Origin: Octopus vulgaris
Lineage: Eukaryota
Length of the DNA: 64,000 nucleotides
Assembly: GCA_951406725.2 (NCBI GenBank)
Contig: OX597815.1
Span: 166,594,001-166,658,000, forward strand
Direction: 5' to 3'
Below, piece by piece: positions 1 to 64,000 of the stretch (the first letter of the stretch is position 1; every line of letters begins with the position of its first letter). The translations under genes were made by a program, and so were the position numbers. The notes under the pieces were generated by a model, which was not told the DNA's origin, searched no databases, and was given only the letters and a program-made list of their open reading frames with translations.

Positions 1-43
1 CTTACTATATACTTCTGTATATTTAAGATGAAAAGACTATAAT

Positions 44-257
44 GGTTTCAAATTTTGGCACAAGGCAAGGTTTGTGAAGAGGGGCTAAGTCGATTACATT
101 GGCCCCAGTGCTCAACTAATGCTTATTTTATTGACCCCAAAAAGATGAAAGGCAAAGTCGACCCCGGTGGCATGTGAATTCCGAACATAAAGACAAACGA
201 AATGCAGTTAAGCATTTTGACCAGCGCGCTAACGATTCTGCCAGCTCCTCACCGCTT
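44..257 (-). mobile_element. tRNA-derived SINE, family 1
   Basis: Reverse complement of the family-1 consensus (gatgaaaggcaaagtcgacc...gtgaattccgaac...gattctgccagctc), which recurs about 20 times in the window. Confidence 0.8.
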
Positions 258-436
258 TAACAGTTTCTTTGTGGTGCTTCTACACGGAATATCAGTGTAG
301 AAGTATCATATTAATTGTTTACCCTAAGTCAATTCTGATAGAGAAGAACTACAATGAAAGCGAATCTAGCCGTGACTGTTTCGTCTTATTGCTATGTAAA
401 GCGAGTCTAAGACCAAATTTAACTCTTTAATAATAT

Positions 437-642
437 TGGTTTAAAACGTTGGCACAAGGCCAGCAGTTTTGGTGGAGAAGCAGTCGATTACATCGACCCG
501 CATGGCCCAACTGGTAATTATTTTATAAACCTTGAAAGGATGAAAGACACAGTCGACTCCGGCAGTATTTGAACTCAGAACGTGAAGTCGGAAGAAATGC
601 TGTTAAGCACTTTATCCGGCAAGGTGATGATTCTACCAGCTC
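437..642 (-). mobile_element. tRNA-derived SINE, family 1
   Basis: Same consensus; it supplies the spurious N-terminus of ORF 569..916. Confidence 0.8.
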
Positions 643-717
643 AATTTTATCTAGCACAGTGGTTCATAACCTGGGGTCCGCAAAGATTGTACTAGGGGTC
701 CATGAACTAAATTTAAA

Positions 718-1887
<1,170 letters not shown>

Positions 1888-2362
1888 AAAAGGCTAAGTA
1901 TATTAAAGGGGGTCTGTGGGAAAACTCATTTCAATAAAAGGGTTGGGAGCCACTGTTGAGAACCATCGTGAAAAGGCCGGGAACCACTGATCTAGCTCTT
2001 TGCCCTTTTTAAGACGGCAGGGTGTAATTTGAGGAAGATGCGACTGCTATTTCTAGCAGATCAAGTGACTATGTAGAGTCCCTGTGATGACAAGTTAATT
2101 ATAAAGGTACGATATTTTCAATGACGGTAGACAAGGAAGAACTATGACTGTCAGAGTCAATTAAGTATTGGGTAACCTGCCGAGAAGGCCAGCAGTTTAA
2201 ATTCTGGCACTGTGTCAATTCCTCACTGTAAACAGCAGCGATAGTAGCTGTAGTAGCATTATCAGTAACAGTATAAGCAGCAGTATTTTAGTGAAACTGA
2301 TTGTAATTTTAAAGACTTTGTGATAGGCCAGTTGTCCACCCGGGGAGATATATAACTCTCAT

Positions 2363-2780
2363 TAAGGCGGCGAGGTGGCAGAATCGTCAGCACGCCGGGC
2401 GAAATGCTTAGCGGTATTTCGTCTGCCGCTACGTCCTGAGTTCAAATTCCACCGAGGTCGACTTTGCCTTTCATCCTTTCGGGGTCGATTAAATAAGTAC
2501 CAGTTACACACTGGAGTCTATGTAATCGATTTAATCCCTTTGTCTGTCCTTGTTTGTCCCCTCTGTGTTTAGCCTCTTGTGGGCAGTAAAGAAATAGATA
2601 TTTCGTCTGCCGTTACGCTCTGAGTTCAAATTCCACCGAGGTCGACTTTGCCTTTCATCCTTTCGGGGGTCGATAAATTAAGTACCAGTTACACACTGGG
2701 GTCGATGTAATCGACTTAATCCCTTTGTTTGTCCTTGTTTGTCCCCTCTATGTTTTGCCCCTTGTGGGTAATAAAGAAAT
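2363..2780 (+). mobile_element. Dimeric family-1 SINE with TSD
   Basis: tRNA-like head (tggcagaatcgt...gagttcaaattcc), body repeated twice; flanks atatataactctcat (2348-2362) / atatacaactctcat (2781-2795). Confidence 0.85.
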
Positions 2781-3111
2781 ATATACAACTCTCATCAACT
2801 TTACAGAAACCGAAATTATGAGCATTTTGAGCTAGGAAGATTATACGTGAACCTATGGGGGCCTTAAATATATAAGCAGTTCTGATTTTTAAATAGGAAT
2901 AATGTATTATCTGGCGAAAATTGGTTGACATCTAGTTTACAAATTATAACAGTTACGCGTTGCTTAGATTGGTAGCTTAATTGTAGAAACGAAAATATTG
3001 GTAGACACGGAATGGTCCGGCAATAATATCTACATGACAGTTACTAACGAGAAGAGAATTTTTATTGGTAACCATAAACAAAGTGTTATAGCAGGAATGT
3101 GAAATAATAAA

Positions 3112-3167
<56 letters not shown>

Positions 3168-4475
3168 ATTAAAGTGGTTGGGGGTAGAAAATAAAGGAGA
3201 AGCAAATTAAGGATTCCACTGGAGCCAATAAACAGAAACTTAAATCATTCCCCAGATATTGTTCATTTGGAATGAATGAAACTCAAGTGAAAGAGGAAAC
3301 CTTTTACAATTTAGTTTCTAATATCGCTACTGCAGTGTTATCCGCGATGTCACATCACGCTCATAAAAATGAAAAATCATTAAGGGACCCGCCACATGAT
3401 CGCACAGCTTACCAGAAATACCAGCCAAATCTCAACACATCACACTCGAACCAACTAAAAAATAGGGAAGATACATTGGATAATATAGTCTTCAATATAA
3501 AGTTAAAACAGGATGGTCACGGTTGGAATGCTTTTGATCAAAATTCTCTTCGATTAGAGATGACATGGATGAAAATGCTACAGATATTACAACGTTTTAA
3601 ACCAATATTATTAAAGAGTTAAAGGAAAATTAACTCAAGCGGGAACTGAACTTGGAAAATAAGCTATACTTGGCGACTGGCTCGTGCAATAAAATCTTCA
3701 AAGAGAAAACAACATGAGTTACAGAAGAATAACAGATTTCACCCTCAAAACTACCACAGGCTGGACATGTCATAGCAGACAGATGGCGTATAACTTAAGC
3801 TTTTTAGTTTTGGCAATTGGTCGATGACGATTGTGGTGGTAATGGGGATAGCAATAAAATGGAAATCGTGCGAGATAGATAAACAAATAGAGAGAAAAAA
3901 AAATGTGTGGCAGAAGAAAATAGGGGTAATTATTGATGTGGATAACGAAAAGTAAATAGCGAAACGGATGAATGCATATCGAAGCGAGGTGGATAACTGT
4001 CAAGTCTTTTATACTGGTTTCAAATTTTAACCTGTATAAAACCCGAAAGTATTGTGAAGAGTGCAGTTTACCTGAATGGTAAATAATCTGGAAAGTGAAG
4101 CCAGTGAACCGTTTGTATTGTGGTAATTTGATAGTCGCTTAGTTTTTACACCCCAGAGGAGCCCTATTTAACCTATATCCTATTAACTTAAAAGCTTTCA
4201 ATAACTATTATATTTAGCCTTTTTTTATATTATCAACAATTTTATATAATCGCTACTATACTCATAAAAAAAGAGCTGGTACTTATTTTCTTCTAATCTC
4301 CTGCAGTATAAGACTCTTGAAGGTGATCGTCTTACATTTGCGTCTGTTGCCATGCTTTGTCTATGAGTTAGAAAATTCCTCATGGTATGCCATTTTGGTA
4401 ATGTGTAAATTTACAAATAAAATTTGGTAAGAGAAGAAGGAATCGGAAAAAATGGTAGAATGCTGCACTAAATAT

Positions 4476-4690
4476 TGGTTTCAAATTTTGGCACAAGGCC
4501 AGCAAGCTCGTGGAAGGGGATAAGTCGATCGCATCAACCCCAGTGCTGAACTGGTATTTATTTTATCGACCTCAAAAGGATGAGCAGCAAAGTCAACCTC
4601 GGTGGAATTTAAACTCAGAACGGAAAGACAGACGGGATGCCGCTAGGCCCTTTGCCCGACGTGCTAAGTATTCAACCAGCTCATCGCCTT
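4476..4690 (-). mobile_element. tRNA-derived SINE, family 1
   Basis: Family-1 consensus, reverse complement. Confidence 0.8.
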
Positions 4691-5489
4691 TGCTGCACTA
4701 AATATTCTACAGAATTTAATTTGTCGAACTTCGTTGCAGCTCATTATTTCGAGGTCAACTTCATCATTCGAACAAAATAATTGTAGCTCAACGCCACTGA
4801 TTTTATAGAGGATATGGTCGATTAATTAACCTCCTCAACTCCTTAATTTATTGACTGACTGCTTTCCCTCCTCCGAAAGGCTGGAAACCATAGTCGACTA
4901 AAGTGGGATTTGAACTCAGAAAGTAAAAGAGCGTAACTATGTACCGCAGGCGTTGTATCTAACGCTAGAACCATTTCGCCAGCGGACTGCCGTTTTCGCA
5001 ACAAATTGTTAATTTCGCAACAATTAACAACTTGAATAATTTATACTCTTGTAAACTACAGGAGCAATAGGGTCTCAGTCATTTTATTACCCAGAACTTT
5101 TCATGAGAAACTTAATAAACTTTAGTTTGTCACTAGGCTGGTAATAACTGTCGTTAGATCTACTAGACGAAGATGATAGATCAATTTTCTATATAATACC
5201 CTGATGCTGATACATAAATTAAAACAAGAATAACCACTAAAAATAAAGCTAATAAAAACAACGAAAACTCAAGTCAACGGGTACTTCCAAAGCAAGTCAA
5301 CCTTAAATTAAACAGGGGTCTTTGAAAGGGACATTAAATCTGATTATATCAATAAGTCAACAATTGATATTTCATAACACACTTGTTGCTGTTTCATTGA
5401 TCAAAATAACTGGGGTTTTTTTACTCAAGAGTGCCGTGAACGTCACGACTTCACACCCTTCCTCCAGAACTATCTTTTATTCAGCTAAA

Positions 5490-5685
5490 TACACGTCATT
5501 GATTGGTTGAAATTACCGAAATACGACAACTTTAAAACGAAATAACTTCGAAAATATAAACTTTTCTCAAAAACGCTAAGAGTAAACGATATTTTATATG
5601 ACACATTCTACCAGTATACAAAGTTTAAAAGTGCTTAGTTACAAAAAATTGTTTTCTAAATCTGCTGGTCAAAAGTTAAAGATCC
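5490..5685. mobile_element. Fragment related to the MITE at 22123-22541 (right end)
   Basis: Shares gattggttgaaatt, acacattctaccagtatac and terminal aaagatcc with that element. Confidence 0.55.
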
Positions 5686-6382
5686 GAAATATAAACTAAA
5701 ATGTGTATTAGGACATAGGTCTGGATTGTTGGGTGGTAATATTTCTAAGTTTAACTCGTTGAGATTAGTTTTACGTTTCTGTATTCGTAGGAAAAGCATC
5801 AATGTCACAATTTGAATTCGTATTCCCCAACTTTTAAAAATACGATGTCTTTTCTTGCTTTCATACTTTCTTTCTTTTCTCTCACACACGAAAGATTATT
5901 ATTCGTAAGATAAATAAAAACATTTCATAGATAATTAGAAGTTTCATTCTTCTCCTCTCATTCTTTAATTAATCGCATTTTACGGCACTATCCTACAACG
6001 TTTCTAAAGTAAACCTCACTGGGAACAATTGTACTGCTGTGTTGCTGTTTAACAGTTTAACAAAGAATCTCCGGTGTGGCGACCATCTATGTTTAATTCA
6101 GTTATTAAAGTTATCACGTCCTATTTCTTATATACCACAAAGGTTGACTTAGATAAACTCACAACCTCTTTTGTTCCACGTGAAGTGTTTGCAAGTGTCG
6201 TATTATTAACAAAAGGAATATAGATGTACATCAGATTCTATGGTTAACCAATATAGAGTCATTTGAAAGTAACATGCTTTATGTGCGAGTTCAAATTTTG
6301 GTTCTAAATTCGAATACCGTCGCTGTTGGCCTTGCCTTTCTAGTAACTGATCAAACCTCAGATACTCTATAAATATTAGCTA

Positions 6383-6780
6383 TAGGCGCAGGAGTGGCTG
6401 TGTGGTAAGTAGCTTGCTTACCAACCACATGGTTCCGGGTTCAGTCCCACTGCGTGGCATCTTGGGCAAGTGTCTTCTACTATAGCCTCGGGCCGACCAA
6501 AGCCTTGTGAGTGGATTTGGTAGACGGAAACTGAAAAGAAGCCCGTCGTATATATGTATATATATATGTATGTGTATATGTTTGTGTGTCTGTGTTTGTC
6601 CCCCCAACATCGCTTGACAACCGATGCTGGTGTGTTTACGTCCCCGTAACTTAGCGGTTCGGCAAAAGAGACCGATAGAATAAGTACTAGGCTTAAAAAG
6701 AATAAATCGTGGGGCTGATTTGCTCGACTAAAGGCGGTGCTCCAGCATGGCCACAGTCAAATGACTGAAACAAGTAAAAG
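6383..6780 (+). mobile_element. tRNA-derived CORE-type SINE, family 2 (full length)
   Basis: Head ggcgcaggagtggctgtgtggtaag...gggttcagtccc, CORE-like cttgggcaagtg, internal TA/TG tract, tail ggcggtgctccagcatggccacagtcaaatgactgaaac. Confidence 0.85.
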
Positions 6781-8305
6781 ATTACTCAAATACGTTACTT
6801 TCTTAAACTTGACCGATTTCGAATTTACTGTGTTTTGTATGTTTCTGAGTTGAATATTTAGTTTCACTTGTTTAAGTTCGCCCAAGTTATTGTTATTGAA
6901 TAGAACTATTGTCAAAGGTATTTAAGTCGTAATGTATTTCACCCTTTTCGGGTATTGCAGATTCAGACTGGTATTATTTGAAAGAAATTTAGCGGCTATT
7001 TTCAACAGGTGAGGCGACTACGTTGAGGCCTTTTCATTGGCTGGCGTTGTGAATAAGTATCACATCTTAAATCGCGTGTCTCTCTGGGCAATTGGAAAAC
7101 ACTGATGTGTATCGATTCGTAAAAGACCTTGTCGAATCTTTGTCTATCTAGTTAAAAGGAATTATATTCGGTTCGATGCTTGATTTATCACTAAATGCTT
7201 TTTTTTTCAGACCGAGAAAATCATGAACCTTAAATCTAAGGCCTTTTTTCTTCTTTTACTAAGTGGAATTTTGTGGTTGGGACGTTCACCTCGTGTTCTT
7301 AATGTCGTGTGTTCAATGCATAGACTATGCATTGTATTCTTGAGCAAGGCACTTCTTTTTACGTAATTTCAATCTACGCTGCTGTAAATGAGTATCAAAC
7401 AGGTTCCGGTGCAACACTCTCCTTCCAGTCGCCATCCCGCTGTCAACCATTGCTTGACAACCGGTGTTTGTTTACGTTCCCGTAACTTAGCGGTTCGGCA
7501 AAAGTACCCGATAGAATAAGTGCCAGATTTAAAAAAAGTACTGGAATCGATTTTTCGACCAAAATTCCTTCATGACGGTGCCCCTGCATGGCCATGGTCT
7601 AATGACTGAAACAAACGAAGTAGTAAGGATAAAAGTAATGTCAACGGTGCAAATAACAAGTTCTAGCTTTAATGTTCATACAATCCGAAGTTCAACACTT
7701 TATTGTTTTTCAGATCAGTCCTGGGTCATGTTGATTTTCATCAAATCAAGATCAATAAGATTAAAAATATATAATTGATGACGTTATAAGAATATATCAT
7801 CTTCGAGAAAAAACAAATAAAGCTATAGATAGTAGCGTGTAAATATTGGGTTAAAAGAAGGAAATCGAAGATTGTCCGAGGGACGTGAACGAGTATCTCC
7901 CGAAGGTATAGCAAACGTTTTACCATTAGGACAAAGCAACCTCTTGATTTACCCCGTCTCTTGAAGGAACTTTATTCTTACTTGCAAGAACTGTTTGTTG
8001 TTGACGTCATGTGAATTTATAAACTGCGAGTGAACGTAAAACAATTCAATTTTTGGAATAGTGGATCTCGAAGCAAATAAAGCAGCTATAATAATTGGGC
8101 TAATTGAGTCGATTATACCTCACCGCTATAAAATTGACGCAGTGTTTAATCACCGGATCTATGGTTTATAAAAGAAAGACATTAGAAATGATATATTGGT
8201 GTCTCACTTTTTTGTAAGATAGTATTTTGCCAGGAACAACTTTTTCAGACGTTGGTATCGGCACAGAAAGAGTCGACAGTACAGTGGGTTCGATTCAATA
8301 GTCAC

Positions 8306-8356
<51 letters not shown>

Positions 8357-8506
8357 TGCGCAGGCGTGGCTGTGTAGTGAGAAATTTGCTTCCTATCCAT
8401 TTGGTTCTAGTTTAAGTCCCATTGTGGGGCACCTCGGGCAAATGTCTTCTACTATAGCCACGGGCCGACCAAGGATTTGGTAGACAGAAACTGAAGGAAG
8501 CCCGTC

Positions 8507-9880
<1,374 letters not shown>

Positions 9881-10142
9881 AACACTCCATATAATAAACA
9901 ATGGTAAAAGAATATTTATGAATAAAAATAAACCGGAAATGATACTATCGCTACCACAAAAAAAAAAACAACTTCCGCTTTCAGAGCGCCTGTGTTTGAA
10001 AAGGTTTAACGAAAGCGCTCAGACACTAGAAAAAAATATTCTCAAAAAGGTTAGTAACATCCTCAAAAGATTTCATAATATTTAAAAAAAATAATAAGAA
10101 AGAAGTCACCTTTACACTTCAAACACTACAAATAATCCTCAT

Positions 10143-10242
10143 NNNNNNNNNNNNNNNNNNNNNNNNNNNNNNNNNNNNNNNNNNNNNNNNNNNNNNNNNN
10201 NNNNNNNNNNNNNNNNNNNNNNNNNNNNNNNNNNNNNNNNNN
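10143..10242. other. Assembly gap (run of N)
   Basis: 100 N characters. Confidence 1.
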
Positions 10243-10261
10243 AATCCTCATGGACTTCCAA

Positions 10262-10321
<60 letters not shown>

Positions 10322-10515
10322 TGTTTCCCACCACCGCTTGACAACCGATGTTTGCGTCTTTACATCCCCTTAACTTAGCGGTTTGGCAACAGATACCGAT
10401 AAAATAAGTATCATGCTTAATAAAGTAATAAGGTCTGGGGTCGATTGGCTAAAATTCTCCAAGTCAGTGCCACAGTGTGGCCGCAGTCTAACAACGGAAA
10501 CAAGTAGAAGATGAA

Positions 10516-10558
<43 letters not shown>

Positions 10559-10660
10559 ACGTGATCACTGTGACCGACCAGGCTATCGGATGTTGCTATA
10601 TATCGCTGGTCACAATGCGCTTCGCATTGTTTTAGCCTTCAAATGACGCTATCCCGCTGG

Positions 10661-10881
<221 letters not shown>

Positions 10882-11281
10882 TTCTACTGCAAAATATTGT
10901 CTTGTACTTGGTGAGAAGGAATTGAAGGTAACCTGATTTCCATGTCCGGTTGGATACATTTCATTTATTTTGCACTACAAATGGTCGCAGAGAAGGTCAC
11001 GCTCGTGACAACATACTATTTCTACCTCAATTTAGAATTTAAGGCATTATGCTCTCACTAGCAATCGTAATTTATAAAGAAGGAGTATCCGAAGAGCAAA
11101 AAGATAATCTTTCAGCGAACCGAACCGAACAGAATTTACGCACCGGTTCTGATCACTGGTTGAAACTACTGACGCCAATAATGTAGTTGAGAGGTGGGGG
11201 TATGAGCTTCACATAATAACCTTAGAATCTAGGACAACCTCGTTAGCAGAAAGACATACAGAGATAAATTGATAGATAGGT

Positions 11282-11329
<48 letters not shown>

Positions 11330-11398
11330 AGAGAAAGAGAGAAATTAAGAGTGTATAAGATTTAAATTCAAGTCCAATTCGAATTGATATCAAGTAAC

Positions 11399-12319
11399 GA
11401 TTTTAATCTCAAAACCTCTTCCTGGAAAAATTATTGCCAAGTATCTTCTTTCCTCGGTATAATATCCAACAATCTGTTCCAATCAATTATTTCTTTCTTA
11501 CGCATTTTACTCTTTTACTCTCAGAAATATGTATTGGTTTCACATTTTTGGTACAAGACCATCAGTTTTCGGTGGAGAAGGTACGTCAATTACATCGAAC
11601 TTAGCGCTCAAAAAAATCAACCTCGGCGGAATTTAAACTCAGAACGTAAAGTCGGACGAAACGCAGCTAAGCATTTTGCCAGGCGTGCTAACAATTCTGC
11701 TAGCTCACCGCCTTTTCCTGGGAAATATATCAATGTCACTAACACTTACTTCGTGTAGCCTTAAAAATATATTAGATATACACAGCCACCCCTGCGCATA
11801 TATTATAAGCGCAGGAGTGGCTGTGTGGTAAGTAGCTTGCTTACCAACTACATGGTTCCGGGTTCATACCCACTGCGTGGCACCTTGGGCAACTGTCTTC
11901 TACTATAACCTCGGGCCGACCAAAGCCTTGTGAGTGGATTTGGTAGACGAAAACTGAAAGAAGCCCGTCGAATATATGTATATATATATATATATATGTA
12001 TGTGTGTGCATATGTTCGTGTGTCTGTGTTTGTCCCCACAACATCGCTTGACAACATATGGTGGTGTGTTTACGTCCCCGTAAAGAGACCGATAGAATAA
12101 GTACTAGGCTTACAAAAGAATAAGTCCTGGGGTCGATTTGCTCGACTAGAGGCGGTGCTGAAGCATGGCCGCAGTCAAATTACTGAAACAAGTAAAAGAG
12201 TATAAGAGATACATGTGTAAGAAAGAAATAATTGATTGGAACAGATTGTTGGATATTATGCCGAGGAAAGAAGATATTTGGTAATAATTTTTCCAGGAAG
12301 AAGTTTTGAGATTAAAATC
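11399..12319. repeat. Inverted repeat, arms ~107 bp (11399-11505 / 12213-12319), enclosing two SINEs
   Basis: Both arms translate as DFNLKTSSWKNY.Q.SSFLGIISNNLFQSIISFL on opposite strands. Confidence 0.9.
11808..12205 (+). mobile_element. Family-2 SINE
   Basis: Family-2 consensus from head to tail. Confidence 0.85.
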
Positions 12320-12424
12320 AGTGTCAAGTTGACTTAGCATCTCTGTCATCGATGAAATAAAATAGTCCAGATCTGTAATAGGAAGACTCGAATCACTTGG
12401 ATATTTATAATAGCATTTTAGTGT

Positions 12425-12782
12425 TTGGGGTGAAATTTGCGAAAATGACAAGAGTGGATGGTATAGCTTTAAGTGCAGGACTGTGGATCGGGGAAAAGGA
12501 ATTGGAAAGGGCACTTTTCCTAAGTTTTCAAAGAGAGCTTGGACGGTGAAGTTCGTCGTTTATACCTAGAGATCCTCTCGTATCAAGAGGACCACATTGC
12601 TTTTATCCTTCTTATTTTTTTACTGTTGTATACTGTGTATACTTCCCTCCTTTGTTTTATTGAATACTGTGTATACTTTCAAAAAATTCTTTTATCATTT
12701 CATTATATGTAAACACTAACACTTTATGTCTGTCTGTGTATTGTCCCGCTCATCCTTCGCCCTGGTGACAGATAAAATAAAT
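12425..12782 (+). mobile_element. Probable Tx1/L1-type LINE 3' end
   Basis: WVKFAKMTRVDGIALSAGL resembles WVNVARMARVKGPALNILL* near 20730-20790; T-rich UTR ending in aataaa followed by (ATC)n. Confidence 0.4.
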
Positions 12783-12796
12783 CATCATCATCATCG

Positions 12797-12830
<34 letters not shown>

Positions 12831-13199
12831 AATTATTATTGAGTGAGATAGCAGTGCCAACTATCAAAGTGACTACTCACTTGATAAGGGTACACCAGGC
12901 ACATGCGTCACAACCATATGTGCACGACATGGCAATTTCATATCAAGATAAACAGCGTATGATCTTGCAGGTGGGGGCCCAGTTAGAATTTTCTTCGGGT
13001 CGAGAAACCCATCCCGCTCAAAAGGTCCCTGAATAAGGGTTGTTTAAGGATATTGAAGGAACCCCCCATGTTTCTAGAGGTGAATTATTCAAACCCCAAA
13101 GAATCCCCTCAACACATGGCTATGATGCTCCCCTTCTACTTCTGCTCGTGATCAGAGATGCACATATCGTCAGCCACTAAGGGACATAAACTATTATCG

Positions 13200-13697
13200 G
13201 AGTCTGGTTCAGTCCGGTTCTCCAAGTGGACAAGAACTGGGGTGACGTGACAGACAGGGTGGCTTGTCGCATCCAGAAATGGATCGAGAGGAAGCTGTCT
13301 CTGAAAGGTCGGGCGGAGGTAGCGAATGTGTACATCGCATCCGTCATATACTACCGCCTGACTGTCGTCTCTTGCCCCGCTTCGTGGCTGAACGGGCTGG
13401 TGCTTTTGCTCTTCCGCTTCCTGTGGAGGGGACAGGTACTGCTTGTCAGACGGTCCATTTGCTGTCAGCACCCGTTGTGTGGAGGACCGGGCATGCCGTG
13501 GCTGAGGATGCGCAGATATGCGCTGAGGCTGCGCCATCTCCAGCGATACCTCAATGGTGAGCAGGTGTGGTCGCCTTTTGTTGAACGCGCTTTGTTAATC
13601 GTTGTGATTGTTGGCTGTTTACACGTTTAACCTCACCGTCCCTCGTCTGTGTATCGTCCTCTGTGTTTTGTATTCTGCCCTGTGGCCAATAAAGAAG

Positions 13698-13698
<1 letters not shown>
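13200..13698 (+). mobile_element. Tx1/L1-clade LINE ORF2 fragment with 3' tail
   Basis: RIQKWIERKLSLKGRAEVANVYIASVIYYRL...FRFLWRG...GGPGMP is typical of the post-RT region of L1/Tx1 ORF2; GC-rich; tail aataaagaagg followed by (TTA)n. Confidence 0.8.
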
Positions 13699-13752
<54 letters not shown>

Positions 13753-14538
13753 CATTATTATTATTATTAGCACGCTGGACGTATTAGCGGTATTTCGCCC
13801 GTCGCTACGTTCTGAGTTCAAATTCCGCCGAGGTTGACTTTGCTTTCATTCTTTCGTGGTCGATAAATTAAGTACCAGTGAAACACTGGGTTTCGATGTA
13901 ATCGACTAGTCCCCTCACCATAAAAATTTCAGGCCTTGTGCTTCCAGTAGAAAGAATTATCATTATCATTATTATTGTAAGATGGGTACAAGAGACTACA
14001 ATACATAAACACTTGATACCTGTTATATGTAGATATTAATATCCTTTCTACTTTTAGCATAAGGCTTGAAACTTCGTGAGGGATCTAGTCAATTATATCG
14101 ACACCCTGTTTAACAGGTGCCTATTCCATCGACTCCGAAGGGTTGAAAAAGGGAATTTGAACTCAAAATGTAGAACCGGAACAGATGCCGCTAAACATTT
14201 TGTTCGGTGCGATAAAGATTTTGTCAGCTTGCCATTATTTACATTTATACCAATATCAACGACTCCGGATGGATGAAAGACAAATTTTTCCTTCGATGTC
14301 ATTTTAAGTCAGGACCGAAAAGAATTTACACACGCACAGACGTGTGTGTGAGGGAGAGAAACAAAGAGAGAGAGAGAGAGGGGAGGAGAAACAGAGGGAG
14401 ATATAAGGAAAGAGGGGAAAGAGAAAGAGAGAGAGAGAGCTAAGAATTGTTTCAATTTTTGGCACAAGACCACTAATCTTAGCGAGTAGGCGATAGTCGA
14501 TTATACATGTATATACATGTATATATGTAGATATATAT

Positions 14539-14589
<51 letters not shown>

Positions 14590-14981
14590 TACACGCACAT
14601 ATATATACGTGAGTTAAGTTAGAGGTTATAACAGTCGTCTAAGGGATACTTGTATCCAATAAATTAACTGGTGGCTTTCCTATATGTGATTATGTGTATT
14701 AGTATTAATGCTCACAAATGATAGGTAAGAACAAGAATAAACCAAAGTTTATCTATATTTAAGGAAAAAAAAAAAAGAAAATGGAGATAAAATGATAATT
14801 GATAATTTATCAATTATCAATTTTATTTTCGTTTTCTTTTTTACAACACACACACACACATATATATCTGTATATGTATGTATGTGTATACATACATTAT
14901 ATGAGTATGCATATATATATATATATGTATATGTGTTTGAATATATATGTAAACATATGTGCTTATATGTCTCTCTGTATG

Positions 14982-15035
<54 letters not shown>

Positions 15036-15039
<4 letters not shown>

Positions 15040-15121
15040 GGGCGTATGCAAAGTATTGAGCCTGAAAGTCTTGTATCATGTTTTGTTTTTTTGAAGCTCA
15101 AGATTTTTCATACACCCCTCG
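15036..15121. mobile_element. ~86-bp mariner-type MITE
   Basis: TIRs gaggggcgtatgcaaagtattgagc / gctcaagatttttcatacacccctcg, flanked by TA. Confidence 0.7.
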
Positions 15122-15689
15122 TATATGTATATATCTGTAGTACATTACTGATAGATTTTTTTATGGGCAGATATTCTTTTTTACTCTCGGCACAAGGCTC
15201 GAAATTTTGGAGGAGGGGTTCCAGTCGATTAGATCGACCCCAGAATGCAAATGGTAATTAATTTATCGAGTCCGAAAGGATGAAAAGCAAAGTCGACCTC
15301 AGCGGAATCTAAACTTAGAACGTAAAGGCAGACAAAATACTGCCAAGCATTTCGCCCGGCGTGCTAACGTTTCTGCCAGCTCGTCGCCTTAGTCTATTAG
15401 ATATTAAAATTACCTCTTTGCTGTGTTAGTCGATTCTACCATGCTAATCCTCTAAAAACTGATTTTCTTAGCTAACTACAAATATCCTTTGTTTGTAAAC
15501 GAAGAAAAAAAAAAGTTAAATATGCTAATTTATTTATTTTTATTTTTGTTTTTGCAAAACCATATCACGTGCAAATATAGATAAATGAAGCTCAACCAAA
15601 GAATCGAAACTACATCGTTGATTATGTTCACGCAGTCTTCATTACTCGCCACACTTCACCGATATATTATAGATAGATAAATCAAACAG

Positions 15690-16285
15690 GCACTTCGTTG
15701 ATTACGATGACCAGGGCTTCAATTGATCTGATCAACCGAACAGTCTGCTTATGAAATTGACGTGCAAGTAGCTGAGCACTCTACAGATACGTGTACCCTT
15801 AACGTAGTTCTCAGGGAAATTCAGCGTGACACAGAACGTGACAACGCTGACCCTTTGTAATACAGGCACTACTCATTTTTGCCTGCTGAGTGGACAGGAG
15901 CAATGTGAAATAAAGTGTTTTACTAAAGGACAAAACACGTCACCTGGAACCGAACCCACGCCCTTACGATCGTGAGCCGATTACCTTAATCACTAGGCCA
16001 CGTTTATTCCTTCTCGAGCCACGCCTGACTCATAAGGGGCGGTTTGCCGGTTTCCTTGGCATTTCGGTTCGTCGGAGGTGAGCTGCTAGATGCAGGAGGA
16101 GAGAGAGAGAAAGTTGTGGCGAAAGAGTCAGCAGAAGTTCGCCATTACCTTCTGCTGGAGCCGCGTGGAGCTTAGGTGTTTCGCTCATAAACACACACAT
16201 CACCCGATCTGAGATTCGAGCCCGCGACCGCGAGTCCGCTGTTCTAACCACTAGGCCATGTGCCTCCACTAGGCCACGTGCCTTC
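15690..16285 (-). mobile_element. Two adjacent tRNA-derived SINEs (families 3 and 4)
   Basis: Minus-strand heads gtggcctagtgattaagg...gggttcggttcc and tggcctagtggttagaacagcggactcgcggtc...ggctcgaatc; the second matches 41443-41720. Confidence 0.7.
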
Positions 16286-17187
16286 AAATAAATCAAAAGA
16301 AAAGTGCATAAAGTTTAAATTGCAAGTATTTATCACAGGTATTTGTCTTTTCTCCGACACCTTCTATGAATACACCTACACAGTTTTAATATGTTTTTTT
16401 CACACAGTTTTTATGAATCAAATACCTGTGTTTTAATTTTACTTATTTTTGTCACAACCGCCTTTTTTTCATTTACGTCAATGGATTTTTTTCGATCAGG
16501 TTAGATTATTAATAGAAACAAACATGAAATTGAGACGCTATTTAAGAATCAAATGACTGAAAGAAGAAACACAAAAAGACCACATTAAACTATTTTGGGC
16601 GATTTGTAAAGCTAAATTTCGCCCTTTTCTATTTTAAATACAACACAAGCGGTGTCAGTTTTAAATTTACGTCTTCAGCCGAAAATCTTCAATGAAACTT
16701 GTGTAACCTTTATACTAGCAACAAGTCGAACCGGCTATACGAGTAGGGTAGACGACAAAATATAAATAAAAATAAGACACATAACAAGTAATGAAAAATA
16801 ACAAATCCGCCTACGCGATGCTAAATAATGGAAAGTAAGACACAGGCTTCAAGTTGCATAACAATTTTTGATACTTGCGAAATAGATTAGAGGTGAGAAG
16901 AAGAAAAAGAAAGAAAAAAAGCAAAATAATTTAGTTCACCTATCAGAATTGAGGTAATTGGTATCAAATATCATTAAATTGTTGGTATTTTCCAGTTTGG
17001 TATTTCTGATCATCAATATCAATTCAATAAATGTGCGCTTAATTTTATTGACGTCAATTGTGTTCGCATTCTTGTCTTTCATCGCCCACCCAAACATCAT
17101 TATAAAGCGTGGGCGTGAAGATAGCATAAATTACGTCGACGTAAGTTCGAAACCACCATAGAATCACCAATATCAGAATTTTGTTAT

Positions 17188-17800
17188 GGCGGCGAGCTAG
17201 CAGAATCGTAAGCATGCCGGGAGAAATGATTAGCGCTATTTTGTCTATCTTTACGTTCTGAGTTCAAATTCCGCCGAGTTCGACTTTGCCTTTCATCCTT
17301 TTGGGGTCGATTAAATAAGTACCAGTTACGCACTGGGATCGATGTAATCGACTTAATCCGTTTGTCTGTCCTTGTGTGTCCCCTCTGTGTTTAGCTCCTT
17401 GTGAGTAGTAAGAAAAAAGGTATTTCGTCTGTCTTTATGTTCTGAATTCAAATTACACAGAGGTCGACTTTGCCTTTCATCCTTTCGGGGTCGATTAAAT
17501 AAGTGCCAGTTACGCACTGGGGTCGATATAATCGACTTAATCCGTTTGTCTGTCCTTGTTTGTCCCCTCTGTATTCAGCTCCTTGTAGGCAGTAAAGAAA
17601 TAAGGAAACGTTAGCACATCGGGAGAAATGTTTAGCGCTATTTTGTCTATCTTTACGTTCTCAGTTCAAACCCGCCGAGGTCGACTTTGCTGTTCATCCT
17701 TTCGGGGTCGATAAATTAAGTACTAGTTGCAGACTGGTATCGATCTAATCGACAGGTCCCCTCCTCCAAAATTTCGGGCCTTGTGCCTGGAGTAGAAAAT
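17188..17800 (+). mobile_element. Multimeric family-1 SINE (three body units)
   Basis: Three consecutive gttcaaa..ccg/cagagg..tcgactttgc...ggggtcgat units. Confidence 0.85.
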
Positions 17801-18140
17801 AATATCAGGTTTCGTTGCCCTGTTAGACTTGGAATTACGGGACTGTGTGATGCCACAGAAGCAGTGGGAAGATTACACTTGAGTGGTTTCCCATAGCTTC
17901 TTCCAAAACCAAGGTGATTTTCTATAATTATTCTTTTATTTTTATACTTGTTCCAGTCATTTAACAGCGACCATGCTGGAGCACCGCCTTAAAACTAGTA
18001 CTTATTTATCGATCTGTTTTGCCAAACTACTAAGTAACGGGGACATAAACACACCAACATCTGTTGTCAAGCGATGGTGGGGTGACAAACATAGACACAT
18101 TCATATAAATATATACACAAGTATATGTATATATATATAT

Positions 18141-18330
18141 AGGGAGAGTTTACGAAAAAAAACAAAAGACGAAGACAGGTGGTGTACAAAACAAACAAGA
18201 TGTATTAGTATAACGCTCAGGAATAGACAAAGTCTTTTACGTTTCGAGCCTACGCTCTTCTACAGAAAGGGACAGAGAATAAACAAGGAGAGAAAAAATG
18301 TGTGTGGTGGCTAACGATCTATCATGGCGA
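18141..18330 (-). mobile_element. ~190-bp hammerhead-bearing mini-element, family B
   Basis: Homologous to 27202-27387 and 40821-41008; CUUU-CUGUAGA-A-GAGC(GUAG)GCUC-GAAACGUA-AAAG at 18234-18269; 3' end abuts (TA)n. Confidence 0.7.
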
Positions 18331-19800
18331 CTAGTGCCGGACAGAAGGGTCAAACACGAGGAGGAAAGTTAACAAGATAAAGATGACCCCCCCCAACACA
18401 AAGGTGCCCACAACTCAAAGGTGCGTGTTTGTATAAGAGAGTATGTATGTGCGTGTGAAAAAGGACTGGTGGTCTGGACGTGTGCGTGTATGTATGAGTA
18501 GGTGTGAAGATGTGGGGATGGGTGTGTGGGTGGTATATATCTATTTATAATGTGTGCAAATATATATAAAGAGAACACAAATGGAGTTTATAATTTACGA
18601 CAGCTGTCTCCGTAGAATTTTATTGTTATATTCATAGATTACACCATAACATAGAATCCACCATCTCCAAGAAAAAAGTTAAAAACAGGTATCAAACAGG
18701 TAAGATAATATATCGATCGTGATGAATCCACTCAACCTGAAGATAATGGATTATTTGTTATGATGTAATTCCAAATTCAATTTCTTAATTCCGCCGAACA
18801 TCATGAAGAAATGATTAGCTCCCTTGTAATATCTGTCCGTTAGAGGACAACACAAATTTTTCTTTCTCATCACTTTACAAAATAATAATAATAATGATAA
18901 TAATATCTATCTATCTAGGTCGTCCCCCAGGACACCCCAAGACTGTTTCCACACATTTTCTCCATTCATCTTGATCATCCATAATGGTTCTCAGCCCCTG
19001 TACTTAATTTATCGACCCCGAAAGGATTAAGGCAAATTCAACCTCGGCGGAATTTGAAATCAGTACGTAGTGACGGGTGAAATACCACTAAGCATTTTGT
19101 TTAGCTCGCCGCCTTTATAATAATACTAAAAATGGTTTCAAATTTTGCCACAAGGGCAGCTTTTGGAGGAGGGGATGAATCGATTACATTGACCCAATTA
19201 TTCAAATGGTACTTAATTTATCGACTCTGAAAGGATGAAAGGCAAAGTCGACCTCGGTGGCACATAGCGGCGGGCGAAATACCGCTAAACATTACGTCCA
19301 GCGTGCTAACGATTCTAATAATAATAATAATAATAATAATAATCCTTTCTACTATAGGCACAAAGCCTGGATTTTGTGGGGAGCGGGACAGTCGATCGCA
19401 TTAACCTCAGTACTGAACTGGTACTTAATTTATCGAGCCCGAAAGGATGAATGGCAAAGTCGATCTCGGCGGAATTTGAGTTCAGAGCGTAGCAGTAGGC
19501 GAAATATCTATATTTCTTTACTACCCTCAAGGGGCTAAACAGAGAGGACAAACATGGACAGACAAACGGATTAAGTCGATTATATCGACCCCAGTGCGTA
19601 ACTGGTACTTATTTAATCGACCCCGAAAGGATGAAAGGCAAAGTCGACCTCGGCGGAATTTGAACTTAGAACGTAGCGGCAGACGAAATACTGCTAAGCA
19701 TTTCGCCCGGCGTACTAACGTTTCTGCCAGCTCGCCGTCTTAATAATGATGATGATGATGATAATAATAATAATAATAACAATAATAATAATAATAATAA

Positions 19801-20194
19801 TCTCAAGACAATTACAATACCTGTGATTGTAGGAGCGCTTGGAATGATAATAAAAGGAAACTGAAAATTATTTGAGGATGATCCCTGGCTTACCATCCAT
19901 GCCGGAAATACAAAACATTGTCTTAACTGGTACGTCACACATATTGAGAAGAACATTGTCGCTGTGAATTTTCTTTCCTTTCCCCCTTATTTTCTTTGTT
20001 TGCTTTTTTTCATTTTTTTCTTTTTTCCTTCTTTCCTCTGTCTTGATTAATTTTTTCCTATCACATGACTTTGTAAATGAACAATCTGGTGTATTTATTT
20101 TAATGGCCTACTAATATATACAGTAAGTTTCTTTGCCCCAGGTGTTGGTAAGACACTCGGCAAGAAATGGAAGCAAAATTGAAAGAATTGAAAG

Positions 20195-20195
<1 letters not shown>
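19801..20195 (+). mobile_element. 3' end of a Dong/R4-type (RLE) non-LTR retrotransposon inside (TAA)n
   Basis: LKTITIPVIVGALGMI..ENYLRMIPGLPSMPEIQNIVLTGTSHILRRTLSL* (one frameshift), typical RLE-LINE C-terminus; (TAA)n on both sides. Confidence 0.75.
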
Positions 20196-20233
<38 letters not shown>

Positions 20234-20477
20234 TCTACTATAGGTACAAGGCTTGGAATTTGTGGGGAGGGGGATAGTCGATCACAGTGACCCTAGTACT
20301 TAAGTGGCACTTAATTTATCGACCCCGAAAGGTTGAAATGATAAGTCGACCTCGGCGGAATTTGAACTCAGAACGTGAGGACGGACAAAATGCCGCTAAG
20401 CATTTCACCCGGCGTGCTAATGATTCTGCCAGCTCACCACATTAATAATAATAATAATAATAATAGTAATCGTTGCT

Positions 20478-20850
20478 TTATAGGTCGTAAAGGCCGAACA
20501 AAAACAAATGGGGACAATACAAAACAAGGGACACGTGGGGTTTAACATAAAAATTGAATAAACAGTAAAATGACAATTACCAATACAATTAAACAATAAA
20601 AATTCCCCCAAAGTGGTGGGTTTCCTCACAGGGACAACCAGGAAACTCAAACATCTTGGTTACTCCGACCGCCAGGTGCATCTCCGCAGACGACCCCTCT
20701 CCTTCTCAACTCCTCCGGTTTATAAGAGAATGTTCAGAGCAGGCCCTTTCACACGGGCCATCCTCGCCACATTCACCCAACACCCTTCAACAAATGTTCT
20801 ATTTTAGATTTCAAGTCCCTTTTTACACTCTTCGTTGCCTTTAAGAAATG
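20478..20850 (-). mobile_element. Probable Tx1/L1-type LINE 3' end
   Basis: Minus strand reads FVEGCWVNVARMARVKGPALNILL*, then a T-rich UTR ending at a (TTA)n tract. Confidence 0.45.
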
Positions 20851-20964
20851 TATTCCAGTTCTTGGGTACATATGACAAAAACAAACCGAAGTGGTTATTT
20901 TGCTGAGTGGTTTTATTCTGTCAACACTTCTGTTGACGGTGATAATGATGATAAAGATGAGAAC

Positions 20965-21094
20965 TATTACTACTATTACTACTACTGCTGCTGCTACTAC
21001 TACTACTACTACTACTACTACAACTACTGCTACTGTTGTTGCTACTACCACCACCACCACCACCACCACCACCACCACCACCACTACTACTACT

Positions 21095-21135
<41 letters not shown>

Positions 21136-21153
21136 TACTACCACCACTACTAC
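20965..21153. repeat. Compound (TAC)n/(CAC)n trinucleotide microsatellite
   Basis: Directly visible. Confidence 0.97.
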
Positions 21154-21617
21154 TTTCCACTTGCTTTGTTATTTTATGTCATAGCAGCCTCCTCGCTGAC
21201 AATACATTTCAAACGTATTGGTGGGCCTGCTCGTGGATTCAAATGTACTCACATAGAGACACACATACAACCATTGACACACAACACATGAAAAATACAA
21301 ATATTCACGGATGCATAGTCTCATGTGCAAAAGAACGACAAGAGAAAATACGAAAACTTGAAATAAAAGAATCAGAAGGTACTGGTGAAACCTTTCCTAG
21401 AATTATGTGAATTGGAAGATAAATATATCTCGAATGTTTGCTTAACCTCAAAAATCTTGATGAGTTCTCTTCCAGTTCTTTTCTTTCAAAATAATTCTCA
21501 ATCCCCAAACCGTTTTCTTCTTTTTTTTTTCCTTTTTTTTTCTTTACTCCAGTTTTAATGTCTAGGTTCTTTGCTTCCAAGGTAAAAATCTCTGTCCAAT
21601 GATGGGTGGAAAGAAAA

Positions 21618-21666
<49 letters not shown>

Positions 21667-22122
21667 GATAATAATAATAATTTCCCAAAAGGTTAACAAA
21701 TGGGTCTTTTACAATGAGCGTAAAAAAATAAGTAAAAAGTGTGTGTGTGTGTGTGTGTGTATGTGTAAAATGTATAGACATTATATTATAACTTCTATAT
21801 GTCCCAAAAGGGGAACACCCAGCTACAGTAAACTATGACACATTACAAATTTTAAACTTCAGCATTAAGGGAAATGCCTTTTCTTTGTTATTAAATTGCA
21901 GAGTGTAGTATAAGGTAAATTTACAGCTAAGGCACAGCAACTGACTATCACAAAGGGTCTTATGAAAATATCCCAGATATTCTTTGGATATTATATAGGA
22001 AACAAAAACAATAATTTCTACTTGTTCAATTATACTAGTACCCTCGAGAAAGAAGCATCATTTCCGACGTTTCTGGAGTTACAATTCCTGATGCTTCTGG
22101 AACAGCAGTCAGCAGAATCTTC

Positions 22123-22541
22123 AGATCTTTTCGGTTTGAACGGCAGTTTTTTCTAGCGGTGTCATATGAAATTGTCACCCATAATTATGACCCTAGTATC
22201 GATCTATTGCATTTCAATGTTTTAGGGTTAGGGTTAGGGTGGGGGGAAGGATATCTTTTTTTCTTCACAAATGTAAATAAACCCAATCTGTTTCTTAAAC
22301 GAGGGACATATTCATACGGCACAGAATGTTTTTTTTTACCTCAATAGATGTCAGTGATTGGTTGAAATTGCAGAAATTGAAGAAAAAACAACAACAAATA
22401 TCTTACAAACTATAGAATTTTCTCAATAAAACCAAAAGAAAAAGATGTTTTATAAACACATTCTACCAGTATACGAAGTTGAAAATTTTTTTAGTTACCT
22501 AGAAATTATGTTAAAAACTGTCGTTCAAACCGAAAAGATCC
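22123..22541. mobile_element. MITE with ~27-bp TIRs and 8-bp TSD (Merlin- or hAT-type)
   Basis: TIR gatcttttcggtttgaacggcagtttt / aaaactgtcgttcaaaccgaaaagatcc; perfect TSD gaatcttc at 22115-22122 and 22542-22549. Confidence 0.85.
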
Positions 22542-23051
22542 GAATCTTCTCTAATTTTTACTGATATCGCTACTATCTCTTTCTGTATTTTTCCTACTTG
22601 TTTAGAGCCGAAATTTCTGAAGTTACTCTTATTGCCAGAAATGTAACACTTGAGCTTTCTTCCCTATACCAACAGTCACACTACGGCTTTCGCCACAAAT
22701 AAGCATGGCTCCGGGATTTTTTCTTTTTGTCCTTTGGTGTCATTAGACTAATATATCAGCGTAGCTCGAAACGTAACCATGTACCATGCATGGTTATTTC
22801 AGCGTTCATTACCTGCTCGTACTGTGTTACATAAGTGACAATGAATCAAGAGTCAATGTCGTCTCGAATGTCCTTTTGCTGTAACCTTTTGTACTGATTC
22901 AAGTATTTTAATACGAGCTTCTGAGCAGGTGACTAATTTATCAGCTCCGCCTTTTTCATATCGTCCTCTGTTATTAATATGATGCATCTGGTTTCATACT
23001 CTATATCTCAGTCAGTGGGAAATAGATTATTCTATACACTGGAAAGGCAAG

Positions 23052-23137
23052 GGCCGTCTTCAGTTACTTTTTGGAAGTATGAGAAAAGCCTTCAAAGGCC
23101 GTCTTCAGTTACTTTTTGGAAGTATGAGAAAAGCCTT
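23052..23137. repeat. Tandem duplication, ~45-bp unit x2
   Basis: ggccgtcttcagttactttttggaagtatgagaaaagcctt occurs twice. Confidence 0.9.
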
Positions 23138-24397
23138 AGTATCTTTCGAGGTGGACAGATAATTTTCTTTTCTCTGGCTGTTCGAAAAAAAAAAAAAGAC
23201 TGTTTCTTCTCTTATCACACACCCCTACTGACCAAACCATTTCTCAGTCAGATAATTTGTATATAACGATCACCTGTTTTATGTAGGTCCAGCGAAAGTA
23301 AGCAAGCTGGAAAAATCTTCCCTGTTTCTCAATTTGAACTCTCCTTTAATTTCTTCGCTTGTGCGAAACACATCGATACGTGTTGTTATTTTTGTTGATG
23401 CTGTTATCGTTATGCAAGTCATTTATATTGTTCAAAATTAAGTTATATTCTGTCAGAAAATTTGTATTTGATTCTTTTGAAAAATATACAAACCATTGAA
23501 AAACTGGGTCTGTTTCTTTTCTCTTCTCTCTTTTCTACTGTAGGCACAAGGCTCGAAACTTTTGGGGAGGGGTTCCAGTCGTTTAGATCGACCCCAGTAC
23601 GCAACTGTTTCTTAATTTATCAGCCCCGAAAAGATGAAAGGCAAAGTCGACCTCGGCGGAATTTGAACTCAGAACGTAAAAAACAGACGAAATACTGCTA
23701 AGCATTTTGTCCGGTGTGCCAACGTTTCCGCCAGCTCGCCGCCTTTTTCTCTTCTCTCTACTGTTTGTAAAAACGCATTAGTTTACGTTCGAATTTGGGG
23801 TGTATTTTTAAACACTGTAGTCATTTATAAATGGTAGAAACAAAATATTTCTTTTTAAATTAAAGTTTTTTTTTTTATAAAGGAAGGAGATTTAATGCAA
23901 TTAATTGTATTCCTACGTCCTTGTTTAGAAATTTCGTATCAAAAATATTTTTCCATGTAATCTCAATGCCTGACTATCTCAAAGCACAACAATAGCGTCA
24001 ACAATAATAACAGTACTAATGACGATCTTTTCTTTATTAGTCATAAATGAACACACATACAATGAAACATTTAAACATATGCGTTATAAAATATTTGTGA
24101 ATGGACAAAACAAAGTCATAAAAAAAGTGGGAGAGCTAAGACATGCGATGAAAGTATTAAAACATTAATCACAACACAGAATAATCATAATATTATATAA
24201 AATACATGTTGAATAAAATGAAATATAGAGTGAAAGTGCCCTTCGAGTCTGGCCCACAGGATATTTGGGAACAAGTGATCCCCCTACAAAGGCCTGTTAG
24301 CTTTTTCCATGTTCACTCTTGGAAACTAAATCTTTAGCGATACAAATCTGCCACTACGCCTTCATCGCGTTTGAAGCAAGTTTTGCAAAAACGCGTT

Positions 24398-24805
24398 GGA
24401 GTGGCTATGTGGTAAGTAGCTTGCTTACGAACCACATGGTTCCGGGTTCAGTCCCACTGCGTGGCACCTTGGGCAAGTGTCTTCTACTATAGCCTTGGGC
24501 AGACCAAAGCCTTGTGAGTGGATTTAGTAGACGGAAACTGAAAGAATCCCGTCGTATATATGTATATATATATGTATGTATGTGTGTGTATTTGTTTGTA
24601 TGTATGTGTTTGTCCCCCAAACATCGCTTGACAACCGATGTTGGTGTGTTTACGTTCCCGTAACTTAGCGGGTCGGCAAAACAGACCGATAGAATAAGTA
24701 CTGGGCATCCAAAGAATAAGTCCTGGAGTCGATATGCTCGACCAAAGGTGGTGCTCCAGCATGGCCACAGTCAAATGACTGAAACAAGTAAAAGAGTAAA
24801 GAGAG
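24398..24805 (+). mobile_element. Family-2 SINE
   Basis: Family-2 consensus. Confidence 0.85.
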
Positions 24806-25211
24806 TTCTATAACGACAACCTATGCACACGCTTCATTGTCATTGTCAAGGTTACTGCTGTCAGGCGAGTTACCGAACCACCCTCATCTGTTTCTGCTGA
24901 AAAACACATTGTCATCCTCTTCTGAACTATACAGGATCTGCTAAAGTATGTCAACACCTCGTTCGGAGTCTGCAGAAATGATTTTTTTCAAACGCAGGCC
25001 CAAGGCACAAACTAAGTAGAGTGAGCAATCGATAATATCGACCCCAACAATATGAGAATTAGGAATGACAAATCTTACTCCGTCGGGGTTTGAACTCAGA
25101 ATGTAACTAAATATGGCAATACGGCATTAAAGAAGACATTCCATAGATTCCGTCACTCAATGCCTTTCATTGAATTATGTTGTTTTCTCTTATCATGAAA
25201 GCTAAGCTATC

Positions 25212-25444
25212 TATTTCTTTATTGCCCATAAGGGGCTAAACATAGACGGGGCAAACAAGGTCAGACAAAAGGATCAAGTCGATTACATCGACCCCAGTGC
25301 GTAACTAGTACTTTATTTATCGACCCCGAAAGGATGAAAGGCAAAGTCGACCTCGGCGGAATTTGAACTCAGAACGTAATGGCAGATAAAATACCGCTAA
25401 GCATTTTGCCCGGCGTGCTAACGTTTCTGCCAGCTCGCCGCCTT
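25212..25444 (-). mobile_element. Full-length family-1 SINE (3' part of a tRNA-SINE chimera)
   Basis: Family-1 consensus; lies within the 18-bp TSD catgaaagctaagctatc (25194-25211 / 25501-25518). Confidence 0.9.
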
Positions 25445-25445
25445 T

Positions 25446-25494
25446 GCAGCCTTCTGATCTGGTGTCAGACACGCTACCGTTGCGTCACAGGGTC
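25446..25494 (-). pseudogene. tRNA-Trp(CCA) 5' two-thirds retro-fragment
   Basis: gaccctgtgacgcaacggtagcgtgtctgacaccagatcagaaggctgc resembles eukaryotic tRNA-Trp (GACCTCGTGGCGCAACGGTAGCGCGTCTGACTCCAGATCAGAAGG...); anticodon stem tctga/tcaga around CCA; T-arm and 3' acceptor strand absent. Confidence 0.85.
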
Positions 25495-26277
25495 AGTTCC
25501 CATGAAAGCTAAGCTATCAACTATACTAATACACCAACAAAGAACCTTTGCGTGATTGCTTTGCCTGCTAGGAATAGCAACCAAGCCTCCCACAAATTTC
25601 ACTGCTGTCTAAGAAAATGGACGCGAGACACATTAAATAATGTAATCTTACATAGCCGCTCCTTAAAGACTGGATGGTTCGGAAAGGAAGTGGGGGAAGG
25701 GAAATACCTTTTATCATAGATTTGCTCGATAAAGGTTGATTTCTAGTCAAATAGCAACAAAATGAAAAACAACAAAAATGGACACTAGCACCAACACCGC
25801 CGTCACCACCACCACCACCTCTACCACCTCTACCGCCACCACCACCACCACCACCACCACCACCACCATCGTTGTCGTCGCTGTTGTCATAAACAGTAAG
25901 ACATATCGGTGTGACTCCACTTCTGTTACATGTTAGAACAGGCAGTTGACCGATTGGGTTAACAAACTAATAAATATATTCCAACCGAAAAAGAAAAAAG
26001 AAAAAAAAGCAACAAACTAAATTGCTTAGAAATTACACCACTCAAATATCTTTAAACGGTAAGGTTTCACTGTGAGTTGAAAGACATCAATTAATTGAGA
26101 ATATTTATGCGATATTAATTATTTATCTAATATTAATTTCAGCTTGCAAAAAATTATACGTACATATTTGCATTAACATGTATGCTTAGTATTATAAAAT
26201 ACAATTGTAAATTCACAAATTAATACAACAAATAAAGGAAGCAAAGTTAACTCATCAGATCACCGGAATATCCTGAT

Positions 26278-26348
<71 letters not shown>

Positions 26349-26353
<5 letters not shown>

Positions 26354-26548
26354 ATCCAAACACGAACAAAGAGAAGACACAACAACGCGAATACGTGGAA
26401 CAAGTTTAGTGTTATTGGACGCTCAGGAAAGGAAAGAAAGAAGGAGGATTTAACATTTCGAGCGGAGCTCTTCGTCAGAAACATAGAAAAAGGAAAGGTC
26501 CAAGGAAGGGAAGACGGAGACAGAAAATCGCCAACGATACACACGCGG

Positions 26549-26551
<3 letters not shown>
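26349..26551 (-). mobile_element. ~200-bp hammerhead-bearing mini-element, family A
   Basis: Homologous to 47837-48040 and 51591-51779; GUUU-CUGACGA-A-GAGC(UCC)GCUC-GAAAUGUU-AAAU at 26448-26483; 3' end abuts (TA)n. Confidence 0.75.
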
Positions 26552-26602
<51 letters not shown>

Positions 26603-26606
26603 CAAC

Positions 26607-26644
<38 letters not shown>

Positions 26645-26761
26645 AACAAACACTCACACACGCATATATCTGCATACATAATTAAGGACAAAATCAATTA
26701 ATGATCTTATTAGTGCCCAGCATATAAAAAAACCACATAAGGAAAAATTAATATATATATA

Positions 26762-27168
26762 ATTATAATTAAGGGTACTAAGAAACAATACTTACATGCT
26801 AGAGATAGACGTCAAACGACTCTAAAACCACTTCAAATTACATTTCATTAGCACAAGGCTGAAAGCAAGGAAATGAATAAAAGAGATTTAGTAAAAATAT
26901 TTTTTGAGGTTAATTATAGATCGTTTGATTTCTGATTTAACCATACTTTACCGTAATCAGCAGCAATTTTGGTATATTCTACTGTATTACTAAACCAGAA
27001 GTCGGACAATCTAGAATTAACCTTAAAAAATATTTTTACTAAATCTCTGTTTTTTCATTTCTTCGCTTTCAGCCTTGTGCTAATGGAGTGTAATTTCAAG
27101 TGGTTTTTAGAATCATTTGGCGTCTGTCTCTATCTTGTAGGCGCTGTTTCTCAGTATTCTTAATTATA

Positions 27169-27170
<2 letters not shown>
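26762..27170. mobile_element. Fold-back / MITE-like element with ~180-bp imperfect inverted arms between TA tracts
   Basis: For example cattagcacaaggctgaaagc / gctttcagccttgtgctaatg and agagatttagtaaaaatatttttt / aaaaaatatttttactaaatctct. Confidence 0.8.
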
Positions 27171-27201
<31 letters not shown>

Positions 27202-27203
<2 letters not shown>

Positions 27204-27387
27204 GGCATGATAGATCGCTAGCCACTCCACATTCTTTATTTTCTCTCTTTATTTCTTTCTGTGGAAGAGCGTAGGCTCGAAACGTTAAAGACTTTTTCCC
27301 TTCCCGAGCGTTATACTAATACATCTGTTTGTTGTGTACACCAGTATACCATCTGTTTTCCTCTTTTGTTCTTTTGTGAATTCTCCT
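27202..27387 (+). mobile_element. Hammerhead-bearing mini-element, family B
   Basis: CUUU-CUGUGGA-A-GAGC(GUAG)GCUC-GAAACGUU-AAAG at 27255-27290; (TA)n on both sides. Confidence 0.7.
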
Positions 27388-27610
27388 TATATATAATATA
27401 TATATATACACACACGTGCTAAACTGTTTCACTACTGGCAGGATCAATGAAAGGGTACGCCATCCACTGAAAGAAAAGTATCATTTATTATTCAAAGCAT
27501 TTAAATACGAGCCACTATTAGATTCATGCTGTGGAAACACGGTAAAATCGGCAGATTTATATATCATGCTATAGTGTATATATATATGCATGTATATGTA
27601 TGTATATTTC

Positions 27611-27641
<31 letters not shown>

Positions 27642-28148
27642 GCATACATATACATACACTATGGGCTTCTTTCAGTTTCTATCGACCAAATACTCTGACA
27701 AGGTTTTGGCCGGCCCGAGGTTATAGCAGAAGACACTTGCCCAAGGTGTCACGTAAGGGGACTGAACCTGGAACCATGTGGCTGGGAAGCAAACATTTTA
27801 CCGCACAGACACGCCTATATATATATGCATGCACCACACCACATCACACCACACTCACTACACACAATATAGTTTAGACATGGCACCAGAATCGTGAAGA
27901 AATGTAACGCAGTCAGTAAAGGCATTATATTTCTCCATAAAACTCAATAAGACTAAGGTTAGCCGCCATTCGTATTTATTTATACACACATTTATATACA
28001 AAACAAACTTTTTATAGGTTTGGCCTTGTAATAACTTCGTTGGTAACTAAGCGATCACAGTCGTTACCTAATTCCGTTCATAGAGTCAATTGGTCTGTCT
28101 AGCTACACTATTTAATTGCTGGAAACTCTGTGATTGACATCGTGACAT

Positions 28149-28427
<279 letters not shown>

Positions 28428-28839
28428 CTAAAGAGGTTAATGGTTATATTGTAGATACGGTGTATATGTTGTTAGTTTATAGTTGTTATATAATCTATGG
28501 TAACTGTCACTGAGATCAAGTGAATGACTTGTTTATAAATGTAAAATATTTCTTCAATTTTTTGCTTTTTTTGGGGGGGTTTTCTTTGGATAGGACACCC
28601 CCACCGATTCCATCAACTTAACGTCGTTTATGTTTCTGCTAGTTGTTATAATAACACTGTAATAAGCAGAACATGAAATGTGCATTGACTTTTTTCACAA
28701 GCATACACGCTTGCGCACTTAAAATATCTATATATTTTTACGCATGCGCGCTCGCACACACACATATATACATACACACATGCACATATATATATATACA
28801 TACATATATATATATATATGTGTGTGTATATGTACACAC

Positions 28840-28878
<39 letters not shown>

Positions 28879-28950
28879 CTTGCACACACACGTGCATGTG
28901 AATACACATACACACGCACACATATATGTAAATATGTCTGTGTGTATATA

Positions 28951-29004
<54 letters not shown>

Positions 29005-29088
29005 CGTGCGTGTTTGTGCATATGTATGTCTTTGTGTGTGTGCGTGTATGTGTGTCTGTGTCTGTATGTGTGTTGTCTTACACGCACA

Positions 29089-29147
<59 letters not shown>

Positions 29148-30154
29148 GCATATATATTTGTTTACGTTTGCGTTGTTGACTATACGACCATACTTCAGTT
29201 TTATCAACATGTTACTTACTATCACTTCGCTAAAAGGCTGATAGCCCCCGCTCAGTAGATTTTTAAAGTAAATAAGAAACATTTAACTATCCAAAGTCAA
29301 GTTGCTGGCATTTCGAATGACAATTGCTTATTTCCCAACTATTTTTCTTTTGCTTGTTATTAGCTGATGAGATATCAACGTTGTTGACTCAGCCGATATA
29401 GCTGTTGTGTGTGTCACATGGATCATTTGCGGGCATGCTTTTGTTTTTGTTTTTGTTTTTGTTTTTGTTCATGTATGAAACTTTGCGAATTGTTGCGGAA
29501 TAGCTTTAGCTGGTGCTCCAATCCCAGTAAATTGTTTATTTAAAAAAAATGACTTGTCTAGAATTTTTTTGATTTTTGATTTTTTTTTTGATTTTTCCAT
29601 TTTATTTTTATATTTGTTTATTTATTTATTTTTTTTTCTTAGTAAAATTTAATTCTTATTCTGCACAATCTTGCTTTTCGTTTTTGGTCCTTTTCGACGA
29701 TCAAGCTTACATTAGTAAGTGTTGATAAACGGAGTGTCTAGTAGTGGTCTACCACTACACACACACACACACACTCCTATACACTCTTATTCATCTACTT
29801 AAGCTGACAAAGAAAAAATATTCTACTGACTCCACGCAAGGAAATATTATTTTTACAGAAATGCTTAAGACATAGAAGACTCTGGTCTTGTGTCTTTTTA
29901 CTTGTTTTTCTTAATGATTTAGTCAGAGGCTGAAGAAAGGCAACGCCACTGAACCTTTTTGCAAGGACTTCAAGATTATTGGAAGGAAGGTGAAGATAGG
30001 GAATTCTTCACTTCTCACACCGATCACTTGGCTTGAACGCTTGTAACAGTGAGTGCTTCGCTAAAAGGCTTGTAATGTCAGATGGTGGAGTCAAACAGAC
30101 CGACGGATTATGTCTACAAATTTATAGGTTAATACTTTTAAAAATTGTTTAGTT

Positions 30155-30351
30155 CTCTTATTTGTTTCAATCATTTGGCAGCGGCCATGCTGGAGCACCG
30201 CCTTTAGTCAAGCAAATCGATCCCAGAACTTATTCTTTGTAAGCCTAGTACTTATTCTATCTGGCTCTTTTGCTGAACCGCTGGGTTACGGGGACGTAAA
30301 CACGTCAGCATCGGTTGTCAAGCAATGGTGGGAGGGGGAACACACACACAC

Positions 30352-30412
<61 letters not shown>

Positions 30413-30775
30413 ATTTCTTTATTGCCCACAAGAGGCTAAACATAGAGGGGACAAACAAGGACAGACAAAGGGATTAAGTCGATTACATCGACCCCAGTGC
30501 GTAACTGGTACTTAATTTACCGACCTCGAAAGGATGAAAGGCAAAGTCGACCTCGGCGGAATTTGAACTCAGAACGTAACGGCAGACGAAATACCGCTAA
30601 GCATTTCGCCCGGCGTGCTAACGTTTCGTTTCCGTCTACCAAATCAACTCACAATACTTTGGTCGGTCTGAGGCTTTAGTAGAAGACACTTGCCCAAGGT
30701 GCGACGCAGTGGGACTGAACCCGGAACCATGTGGTTAGTAAGCAAGCTACTTACCACACAGTCACTCCTGCGCCT
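30155..30775 (-). mobile_element. Family-2 SINE with a family-1 SINE (30411-30627) nested in its internal microsatellite
   Basis: Family-2 tail (30155-30340) and head (30628-30775) are separated by (CTAT)n and a family-1 copy. Confidence 0.8.
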
Positions 30776-31080
30776 AGTTTAAGTTTCTTATATTTTTATA
30801 TCGAAACTATGCGAATCGGTTTTTACAAGATAGTAAATTGGAATAATTAGCAGAACGTCTGAAGAAAATGCTTTGTTGAATTCAATGGCTTGCTCTTGCA
30901 TGTTCAGAGCTCAAATTTCATCGTCGTGAAATTTGCCTTTCATTCTTCCAAATATGATAAAATGGGTAACTGTTATATACTGGGGCAGAGCTAATCGAAC
31001 GCACATTCAATCAATATTTCTCTTATAAAAGCAGTGTATTACATGAATTGGCAGAACATCAGGATAAAAAAACAAACAAA

Positions 31081-31491
31081 AAAACCTGTGATATTTACTT
31101 TATTACATGTTCAAAGTTCAAATATCGCGAAAAAACCTGTGATATTTATTTTATTACATGTTCAAAGTTCAAATATCGCGAAAAAAACCTGTGATATTTA
31201 CTTTATTACATGTTCAAAGTTCAAATATCGCGAAAAAAACCTGTGATATTTACTTTATTACATGTTCAAAGTTCAAATATCGCGAAAAAAACCTGTGATA
31301 TTTACTTTATTACATGTTCAAAGTTCAAATATCGCGAAAAAAACCTGTGATATTTACTTTATTACATGTTCAAAGTTCAAATATCGCGAAAAAAAACCTG
31401 TGATATTTACTTTATTACGTGTTCAAAGTTCAAATATCGCGAAAAAAACCTGTGATATTTACTTTATTACGTGTTCAAAGTTCAAATATCG
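31081..31491. repeat. Minisatellite, ~52-bp unit x8
   Basis: acctgtgatatttactttattacatgttcaaagttcaaatatcgcg(a)n repeated head-to-tail without spacers. Confidence 0.95.
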
Positions 31492-32712
31492 CCGCTGTTG
31501 ATCTAGCTACCCATCGTTTTTTGGGCCTGTGAAATAGGTAACAGATTGGCGTTCTATAAACGACCATGTCGTCCCTACCAAGACAAGATGTGGCTTTGTG
31601 CATATTCAAGAAGTTACTATTTTTTAAAGCTTGATACTTATTTTATCGCCTCTTTTGCTGAACCGCTAAGTTACGGTGACGTAAACACACCATCACTGGT
31701 TGACAAGCAGTGGTGGAGGACAAATACAAACTCAGTGACACACACACACACACGACAGGCTTTTTAATTTTCCGTCTACCAAATTCATTCACAAAGGCTT
31801 GGTCGGCCGGAGGCTATAGTGAAAACACTGACCGAAGGTATCACACTGTCGGACTGAACTTGGAACCATGAAAGTGGAAAGCAAACTTCTCACCACACAA
31901 CTACGTCTGCGCCTGAAATTTCTTTTTACGAAAATTTTACTGAATTTTTTTTCCTTAATATTTTGTCAATAGAAGGCTTTCACGTATTTAATTAACTCCT
32001 TTGCCTGGGTATAGTAAAATACGGATGCCCTTGGGAATTTCTATGCATAGGAAAAATATATTTTATAGGTTTTATATTCTATAATTTGTAAGCATCACTC
32101 CTCCTCCTCCTCCTCCTCCTCCTCCCCCTCCTCCTCCTTCTTCTTCTTCTTCTTCTTCTTCTTCTTCTTCTTCTTCTTCTTCTTCTTCTTCTTCTTCTTC
32201 TTCTTCTTCTTCTTCTTCTTCTTCTTCTTTTAGGATAACGGTGAGAGTTGCTATCCTGAAGCTAGGCTGCACCAATCAACCTGCTCTTGAAGGAAAAAAA
32301 AGTTAGGAAACAAATTACATATAATTAAAAAATGAAAAACAGACAAAACGAAAAGAATAACATTGAATAGTCAAACTTTGACAATGACTATCACTTTCTT
32401 TCTGTCTTTCTTTCTTTCTTTCTTTCTTTCTCCCTTCCTTTCTATATACTTTTCTCTCTTTCTTCTTTCTTTTCTCTTTTTCTTCTTTCTTTTCTTTTTC
32501 TTCTTTCTTTTCTTTTTTTCACTCATTTCTTTCTTTCTTTTACCCTTTCTTTCTTTTTCCCTTCCTTTCTTCCTTTCACTCATTTCTTTTTTTTTCTTTC
32601 TTTCTCCAAAAAGTATTGTCACTAAAACTAGCGGATGACCAGTCAATCATGCCAAATCGTTAACGCCCAAATTACTGCACCTAATCGTCTCAATCCAGAT
32701 TCCATATATCCT

Positions 32713-33036
32713 TTTCTGCTCTAGACACAAGGCCCAACATTTTTGGGGAGGGGGCCAGTCGATTAGATCGACCCAAGTACGCAGTTGGTACTTAATTTAT
32801 CGACCCCGAAAGGATGAAAGGCAAAGTCGACCTCGGCGGAATTTGAACTCAGAACGTAAGGGCAGACGAAATACCTATTTCTTTACTACCCACAAGGGGC
32901 TAAACACAGAGAAGACAAACAAGAACAGACAAACGGATTAAGTCGATTATATCGACCCCAGTGCGTAACTGGTACTTATTTAATCGACCCCGAGAGGATG
33001 AAAGGCAAAGTCGACCTCGGCGGAATTTGAACTCAG
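32713..33036 (-). mobile_element. 5'-truncated dimeric family-1 SINE with 17-bp TSD
   Basis: TSD cagattccatatatcct at 32696-32712 and 33037-33053. Confidence 0.88.
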
Positions 33037-33252
33037 CAGATTCCATATATCCTCATTGCAATTTTTAGAAGGAGCCCTGACCGATGTGTACAATGGCGTA
33101 TTTTCCATTGACCGAAGCAGAGTGTACGGAAGCGTATATATATGCTTATTAAGATGTTTGTAAGGCAAAGCAAAACAACTTGCCGAATTGGTGTACCATC
33201 AAATCCACGATGTCTATAAGTACTGGAATAACAACAATGGCATATAAAGCAT

Positions 33253-34008
33253 CGAGCTGGCAGAATCGTTAGCACGCCGGGTGAAATGCTTAGTGGTATT
33301 TCGTCTGCCGTTACGTTCTGAGTTCAAATTCCGCCGCGGTCGACTTTGCCTTCCATCCTTTCGGGGTCGATTGTAATCGACTTAATCCGTTTGTCTGTTC
33401 TTGTTTGTCCTCTCTGTGTTTAGCCCCTTGTGGGTAGTAAAGAAATAGGCATTTCGTCTATTTTTACGTTCTGAGTTCAAATTCCACCGAGGGCGACGTT
33501 GCCTTTCATCCTTTCGGGGTCGATAAATCAATTACCAGTTACGCACTGGGGTCGATGCAATCGACTTAATCCGTTTGTCTGTCCTTGTTTGTACCCTCTG
33601 TGTTTAGCCCCTTGTCGGCAATAAAGGAATAAGAAGCTTGCTTTCAAATTACATGGTTCCAGATTCAGTCCAACTATGTGGCACCTCGGGAAAGCATCTT
33701 CTCCTAAAGCCTCGGACTGACCAAAGGTTGGTGAATGGATTTGGCAGACGGAAACTGAAAGAAGCCAATATGTGTGTGCGTGTGTGTGTGTATCAGTGTT
33801 TGTCCCCCAGTACCGTTTGACAACCAGTGTTGGTGTGTTTACGTCCCCGTAACTTAACGCTTCGATAAAGGAGTCCGACAGAATAAGTACCAGGTTTTTA
33901 AAAAAATACTGAGATCGATTCATTTGACTAAACATTTTTCTAGGTGGTGCCCCAGCATGGCCGCAGTCTAATGACTGAAACGTGTAAAAAGATTAAAGAT
34001 AAAAGATA
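33253..34008 (+). mobile_element. Dimeric family-1 SINE followed by a family-2 SINE
   Basis: Matches to both consensi. Confidence 0.8.
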
Positions 34009-35021
34009 TGTATAGACTTGTGTAGACAGAAAATCATTCTGAAATAAAATACAAACACAAGCAGAAATACAAGACCCTTAAAAGAAACACATGTAGACGT
34101 AGATTATATACGACCATCGTTAATAGAACAACGACTCTCTCAATGTGGTCAGGCGACGGCAGTTCGAATATTAATGCATAATGTCAAAAGGTTGGATTGT
34201 AGATAATAATCTATAAGTTGTCTATGCGGTAGGTAATGATCCGGCCGATTTGTCTTTTCTTGTGAAGCTCTCTCAATGAGTAAGTCAAAATGTGTGCCGC
34301 ACCTTTCACATTAGTAGCTCGCCTGCTGCTACGGGATAACTGAAGCTGGTATACCATTACACAATACTCTTCACGTTCTTCCTGACAACGTCTTTTGCTT
34401 TTTCGTTTGTGCCATTAACCAGCTTGACACCGATTTATTAATTCCTATCAAAACTGCCAGTCGTTTCTTTCTCTTCCTTCTTCTCATTCTGTCTATGTTT
34501 CTGTCAGTCTGTCTGTCTGTGTCTCTCTCACGTTTCCCCTTTCCTTCTTCCGTTCTGTCTCCCTTTCTTTCTCTTACGCGCACGCACGCATATCACTTTC
34601 GTTAAATGGCTGAAACTCTAGAGAATTATATATATAAAAAAATTTAAAACAAAACATAACATTTACATGCAAAAATTCCAGGATAAGTCGATGTATTAGG
34701 GGATTAATGTATATTCACTATTTTTATCGTAAGTTATATGTCACCAGAGCGTCGGATGGAAGGCTTCGCGGGGCCCGTCCTGGTCTTATGTGCACTATGT
34801 TCAAATACCGCCGAGGTAAACTTTGCCTTTTATGCTTTTGGGGTAGATAAAGTACCATTCCCCTGATGGGCTTTAACTTTCTCTCTCACTCTATCTTTCT
34901 CAGACACTAGTCGTGATCATCTCTGAAGAGATGGGCTCCGCTAAACTTAAACAGGCATAAGTCACGCTGTATGTCACGACAACGCCTTACAACTCGGTGA
35001 GGAGTCGAGGGCCCAAGGCAT

Positions 35022-35086
<65 letters not shown>

Positions 35087-35109
35087 TGTGTGTGTGCATG
35101 TGTGTGTAT

Positions 35110-35150
<41 letters not shown>

Positions 35151-35857
35151 TATGTATCGTTTTAGTGTTCGTTTAGATGATTCTTGATGTGAAGTCGTGT
35201 GTGGAAACAAATTTCATTGTAATTTGGGACGGTCAATACGCTGATAGTAGACACACGCACAAGTTCAATTTCACTTCTCAATTTAGTTATTTCACCTACC
35301 AGCTCATTGTTTGCTTGCTTTATCACTCAGTTAAACATGTATGTATGTATGTATGTATGTATGTATGTATGTATGTATGTATGTATGTATGTATGTATGT
35401 ATGTATGTATGCATGTATGTATAATCAATAGCAGTAGTAACAACAACCCCAATAATTAACTGATTTTGCTCGAGGGCGAAGAGGCGAGAAATTGCTACAA
35501 GTGATTCATTCAGGCTCTGTCTGTCTATCTGTCTACCTGCCTAACTGCTTTGTTACCTGCTTCTTCGTCTCAGTTCGTAAACTTATACATACATGCATGC
35601 ATGTATGTATGTCTGTATGTAAGTATGTATGTAAGAATGTATGCATGTATGAATACACGCGCGCGCACACACACGCATGATATCTTTTATCTTTCTTTTA
35701 CTTGTACCTATCCTTAGAGTCTGGTGATGTTGAGGCACCACCTTGAAGAATTTTTAGTCTAACGAATCGGCCCAAATATTTATATTTCTGGAGCTTGGTA
35801 CCAAAACCGATTGTCAAACGATGGTAAAGGACAAACACGCACGCACACAAACGTGTG

Positions 35858-35904
<47 letters not shown>

Positions 35905-35906
<2 letters not shown>

Positions 35907-36121
35907 TTTACTCTTTTACTCTTTTACTTGTTTCAGTCATTTGACTGCGGCCATGCTGGAGCACCGCCTTTAGTCGAGCAAATCGACCCCAGGACTTATT
36001 CTTTGTAAGCCCAGTACTTATTCTATCGGTTTCTTTTGCCGAACCGCTAAGTGACGGCGACGTAAACACACCAGCATCGGTTGTCAAGCGATGCTAGGAG
36101 GACAAACACAGACACACAAAC

Positions 36122-36187
<66 letters not shown>

Positions 36188-36347
36188 TACGACGGGCTTC
36201 TTTCAGTTTCCGTCTACCAAATCCACTCACAAGGCTTTGGTCGGCCCGAGGCTATAGTAGAAGACACATGCCCAAGGTGACACGCAGTGGGACTGAACCC
36301 GGAACCATGTGGTTGGTAAACAAGCTACTTACCACACAGCCACTCCT

Positions 36348-36351
<4 letters not shown>
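35905..36351 (-). mobile_element. Family-2 SINE (full length)
   Basis: Near-consensus copy. Confidence 0.88.
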
Positions 36352-36397
<46 letters not shown>

Positions 36398-36916
36398 ATA
36401 AGTCGAATTCAAAATTAAAGAATTAATGTTTAGAAAGTTGGCGTTAAATGCAGTATTGAAACCTTATTTCAGGATAAGTCCCAGGTCGTGTGTCTGCAGA
36501 GCACGTTCACCACTTATGGCTACCAGGCGTCATCAGCGATACTTTGCGTTGGTCTTTGGATCTACGTTCGGAATTCCAAGATGCACGTAGGATATATTTT
36601 AAAAGATTAATACAGAAGACGAAATGTAATACGATGCATTTATTGGCACAATAATCGTTTTGGCTTGATGTTGCACTGCTCCCTAGTGGGCGTGGAACGA
36701 TGCCATAACACCAGATGCAACGCGCAGTGTACAATAGCCTCTTTAGGTTACATAGGATGCTTCACGGGATTTACATTTCGACTTCGCTTCAAGCTATATG
36801 GTGAGAGATTCTAACAGTTCAAGTCTATTTGCTAAAGTGAGGAAGATTTGGTTCCTAACACACACACACACACACACACACGCGCACACACACACACACA
36901 CACACACATGCACACG

Positions 36917-37007
<91 letters not shown>

Positions 37008-37199
37008 CCGGGCTTAGAATAGGGAGTTCTCTAACCGCTTGCAACAAGCAAACTATCTTGTTTAGAAAACAGTATTTATACCGAGAAGTAATGTTTATCG
37101 CCACCTATCACCACCTAAACGTGGGTGTTCTGTAAGAACAGATGATACTGATATTTTAACCTCAGGTAGACGTCTTGTGCCTAGATAGAAAAGTATATA

Positions 37200-38883
<1,684 letters not shown>

Positions 38884-38953
38884 ATATATATATATATGAT
38901 ATATATATATATGATATATATATATATATATTATATATGTATATATATATATA

Positions 38954-39013
<60 letters not shown>

Positions 39014-39577
39014 CCTCCTTTCAGTTTCCATCTACCAGCACGTTAACAAAAAAGGCTAAAACTCACACACACGTGCAGGCGTAAAACTAACATGCGCATC
39101 TACACATATACACACACACAAGCGCAGACACAAGCATTGGACACAATATTAGCGTTAATGGCAGCAAAGAAGCAAGTTTGAACTTTTAAATAAGTGCAAA
39201 AATAAAATAGACAAAAACCAAAATGAAAAAAAAGAAAAAAAAATCAGAGTAAAACCACTTAAATTTGATAACCAAAATTACACTCACTGTTAAAAGAACG
39301 GCGTTTCTAACTTCACGTCTCTAACTTCACTTTCTCTCAGTTACTTTCACTTCAGCTATGACATCTGATCTAAGGTAATTTTGAACCATTGCAAAAGGTA
39401 AATTCAATTCCTGCCTCTAACATTTTTTGAACATTTGCTAAATTTTTGTTTTACATGATTTTATTTAATTTACATTTAAGTCTTCTTTATGTTTTTTTTT
39501 ATCACCATTTACAACTGTTAGAAAAACGTTAAGTTCCTTATCGGCTTCAATGCAAATAACATATCTGTCTACCACCC

Positions 39578-39632
<55 letters not shown>

Positions 39633-40279
39633 TTTCCCCTCTCTATGTACCTTTGCCTTTTGCTTTTCTTACTCTTCTTCCCCGCTTCTCTCTCGTGTTA
39701 TCTCTGCATCTACCTCTATTTACGATTACTCAAGTTGAAACATGCGTAACTGCATGGATTCACACATACAACCACTTTCATATTCAAACACAAACATACT
39801 CACATCGCCTCCAGGATAGTGGAAGGTTTCTTAAGTTTCGTGTTGATTATACTGATTATTCTCAGGAAAAGTGCATTTTTTATTACATCAGGTTAAAATG
39901 CATACAAATCTAAACCTGGACTAGTATGTGCTAAGGGTACCAAAGAAAGTGTTGTGCATCTAAATCAAGGCTCCACAAAATAGGAGGAGGCCCCTCAATG
40001 AGGGGGAAAGATACATAAAGGTATACATATACAGCAGAAATAATAATAATTATAATAATACTAACAATAATAATAATAATAATGGTTTTAAATTTTAGCA
40101 CAGGGTCAGCAAGTTGTGAGGAGAGGTTAATCGATTGCATCGACCACATTGCTCAACTGGTACTTATTTTATCGACCCCGAAAGGGATAAAAGGCAAAAT
40201 CGACCTTGGCAAAATTTGAATTCAGAATGTAAAGACGACGAAATGCCGCTAAGCATTTTCCCCGATGATGATGATGATG

Positions 40280-40590
<311 letters not shown>

Positions 40591-40820
40591 ATGTTTTTTT
40601 AGCTAGGAACAGGAATTCCTTTGCTAACTGCATATAACCGAATTGGTATTTGCCACTAAAGAAGCGAAATTTTGCTGAAACACGGGTGTCTGATATTTCA
40701 TTTACTTGGTTTCGAGAATCTTGCGTTTTTAACACACAATGACTTGGAGTAAATCTAAGTCATTCCAAGTTTGCATGTAGGTGAACTTGTTATAAGGGAT
40801 GTGGATGCAGATCGTTATAT

Positions 40821-41008
40821 TCGCCAGGATAGATCGCCTGCCACTACACATTCTTTATTTTCTCTCCTTGTTTCTTTCTGTGTTCCTTTCCGTGGAAGAG
40901 CGTAGGCTCGAAACGTTAAAGACTTTTTCACTTCCTGAGCGTTATACTAATACATCTGTTTGTTGTCTACACCACCTGCCTTCGTCTTTTTTTTTTGTGA
41001 ATTCTCCC
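40821..41008 (+). mobile_element. Hammerhead-bearing mini-element, family B
   Basis: CUUU-CCGUGGA-A-GAGC(GUAG)GCUC-GAAACGUU-AAAG at 40886-40921; ends at a TA tract. Confidence 0.7.
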
Positions 41009-41442
41009 TATATATACATATACATACATACACACACACATACACACACGCATACACACACGTGTGTGTGTGTATTTTGTGTGTAAAATTGCAGCACGAC
41101 TGTCACTGTTATGTTTACAGCTCCACGTAGATTACAGCCCTCACTACTTCCAGTATAGTGGTTAATTAATTGCGATAAACACAAGTTAATATTATTTGTT
41201 CCTACATGTGTTCACCGTTATGGTTACAGATTACATTAGTTCTTTGTAACTTAACGTAATAACAAGTTTCCTGGTAACCTGTTCTGATTGAGCAACGATA
41301 TTCACCTGAAACCACCAATGCTGGAATCCAAGTAACCATAATGGTGAAACGTTTGCAGGAACTAATAATATTAACTCATAATTTTTCCAATGAACATACA
41401 CATGTATGCATATAGTTTATATATGTATATGAGTGAGTGTGT

Positions 41443-41720
41443 GGAGGCGCAATGGCCCAGTGGTTAGGGCAGCGGTCTCGCGGTCGGAGGATCCAGGTTT
41501 CGATTCCCAGACCGGGCGTTGTGTGTGTTTAGTGAGCGAAAACACCTAAGCTCCACGAGTCTCCGGCAGGTGGTGGTGGTGACCCCTGTTGTACTATTTC
41601 GAACCAACTCTCTCTCACTCTTTCTTCCTGTTATTTTGGGGGGAATGCATACGTCACTGAAAGCAGGAAACCGGGCCCATGAGCCTGGCTAGGCTTGAAA
41701 AGGGCGCATAAATAAATAAA
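41443..41720 (+). mobile_element. tRNA(Arg)-like SINE, family 4
   Basis: A box tggcccagtggttag, B box ggtttcgattcc, anticodon-like ctcgcg, A-rich tail ataaataaataaaa. Confidence 0.8.
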
Positions 41721-42105
41721 ATGAGTGTGTTTGTGCGTTGTGTATGTGTGTGTATGTTTGTATATATATATATGTGTGTGTGTGTATACATACGTTGTGT
41801 GTGTGTATACATACGTTGTGTGTGTGTTTATGTATATGTATATGTACGTAAGCACGTTTGCGACGTTAAGCAATTCGTTTACCAAACTAGTAGTTCCGGC
41901 TTTGTATTATTGGTTAAATTATTGGTACCTCAGCCTGAACGCTATCTAATGACTAATCTAGTAAAAAAAATATACAACACTTGATATTCTACGAATTATT
42001 CACTTGCAAATTCATATATAACCTTTATACGAAGAAAAATAAAATATTTATCTAAACATACACACACACACACACACAAACTCACATACACACATGCAAA
42101 TAGAC

Positions 42106-42137
<32 letters not shown>

Positions 42138-42920
42138 GTATATATATATACATATATACATGTACATATATAAATCGTTGCTTATACACACACACACATA
42201 TATATATATACACACACACACATATATGTATATATATATATATATATGCGGGTGTGTGTGTGTGTATAGGTGTGTATGTATTTATATGTATGTAAGTATA
42301 TATATATATATATATATATATACTTATATATATGTGTGTGTATGTATGTATATGTATATCTAGCTATCTATCGATCAATCTATCTATCTTTCTGTCGGTC
42401 TGTCTCTCTGTCTGTCTATCAGTCTCTCTGTCTGTCTTTATGTATATATATGTGTGTGCATATATAACATACAAATACACAAACATGTCTGACTGAGGCA
42501 GAAAATTTATGTATAAGTGTTTTTATTTTGTGTGGGCGGTTATGTGTTGTTATGCGTGCTATGTATTTCCTTCTAATATTTAGCATATAAACACAGTTCG
42601 GTCCGATAGGGATCTAAAGTTTCTGCACGTTATCAAAAACTTTTACAGACGGTGTTTTTATAAGCGATAAAATGGCGGCTGATAAGATTGTACAGAAGGA
42701 TATGTGGACACACTGATATATGTGAATTGATGCGAGAGGTAAAGTATAATTTACATACGCATACGTATACACTTAGATACATATAGACTCATATGCGTAC
42801 AGAATCACGCATATACGCACAAGCACGCGCGCACACACACATGTATGGAAATATGTATGTATGTATGTACATACGTATGTATATATATATATATATATAT
42901 GTGTATATATATATATATAT

Positions 42921-42962
<42 letters not shown>

Positions 42963-42968
42963 TATGTA

Positions 42969-43001
<33 letters not shown>

Positions 43002-43291
43002 TATATGCATATATATGTACATATATATGCATATGTATATATATACATATATATATATATATACGTACATACATACATACATACATACATACTTATTTAC
43101 ATACATGTGTGTGTGCGCACGCGCGTGCTTGTGCGTATATATATATATATATTCAAATATGTAGTTATGCATATATATGTACATAAAAGAGTATGTGTTT
43201 TGTGTATATATATGCATTGTATGAGAATATATATATTAAATATATATATATATATGTATACATACACAGAGACACACATAGACAGACAGCA

Positions 43292-43347
<56 letters not shown>

Positions 43348-43697
43348 TATGAATGTCTGTATGTATATTACATGATTACATTTTGTACGCTTAGATTATT
43401 TCTTAAACTCTTCACACTTTAATCACTATGGGCACCTAAACTTAGAATATTTCATAGAATTGATAATATAATTTAATTATCAAATTCTGTTTAATGGCTA
43501 ATATCAGGTCACATCTTTCCCTTAATTAGATAAGTTCACTTTGATGTATAAGCTAAGTACCGCCTTTCTCACACACGATTCTCTCTCTTTTCGAAACACG
43601 TATCTATTGCATGCGAACTCTTAGCCTTACTCGCAATTCAATATGCCTAGCATGGCTAGTAGTAGTAGTGGTAATGGTAGTAGTAGTAGTAGTAGTA

Positions 43698-43759
<62 letters not shown>

Positions 43760-44189
43760 TGTTGTTGTTGTTGTTGCAATATCAGCAACAACAGCAACAA
43801 CAGCTGTAATGGTGACGGTGGTTTTAGATCTTGATATTGGTGGTAGACCCGAAAACCGAATGGAATTCCAACTATGACCATTCCGTCTTTTATTCTGATA
43901 GAGCATATCAGGAACTACGTTATTCAATGTGTGCTTCCATGTTTAAAAACGGCAGGGTGTTATTTGAGAGAGATTTGGCTCCTAAATATAGGAAACCGTT
44001 GGCGTTATCGTTGCTATATGCGAATGCATTTTTGTAATGTGTGCGTGTGTATGCGTATGTGTGTGTATGTGTGTGCGTGCGTGCGTGTACACATATATAT
44101 ATATATGTATCTGCATAAATGTATTTATATATTAGATAATTACAAGTATATACATATACCTTATTTTTATATATATATAGACATCCTTG

Positions 44190-44437
44190 CGCCACTTTAA
44201 AACCTGGCCAGGCTCATGGGCCCGGTTTTCCGGTTTCTATGGCGTATGTGTTCCCCAGCTGGACGGGACGCCAGTCGATCGCAGTGTTACTCATTTTTGC
44301 CAGCTGAGTGGACTGGAGAAACGTGAAATGAAGTGTTTTGCTCTCAAGAACACAACGCGTCGCCCGGTCCAGGAATCGAAACCACAATCTTACGATCATG
44401 ATACTGACACCCTAACCACTAAGCCACGCGCCTCCAC
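44190..44437 (-). mobile_element. tRNA-derived SINE sharing its tail with family 4
   Basis: Minus-strand head ggaggcgcgtggcttagtggttaggg...ggtttcgattcc; tail aaccgggcccatgagcctggc as at 41668-41690. Confidence 0.75.
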
Positions 44438-44731
44438 ATATATGGACATATATATATATATTTATATTTATATATGCTTACACATGCACATGCGTGTATG
44501 TTGGAAGCCGACTAGTAACTTAGTAAGACCTCTTCTAGGTTATTTCATTCTAAGAAACATCTGAAGTTTCGTATTCCCACCGCTGATGACGTCTTATATG
44601 ACTCCTAAGACCTACAAGTCATTCTAAACCGATCAGACGTCAGCTCATATACATACATACATACATGCATACATACATACATACATACATACATACATAC
44701 ATACATACATACATACATACATACATGCATA

Positions 44732-46640
44732 CCTTTGACTCTGTTCCCCACCCATGGATGCTAGAAGCTCTTCAGCTTGCTAAAATTCCAGTGAGAATAG
44801 TCAAAGCCTTAGCTGACCTAACTTCATTGTGGGCCACCATCTTGAAATTAAACACAAGGAGTGACTGTATTATCACTGACAGAATACAGTATCTCAAAGG
44901 CATATTCCAAGGAGACAGTCTCTCTGTGATGTTGTTTATACTTTCTGTAAACCCCTTGTCATTCATGTTAAGGAAGTCTGAAGGATATCTCACTGGTTCA
45001 CAAGGAAACAGAAATACCAAAATTACTCACTATTTCTTTGTGGATGATTTAAAACTTTATGCAAAGAATATGCATGAGATGAAAAAGAGCCTTGACCTAG
45101 TTACAGCATTCTCAAAGGAGGCAGAGTTGGAATTTGGTCAGGATAAATGTTGTTATATGATTATGATTGTGAAAAGGGGGAAAACTATAAACCAGACTAG
45201 TAACATCCCCATCAATGATTTGACTGTTTACTCTGTATCTGATGAGGAATGTTACAGGTATTTAAGGTGGATGAAAATATATCTTACAATGGCACCTGTA
45301 ACAAAACACGTGTCACTGAAGAATATTACAGCCGAATAAAGAAAATCTGGATCCCAGAAACTCTCTGCACTCATTAAAACAGTGGCTCACAATGTGTTTG
45401 CAGTGCCAGTACTCATACCAATATTTGGGCTGCTTGACTGGACGCTTGATGAGATCCGAGCCATTGATGTGAAAACCTGAAAAATACTAACAAGCACACA
45501 TAATTTCCATACAAACAATGATGTAGACCGCCTCTACCTAAAACGAAAACAAAACGGCAGAGGCTTAACATCAATCCAAAATGCCTTTGAATGACGCATC
45601 ATATCCCTTCGGCAACATCTTCTAACCACCAAGTATCGAAGTGCATCCCTCGCCAAGTTTGCATAACAGCAACACTCTTTGTCTGATAACCTAGAATACA
45701 TACCCAAAGAAGTCGCATGACTCTACTGCAACGTATCATCAGATGAAAAGATGAGACTATACGAGTAGAAGACTATGCATGGATATGTCAGTAGAAAGCT
45801 CCGTGATGATAGTAACATTAGTAATCAAAGCAGTTTATCATGGGCTAATAGCCGGATTACTACCTTCCACTTTGAAGGGTATGCATTTGCAATCCAGGAA
45901 CAGGAAATATCAACCAAGCACCTGATGCACAAAAGGGCTAGAGATGCAGGAAAAGCCGTAAAATGTGACAACCGATGCAGACTTCGTGGAGTTCACACTG
46001 AAGATATCACCCACATCATAAGCAGTTGACAGAAAATGTCATCACGGTATTATTCACTGATGAGACATATGACGTTGTAGCTAGAACACTCTATAATGAA
46101 ATCCGTCGGAGGGATAATCCCGAAGACAAAGAAATAAGAACTCACAATATGGTAGAAACCATAGCCACTCATAATAAAAAGGAATACTGGTGAAATGTAC
46201 CAGCGAAGACCTCAATAAAATATAAGCGCAACAGACCAGATATAATGATTTGGGATATAGAAGAGAAACTGTACACAGTTGTGGAAATTAGGTACCCAGC
46301 GGATGTTAACATAAAGCTGAAGATCAGTGAAAAAGAGAACACCTATCCTTAACTATTGAGAAATCTGCAGTTACTCTATCCAGATTACGGGTTCAGGTTT
46401 ATACCTGTAATTATTGGGACCCTGGGATATGTAACACTACCTAAATACCAATCTTGAGAAATTAGGCTTCTCAAAACCAGAATGGAGAAAGCTAATTCGA
46501 AGACTACAGATCCAATCCATCGCTGGAACTATAAAAATAAGTAAAACTTTCCAGAAGTTTATCCTTTAAATGTATATAAGCATGTCTAGATATGCAACTA
46601 TATGCTTGAGAACACATACATAAAACATACAAATCTTCAC
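44732..46640 (+). mobile_element. 5'-truncated, decayed Dong/R4-type non-LTR retrotransposon (RT, Zn knuckle, restriction-like endonuclease)
   Basis: FDSVPH, KGIFQGDSLS..LF, THYFFVDDLKLYA, EFGQDKC; later IQEQEIST..CRL....EDITHIISS, RPDIMIWD...VVEI..PAD, IPVIIGTLG; multiple stops and frameshifts; (CATA)n on both sides. Confidence 0.9.
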
Positions 46641-46798
46641 ATACATACATACATACATACATACATACATACATACATACATACATACATACATACATAC
46701 ATACATACAAAAATACATACATACATACATATATACATATATATACAGCCGCCCATCCATCCATCAATTCATCCATCCGTATATATATATATATATAT

Positions 46799-47417
46799 GA
46801 AAAATAAGGATAGAGAAAATCCCATCATTAATTGTAGAATTCACCATACAAAGCCGAGAATTGTCTCTGTTGTACCAACATATTTAGATATAGAAAATAT
46901 CATTGAAATTAATATATCCGGAAATATATGTTAACAACCTTTTTCATCTTAAATTTAACTAATTTTTGGATCGCCTTGAAAACGTTGTGTTAACATGTAT
47001 TTTCGGATATATTAATTTCTGAAGTTTCGTATTTCCACCGCTGATGACGTCTTATATGGCTCCTAAGACCTACAAGTCATTCTAAACCGACCAGACGTCA
47101 GCTCATATACATACATACATACATGCATACCTTTGACTCTGTTCCCCACCCATGGATGCTAGAAGCTCTTCAGCTTGCTAAAATTCCAGTGAGAATAGTC
47201 AAAGCCATAGCTGACCTAACTTCATTGTTGGCCACCATCTTGAAATTAAACACAAGGAGTGACTGTATTATCACTGACAGAATACAGTATCGCAAAGGCA
47301 TATTCCAAGGAGACAGCTAAATATGTTGGTACAAATATGTTGGTACAATAGAAGCAATTGTTTTTTTTATGTTGAATTCTTTAGTTAAAGATGAGATTTT
47401 GTCTATCGGTATTTTCG
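46799..47417. mobile_element. Fold-back element interrupted by a 300-bp copy of 44560-44918
   Basis: Outer arms 46799-46887 / 47317-47417; inner arms 46905-46938 / 46984-47019; insert 47018-47316. Confidence 0.7.
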
Positions 47418-47770
47418 TTGTCTAATACTCAGAATTTTTCAAGATTCTTCTCAATAATATTTGAATCAACTTGTCGTACATGAGGGAATACCTTGGATGT
47501 GTATTCTACTTGCATCCATAGGTGTCTAATTGTTTCATGTAGTGAACCAAATTCGTTTAAAATTCAGTGTTTTACTAATATCTTTCTGGATTTCTTAATC
47601 CCTTTCTTTCTTTTTCCCATATATATTAGCGCCAAGCTAATATATTTCTCGTGCACGTCCCCACGTTCGTTTTCTTTTTGGTTTTATATGAATTTTTTTA
47701 TTTTGAATTGTTTATTTATTTGAGCTGACTATATACATACACACATGCATACATATACATGCACACACAC

Positions 47771-47836
<66 letters not shown>

Positions 47837-47841
<5 letters not shown>

Positions 47842-48040
47842 ATCCAAGGATGAACAAAGAGAAAACACAACAAAGCGAGGACGTGGGACAAGTATAGTGT
47901 TATTGGACGCTCAGGAAAGGAAAGAAAGAAGGAGGATTTAACGTTTCGAGCAGAGCTCTTCGTCAGAAACATAGAAAAAGGAAAGGTCCAAGGAAGGGAA
48001 GACGAAGAAAGAAAATCGCCAACGATACACACGCGGTCAC
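47837..48040 (-). mobile_element. Hammerhead-bearing mini-element, family A (canonical core)
   Basis: GUUU-CUGACGA-A-GAGC(UCU)GCUC-GAAACGUU-AAAU at 47936-47971; 3' end abuts (TA)n. Confidence 0.78.
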
Positions 48041-48359
48041 GTATTGAATATTGCACAAACACGTAGCAATAATTGGTTTTACGGAGTAAGAACACAAGAA
48101 ACTGACGAGGATACTCTAAATCCAATCTATTTGTGGAGCAGTGAAGATTCGTAAGACACTCCAGAAATTCTCCACCTGAGATTCTTATGTGAATAGATGA
48201 ATACACTTGGGTGTATTCATGGACAGTTCAACCAACACACTAACCCCACCACATATTTATAAACACCAGGAACTCTCTTAACTCAAAAAGTCTTGACATT
48301 TTGTTCGCGACCGGCTTGAACTCTTCCAAGATCATAAAGAAAATTGAAAGAAAAATCAT

Positions 48360-48423
<64 letters not shown>

Positions 48424-48424
48424 C

Positions 48425-48649
48425 TCTTTTATTCTTCTTTTACTTGTTTCAGTAATTTGACTGCGGTCATGCTGGAGCAACTCCTCGAAAGGTTTCAGTC
48501 GGACAAATCGACTGCACGACTTACTTTTTTAAGCGTAGTACTTATTCTATCGGTCTCTTTTACCGAACCGCTAAGTTACGGGTGCGTAAAGACACCAACA
48601 CTGGTTGGGGGGACAGACGCAAACACAAAACACACGCAAATATATGACG
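48425..48649 (-). mobile_element. 3' half of a family-2 SINE
   Basis: cttttacttgtttcagtaatttgactgcggtcatgctggagca...ccgaaccgctaagttacggg...atatatgacg. Confidence 0.8.
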
Positions 48650-48650
48650 A

Positions 48651-50727
48651 ATCGTTAGCCAGAAATAGGAGTAACTACACCCCCTCGAAAGGTAAGAATA
48701 AAACACTTGATGATTTCTGTGACCACATATCAAATTACCCATATCAACATATGCACAAACAAAAACACAAACCAAACTTCAGCAAAAAAGAATGGGCTGA
48801 GTTGAACAAATTAAAACTAGATAAAACAATAACAATCAAAGAGGCCGATAAAGGGAGTGCTGTTGTCTTAATGGATACGACATTTTACATAACTTTGGTA
48901 CTTTCTATGCTGGAAGACACAACATACTATGAAAAGGCACAAAACTACAGTCAACAAAAAATAATGAGGGAACTAAAATCCATATTAAACCCATACAAAG
49001 CAGGGCTCACCGACAAAGAATATGATTATATGACCAATTTCACAAGTAAAACTAGCCAATTCTACGGTATACCTAAGATCCACAAAAGTGAAAAAATAAG
49101 CAACGCATGCAAGATAGCTACAGACAAAATAATTAAAGTCCCTAATCCTAATGACCTCAAATTGAGACCCATAATAGCAGGTCCCGCATGCGAAACCCAC
49201 CGCCTCAGTAACTTTTTAGACACCCTGTTAAAACCACTCCTCAAACATGTCAAAAGCTATATAAGGGACGACTTAGATATGCTCAATCACCTACCGAATA
49301 CTATAAACAAAAACACCATACTGGTATCCTTCGATGTAGTCAACCTCTACTCCAATATCCCCCACAACCTAGGACTAGAGGCAATCCAATTCTGGCTAGA
49401 GAATCACGCCAACGAACTACCACACCGCATCAAAAAAGAATTTGTGATAGAAGGGGTTAAATTCATCCTGGAAAATAACTTCTTCGCCTTCAATGACAAC
49501 TTCTACCGACAAAAATCGGGGACTGCGATGGGTACACGAATGGCCCCCTCCTTTGCCAACCTAGTCATAGGATACCTAGAGATCAGTCTGTATCGTAAGG
49601 TTCTAGAAAGATATGGCAGCCCTTTCTCCATCTACATAGAAAACAACTGGAAGAGATATCTAGATGACTGTTTCATCCTTTGGCATAAAAATATAGAAAA
49701 ACTCATAGAATTCCAGAAAATTTTAAACGGACTGGACGTAAACATCCAATTCACGATGGAATATAGCCAACAACAACTCCCCTTCCTCGATATCCTCATT
49801 AAGAAAGCTAATAATATAATAGAAACAGACATATACTATAAGCCTACAGACTCTAAGCAATATCTTCCATTCAATTCATGCCACCCCAGACACACCAGGA
49901 TGAATATCCCCGTCAATCTAGCAAAAAGGATATGCACTATAGTCTCTAACGCAAACACCAGAGACACACGACTACAAGAACTAAAAGATACCCTAATCAC
50001 CAGGAACTATCCACCTTCACTTATTGACAAGTGCATTCAACGTGCCCTTCAACTTAACATCAAGGAACTGAGACATCCCAAATCAAAGAAAAACTTACAA
50101 CCAAAAGCCTTACCATACATCTCCACACACAACCCTCTCAATAACGAAGCCTTCGACACCATCCTCCACAACATACCCCTCCTAAAAAAAGACCACAGAA
50201 TGAACACAATCCTCCAAACACACACGATCATAAAAAGCAAAAGACAGCCTAGATCCATGAAAAGTCTCCTTACACAAGCCCGAATTCACTCTTCAACACA
50301 GAAGCCGACAGTAAAAAAATGTGGAAGACCCAATTGCGGGATATGCGACTATCTAATCGAGGGTTCTGAGTTCTCCTTCAAACAGGGACAACGGTTTACA
50401 GTGAAAAGCAACTTCACATGTGCTTCGGAGAACCTAATATACTCACTAACCTGCTCCGGGTGTCAAGAGCAGTACATAGGCCAAACAAAAAATGGTTTGC
50501 GTAAACGAATGGCCCTGCACAGATCCCAGATAAAAATTCCCCAAAACAGAAAAATAGCTTTTAGCCAACACATAGATACTTGCGCCAACAAAAAAACACC
50601 AAACTTCAGAATTTTCCCCCTCTACCAATTTAGGGACGATACAACCTCGAGACAAAGAATAAGTAAAGAAAATCTCTTTATTACAAAATACAAGCCACTT
50701 CTTAACGGGTCTACGACAAACAATTAA
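48651..50727 (+). CDS. Penelope-like retroelement (Neptune-type) reverse transcriptase plus GIY-YIG endonuclease; uninterrupted, probably 5'-truncated
   Basis: KEADKGSAVV, FYGIPKIHK, LRPII, SFDVVNLYSNIP, QKSGTAMGTRMAPSFANL, WKRYLDDCF, PFLDI, YKPTDSKQYL..SCHP, Cys linker CGRPNCGIC, LIYSLTCSGCQEQYIGQT...RMALH; residues encoded upstream of 48651 derive from a microsatellite and a SINE. Confidence 0.95.
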
Positions 50728-51526
50728 TATACCTCAACTTTAGAATAAAAGAAAAAAAAATATATATACACACACAAATACTACACTCCATAGAATCCAT
50801 TACTAATCAGCCCCTTCATAGCTATATTTACACCCATTCATATTCTCCCTTCTCTGTTTTCTTCTTCTTCTTCTTCTTCTTCATCATCATCGTTATCATC
50901 ATCATCGGCGTCATCATCATCGCCACCATCATCACCACCATCTTCTCCTTCTCCTCCTTCTTCTTCTTCTTCTTCTTCATCATCATCGTTATCATCATCG
51001 TCGTCGTCATAATCATCACCACCATCACCATCATCTTCTCCTTCTCCTTCTCCTTCTTCTTCTTCTTCTTCTTCTTCTTCTTCTTCTCCACCCCCTACCC
51101 CTTAAGTTTGTCACTAATGATTTTTAGTATAACACCTACGCTAATTCTATAAACAAGCCTGTCAATATAAATATTCCCCTGAATTGAACTGAGACTGCCA
51201 GCCGCCACTGACCATTCAAAATACGACCATCAGGGCACTCCCAGATTCTCCCACCCCCTTTCCTCACCAGCCTTCCCTCTACTACCCTACCAAGAACTCA
51301 CAACTACCTCGAACACACAAGTGCAAACAAGGGAGTCAGAGAAAGGCAGAATGCCACTTAAATCTGAACACTACTATAGAAATATTCTTTTAAAAAAACT
51401 TTTCTTCTAATTTTTCTAAATTTAATTATTTAATCGTTACAGTTGAAAAGGTCTCAAAATGACCGAAACCGGTACTGAAATGTTCACTATAAAATTATTT
51501 TAGCATTTTCTATTTTTTACTTGTTT

Positions 51527-51530
<4 letters not shown>
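50728..51530 (+). mobile_element. 3' region / pseudo-LTR of the Penelope-like element, containing a TTC/ATC microsatellite
   Basis: Runs from the ORF stop to (TA)n at 51531 and includes a hammerhead motif. Confidence 0.6.
51436..51481 (+). ncRNA. Minimal type-I hammerhead ribozyme-like motif, U3-A8 core variant
   Basis: CAG-UUGAAAA-GGUC(UCAAAAU)GACC-GAA-ACCGGU-A-CUG. Confidence 0.75.
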
Positions 51531-51590
<60 letters not shown>

Positions 51591-51779
51591 GTTAATCCAA
51601 ACAAGAAAGCACAAAAAAAAACACGAGGACGTGGAACAAATATATTATTATTGGACGCTCAGGAAAGAAGGAGGGTTTAAAGTTTCGAGCGGAGCTCTTC
51701 GTCGGAAACATAGGAGAAGGAAAGATCCAGAGAAGGGAAGACAGGAAAAAAAAAATCGCCAACGGTACACACGAGGTCA
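51591..51779 (-). mobile_element. Hammerhead-bearing mini-element, family A
   Basis: GUUU-CCGACGA-A-GAGC(UCC)GCUC-GAAACUUU-AAAC at 51675-51709 (mutated core and stem III); 3' end abuts (TA)n. Confidence 0.7.
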
Positions 51780-52572
51780 AGGGAGAATGGAGAGATTGAA
51801 CTGTGAAAAATGTATTTATGTAATAATCAGTTTCATATCGCCTACGTACCATTAAATTTCTTACCTTCATACTTTGCAATTAAGATTGCATTATTCATTT
51901 AAAAGGTAAAAATCTCTTCAAGGCAAAAATTGACAAATATACGTCCACATCCTGATGGATGGAGAGTTGCTTACAGACTGAGATAGCAGCATGCCTTTGT
52001 GTGCTTGTGTGTGCCGGCAGGTGTATCTTTTGGATTCCTTTCTTAAAATAGCTTGAGGTTAAACTACGACCACAGTGGACAATGACTAGTTGTAGTTTTA
52101 AAGAACTGGTTCATACTACCATCCTCCCTTGATCAGTTCTATAAAGGCTGGCTACCACTCCTATCTCTACTCACTTGTGTAAAGAATAAAAATGTAAAAA
52201 ATATATACATTAGCAAGAATCCAAATCACTATATTTAACTTCTACATTTTAGCTACAAGAATTTAAATTATCATTGCAATTTTTATTTATTCAGATGTAT
52301 TAGTCTTATCTGTTGATAGTTTATGTTATATATATTTTTAGTAAAATCACTTTTTATATTTAATGGAGCCATGATTCACTATGTATCACATGTATGGATT
52401 TAGACTATTTTCAAATGGTGAGGGTACATTTAATTTTCACGTTACTTCCTATGTTTTTTTCTAATCTTTATCATTTTAGGAGTGTTTATTTAAATATAAT
52501 TTATTAAATATATACATACATACATACATACATACATCTACACGTACAAACATACACACATATGTATATTTA

Positions 52573-52741
52573 TAGGCGCAGGAGAGGCTGTGTGGTAAGT
52601 AGCTTGTTTACCAACCACATGGTTCCGGGTTCAGTCCCACTGCGTGGCACCTTGGGCAAGTGTCTTCTACTATCACCCAAGGTGCCACGCTGTGGGACTG
52701 AACCCGGAACCACGTGGTTCGTAAGCAAGCTACTTACCACA

Positions 52742-52742
<1 letters not shown>
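52573..52742. mobile_element. Palindromic family-2 SINE head (fold-back chimera)
   Basis: gtgtggtaagtagcttg...gcaccttggg (52590-52656) followed by its reverse complement (52676-52742). Confidence 0.85.
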
Positions 52743-52783
<41 letters not shown>

Positions 52784-54022
52784 TGCACACACATGTATAT
52801 ATATATACATAAATATATATGCACACACACATATATATACATATACATATATATATATTTATATATACATATATTTCTTTTCCTTTATGAATATAACAAA
52901 TTCTCTATCTCTCATTTATTTGATATAATTATTAGATTATTTATCTTAATGCATCAACTGACAGTAAAAGTTTCAATGTGTATTCCTCTATTTGATTAAA
53001 ATAGTTCTAGATAATTATTTATTCACATAATACCTATTTAATAATATTTTCCCGAAATATTCGTTGCGTCTTGCAACCTTTTCAATATTGAAAATAGAAA
53101 TAAAAAATAAGTGGAAATCAGCTATAAAAGGACCAGAATTCTTCCGAATGAAGGTAATTAGGTTTTGATGACACCTAAAGAGACAGAAACACTTATCCAC
53201 GATTGTCCTCTTATCACCAAACAATAAGCCTATCTGTTCTGTAATGGTTCGTCAATTTCAGAATATACTTCATTCGTGAGATTGTCTATACTCTTTCCAT
53301 ATGGATCTGGTCTCAATTGTCATTTAGTACTTGTGATATATCCTCTAGAGGCAGAGATAATTTTGATAAATCAAGAATTTATGTTGGTGATATTTTATAA
53401 ACCAGTATTTGTCTGTGTTGTTCAATACATGCGACTGGTTGTTCTAAGTTATTTTTCGTAGCTCATTTTTCATAATTTATGCAAATTACCTAGGCCATAA
53501 ATGTGTACTTTTCTTTGCATATATCCATATCCCTTGGCCTCTGACGGTAGGGTAGGACAATAGTGCTGTTGACGTCCTATTGAGGCAGGAACATGTGTGC
53601 GCGACTGTCCTCTTATCGCTAGACAATAAATCTGTCTTTTTCCTTAATAGCTTGTTAACTCTGGGGAACTCTTGTTTCTTGCCAGATTATCTCCCCTTCT
53701 CATATGGAGTTAGTCTCAGATGCCTTTAATAATTATGACACAACCTGTAGAAGACTAGACAATTTTAATAAACATGAATTTAAGTTGTATGATATTTGAT
53801 ATACTTGTATTTGTCTATGTTGTTAATACAATAGTGTTAGATTTCTATTGAAATGTTATCCTTCTCGTGGAAACTAAAACCGTTTTCCTTTACGTTTATG
53901 TAAGCCTGGTGTCTAATACGCTTTGCCATAGATACATATTCGATACTTATAGGTTTATTTCGTAATTAAATTCCCTAAAGCATCCGCGAGTAAGTAAATG
54001 CTAAAAATGTACATGTATACTT

Positions 54023-54092
<70 letters not shown>

Positions 54093-54230
54093 CGGAGATG
54101 TACTCGCATAGCAAGTGATTTGATCTGAGATCGTGTGCTGGAACGAAAATAATTGCAGCGTGGAAGGTGTTTGTAAGCCACTTAAGAAACACACAAAAGC
54201 CGTTCGATTCACTTCAACATCTAAGTTTAA

Positions 54231-54280
54231 TTTGTCAAAATATTTTCGTCGCTAAAATCCGCGACCTGTTCACTGACAAA
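54231..54280 (-). ncRNA. Minimal type-I hammerhead ribozyme-like motif, G3-C8 core variant
   Basis: UUUGUCA-GUGAACA-G-GUCGC(GGAUUUUA)GCGAC-GAA-AAUAUU-U-UGACAAA: perfect 7-bp stem I, 5-bp stem II, palindromic stem III. Confidence 0.75.
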
Positions 54281-54300
54281 AATCCGTGCTAAGAGATAAA

Positions 54301-54334
<34 letters not shown>

Positions 54335-54575
54335 TTTATCTCTTACCTGTTTCAGTCATTAGACTGTGACCATGCAGGGGCACCGCCCTAAAGGGTTCTT
54401 ACTCTCAGAAATCAACTCCAGGACTTAAATTTTTAAAAATCTGGTACCTATCCTATCAGTTTCTTTTGCCGAATCGCTAATTCAGGTGAACGTAAGCACA
54501 CCAACTCCGGTTGTCGAGCGGTAGTGGTGGGGTGAAACACAGATAGAAAGACACACACGCATACACACACACATA

Positions 54576-55707
54576 CAGGGTGCGGTGAATAAACTGTTTA
54601 AATTATGCAAAAATGAAAATAACACTGGCATCTCATTTTTAATAGATATATTAACCAAAATTACATAAAAGTACCTTGAAATACTAAGGAGTAAATTTAT
54701 TCAATAAAATCGCCATTGGCTTCAACTACAGCTTCCAGACGACTTCCGAATCTCCTGCAGTTCTTCTGGACAGTTTCCTTGCTTAAATTGGCGAATGCAG
54801 CCATAATCCTTACCTTCAGGTCATCTTTGGTGTTACAAGGTGTTTTGTTGGTCTCTCGCTCAACTACACCCCACACATAATAACCAAGGGGGTTGCAGTC
54901 TGGGGAGTTAGGTGGCTAAATGTTAAGGGTGATGTGGTCGCAGAAATTCTCTGAGAGCCATGATTGGGTTCTCCTGCTTCTTTGGCATGACGCAGAGTCC
55001 TGTTGCCAAAGAGGGTCTTCCAGCAGCCACCCTCTTGCCCCACGGCAGCACTGCCTCCTCCAAGCACTTGATGTAGGACTCCGTGTTGAGTGTGAGGCTA
55101 TGTGGGAAGATAAGGCGGCGAGCTGGCAGAAACGTTAGCACGCCGGGCGAAATGCTTAGCGGTATTTCGTCTGCGTTATGTTGTGAGTCTAAATTCCGCC
55201 GAGGTCGACTTTGCCTTTCATCCTTTCGGGGTCGATAAATTAAGTACCAGTTACGCACTGGGGTCGATGTAATCGACTTAATACCTATGTCTGTCCTTGT
55301 TTGTCCCCTCTGTGTTTAGCCCCTTGTGGGTAATAAAGAAATAGGTATGTGGGAAGATGAATGGAGGCATAACGTCGCTATCACTAGTGACCACTCCAAA
55401 CACCATGATGTTGACTGGCTGTTTGATTTCTATGGCTCTCAGTACATGTCCTCAGATTGCACTGTCCTTTGATTGACACCTAAACACTCTGAAATGTTTG
55501 TATTGGAGCTTCCGGTGCGAATGCCGAGCAGTACAGCGTGTCGTTTCCAAATTTCTGGTAGAGTGAATTGCGTCATGATGCAGTTTTCCTCACAGTCGGT
55601 GCCCAACTGACCTTACTATACTGTGTAGTCGACAAAATCAAAAACAAACAATGCATATGCACGAAAAAAAGAATATAAAATGGTGACAATTTACCCATCG
55701 CACCCTG
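54576..55707 (-). mobile_element. Decayed Tc1/mariner transposon, DD37D (maT)-type, with a nested SINE
   Basis: TIRs cagggtgcg.tg..taaa.tgt at both ends, TA TSD; transposase remnant IMVFGVVTSD..MPPFIF / WQQDSASC...PPNSPDCNPLGYYVWG with 37 residues between the second D and the (mutated) third catalytic position. Confidence 0.88.
55112..55345 (+). mobile_element. Full-length family-1 SINE with 13-bp TSD
   Basis: TSD tatgtgggaagat at 55099-55111 and 55346-55358 interrupts the transposase at IFPH. Confidence 0.92.
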
Positions 55708-55853
55708 TATATATCAAAACGATGTGATATAATACTATTCCACATATACAAAATCAGTCATACCAGGAATCTAACATACCTCAATCATCAGCTGCCCCAA
55801 TATATATGTGTATTTCTAATTCAGTACGTGGCGAGGCAATTAGCCAGCCCCTC

Positions 55854-55905
<52 letters not shown>

Positions 55906-56029
55906 AATATCAAACAATGAGAATGAGTACTCAACACCACGAAGGTGGATAAAATTATTTTTAAAAATCCAAAATGGAGACGATCATTTTTCTATATGAT
56001 CGACTTGAAGAATTGTAGCCTTAATACAG

Positions 56030-56107
<78 letters not shown>

Positions 56108-56151
56108 TGTGCGTGTATATATATATATATATATATATATTCGTGTGCGTG

Positions 56152-56182
<31 letters not shown>

Positions 56183-56227
56183 GCACACGAATTCAACGCA
56201 GGAATCTCACGAAGCCCATTTTGGAAC

Positions 56228-56265
<38 letters not shown>

Positions 56266-56729
56266 GGACTGATAGATGGATGCAGAGAGGAGGAAGGGAG
56301 GGAGAGAGGTGAGAGAGAAAGAGAGAAAGTGAAGTGAGAGATTGGTACAGAAAAAAAGGTGATTGTGAAAGAGATGTGAAAAAGAGTTGGAAAAGTTACT
56401 GTAAATAGAAAACATACCCATGTAGTAACGGCTTTAGTGAATGAAAGTGGTGAACGAGTGGTTGTAGAGGGTGGTGGAATTGACAATCAACGGTTGGTTC
56501 CGCCAATAAAACGACAAAAACAAGAAATTGAAAAGAAAAGAAAAAAAGAGAAAGAAAGGAAAAGAACACGAAGCAATAACAATTATTTCTGATAGAGGTC
56601 CGAAGACATGTCTTGTCTGTTTATCTGTTTAGATTGGTCAACTCACATGTCAATCGTTGTGTGATAAAACGAAATCCTCTCTTTTAACGAAGATGTGTCA
56701 GACAGGCTTGTGATTGAGCAGATAGACAA

Positions 56730-57120
56730 GGAGGAGATAGACAGAGAGAGGGGGAGGAGAGAGATAAATAGAGAGAGGGGGAGGAGAGAGAGAAATAGAG
56801 AGAGGAGAGGAGAGAGAGAAATAGAGAGAGAGGGAGGAGAGAGAGAATTAGAGAGAGAGAGAGGGCGGAGAGAGAGAAATAGATGAGAAGGAGAAGAGAG
56901 AGAAATTGAGAGAGGGGAGGAGAGAGAGAATTAGAGAGAGAGAGAGAGAGAGAGTGGGAGGAGAGAGATGGGAGGAGAGATAGAAATAGAGAGAGAGAGA
57001 AAGAGATATAGGAAGCGAGAGAGAGAGAGAGAGAGAAAGATAGAGAGAGTGGAAGAGAATAGGAGAGTGAGATGTAAGAGAGAGGGTGGAGCCGAGATGG
57101 TTGGTTGATCGAGAGAGGAT

Positions 57121-57172
<52 letters not shown>
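56730..57172. repeat. GA-rich purine tract / (GA)n
   Basis: Directly visible. Confidence 0.95.
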
Positions 57173-57175
<3 letters not shown>

Positions 57176-57305
57176 TGTGTGTGTGCGTGCGTATGTGTGT
57201 ATGAAAAAGAATCAGAGTAGTTATAGTGGAACGAAAGGCTAAAGCAGAAAAGTGTGTATATGTGTGTGGAGGGTCGATTTGTAGTTCCGAGTACATACAA
57301 ACGCA

Positions 57306-57757
57306 GTATGTGTGTATGTATGTACGTATGTATGCATGTATGTATGTATGTATGTATGTATGAATTTATGTAAGTATGTATGTACGTATGTAAGAATGTA
57401 TGTATGTATGTATGTATGTATGTATGTATGTATGTATGTATGTACGTACGTACGTATGTATGTATGTATGCATGTATGTATGTATGTCTGTAAGTATGTA
57501 CGTAGGTACGTATGTATGTATGTATGTATGTATGTATGTATGTATGTATGCATGTATGTATGTATTAATGTATGTATGTAGTTATGTATGTGTATATATA
57601 TATATGTATGTATTCATATATATATATATATTTATATATACGTATATAAATATATGTATATATGTATATAGATATTTATATACATGTGTATATTTATATA
57701 TATGTATATAGATATACACATACACACGTATGTATATATGAATGTGTGTGTATGTAT

Positions 57758-57795
<38 letters not shown>

Positions 57796-57800
57796 GTATA
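57306..57800. repeat. (TATG)n, (TA)n and (CA)n compound microsatellite
   Basis: Directly visible. Confidence 0.95.
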
Positions 57801-57958
57801 TATACACGCACAGTGATAGAGACAGAGAAGGTAAAGGTTGGTTGGTGGGGTATGTATTCAGTTGTTAATAATCAGCGTATCATCAGAGATAAGAAATCCT
57901 TCGTTATTGTTTTGGTGATAGGGATGTTTTGGTAGATCTGGGCAGCAGTAATGGCAGC

Positions 57959-57995
<37 letters not shown>

Positions 57996-58195
57996 CCAGT
58001 GGCAGCCGTAGCCGTGGAAGCAAAGAGTCGGTGGTAATCTCGTCATGGTTATCATTTAATTGTTCCTAAATAATACAACCGATGACTGCGTGTATACGTC
58101 TCCGCTTGTAAGTCTGTTTGTGTTTACATGTACAGTCTCATGTATTTACGTTATTTTACTTCTGCTTTGTTTTCGTATATAAAATGGTATGTATG

Positions 58196-58227
<32 letters not shown>

Positions 58228-58424
58228 TGTATGTATGTATGTATGTATGTATGTATGTATGTCATTGTTCAGTTTTATTTCAAGATTCCTTGCCAATAGA
58301 GAAAGAGCCGGTTTCTAACCTAGATCCACCAAGGCTCCTTCATTGGAATTTCAACATCAACAACAGGGTATTTGTATGTATGCATGTATGTATGTTTGTT
58401 TGTTTGTTTTGGTGATAGGGAAAC

Positions 58425-58723
58425 CCAACAGCTTGGGTTTCAGGGGACCACAGCTCTTCTATATCCTTCCTAAATGCCTGAGAGACCTACATGGTGTGCA
58501 TGTGGGTTTCTTTAAAACAAACCGGATCTCTTCTTGTCAGGGGTTCCGGATGAACCTACCTCTCGGCAGGAAACACAGATGCGGACAGCGGCGTCGAACT
58601 CCCTTGTTGACCAAGTGCCATGGATCAGAGGTGGTTTCACATACTAGTATAGCTCATTCAACGGTGGTGCCCCAGCATGGCCGCAGCTTTCGGGCTGAAA
58701 CCTTTTTAAGGATTTAAGGATTT
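58425..58723 (+). mobile_element. CR1-type LINE 3' end (ORF2 C-terminus plus tail)
   Basis: NSLGFRGPQLFYILPKCLRDLHGVHVGFFKT / DLFLSGVPDEPTSRQETQMRTAASNSLVDQV resembles invertebrate CR1-like ORF2 ends; tail stem-loop followed by ttaagga repeats. Confidence 0.7.
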
Positions 58724-58770
58724 ATGTATGTATGTATGTATGTATGTACGCATGTATGTTTGCATGTAAA

Positions 58771-58988
58771 CAAGGGGGCGATGAAACGTTCCTGGTTTTG
58801 GGTAAAAGAAAATACAGGAGGAGCAGTTAATTATAATTTTATCCAGCGTAATCCCTTCTCTGATTCATACACTTATTGTAGCGGTCCTTCAGATTTTCTA
58901 ACCCCTGTAAAAGAATCCGGAAGGTTAGACCTCCAGCCATGCTTTTGTGCTACCCTCAAAAAGCTAGGAACTTTTCAGTACCCTCTCG
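58771..58988. mobile_element. Mariner-type MITE
   Basis: Imperfect TIRs caagggggcgatgaaacgttcctggtttt / aaaagctaggaacttttcagtaccctctcg followed by ta. Confidence 0.6.
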
Positions 58989-59283
58989 TACACACGCACA
59001 CACACACACACGCACACACACACTCACACACACACACACACACATGTCAGATCCAATCACAAGGCTTTGGTCAGCCCGAAGTATACTAGAAGACACTTGT
59101 CGAATTTGCCACGCAGTGGAACTGAAACCGGAACCACGTGGTTGGGAATTAAACTTCCTGCCACAAAACCACGTCTGCGCCTATATATATATATATATAT
59201 ATATACACATGTTTTTAAGTGTGTGTGTATATGTACGTAAGTACGTGCATACTTATGTATGAATCATTTGTAAAAAATTACAT

Positions 59284-59343
<60 letters not shown>

Positions 59344-59721
59344 ATAATAATAATAATAACAATAACAAAATGAATAATTTCAGCTGCTTTAACTCTATAT
59401 TGTCGCAACCGGATTCACTGTAATATCGTAATTGGTAGTATTTGTAAAGAACTGCGTTACTTTTATCCGGAACTAATATAGAGGTCGTTGGCCTAGATTA
59501 AATCACTACGTTTATATATACATATATTATACGTACATACATACATAGACATACAGCGAAGGTAAGCGCATACCTACTATTATCTTGATAGTTATTAACA
59601 CTTGAACGTAATATAATATTTCAGAATTTCGTTTTATTTTTGTCCGTACACGTACGTAAGATTCTTTGTTGAGGATCTGAAATCGATATACTATAGTATA
59701 AAAAAAGCAGGGATAACAACA

Positions 59722-59795
<74 letters not shown>

Positions 59796-59836
59796 AAAAA
59801 ATGAAGTTTGAAAATGCTGCTATATTAGGCAAATTT

Positions 59837-59890
59837 TAATTTTTAACATGTTTCGGTTCTTGAAATGACGAACCTTATCAAAAAAAATTA
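59837..59890 (-). ncRNA. Minimal type-I hammerhead ribozyme-like motif, U3-A8 core variant
   Basis: UAAUUUUUU-UUGAUAA-GGUUC(GUCAUUUCAA)GAACC-GAA-ACAUGU-U-AAAAAUUA, about 45 nt 5' of (TA)n. Confidence 0.65.
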
Positions 59891-60125
59891 TATATAATAA
59901 AGAGAGTTCATGCTATATGTTTAAAGAGTATGATGTAATAGTTCATAATTGTGATATATATTCAATAGAGTCAAATATAAAAAATTCATATATAATATTC
60001 AATAGAGTCAAATATAAAAAATTCATATATAATAAAGGGAGTCCATGCTATATGTTTAAAGAGTATGATGTAGTAGTTCATAATTGTGACATACATTCAA
60101 TAGAGTCAAATATAAAAAATTCATG
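59890..60125. repeat. Direct duplication of ~100 bp
   Basis: catgctatatgtttaaagagtatgatgta.tagttcataattgtga...ttcaatagagtcaaatataaaaaattcat occurs twice. Confidence 0.85.
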
Positions 60126-60385
60126 TTCTTGAAAAGGCGAGTTCATTTTAGATTTTACCTTGTGTTCCAATGGGAGCAACAGTAATGATTTTTGGTTGGT
60201 GTCTGTTCGCATAATTTTGGTGAATTTTGTGATTGTTGGGTTTATATCAGCTCAGCTAAGCTGTGGTCACTCCCAACTGTATCCTGTTAGGAAACCAACC
60301 AAGCGGAACGACAGTTTGGCCACGGAAGAAATACGTCATCATTTTTTGAAGAATCGAAATTAGATCTGACCCATGACTGTGTCCC

Positions 60386-60548
60386 GTTAGGTGGCTAGTC
60401 CAGCGGAACGAGACGTCATCAATGTTTTGACCAATCATCCTGTTAGGTGGCTAGTCAAGCAGAACGAGACGTCATCAATGTTTTGACCAATCATCTGTTA
60501 GGTGGCTAGTCCAGCAGAACGAGACGTCATCAATGTTTTGACCAATCA
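60386..60548. repeat. Tandem repeat, ~55-bp unit x3, with GACGTCA and CCAAT motifs
   Basis: gttaggtggctagtc.agc.gaacgagacgtcatcaatgttttgaccaatca x3. Confidence 0.9.
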
Positions 60549-60606
60549 GAATCGGGTCTGACCCATAGCTGTATCGTGTGGGGAAACCGATATATATATA
60601 TATATA

Positions 60607-60935
60607 CTTTTACTCTTTTACTCTTTTGTTTGTTTCAGTCATATATACTGCGGCCATGATGAAGCACCACCTTTAGCCGAACAAATCGACCCCAGGGCAC
60701 ACTAACATCGGTTGTCAAGCGATGGTGGGGGGACAAACACAGACACACAAACACACACACACACACACACATACGATGGGCTTCTTTCAGTTTCTGTCTA
60801 CCGAATCCACTCACAAGGCTTTGATCGTCCCAAGGCTAAAGTAGAAGACACTTGCCCAAGGTCTCAAGCAGTGAAACTGAACCCGGAACTATGTGGTTGG
60901 TAGGCTACTTGCCGCACAACCACTCCTGCGCCTAT
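60607..60935 (-). mobile_element. Family-2 SINE (internally deleted)
   Basis: Family-2 consensus, reverse complement. Confidence 0.8.
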
Positions 60936-60999
60936 ATTATATGTGTGTGTGTGTGTCTTTGTTTGTTTGCATGTATATATATCATCATCACCACCACGT

Positions 61000-61500
61000 A
61001 ATATCAATATTAATAGTGAAAGTATTGAAACTGAAAGTACTATCTCACATTACAATAGACATGTTATTGTTTCACTTTTGACACGTAATACTGAAATTGT
61101 GTAAGAGATAAGAGATTACTCCTGGGTGGTGGCATTAGGCAAGAAGTTGAAACTTTTTGGGGCCCATGACAATGCATGGACCTTAAATAAGGCATGTGTA
61201 AATTTGTTTTAAGAGTTTCAATATCAATAGTGAAAGTATTAAAACTGAAAGTATTATCTCACATTACAATAGAGATGTTATTGTTTCACTTTTGCCATGT
61301 AATACTGAAATAGTTTAAAAGATAAGAAATTGCTCCGGGGTGGCATTAGGTAAAAAGTTCAACATTTTGGCCCATACACTGCATGGACCCTAAGTAAAGC
61401 AGGTGCAAAATTTGAATGAAATCGGTTGGGTAGTTCTCAAGTTTTAGTGATACACACATATAGACAGACACACATTCTCAGTTATATATATATATATATA
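61000..61500 (+). mobile_element. ~210-bp unit x2 followed by a possible Helitron/Helentron-like end
   Basis: aatagtgaaagtatt.aaactgaaagta...gcatggacc.taa.taa.gca.gtg.aaattt duplicated, then gaaatcggttgggtagtt...acagacacacattctcagttatatata; the duplication is clear, the class is a guess. Confidence 0.4.
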
Positions 61501-61699
61501 ATGTATATATGTATATATGTATATATATATGCATGCTTATATATACATATTTATACATTATAACTGCCTATCTACAGATATATACATACATGCATACATA
61601 TAAACACATACACACCCTCATAAACACATACACACACACAAAAGCATAGCGTTTTAGACGGGAGTGAACAAGCCTCTTAGATGTTGTGTTTCAGAACTC

Positions 61700-64000
61700 G
61701 AAACCTTATTAAAAACCAACCGAAACTATTCCAAGGAACACCGTGTAAATTCTGAATTCAGGTTCAATGTTGATGTTATAGTATATATTTTCTTCCTGCA
61801 AAGTAACCACGGCGTGATTGCCAATATAATGAACCTTCAAGTTCAAGTTTCAGCATCAGGGGTCAATTGCACTATAAAGCTGGCGAACAATTCGTGTAAA
61901 AAGCTTACTGTAACTGCAGATATCATCTTTTTACATTTATGCACTTCTGCTCACTTTGAAATACTCTCCACCACAACAAGGTAATATGCACCCTTAAGCG
62001 AGCCCGCGTTATCAACATGTAGTCTGGACGATGAAATATCTGTTTTTGGCTACGGTTGCCATTTAGTGGTAGATGCATTTGCAGGTAAGACACACCTGCA
62101 TGCTTTCACCGATTCTTGAATGTCGCGGTCCATTGTTGGTCAAAAGACATAACTTCTCATTAATGATTTCATTCTCGAAATCCCTAGGTGACCAATCTGA
62201 AATTCCTTTAATAATCGCTTTTGTAGTGTAGCGGGCACTACGACTCTTTGTGCATATATCAACACATTGTCACACATTGAGAAATGGTTTGCATTTGTGT
62301 TGCGGATATTTTATCTCTTTTAGTCTTCAGTATTTATTTCATTTTTTAATTAATTTATCGTTTTCCGATTTTAATTTTATGTCTTGTAAAAATAACTGGC
62401 AGTTCACGTATAACGTTACACACAATATTTTTAATTTCATTTTCCACTCGCAAACAAGCAACCACGGTATTTTCAAATGGTTCCGCATTTTTTGAAATCA
62501 GTCTTGATAAATAACCAGCGTGACTTTATTTCTTGGAAGGTATATACTCCATCTTAAAATCATAGTTTAATAATATCATACTCCAGCGTTGCAACCTATT
62601 AGCAGTATGGGTAGGTATTCCTTTCGTCGACACATTTTTCGATAATAACGGATGATGATCAGTCTATAGTTGAAAGCTTCTACAGTGTAAAAATCTGTGA
62701 ATTTTTTTTACAGCCAAAGTAATCGCTAGAGTCTCTTTTTCAATTTGGTTGCAATTTTTCTCTGCTAATATCAGAGAACGTGAGGCATGAACCATCTGAA
62801 GCTACAACAATCTCCGCTGCAGGATCTAAGTGTGCTAACGACAAATCAGATGTTAATATTTTTTAAATTTCGTCAAACGCCTTTTGACAATTTTTGCAAC
62901 CAATTCCACTTTACATTTTCTTTTAGCAGATTATTCAGTGGAACCTCACCTTGTGCATATTTGGAATATAATTTTGGTAATAATTTGCCAGTCCCAAAAA
63001 GCTTGTAAGGTTGCAATGCTTGTTGGAAGTGACATATTTTTAATTGCGTCTGCCCTCGATGGATCTGGTCGACATCCATTTCTGTCAATGATTTGTCCTA
63101 AATATCTTATTTTCGGTAAGAAAAATTCACACTTTACTTCTCTCAAAGTAAACCGTAATCCCCAATTTTTTCGAACACATATTTTACGTGCTCTTCGTGT
63201 TGGTCCCAGGATTCACTTTTGATGAGTATATCATCCAGATATGGAATTTCAAATTCACATTACGTTAACATTGCATCCCTAATCTGTTGAAAAATCGTTG
63301 GTGCGACTTTTAAGCCAAATAGTAGCCTGTTGTATTTATACAGTCCTCTATGTACGTTAATTGTTAGGTATTTAGAACATTCATCGCCTACTCTAATTTG
63401 TAGGTACGCGTCAGAGAGATCCAAGTTAAAAAATTTCGTAAAAATATCCTCCGGAGAAGATAGCGGATAGTGGCATGTTTTAAGACACTCGTTTAAACCA
63501 GGGAAAATCAGCACACACTCTGATTTTATTATTCGTTTTCTTAACGTACAATTTGGTGATACCCATTGACTACATTCTACTTTTTGGATAGCTTCAATTT
63601 TTTCTAGTCTTCCTAACTCTAAGTTTATCTGCGAACGTTGCAGTTCATTTTTGTTTAAATGTCGGTATGGCGTTTTCTTTTATTTGAAACATCACCATCG
63701 TTTTTGTGCACAGACCTAATTTTTCAGTCAGAACACCAGGAAAAATATTTTAAATTTCTTTTTCAATTCGTCTGACGACTTATTTGTACTGGCGAAAACA
63801 CCATTCACATTTTTTACAGAAAAGATTTATGGGGAGGTCCCATAAGTTAAATAATTCCATCAAGTCAGTTCCGATAAAAATTGTATTATTCAACACAAAA
63901 TCTTTGGCTTTTAAGGGCTTTTCACGAAATGTAATGTCACTTATCAATTCGCCCTTAAAATACAAAATTTTTTTCCTGACAAACCACGGGCAATTTTCGA
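61700..64000 (-). pseudogene. Decayed Ty3/gypsy LTR-retrotransposon pol (RT - RNase H - integrase)
   Basis: LDLSDAYLQI....SKYLTINVHRGLYKYNRLLFGLKVAPTIFQQ; KCEFFLPKIRYLGQII; HASRSL..AEKN..QIEKETLAI..AVKK.H; HLGISRMKSLMRSYV; RLHVDNAG..KGAYYLVVV; many stops and frameshifts; continues beyond the window. Confidence 0.92.

Follow-up and report, generated by a model that had tools for sequence, protein, structure and literature searches.

The stretch of DNA analysed here, called the window, comprises 64,000 nt from Octopus vulgaris (contig OX597815.1, positions 166,594,001 to 166,658,000, forward strand). An octopus host also follows from a protein attributed by its source to Octopus vulgaris, which this genome encodes with 100% identity. 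On its minus strand it carries a solo pLTR of a Penelope-like element (PLE) family, designated family F, which lies between a TA microsatellite and a palindromic junction and contains a minimal hammerhead motif upstream of the first codons of the parental open reading frame (Table 1).

Table 1. Features of the solo pLTR and its junctions; coordinates are those of the window.
Feature	Position	Strand	Description
Solo pLTR of family F PLE, long (tailed) form	54091..54290	minus	repeat positions +7 to about +206
Minimal type I hammerhead motif	54231..54280	minus	stem I 7 bp, stem II 5 bp, palindromic stem III
Core	54266..54273	minus	G3 = 54273, C8 = 54268, A9, extra G before stem II
Palindromic stem III and U17	54237..54244	minus	predicted scissile bond 54238/54237, inferred from hammerhead numbering
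First 30 codons of parent RT-endonuclease ORF	54092..54181	minus	ORF of locus L098 opens with the same peptide
PLE tail	54091..54151	minus	about 60 nt between short and long 3′ end; ends of 101 arms
(TA)31.5 microsatellite at 3′ junction, likely target	54028..54090		TA-rich microsatellite at the end of 56 of 101 arms
5′ junction, 56-bp palindrome	54290..54345		13-bp inverted copy of neighbouring repeat's end around (AT)15

The window copy differs from a genomic copy at another locus (L013) by 3 substitutions over 197 nt, and the start codon of the parental ORF is mutated in it from ATG to GTG. It is a single monomer, with no tandem hammerhead units and no inverted partner arm, and the window contains neither a second copy of the element nor any similarity that we could find between it and the neighbouring repeat. 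This repeat (54333–54577) is abundant, with more than ten diverged copies (65–80%) in the window that often end at TA repeats, and its first 13 bp are duplicated in inverted orientation at the 5′ junction of the pLTR. A further common repeat, about 185 bp long, occurs as a dimer at 2415–2785 and again at 17237–17605.

Read on the minus strand, stem I pairs positions 54280–54274 with 54237–54231 (7 bp) and is followed by the core GUGAACA (54273–54267), by a single extra G at 54266 that was absent from the initial annotation, and by a 5-bp stem II with an 8-nt loop, and then GAA; the palindrome AAUAUU spans 54244–54239, with U17 at 54238 completing a UUU triplet. The three stems, the exact flip of the 3–8 pair and the UUU cleavage triplet proposed in that annotation were all confirmed, and the (TA)n tract, placed there about 140 nt away, starts 147 nt downstream of the predicted cut. 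The motif shows G10.1–C11.1 and A15.1–U16.1 in addition to helices I and II and the palindromic helix III. The literal CUGANGA box is not matched at G3 and C8, whereas U4, G5, A6, A9 and GAAA are kept; a Watson–Crick 3–8 pair is nevertheless found, as G–C in family F and as C–G in the sister families S and T described below, and U17 of the NUH cleavage triplet occurs in all 66 parsable family F copies. Folding of the 61-nt hammerhead piece gave z = −3.2, with 2 of 200 shuffles equally good, whereas the whole 205-nt element folded no better than its shuffles (z = −0.75). Rfam yielded no match at gathering score in the whole window; a descriptor allowing any Watson–Crick 3–8 pair matched twice on the two strands, and the motif at 54231–54280 is the better paired of the two, in agreement with its earlier description as the best-paired motif of the window.

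The element had been taken for an orphan, which it is not: a DNA search of its own genome returned 1,939 candidates, the 40 scored ones having 97–100% identity, and a pattern of 19 letters that allowed any base at positions 3, 7, and 8 had 6,656 genome matches (3,363 + 3,293) vs. 1 (0 + 1) for a control pattern. The search for copies and for a parent PLE suggested in the initial annotation thus succeeded on both counts. An anchor sequence downstream of the ribozyme matched 9,435 times. Among the first 100 pattern matches, 92 contained GUGAACA, 94 contained G3–C8 and none contained C3–G8, which was likewise absent from the 100 listed G8 copies. Additionally, G3–C8 occurred in 64 of the 66 ribozymes that could be parsed among 101 anchor-chosen arms (the other 35 were truncated or too changed), and all other core bases were kept, each in at least 61 of the 66. 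The family F element also occurs in other organisms (labels B, C, and D).

Copies of family F with G8 gave 131 matches, and 99 of the 100 listed are G3–G8. A single contig (C16) accounts for 34 of the first 100, mostly with one loop II variant, and this cluster is probably a segmental amplification. An intermediate subfamily was considered for the G3–G8 copies: 30 of them showed no diagnostic sites of their own, with a divergence of 4.8 vs. 4.1%, and point mutants suffice to account for them. A possible older G3–C8 family with a sister-type loop had only 7 matches, which were decayed. Within family F, the majority base differs between two subfamilies at 11 sites, four in loop II and none in core or stems, a pattern of little weight when taken alone.

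Two sister families in the same genome retain the canonical 3–8 pair. Family S, which shares 55% amino-acid identity with family F over about 800 residues, has a C3–G8 hammerhead located 135 nt upstream of its ATG; many of its copies (L199–L228, e.g., L204:184–4119) are about 99% identical and have open frames of 1,310–1,312 codons, so that the family looks very young, and position 9 is C in the hammerhead type most frequent in this family and A in other copies. Family T (L259–L269) displays a canonical C3–G8–A9 core, a wobble-palindromic helix III and C17; tblastn found no parent ORF in 14 short loci, and by eye its downstream DNA resembles the leader of family S. A splice-donor-like motif, GTAAGT, occurs 25–45 nt upstream of the hammerhead in S (L204:30–40) and T and is absent there in F. 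A pattern excluding G3 had 5,872 matches, and C3–G8 was present in 88 of the first 100, from S and T.

For the comparison, 10 rows were picked by hand from F, S, and T, and the structure was derived from the same sequences. Both sides had changed in 6 of the 13 pairs, including the 3–8 pair, one pair of stem II and pair 15.2–16.2, with compensatory changes falling in three helices, and 93% of the cells were paired vs. 27–55% in slid controls; because only three related lineages are involved, this covariation amounts to few events, and the existence of G3–G8 copies in family F speaks against it. Judged on these alignments, the G3–C8 flip is a natural covariation, since the sister families carry C3–G8 in the same frame and there are further compensatory changes in the stems.

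Some copies of the repeat extend on their upstream side across a branch-point-like motif and microsatellite-rich DNA and reach an ORF that closes with RT, thumb and endonuclease, and two loci (L047 and L061) join the repeat to an RT-endonuclease ORF. The most complete arrangement is that of L097, where pLTR (3726–3924), ORF, 3′ UTR and a second pLTR (7987–8182) form a unit of 4,261 bp, preceded by a partial tandem and an inverted copy; direct pLTR repeats are seen in L097 and L098. The parental unit is about 4.26 kb, with a microsatellite-rich 3′ UTR of about 1 kb or more. In the parental unit the hammerhead precedes the ATG by 92 nt. In L098, the ORF begins at an ATG inside the 200-bp block, and its first peptide is shared with the window copy; contrary to the earlier reading that there was no ORF nearby, positions 54181–54092 are codons 1–30 of the parental ORF with its altered start. 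The 1,025-aa open frame of L096 is a single ORF containing the RT, with RYVDD at 640 and a DKG motif, followed by a C-terminal GIY-YIG domain (Pfam, residues 915–1005, E 1.8e-5); the match to RVT_1 is weak (E 0.07). A CxxxCxxC linker at 896 separates RT and endonuclease, and the latter contains a CCHH motif, with two Cys between VY and YIG and His at 949 and 965–970. These motifs make the parent a PLE of the C-terminal EN+ kind and, by such definitions as the accessible part of PMC8557442 provides, probably one of the Neptune or Nematis type. The 200-bp stretch is the terminal repeat of an autonomous-type PLE, standing alone at most loci. In a duplicated region, two family F insertions (L099:rc 1603–2907 and L100:rc 2489–3214) have paralogous genes for C2H2 zinc-finger arrays as neighbours.

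A census of copy ends was made on the loci of the first 100 anchor matches on contig C1, which contain 101 arms. Their 3′ ends fall at two sites, short (+143 to +156, 43 arms) and long (+198 to +212, 52 arms), with 6 elsewhere and none beyond the long site. The two sites are about 60 nt apart, both inside the start of the ORF, and they bound a tail of about 60 bp present at one end only; the end points of family S are homologous. A TA-rich microsatellite adjoins 56 of the 101 arm ends, and several non-TA loci show, by eye, target duplications of 7–12 bp. Inverted partial (5′-truncated) arms occur beside the 5′ end in 14 of 30 loci, two of them reaching the long end. The 101 arms include 21 head-to-head pairs, 19 long with short and 2 long with another end, although independent events are fewer than 21 because five pairs share one junction. 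An identical inverted F junction also recurs in eight loci (L112, L114, L147, L148, L150, L151, L154, and L198), most of which share the downstream flank as well, and it thus represents one insertion re-amplified inside another repeat or duplication.

These ends can be read against the anole PLE, for which the available part of PMC11167929 describes a protein that acts on both strands of AT-rich DNA, cutting and extending them, and an RT that starts at two internal sites bounding the tail. By analogy, family F would insert in the same way: its RT would prime at nicked AT-rich DNA and begin to copy from one of the two sites within the RNA, and priming on both target strands, one per site, would produce the head-to-head pairs of long and short arms. 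We hold this account, priming from two internal sites and on both strands, with good confidence.

The 5′ ends pile up around +1, with 45 of the 101 arms starting at −7 to +6, 24 at +7 to +20, 19 at +21 to +50 and 5 at +51 to +60; 8 run upstream. The predicted ribozyme cut lies at +60, and just 2 arms start at +57 to +60, both inside inverted junctions, indicating that the RNA copied into the integrated cDNAs had not been cut. Among copies that reach +1 and have no element sequence upstream of it, a G stands before +1 in 23 of 43 distinct junctions, at a place where the element itself has C (p 1.6e-7 vs. 18%), and the same was seen in 18 of 31 junctions of a smaller set; the base outside this extra G is random (T8 A7 C7 G1). 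In many of these junctions the G can also be read as part of an inverted arm or of a target duplication. In family S the extra G was not seen, and the 5′ ends cluster no more than loosely (8 of 27 at −59 to −74).

Whether the G3–C8 hammerhead cuts has to be weighed against these uncut templates. In favor of activity, the swap is exactly compensatory and the core is otherwise intact. According to the portion of PMC11167929 at hand, engineering C3G and G8C together rescues a PLE hammerhead in part, and a G3–C8 variant is mentioned as active, with “data not shown,” in the accessible text of PMC3884650. Against activity, minimal PLE hammerheads cut poorly in vitro (PMC4209133), and in the predicted fold of the monomer, stem I is extended by a G3–U17 wobble, which would trap the cut site. 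Helix III is also unstable: the monomer pays 5.4 kcal/mol for closing A15.1–U16.1, and a duplex of the 6-bp palindrome by itself amounts to only −0.2 kcal/mol. As far as the sequence allows, the hammerhead is likely still self-cutting, if weakly, and we rather favor an active but slow ribozyme in which the AAUAUU palindromes of two RNA copies would pair to form helix III. A possible, though doubtful, alternative is that the ribozyme is dead or nearly so and that its fold is kept for protein binding, translation control or RNA dimerization, or simply by hitch-hiking. The uncut templates, with 2 arms among the 101 beginning close to the cut, and the G3–U17 trap are in keeping with this alternative, as are the many long open ORFs of the youngest S subfamily despite its C9 and, in the consulted part of PMC11167929, insertion of the anole PLE in vitro without need for cleavage and the lack of RNA-seq ends at the site. 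However, an exact two-base tertiary swap, the other core bases conserved in at least 61 of 66 copies and compensation in three helices are as expected under selection on the catalytic fold.

The position of the 5′ ends raises a separate question. Reverse transcriptases are able to copy the cap. Most solo copies could be complete cDNAs of the first 145–205 nt of the mRNA, copied from RNA uncut by the ribozyme and run to a capped start at +1; such cDNAs, with a cap-copied G, would explain both the 5′ pile-up and the extra G, and we lean slightly toward this explanation. A literature search for cap-derived G in PLEs found nothing relevant. Alternatively, though this is rather unlikely, the pile-up could mark a splice acceptor and not a transcription start, since CTAAC, a pyrimidine tract and AG immediately precede +3. 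The branch-point-like and acceptor motif is found in L008, L013, L015, L016, L023, and L030, and in Drosophila virilis the Penelope intron ends at helix I (PMC4209133, PMC2377424). Nevertheless, an upstream exon would share several letters before the junction, whereas only one G is common and the next base is random; there is no GAG|GT donor in L097, and the one in L013 would predict G at the next place. Likewise, four contig sets presumed to be RNA (from three studies) contain no joint to this site, a weak argument given that upstream repeats were skipped. Some PLE families retain a spliceosomal intron; in family F the acceptor-like motif was seen, but neither a fitting donor in L097 and L013 nor a joint in the presumed RNA, and copying to the cap is our preferred reading.

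The initial annotation suggested a third family of mini-elements, which stands as regards its multicopy, hammerhead-shaped nature but not its independence, because the unit is the terminal repeat of a PLE, although 93 of the 101 arms lack upstream element sequence. It is very improbable that we are dealing with an independent non-autonomous mini-element or retrozyme family, copying as a 200-nt unit or as a circle. That solo copies predominate among the 101 arms would fit such a family, as would a tandem array of 16 short units at one locus (L065) and a pLTR depth far above that of the ORF in the contigs presumed to be RNA. Conversely, the unit matches the pLTR of full elements at 95–98% identity and contains codons of the ORF, copy ends do not coincide with the ribozyme cut, no inserted copy extends beyond the long end (0 of 101), and the array has one repeated junction, as expected from amplification at the DNA level; pLTR identity, ORF codons and end positions largely refute this candidate. 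In the four contig sets presumed to be RNA, strand, start and cut are unreadable, and host read-through explains the deep coverage of the pLTR. The array itself (L065:2903–5594, contig C28) consists of short pLTR units of 167–177 bp, each with a hammerhead and with TA repeats between them; its layout is retrozyme-like, 7 of the 16 units are changed in stem I, and it is the only tandem array of F among the loci fetched. Finally, a chance resemblance to a hammerhead, to which the second match of the loose descriptor in the window and the lack of an Rfam score might point, is scarcely credible and was discarded on comparison with the sister families, which have canonical cores at the homologous position upstream of the ATG, plus covariation.

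Together, these results make it very probable that the window contains a solo pLTR of a PLE with a Neptune/Nematis-type linker, whose family-wide G3–C8 hammerhead likely keeps a weak self-cleavage assisted by dimerization or by protein. More tentatively, and with less conviction, this could be the first natural, lineage-fixed, active G3–C8 hammerhead, reached by two transversions via an unpaired state, in a PLE whose dimeric RT primes both target strands, one from each internal RNA site, and copies uncut RNA to the cap. If true, solo pLTRs would be complete cDNAs of the mRNA 5′ end and not random truncations, and thousands of solo ends would record the mechanism.

As PLE ends go, the element is ordinary; what is unusual is its core variant, fixed in the family, and it offers a useful record of how PLEs insert. 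Hammerheads in PLE ends were already known; a natural 3–8 swap beside canonical sister families in one genome gives evolutionary support to selection on the catalytic fold in PLEs, even though the integration templates look uncut. Because of the flip, screens based on CUGANGA miss whole families of thousands of copies. Additionally, the two start sites, the inverted pairs of long and short arms and the sharp 5′ limit are in vivo counterparts to an in vitro mechanism so far shown for one PLE.

Hammerheads in pLTRs with an extra nucleotide and a palindromic helix III, mostly solitary, have been described (PMC4209133). Family F shares with them the pLTR location, the short palindromic helix III, the extra nucleotide between 9 and 10.1, G10.1–C11.1 and the mostly solitary copies, but it has G3–C8 instead of C3–G8 or U3–A8, a G as extra nucleotide where their consensus is H, and a longer, 7-bp helix I. 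Natural U3–A8 core variants (Perreault et al., 2011, PMC3088659, as far as the part available to us describes them) are likewise compensatory changes at the 3–8 pair; they need two transitions, whereas G3–C8 takes two transversions and is a fixed state shared by thousands of copies. In the literature we found only engineered swaps and natural U3–A8, in a search that reached some, though not all, of the pertinent variant surveys.

The anole Poseidon PLE (Frangieh et al., 2024, PMC11167929, from the sections accessible) also has a pLTR overlapping the ORF start, two end points bounding a tail, AT-rich targets and a hammerhead near the ATG. In contrast to it, family F has a linker zinc-finger motif, a tail of about 60 bp, a hammerhead upstream of the ATG and not overlapping it, and a 3/8 swap that is natural instead of engineered. 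Non-LTR retrozymes (PMC7229834; bioRxiv 10.64898/2026.07.22.740005, both considered through the excerpts available) share short hammerhead units related to PLE pLTRs, to which the single 16-unit F array can be likened, whereas the copy in the window stands as a single unit, is bounded by ends of the PLE insertion type and includes ORF codons. In protein architecture and insertion pattern there is a likeness to Neptune and Nematis (Craig et al., 2021), for which the accessible part of PMC8557442 gives an RT, a CX2-5CxxC linker, GIY-YIG with CCHH, a (TA)n bias and tandem plus inverted insertions, all shared with family F; the likeness is one of motifs and insertion layout, and family F differs in its long microsatellite-rich 3′ UTR and in a tail of about 60 bp vs. 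30–40 bp.
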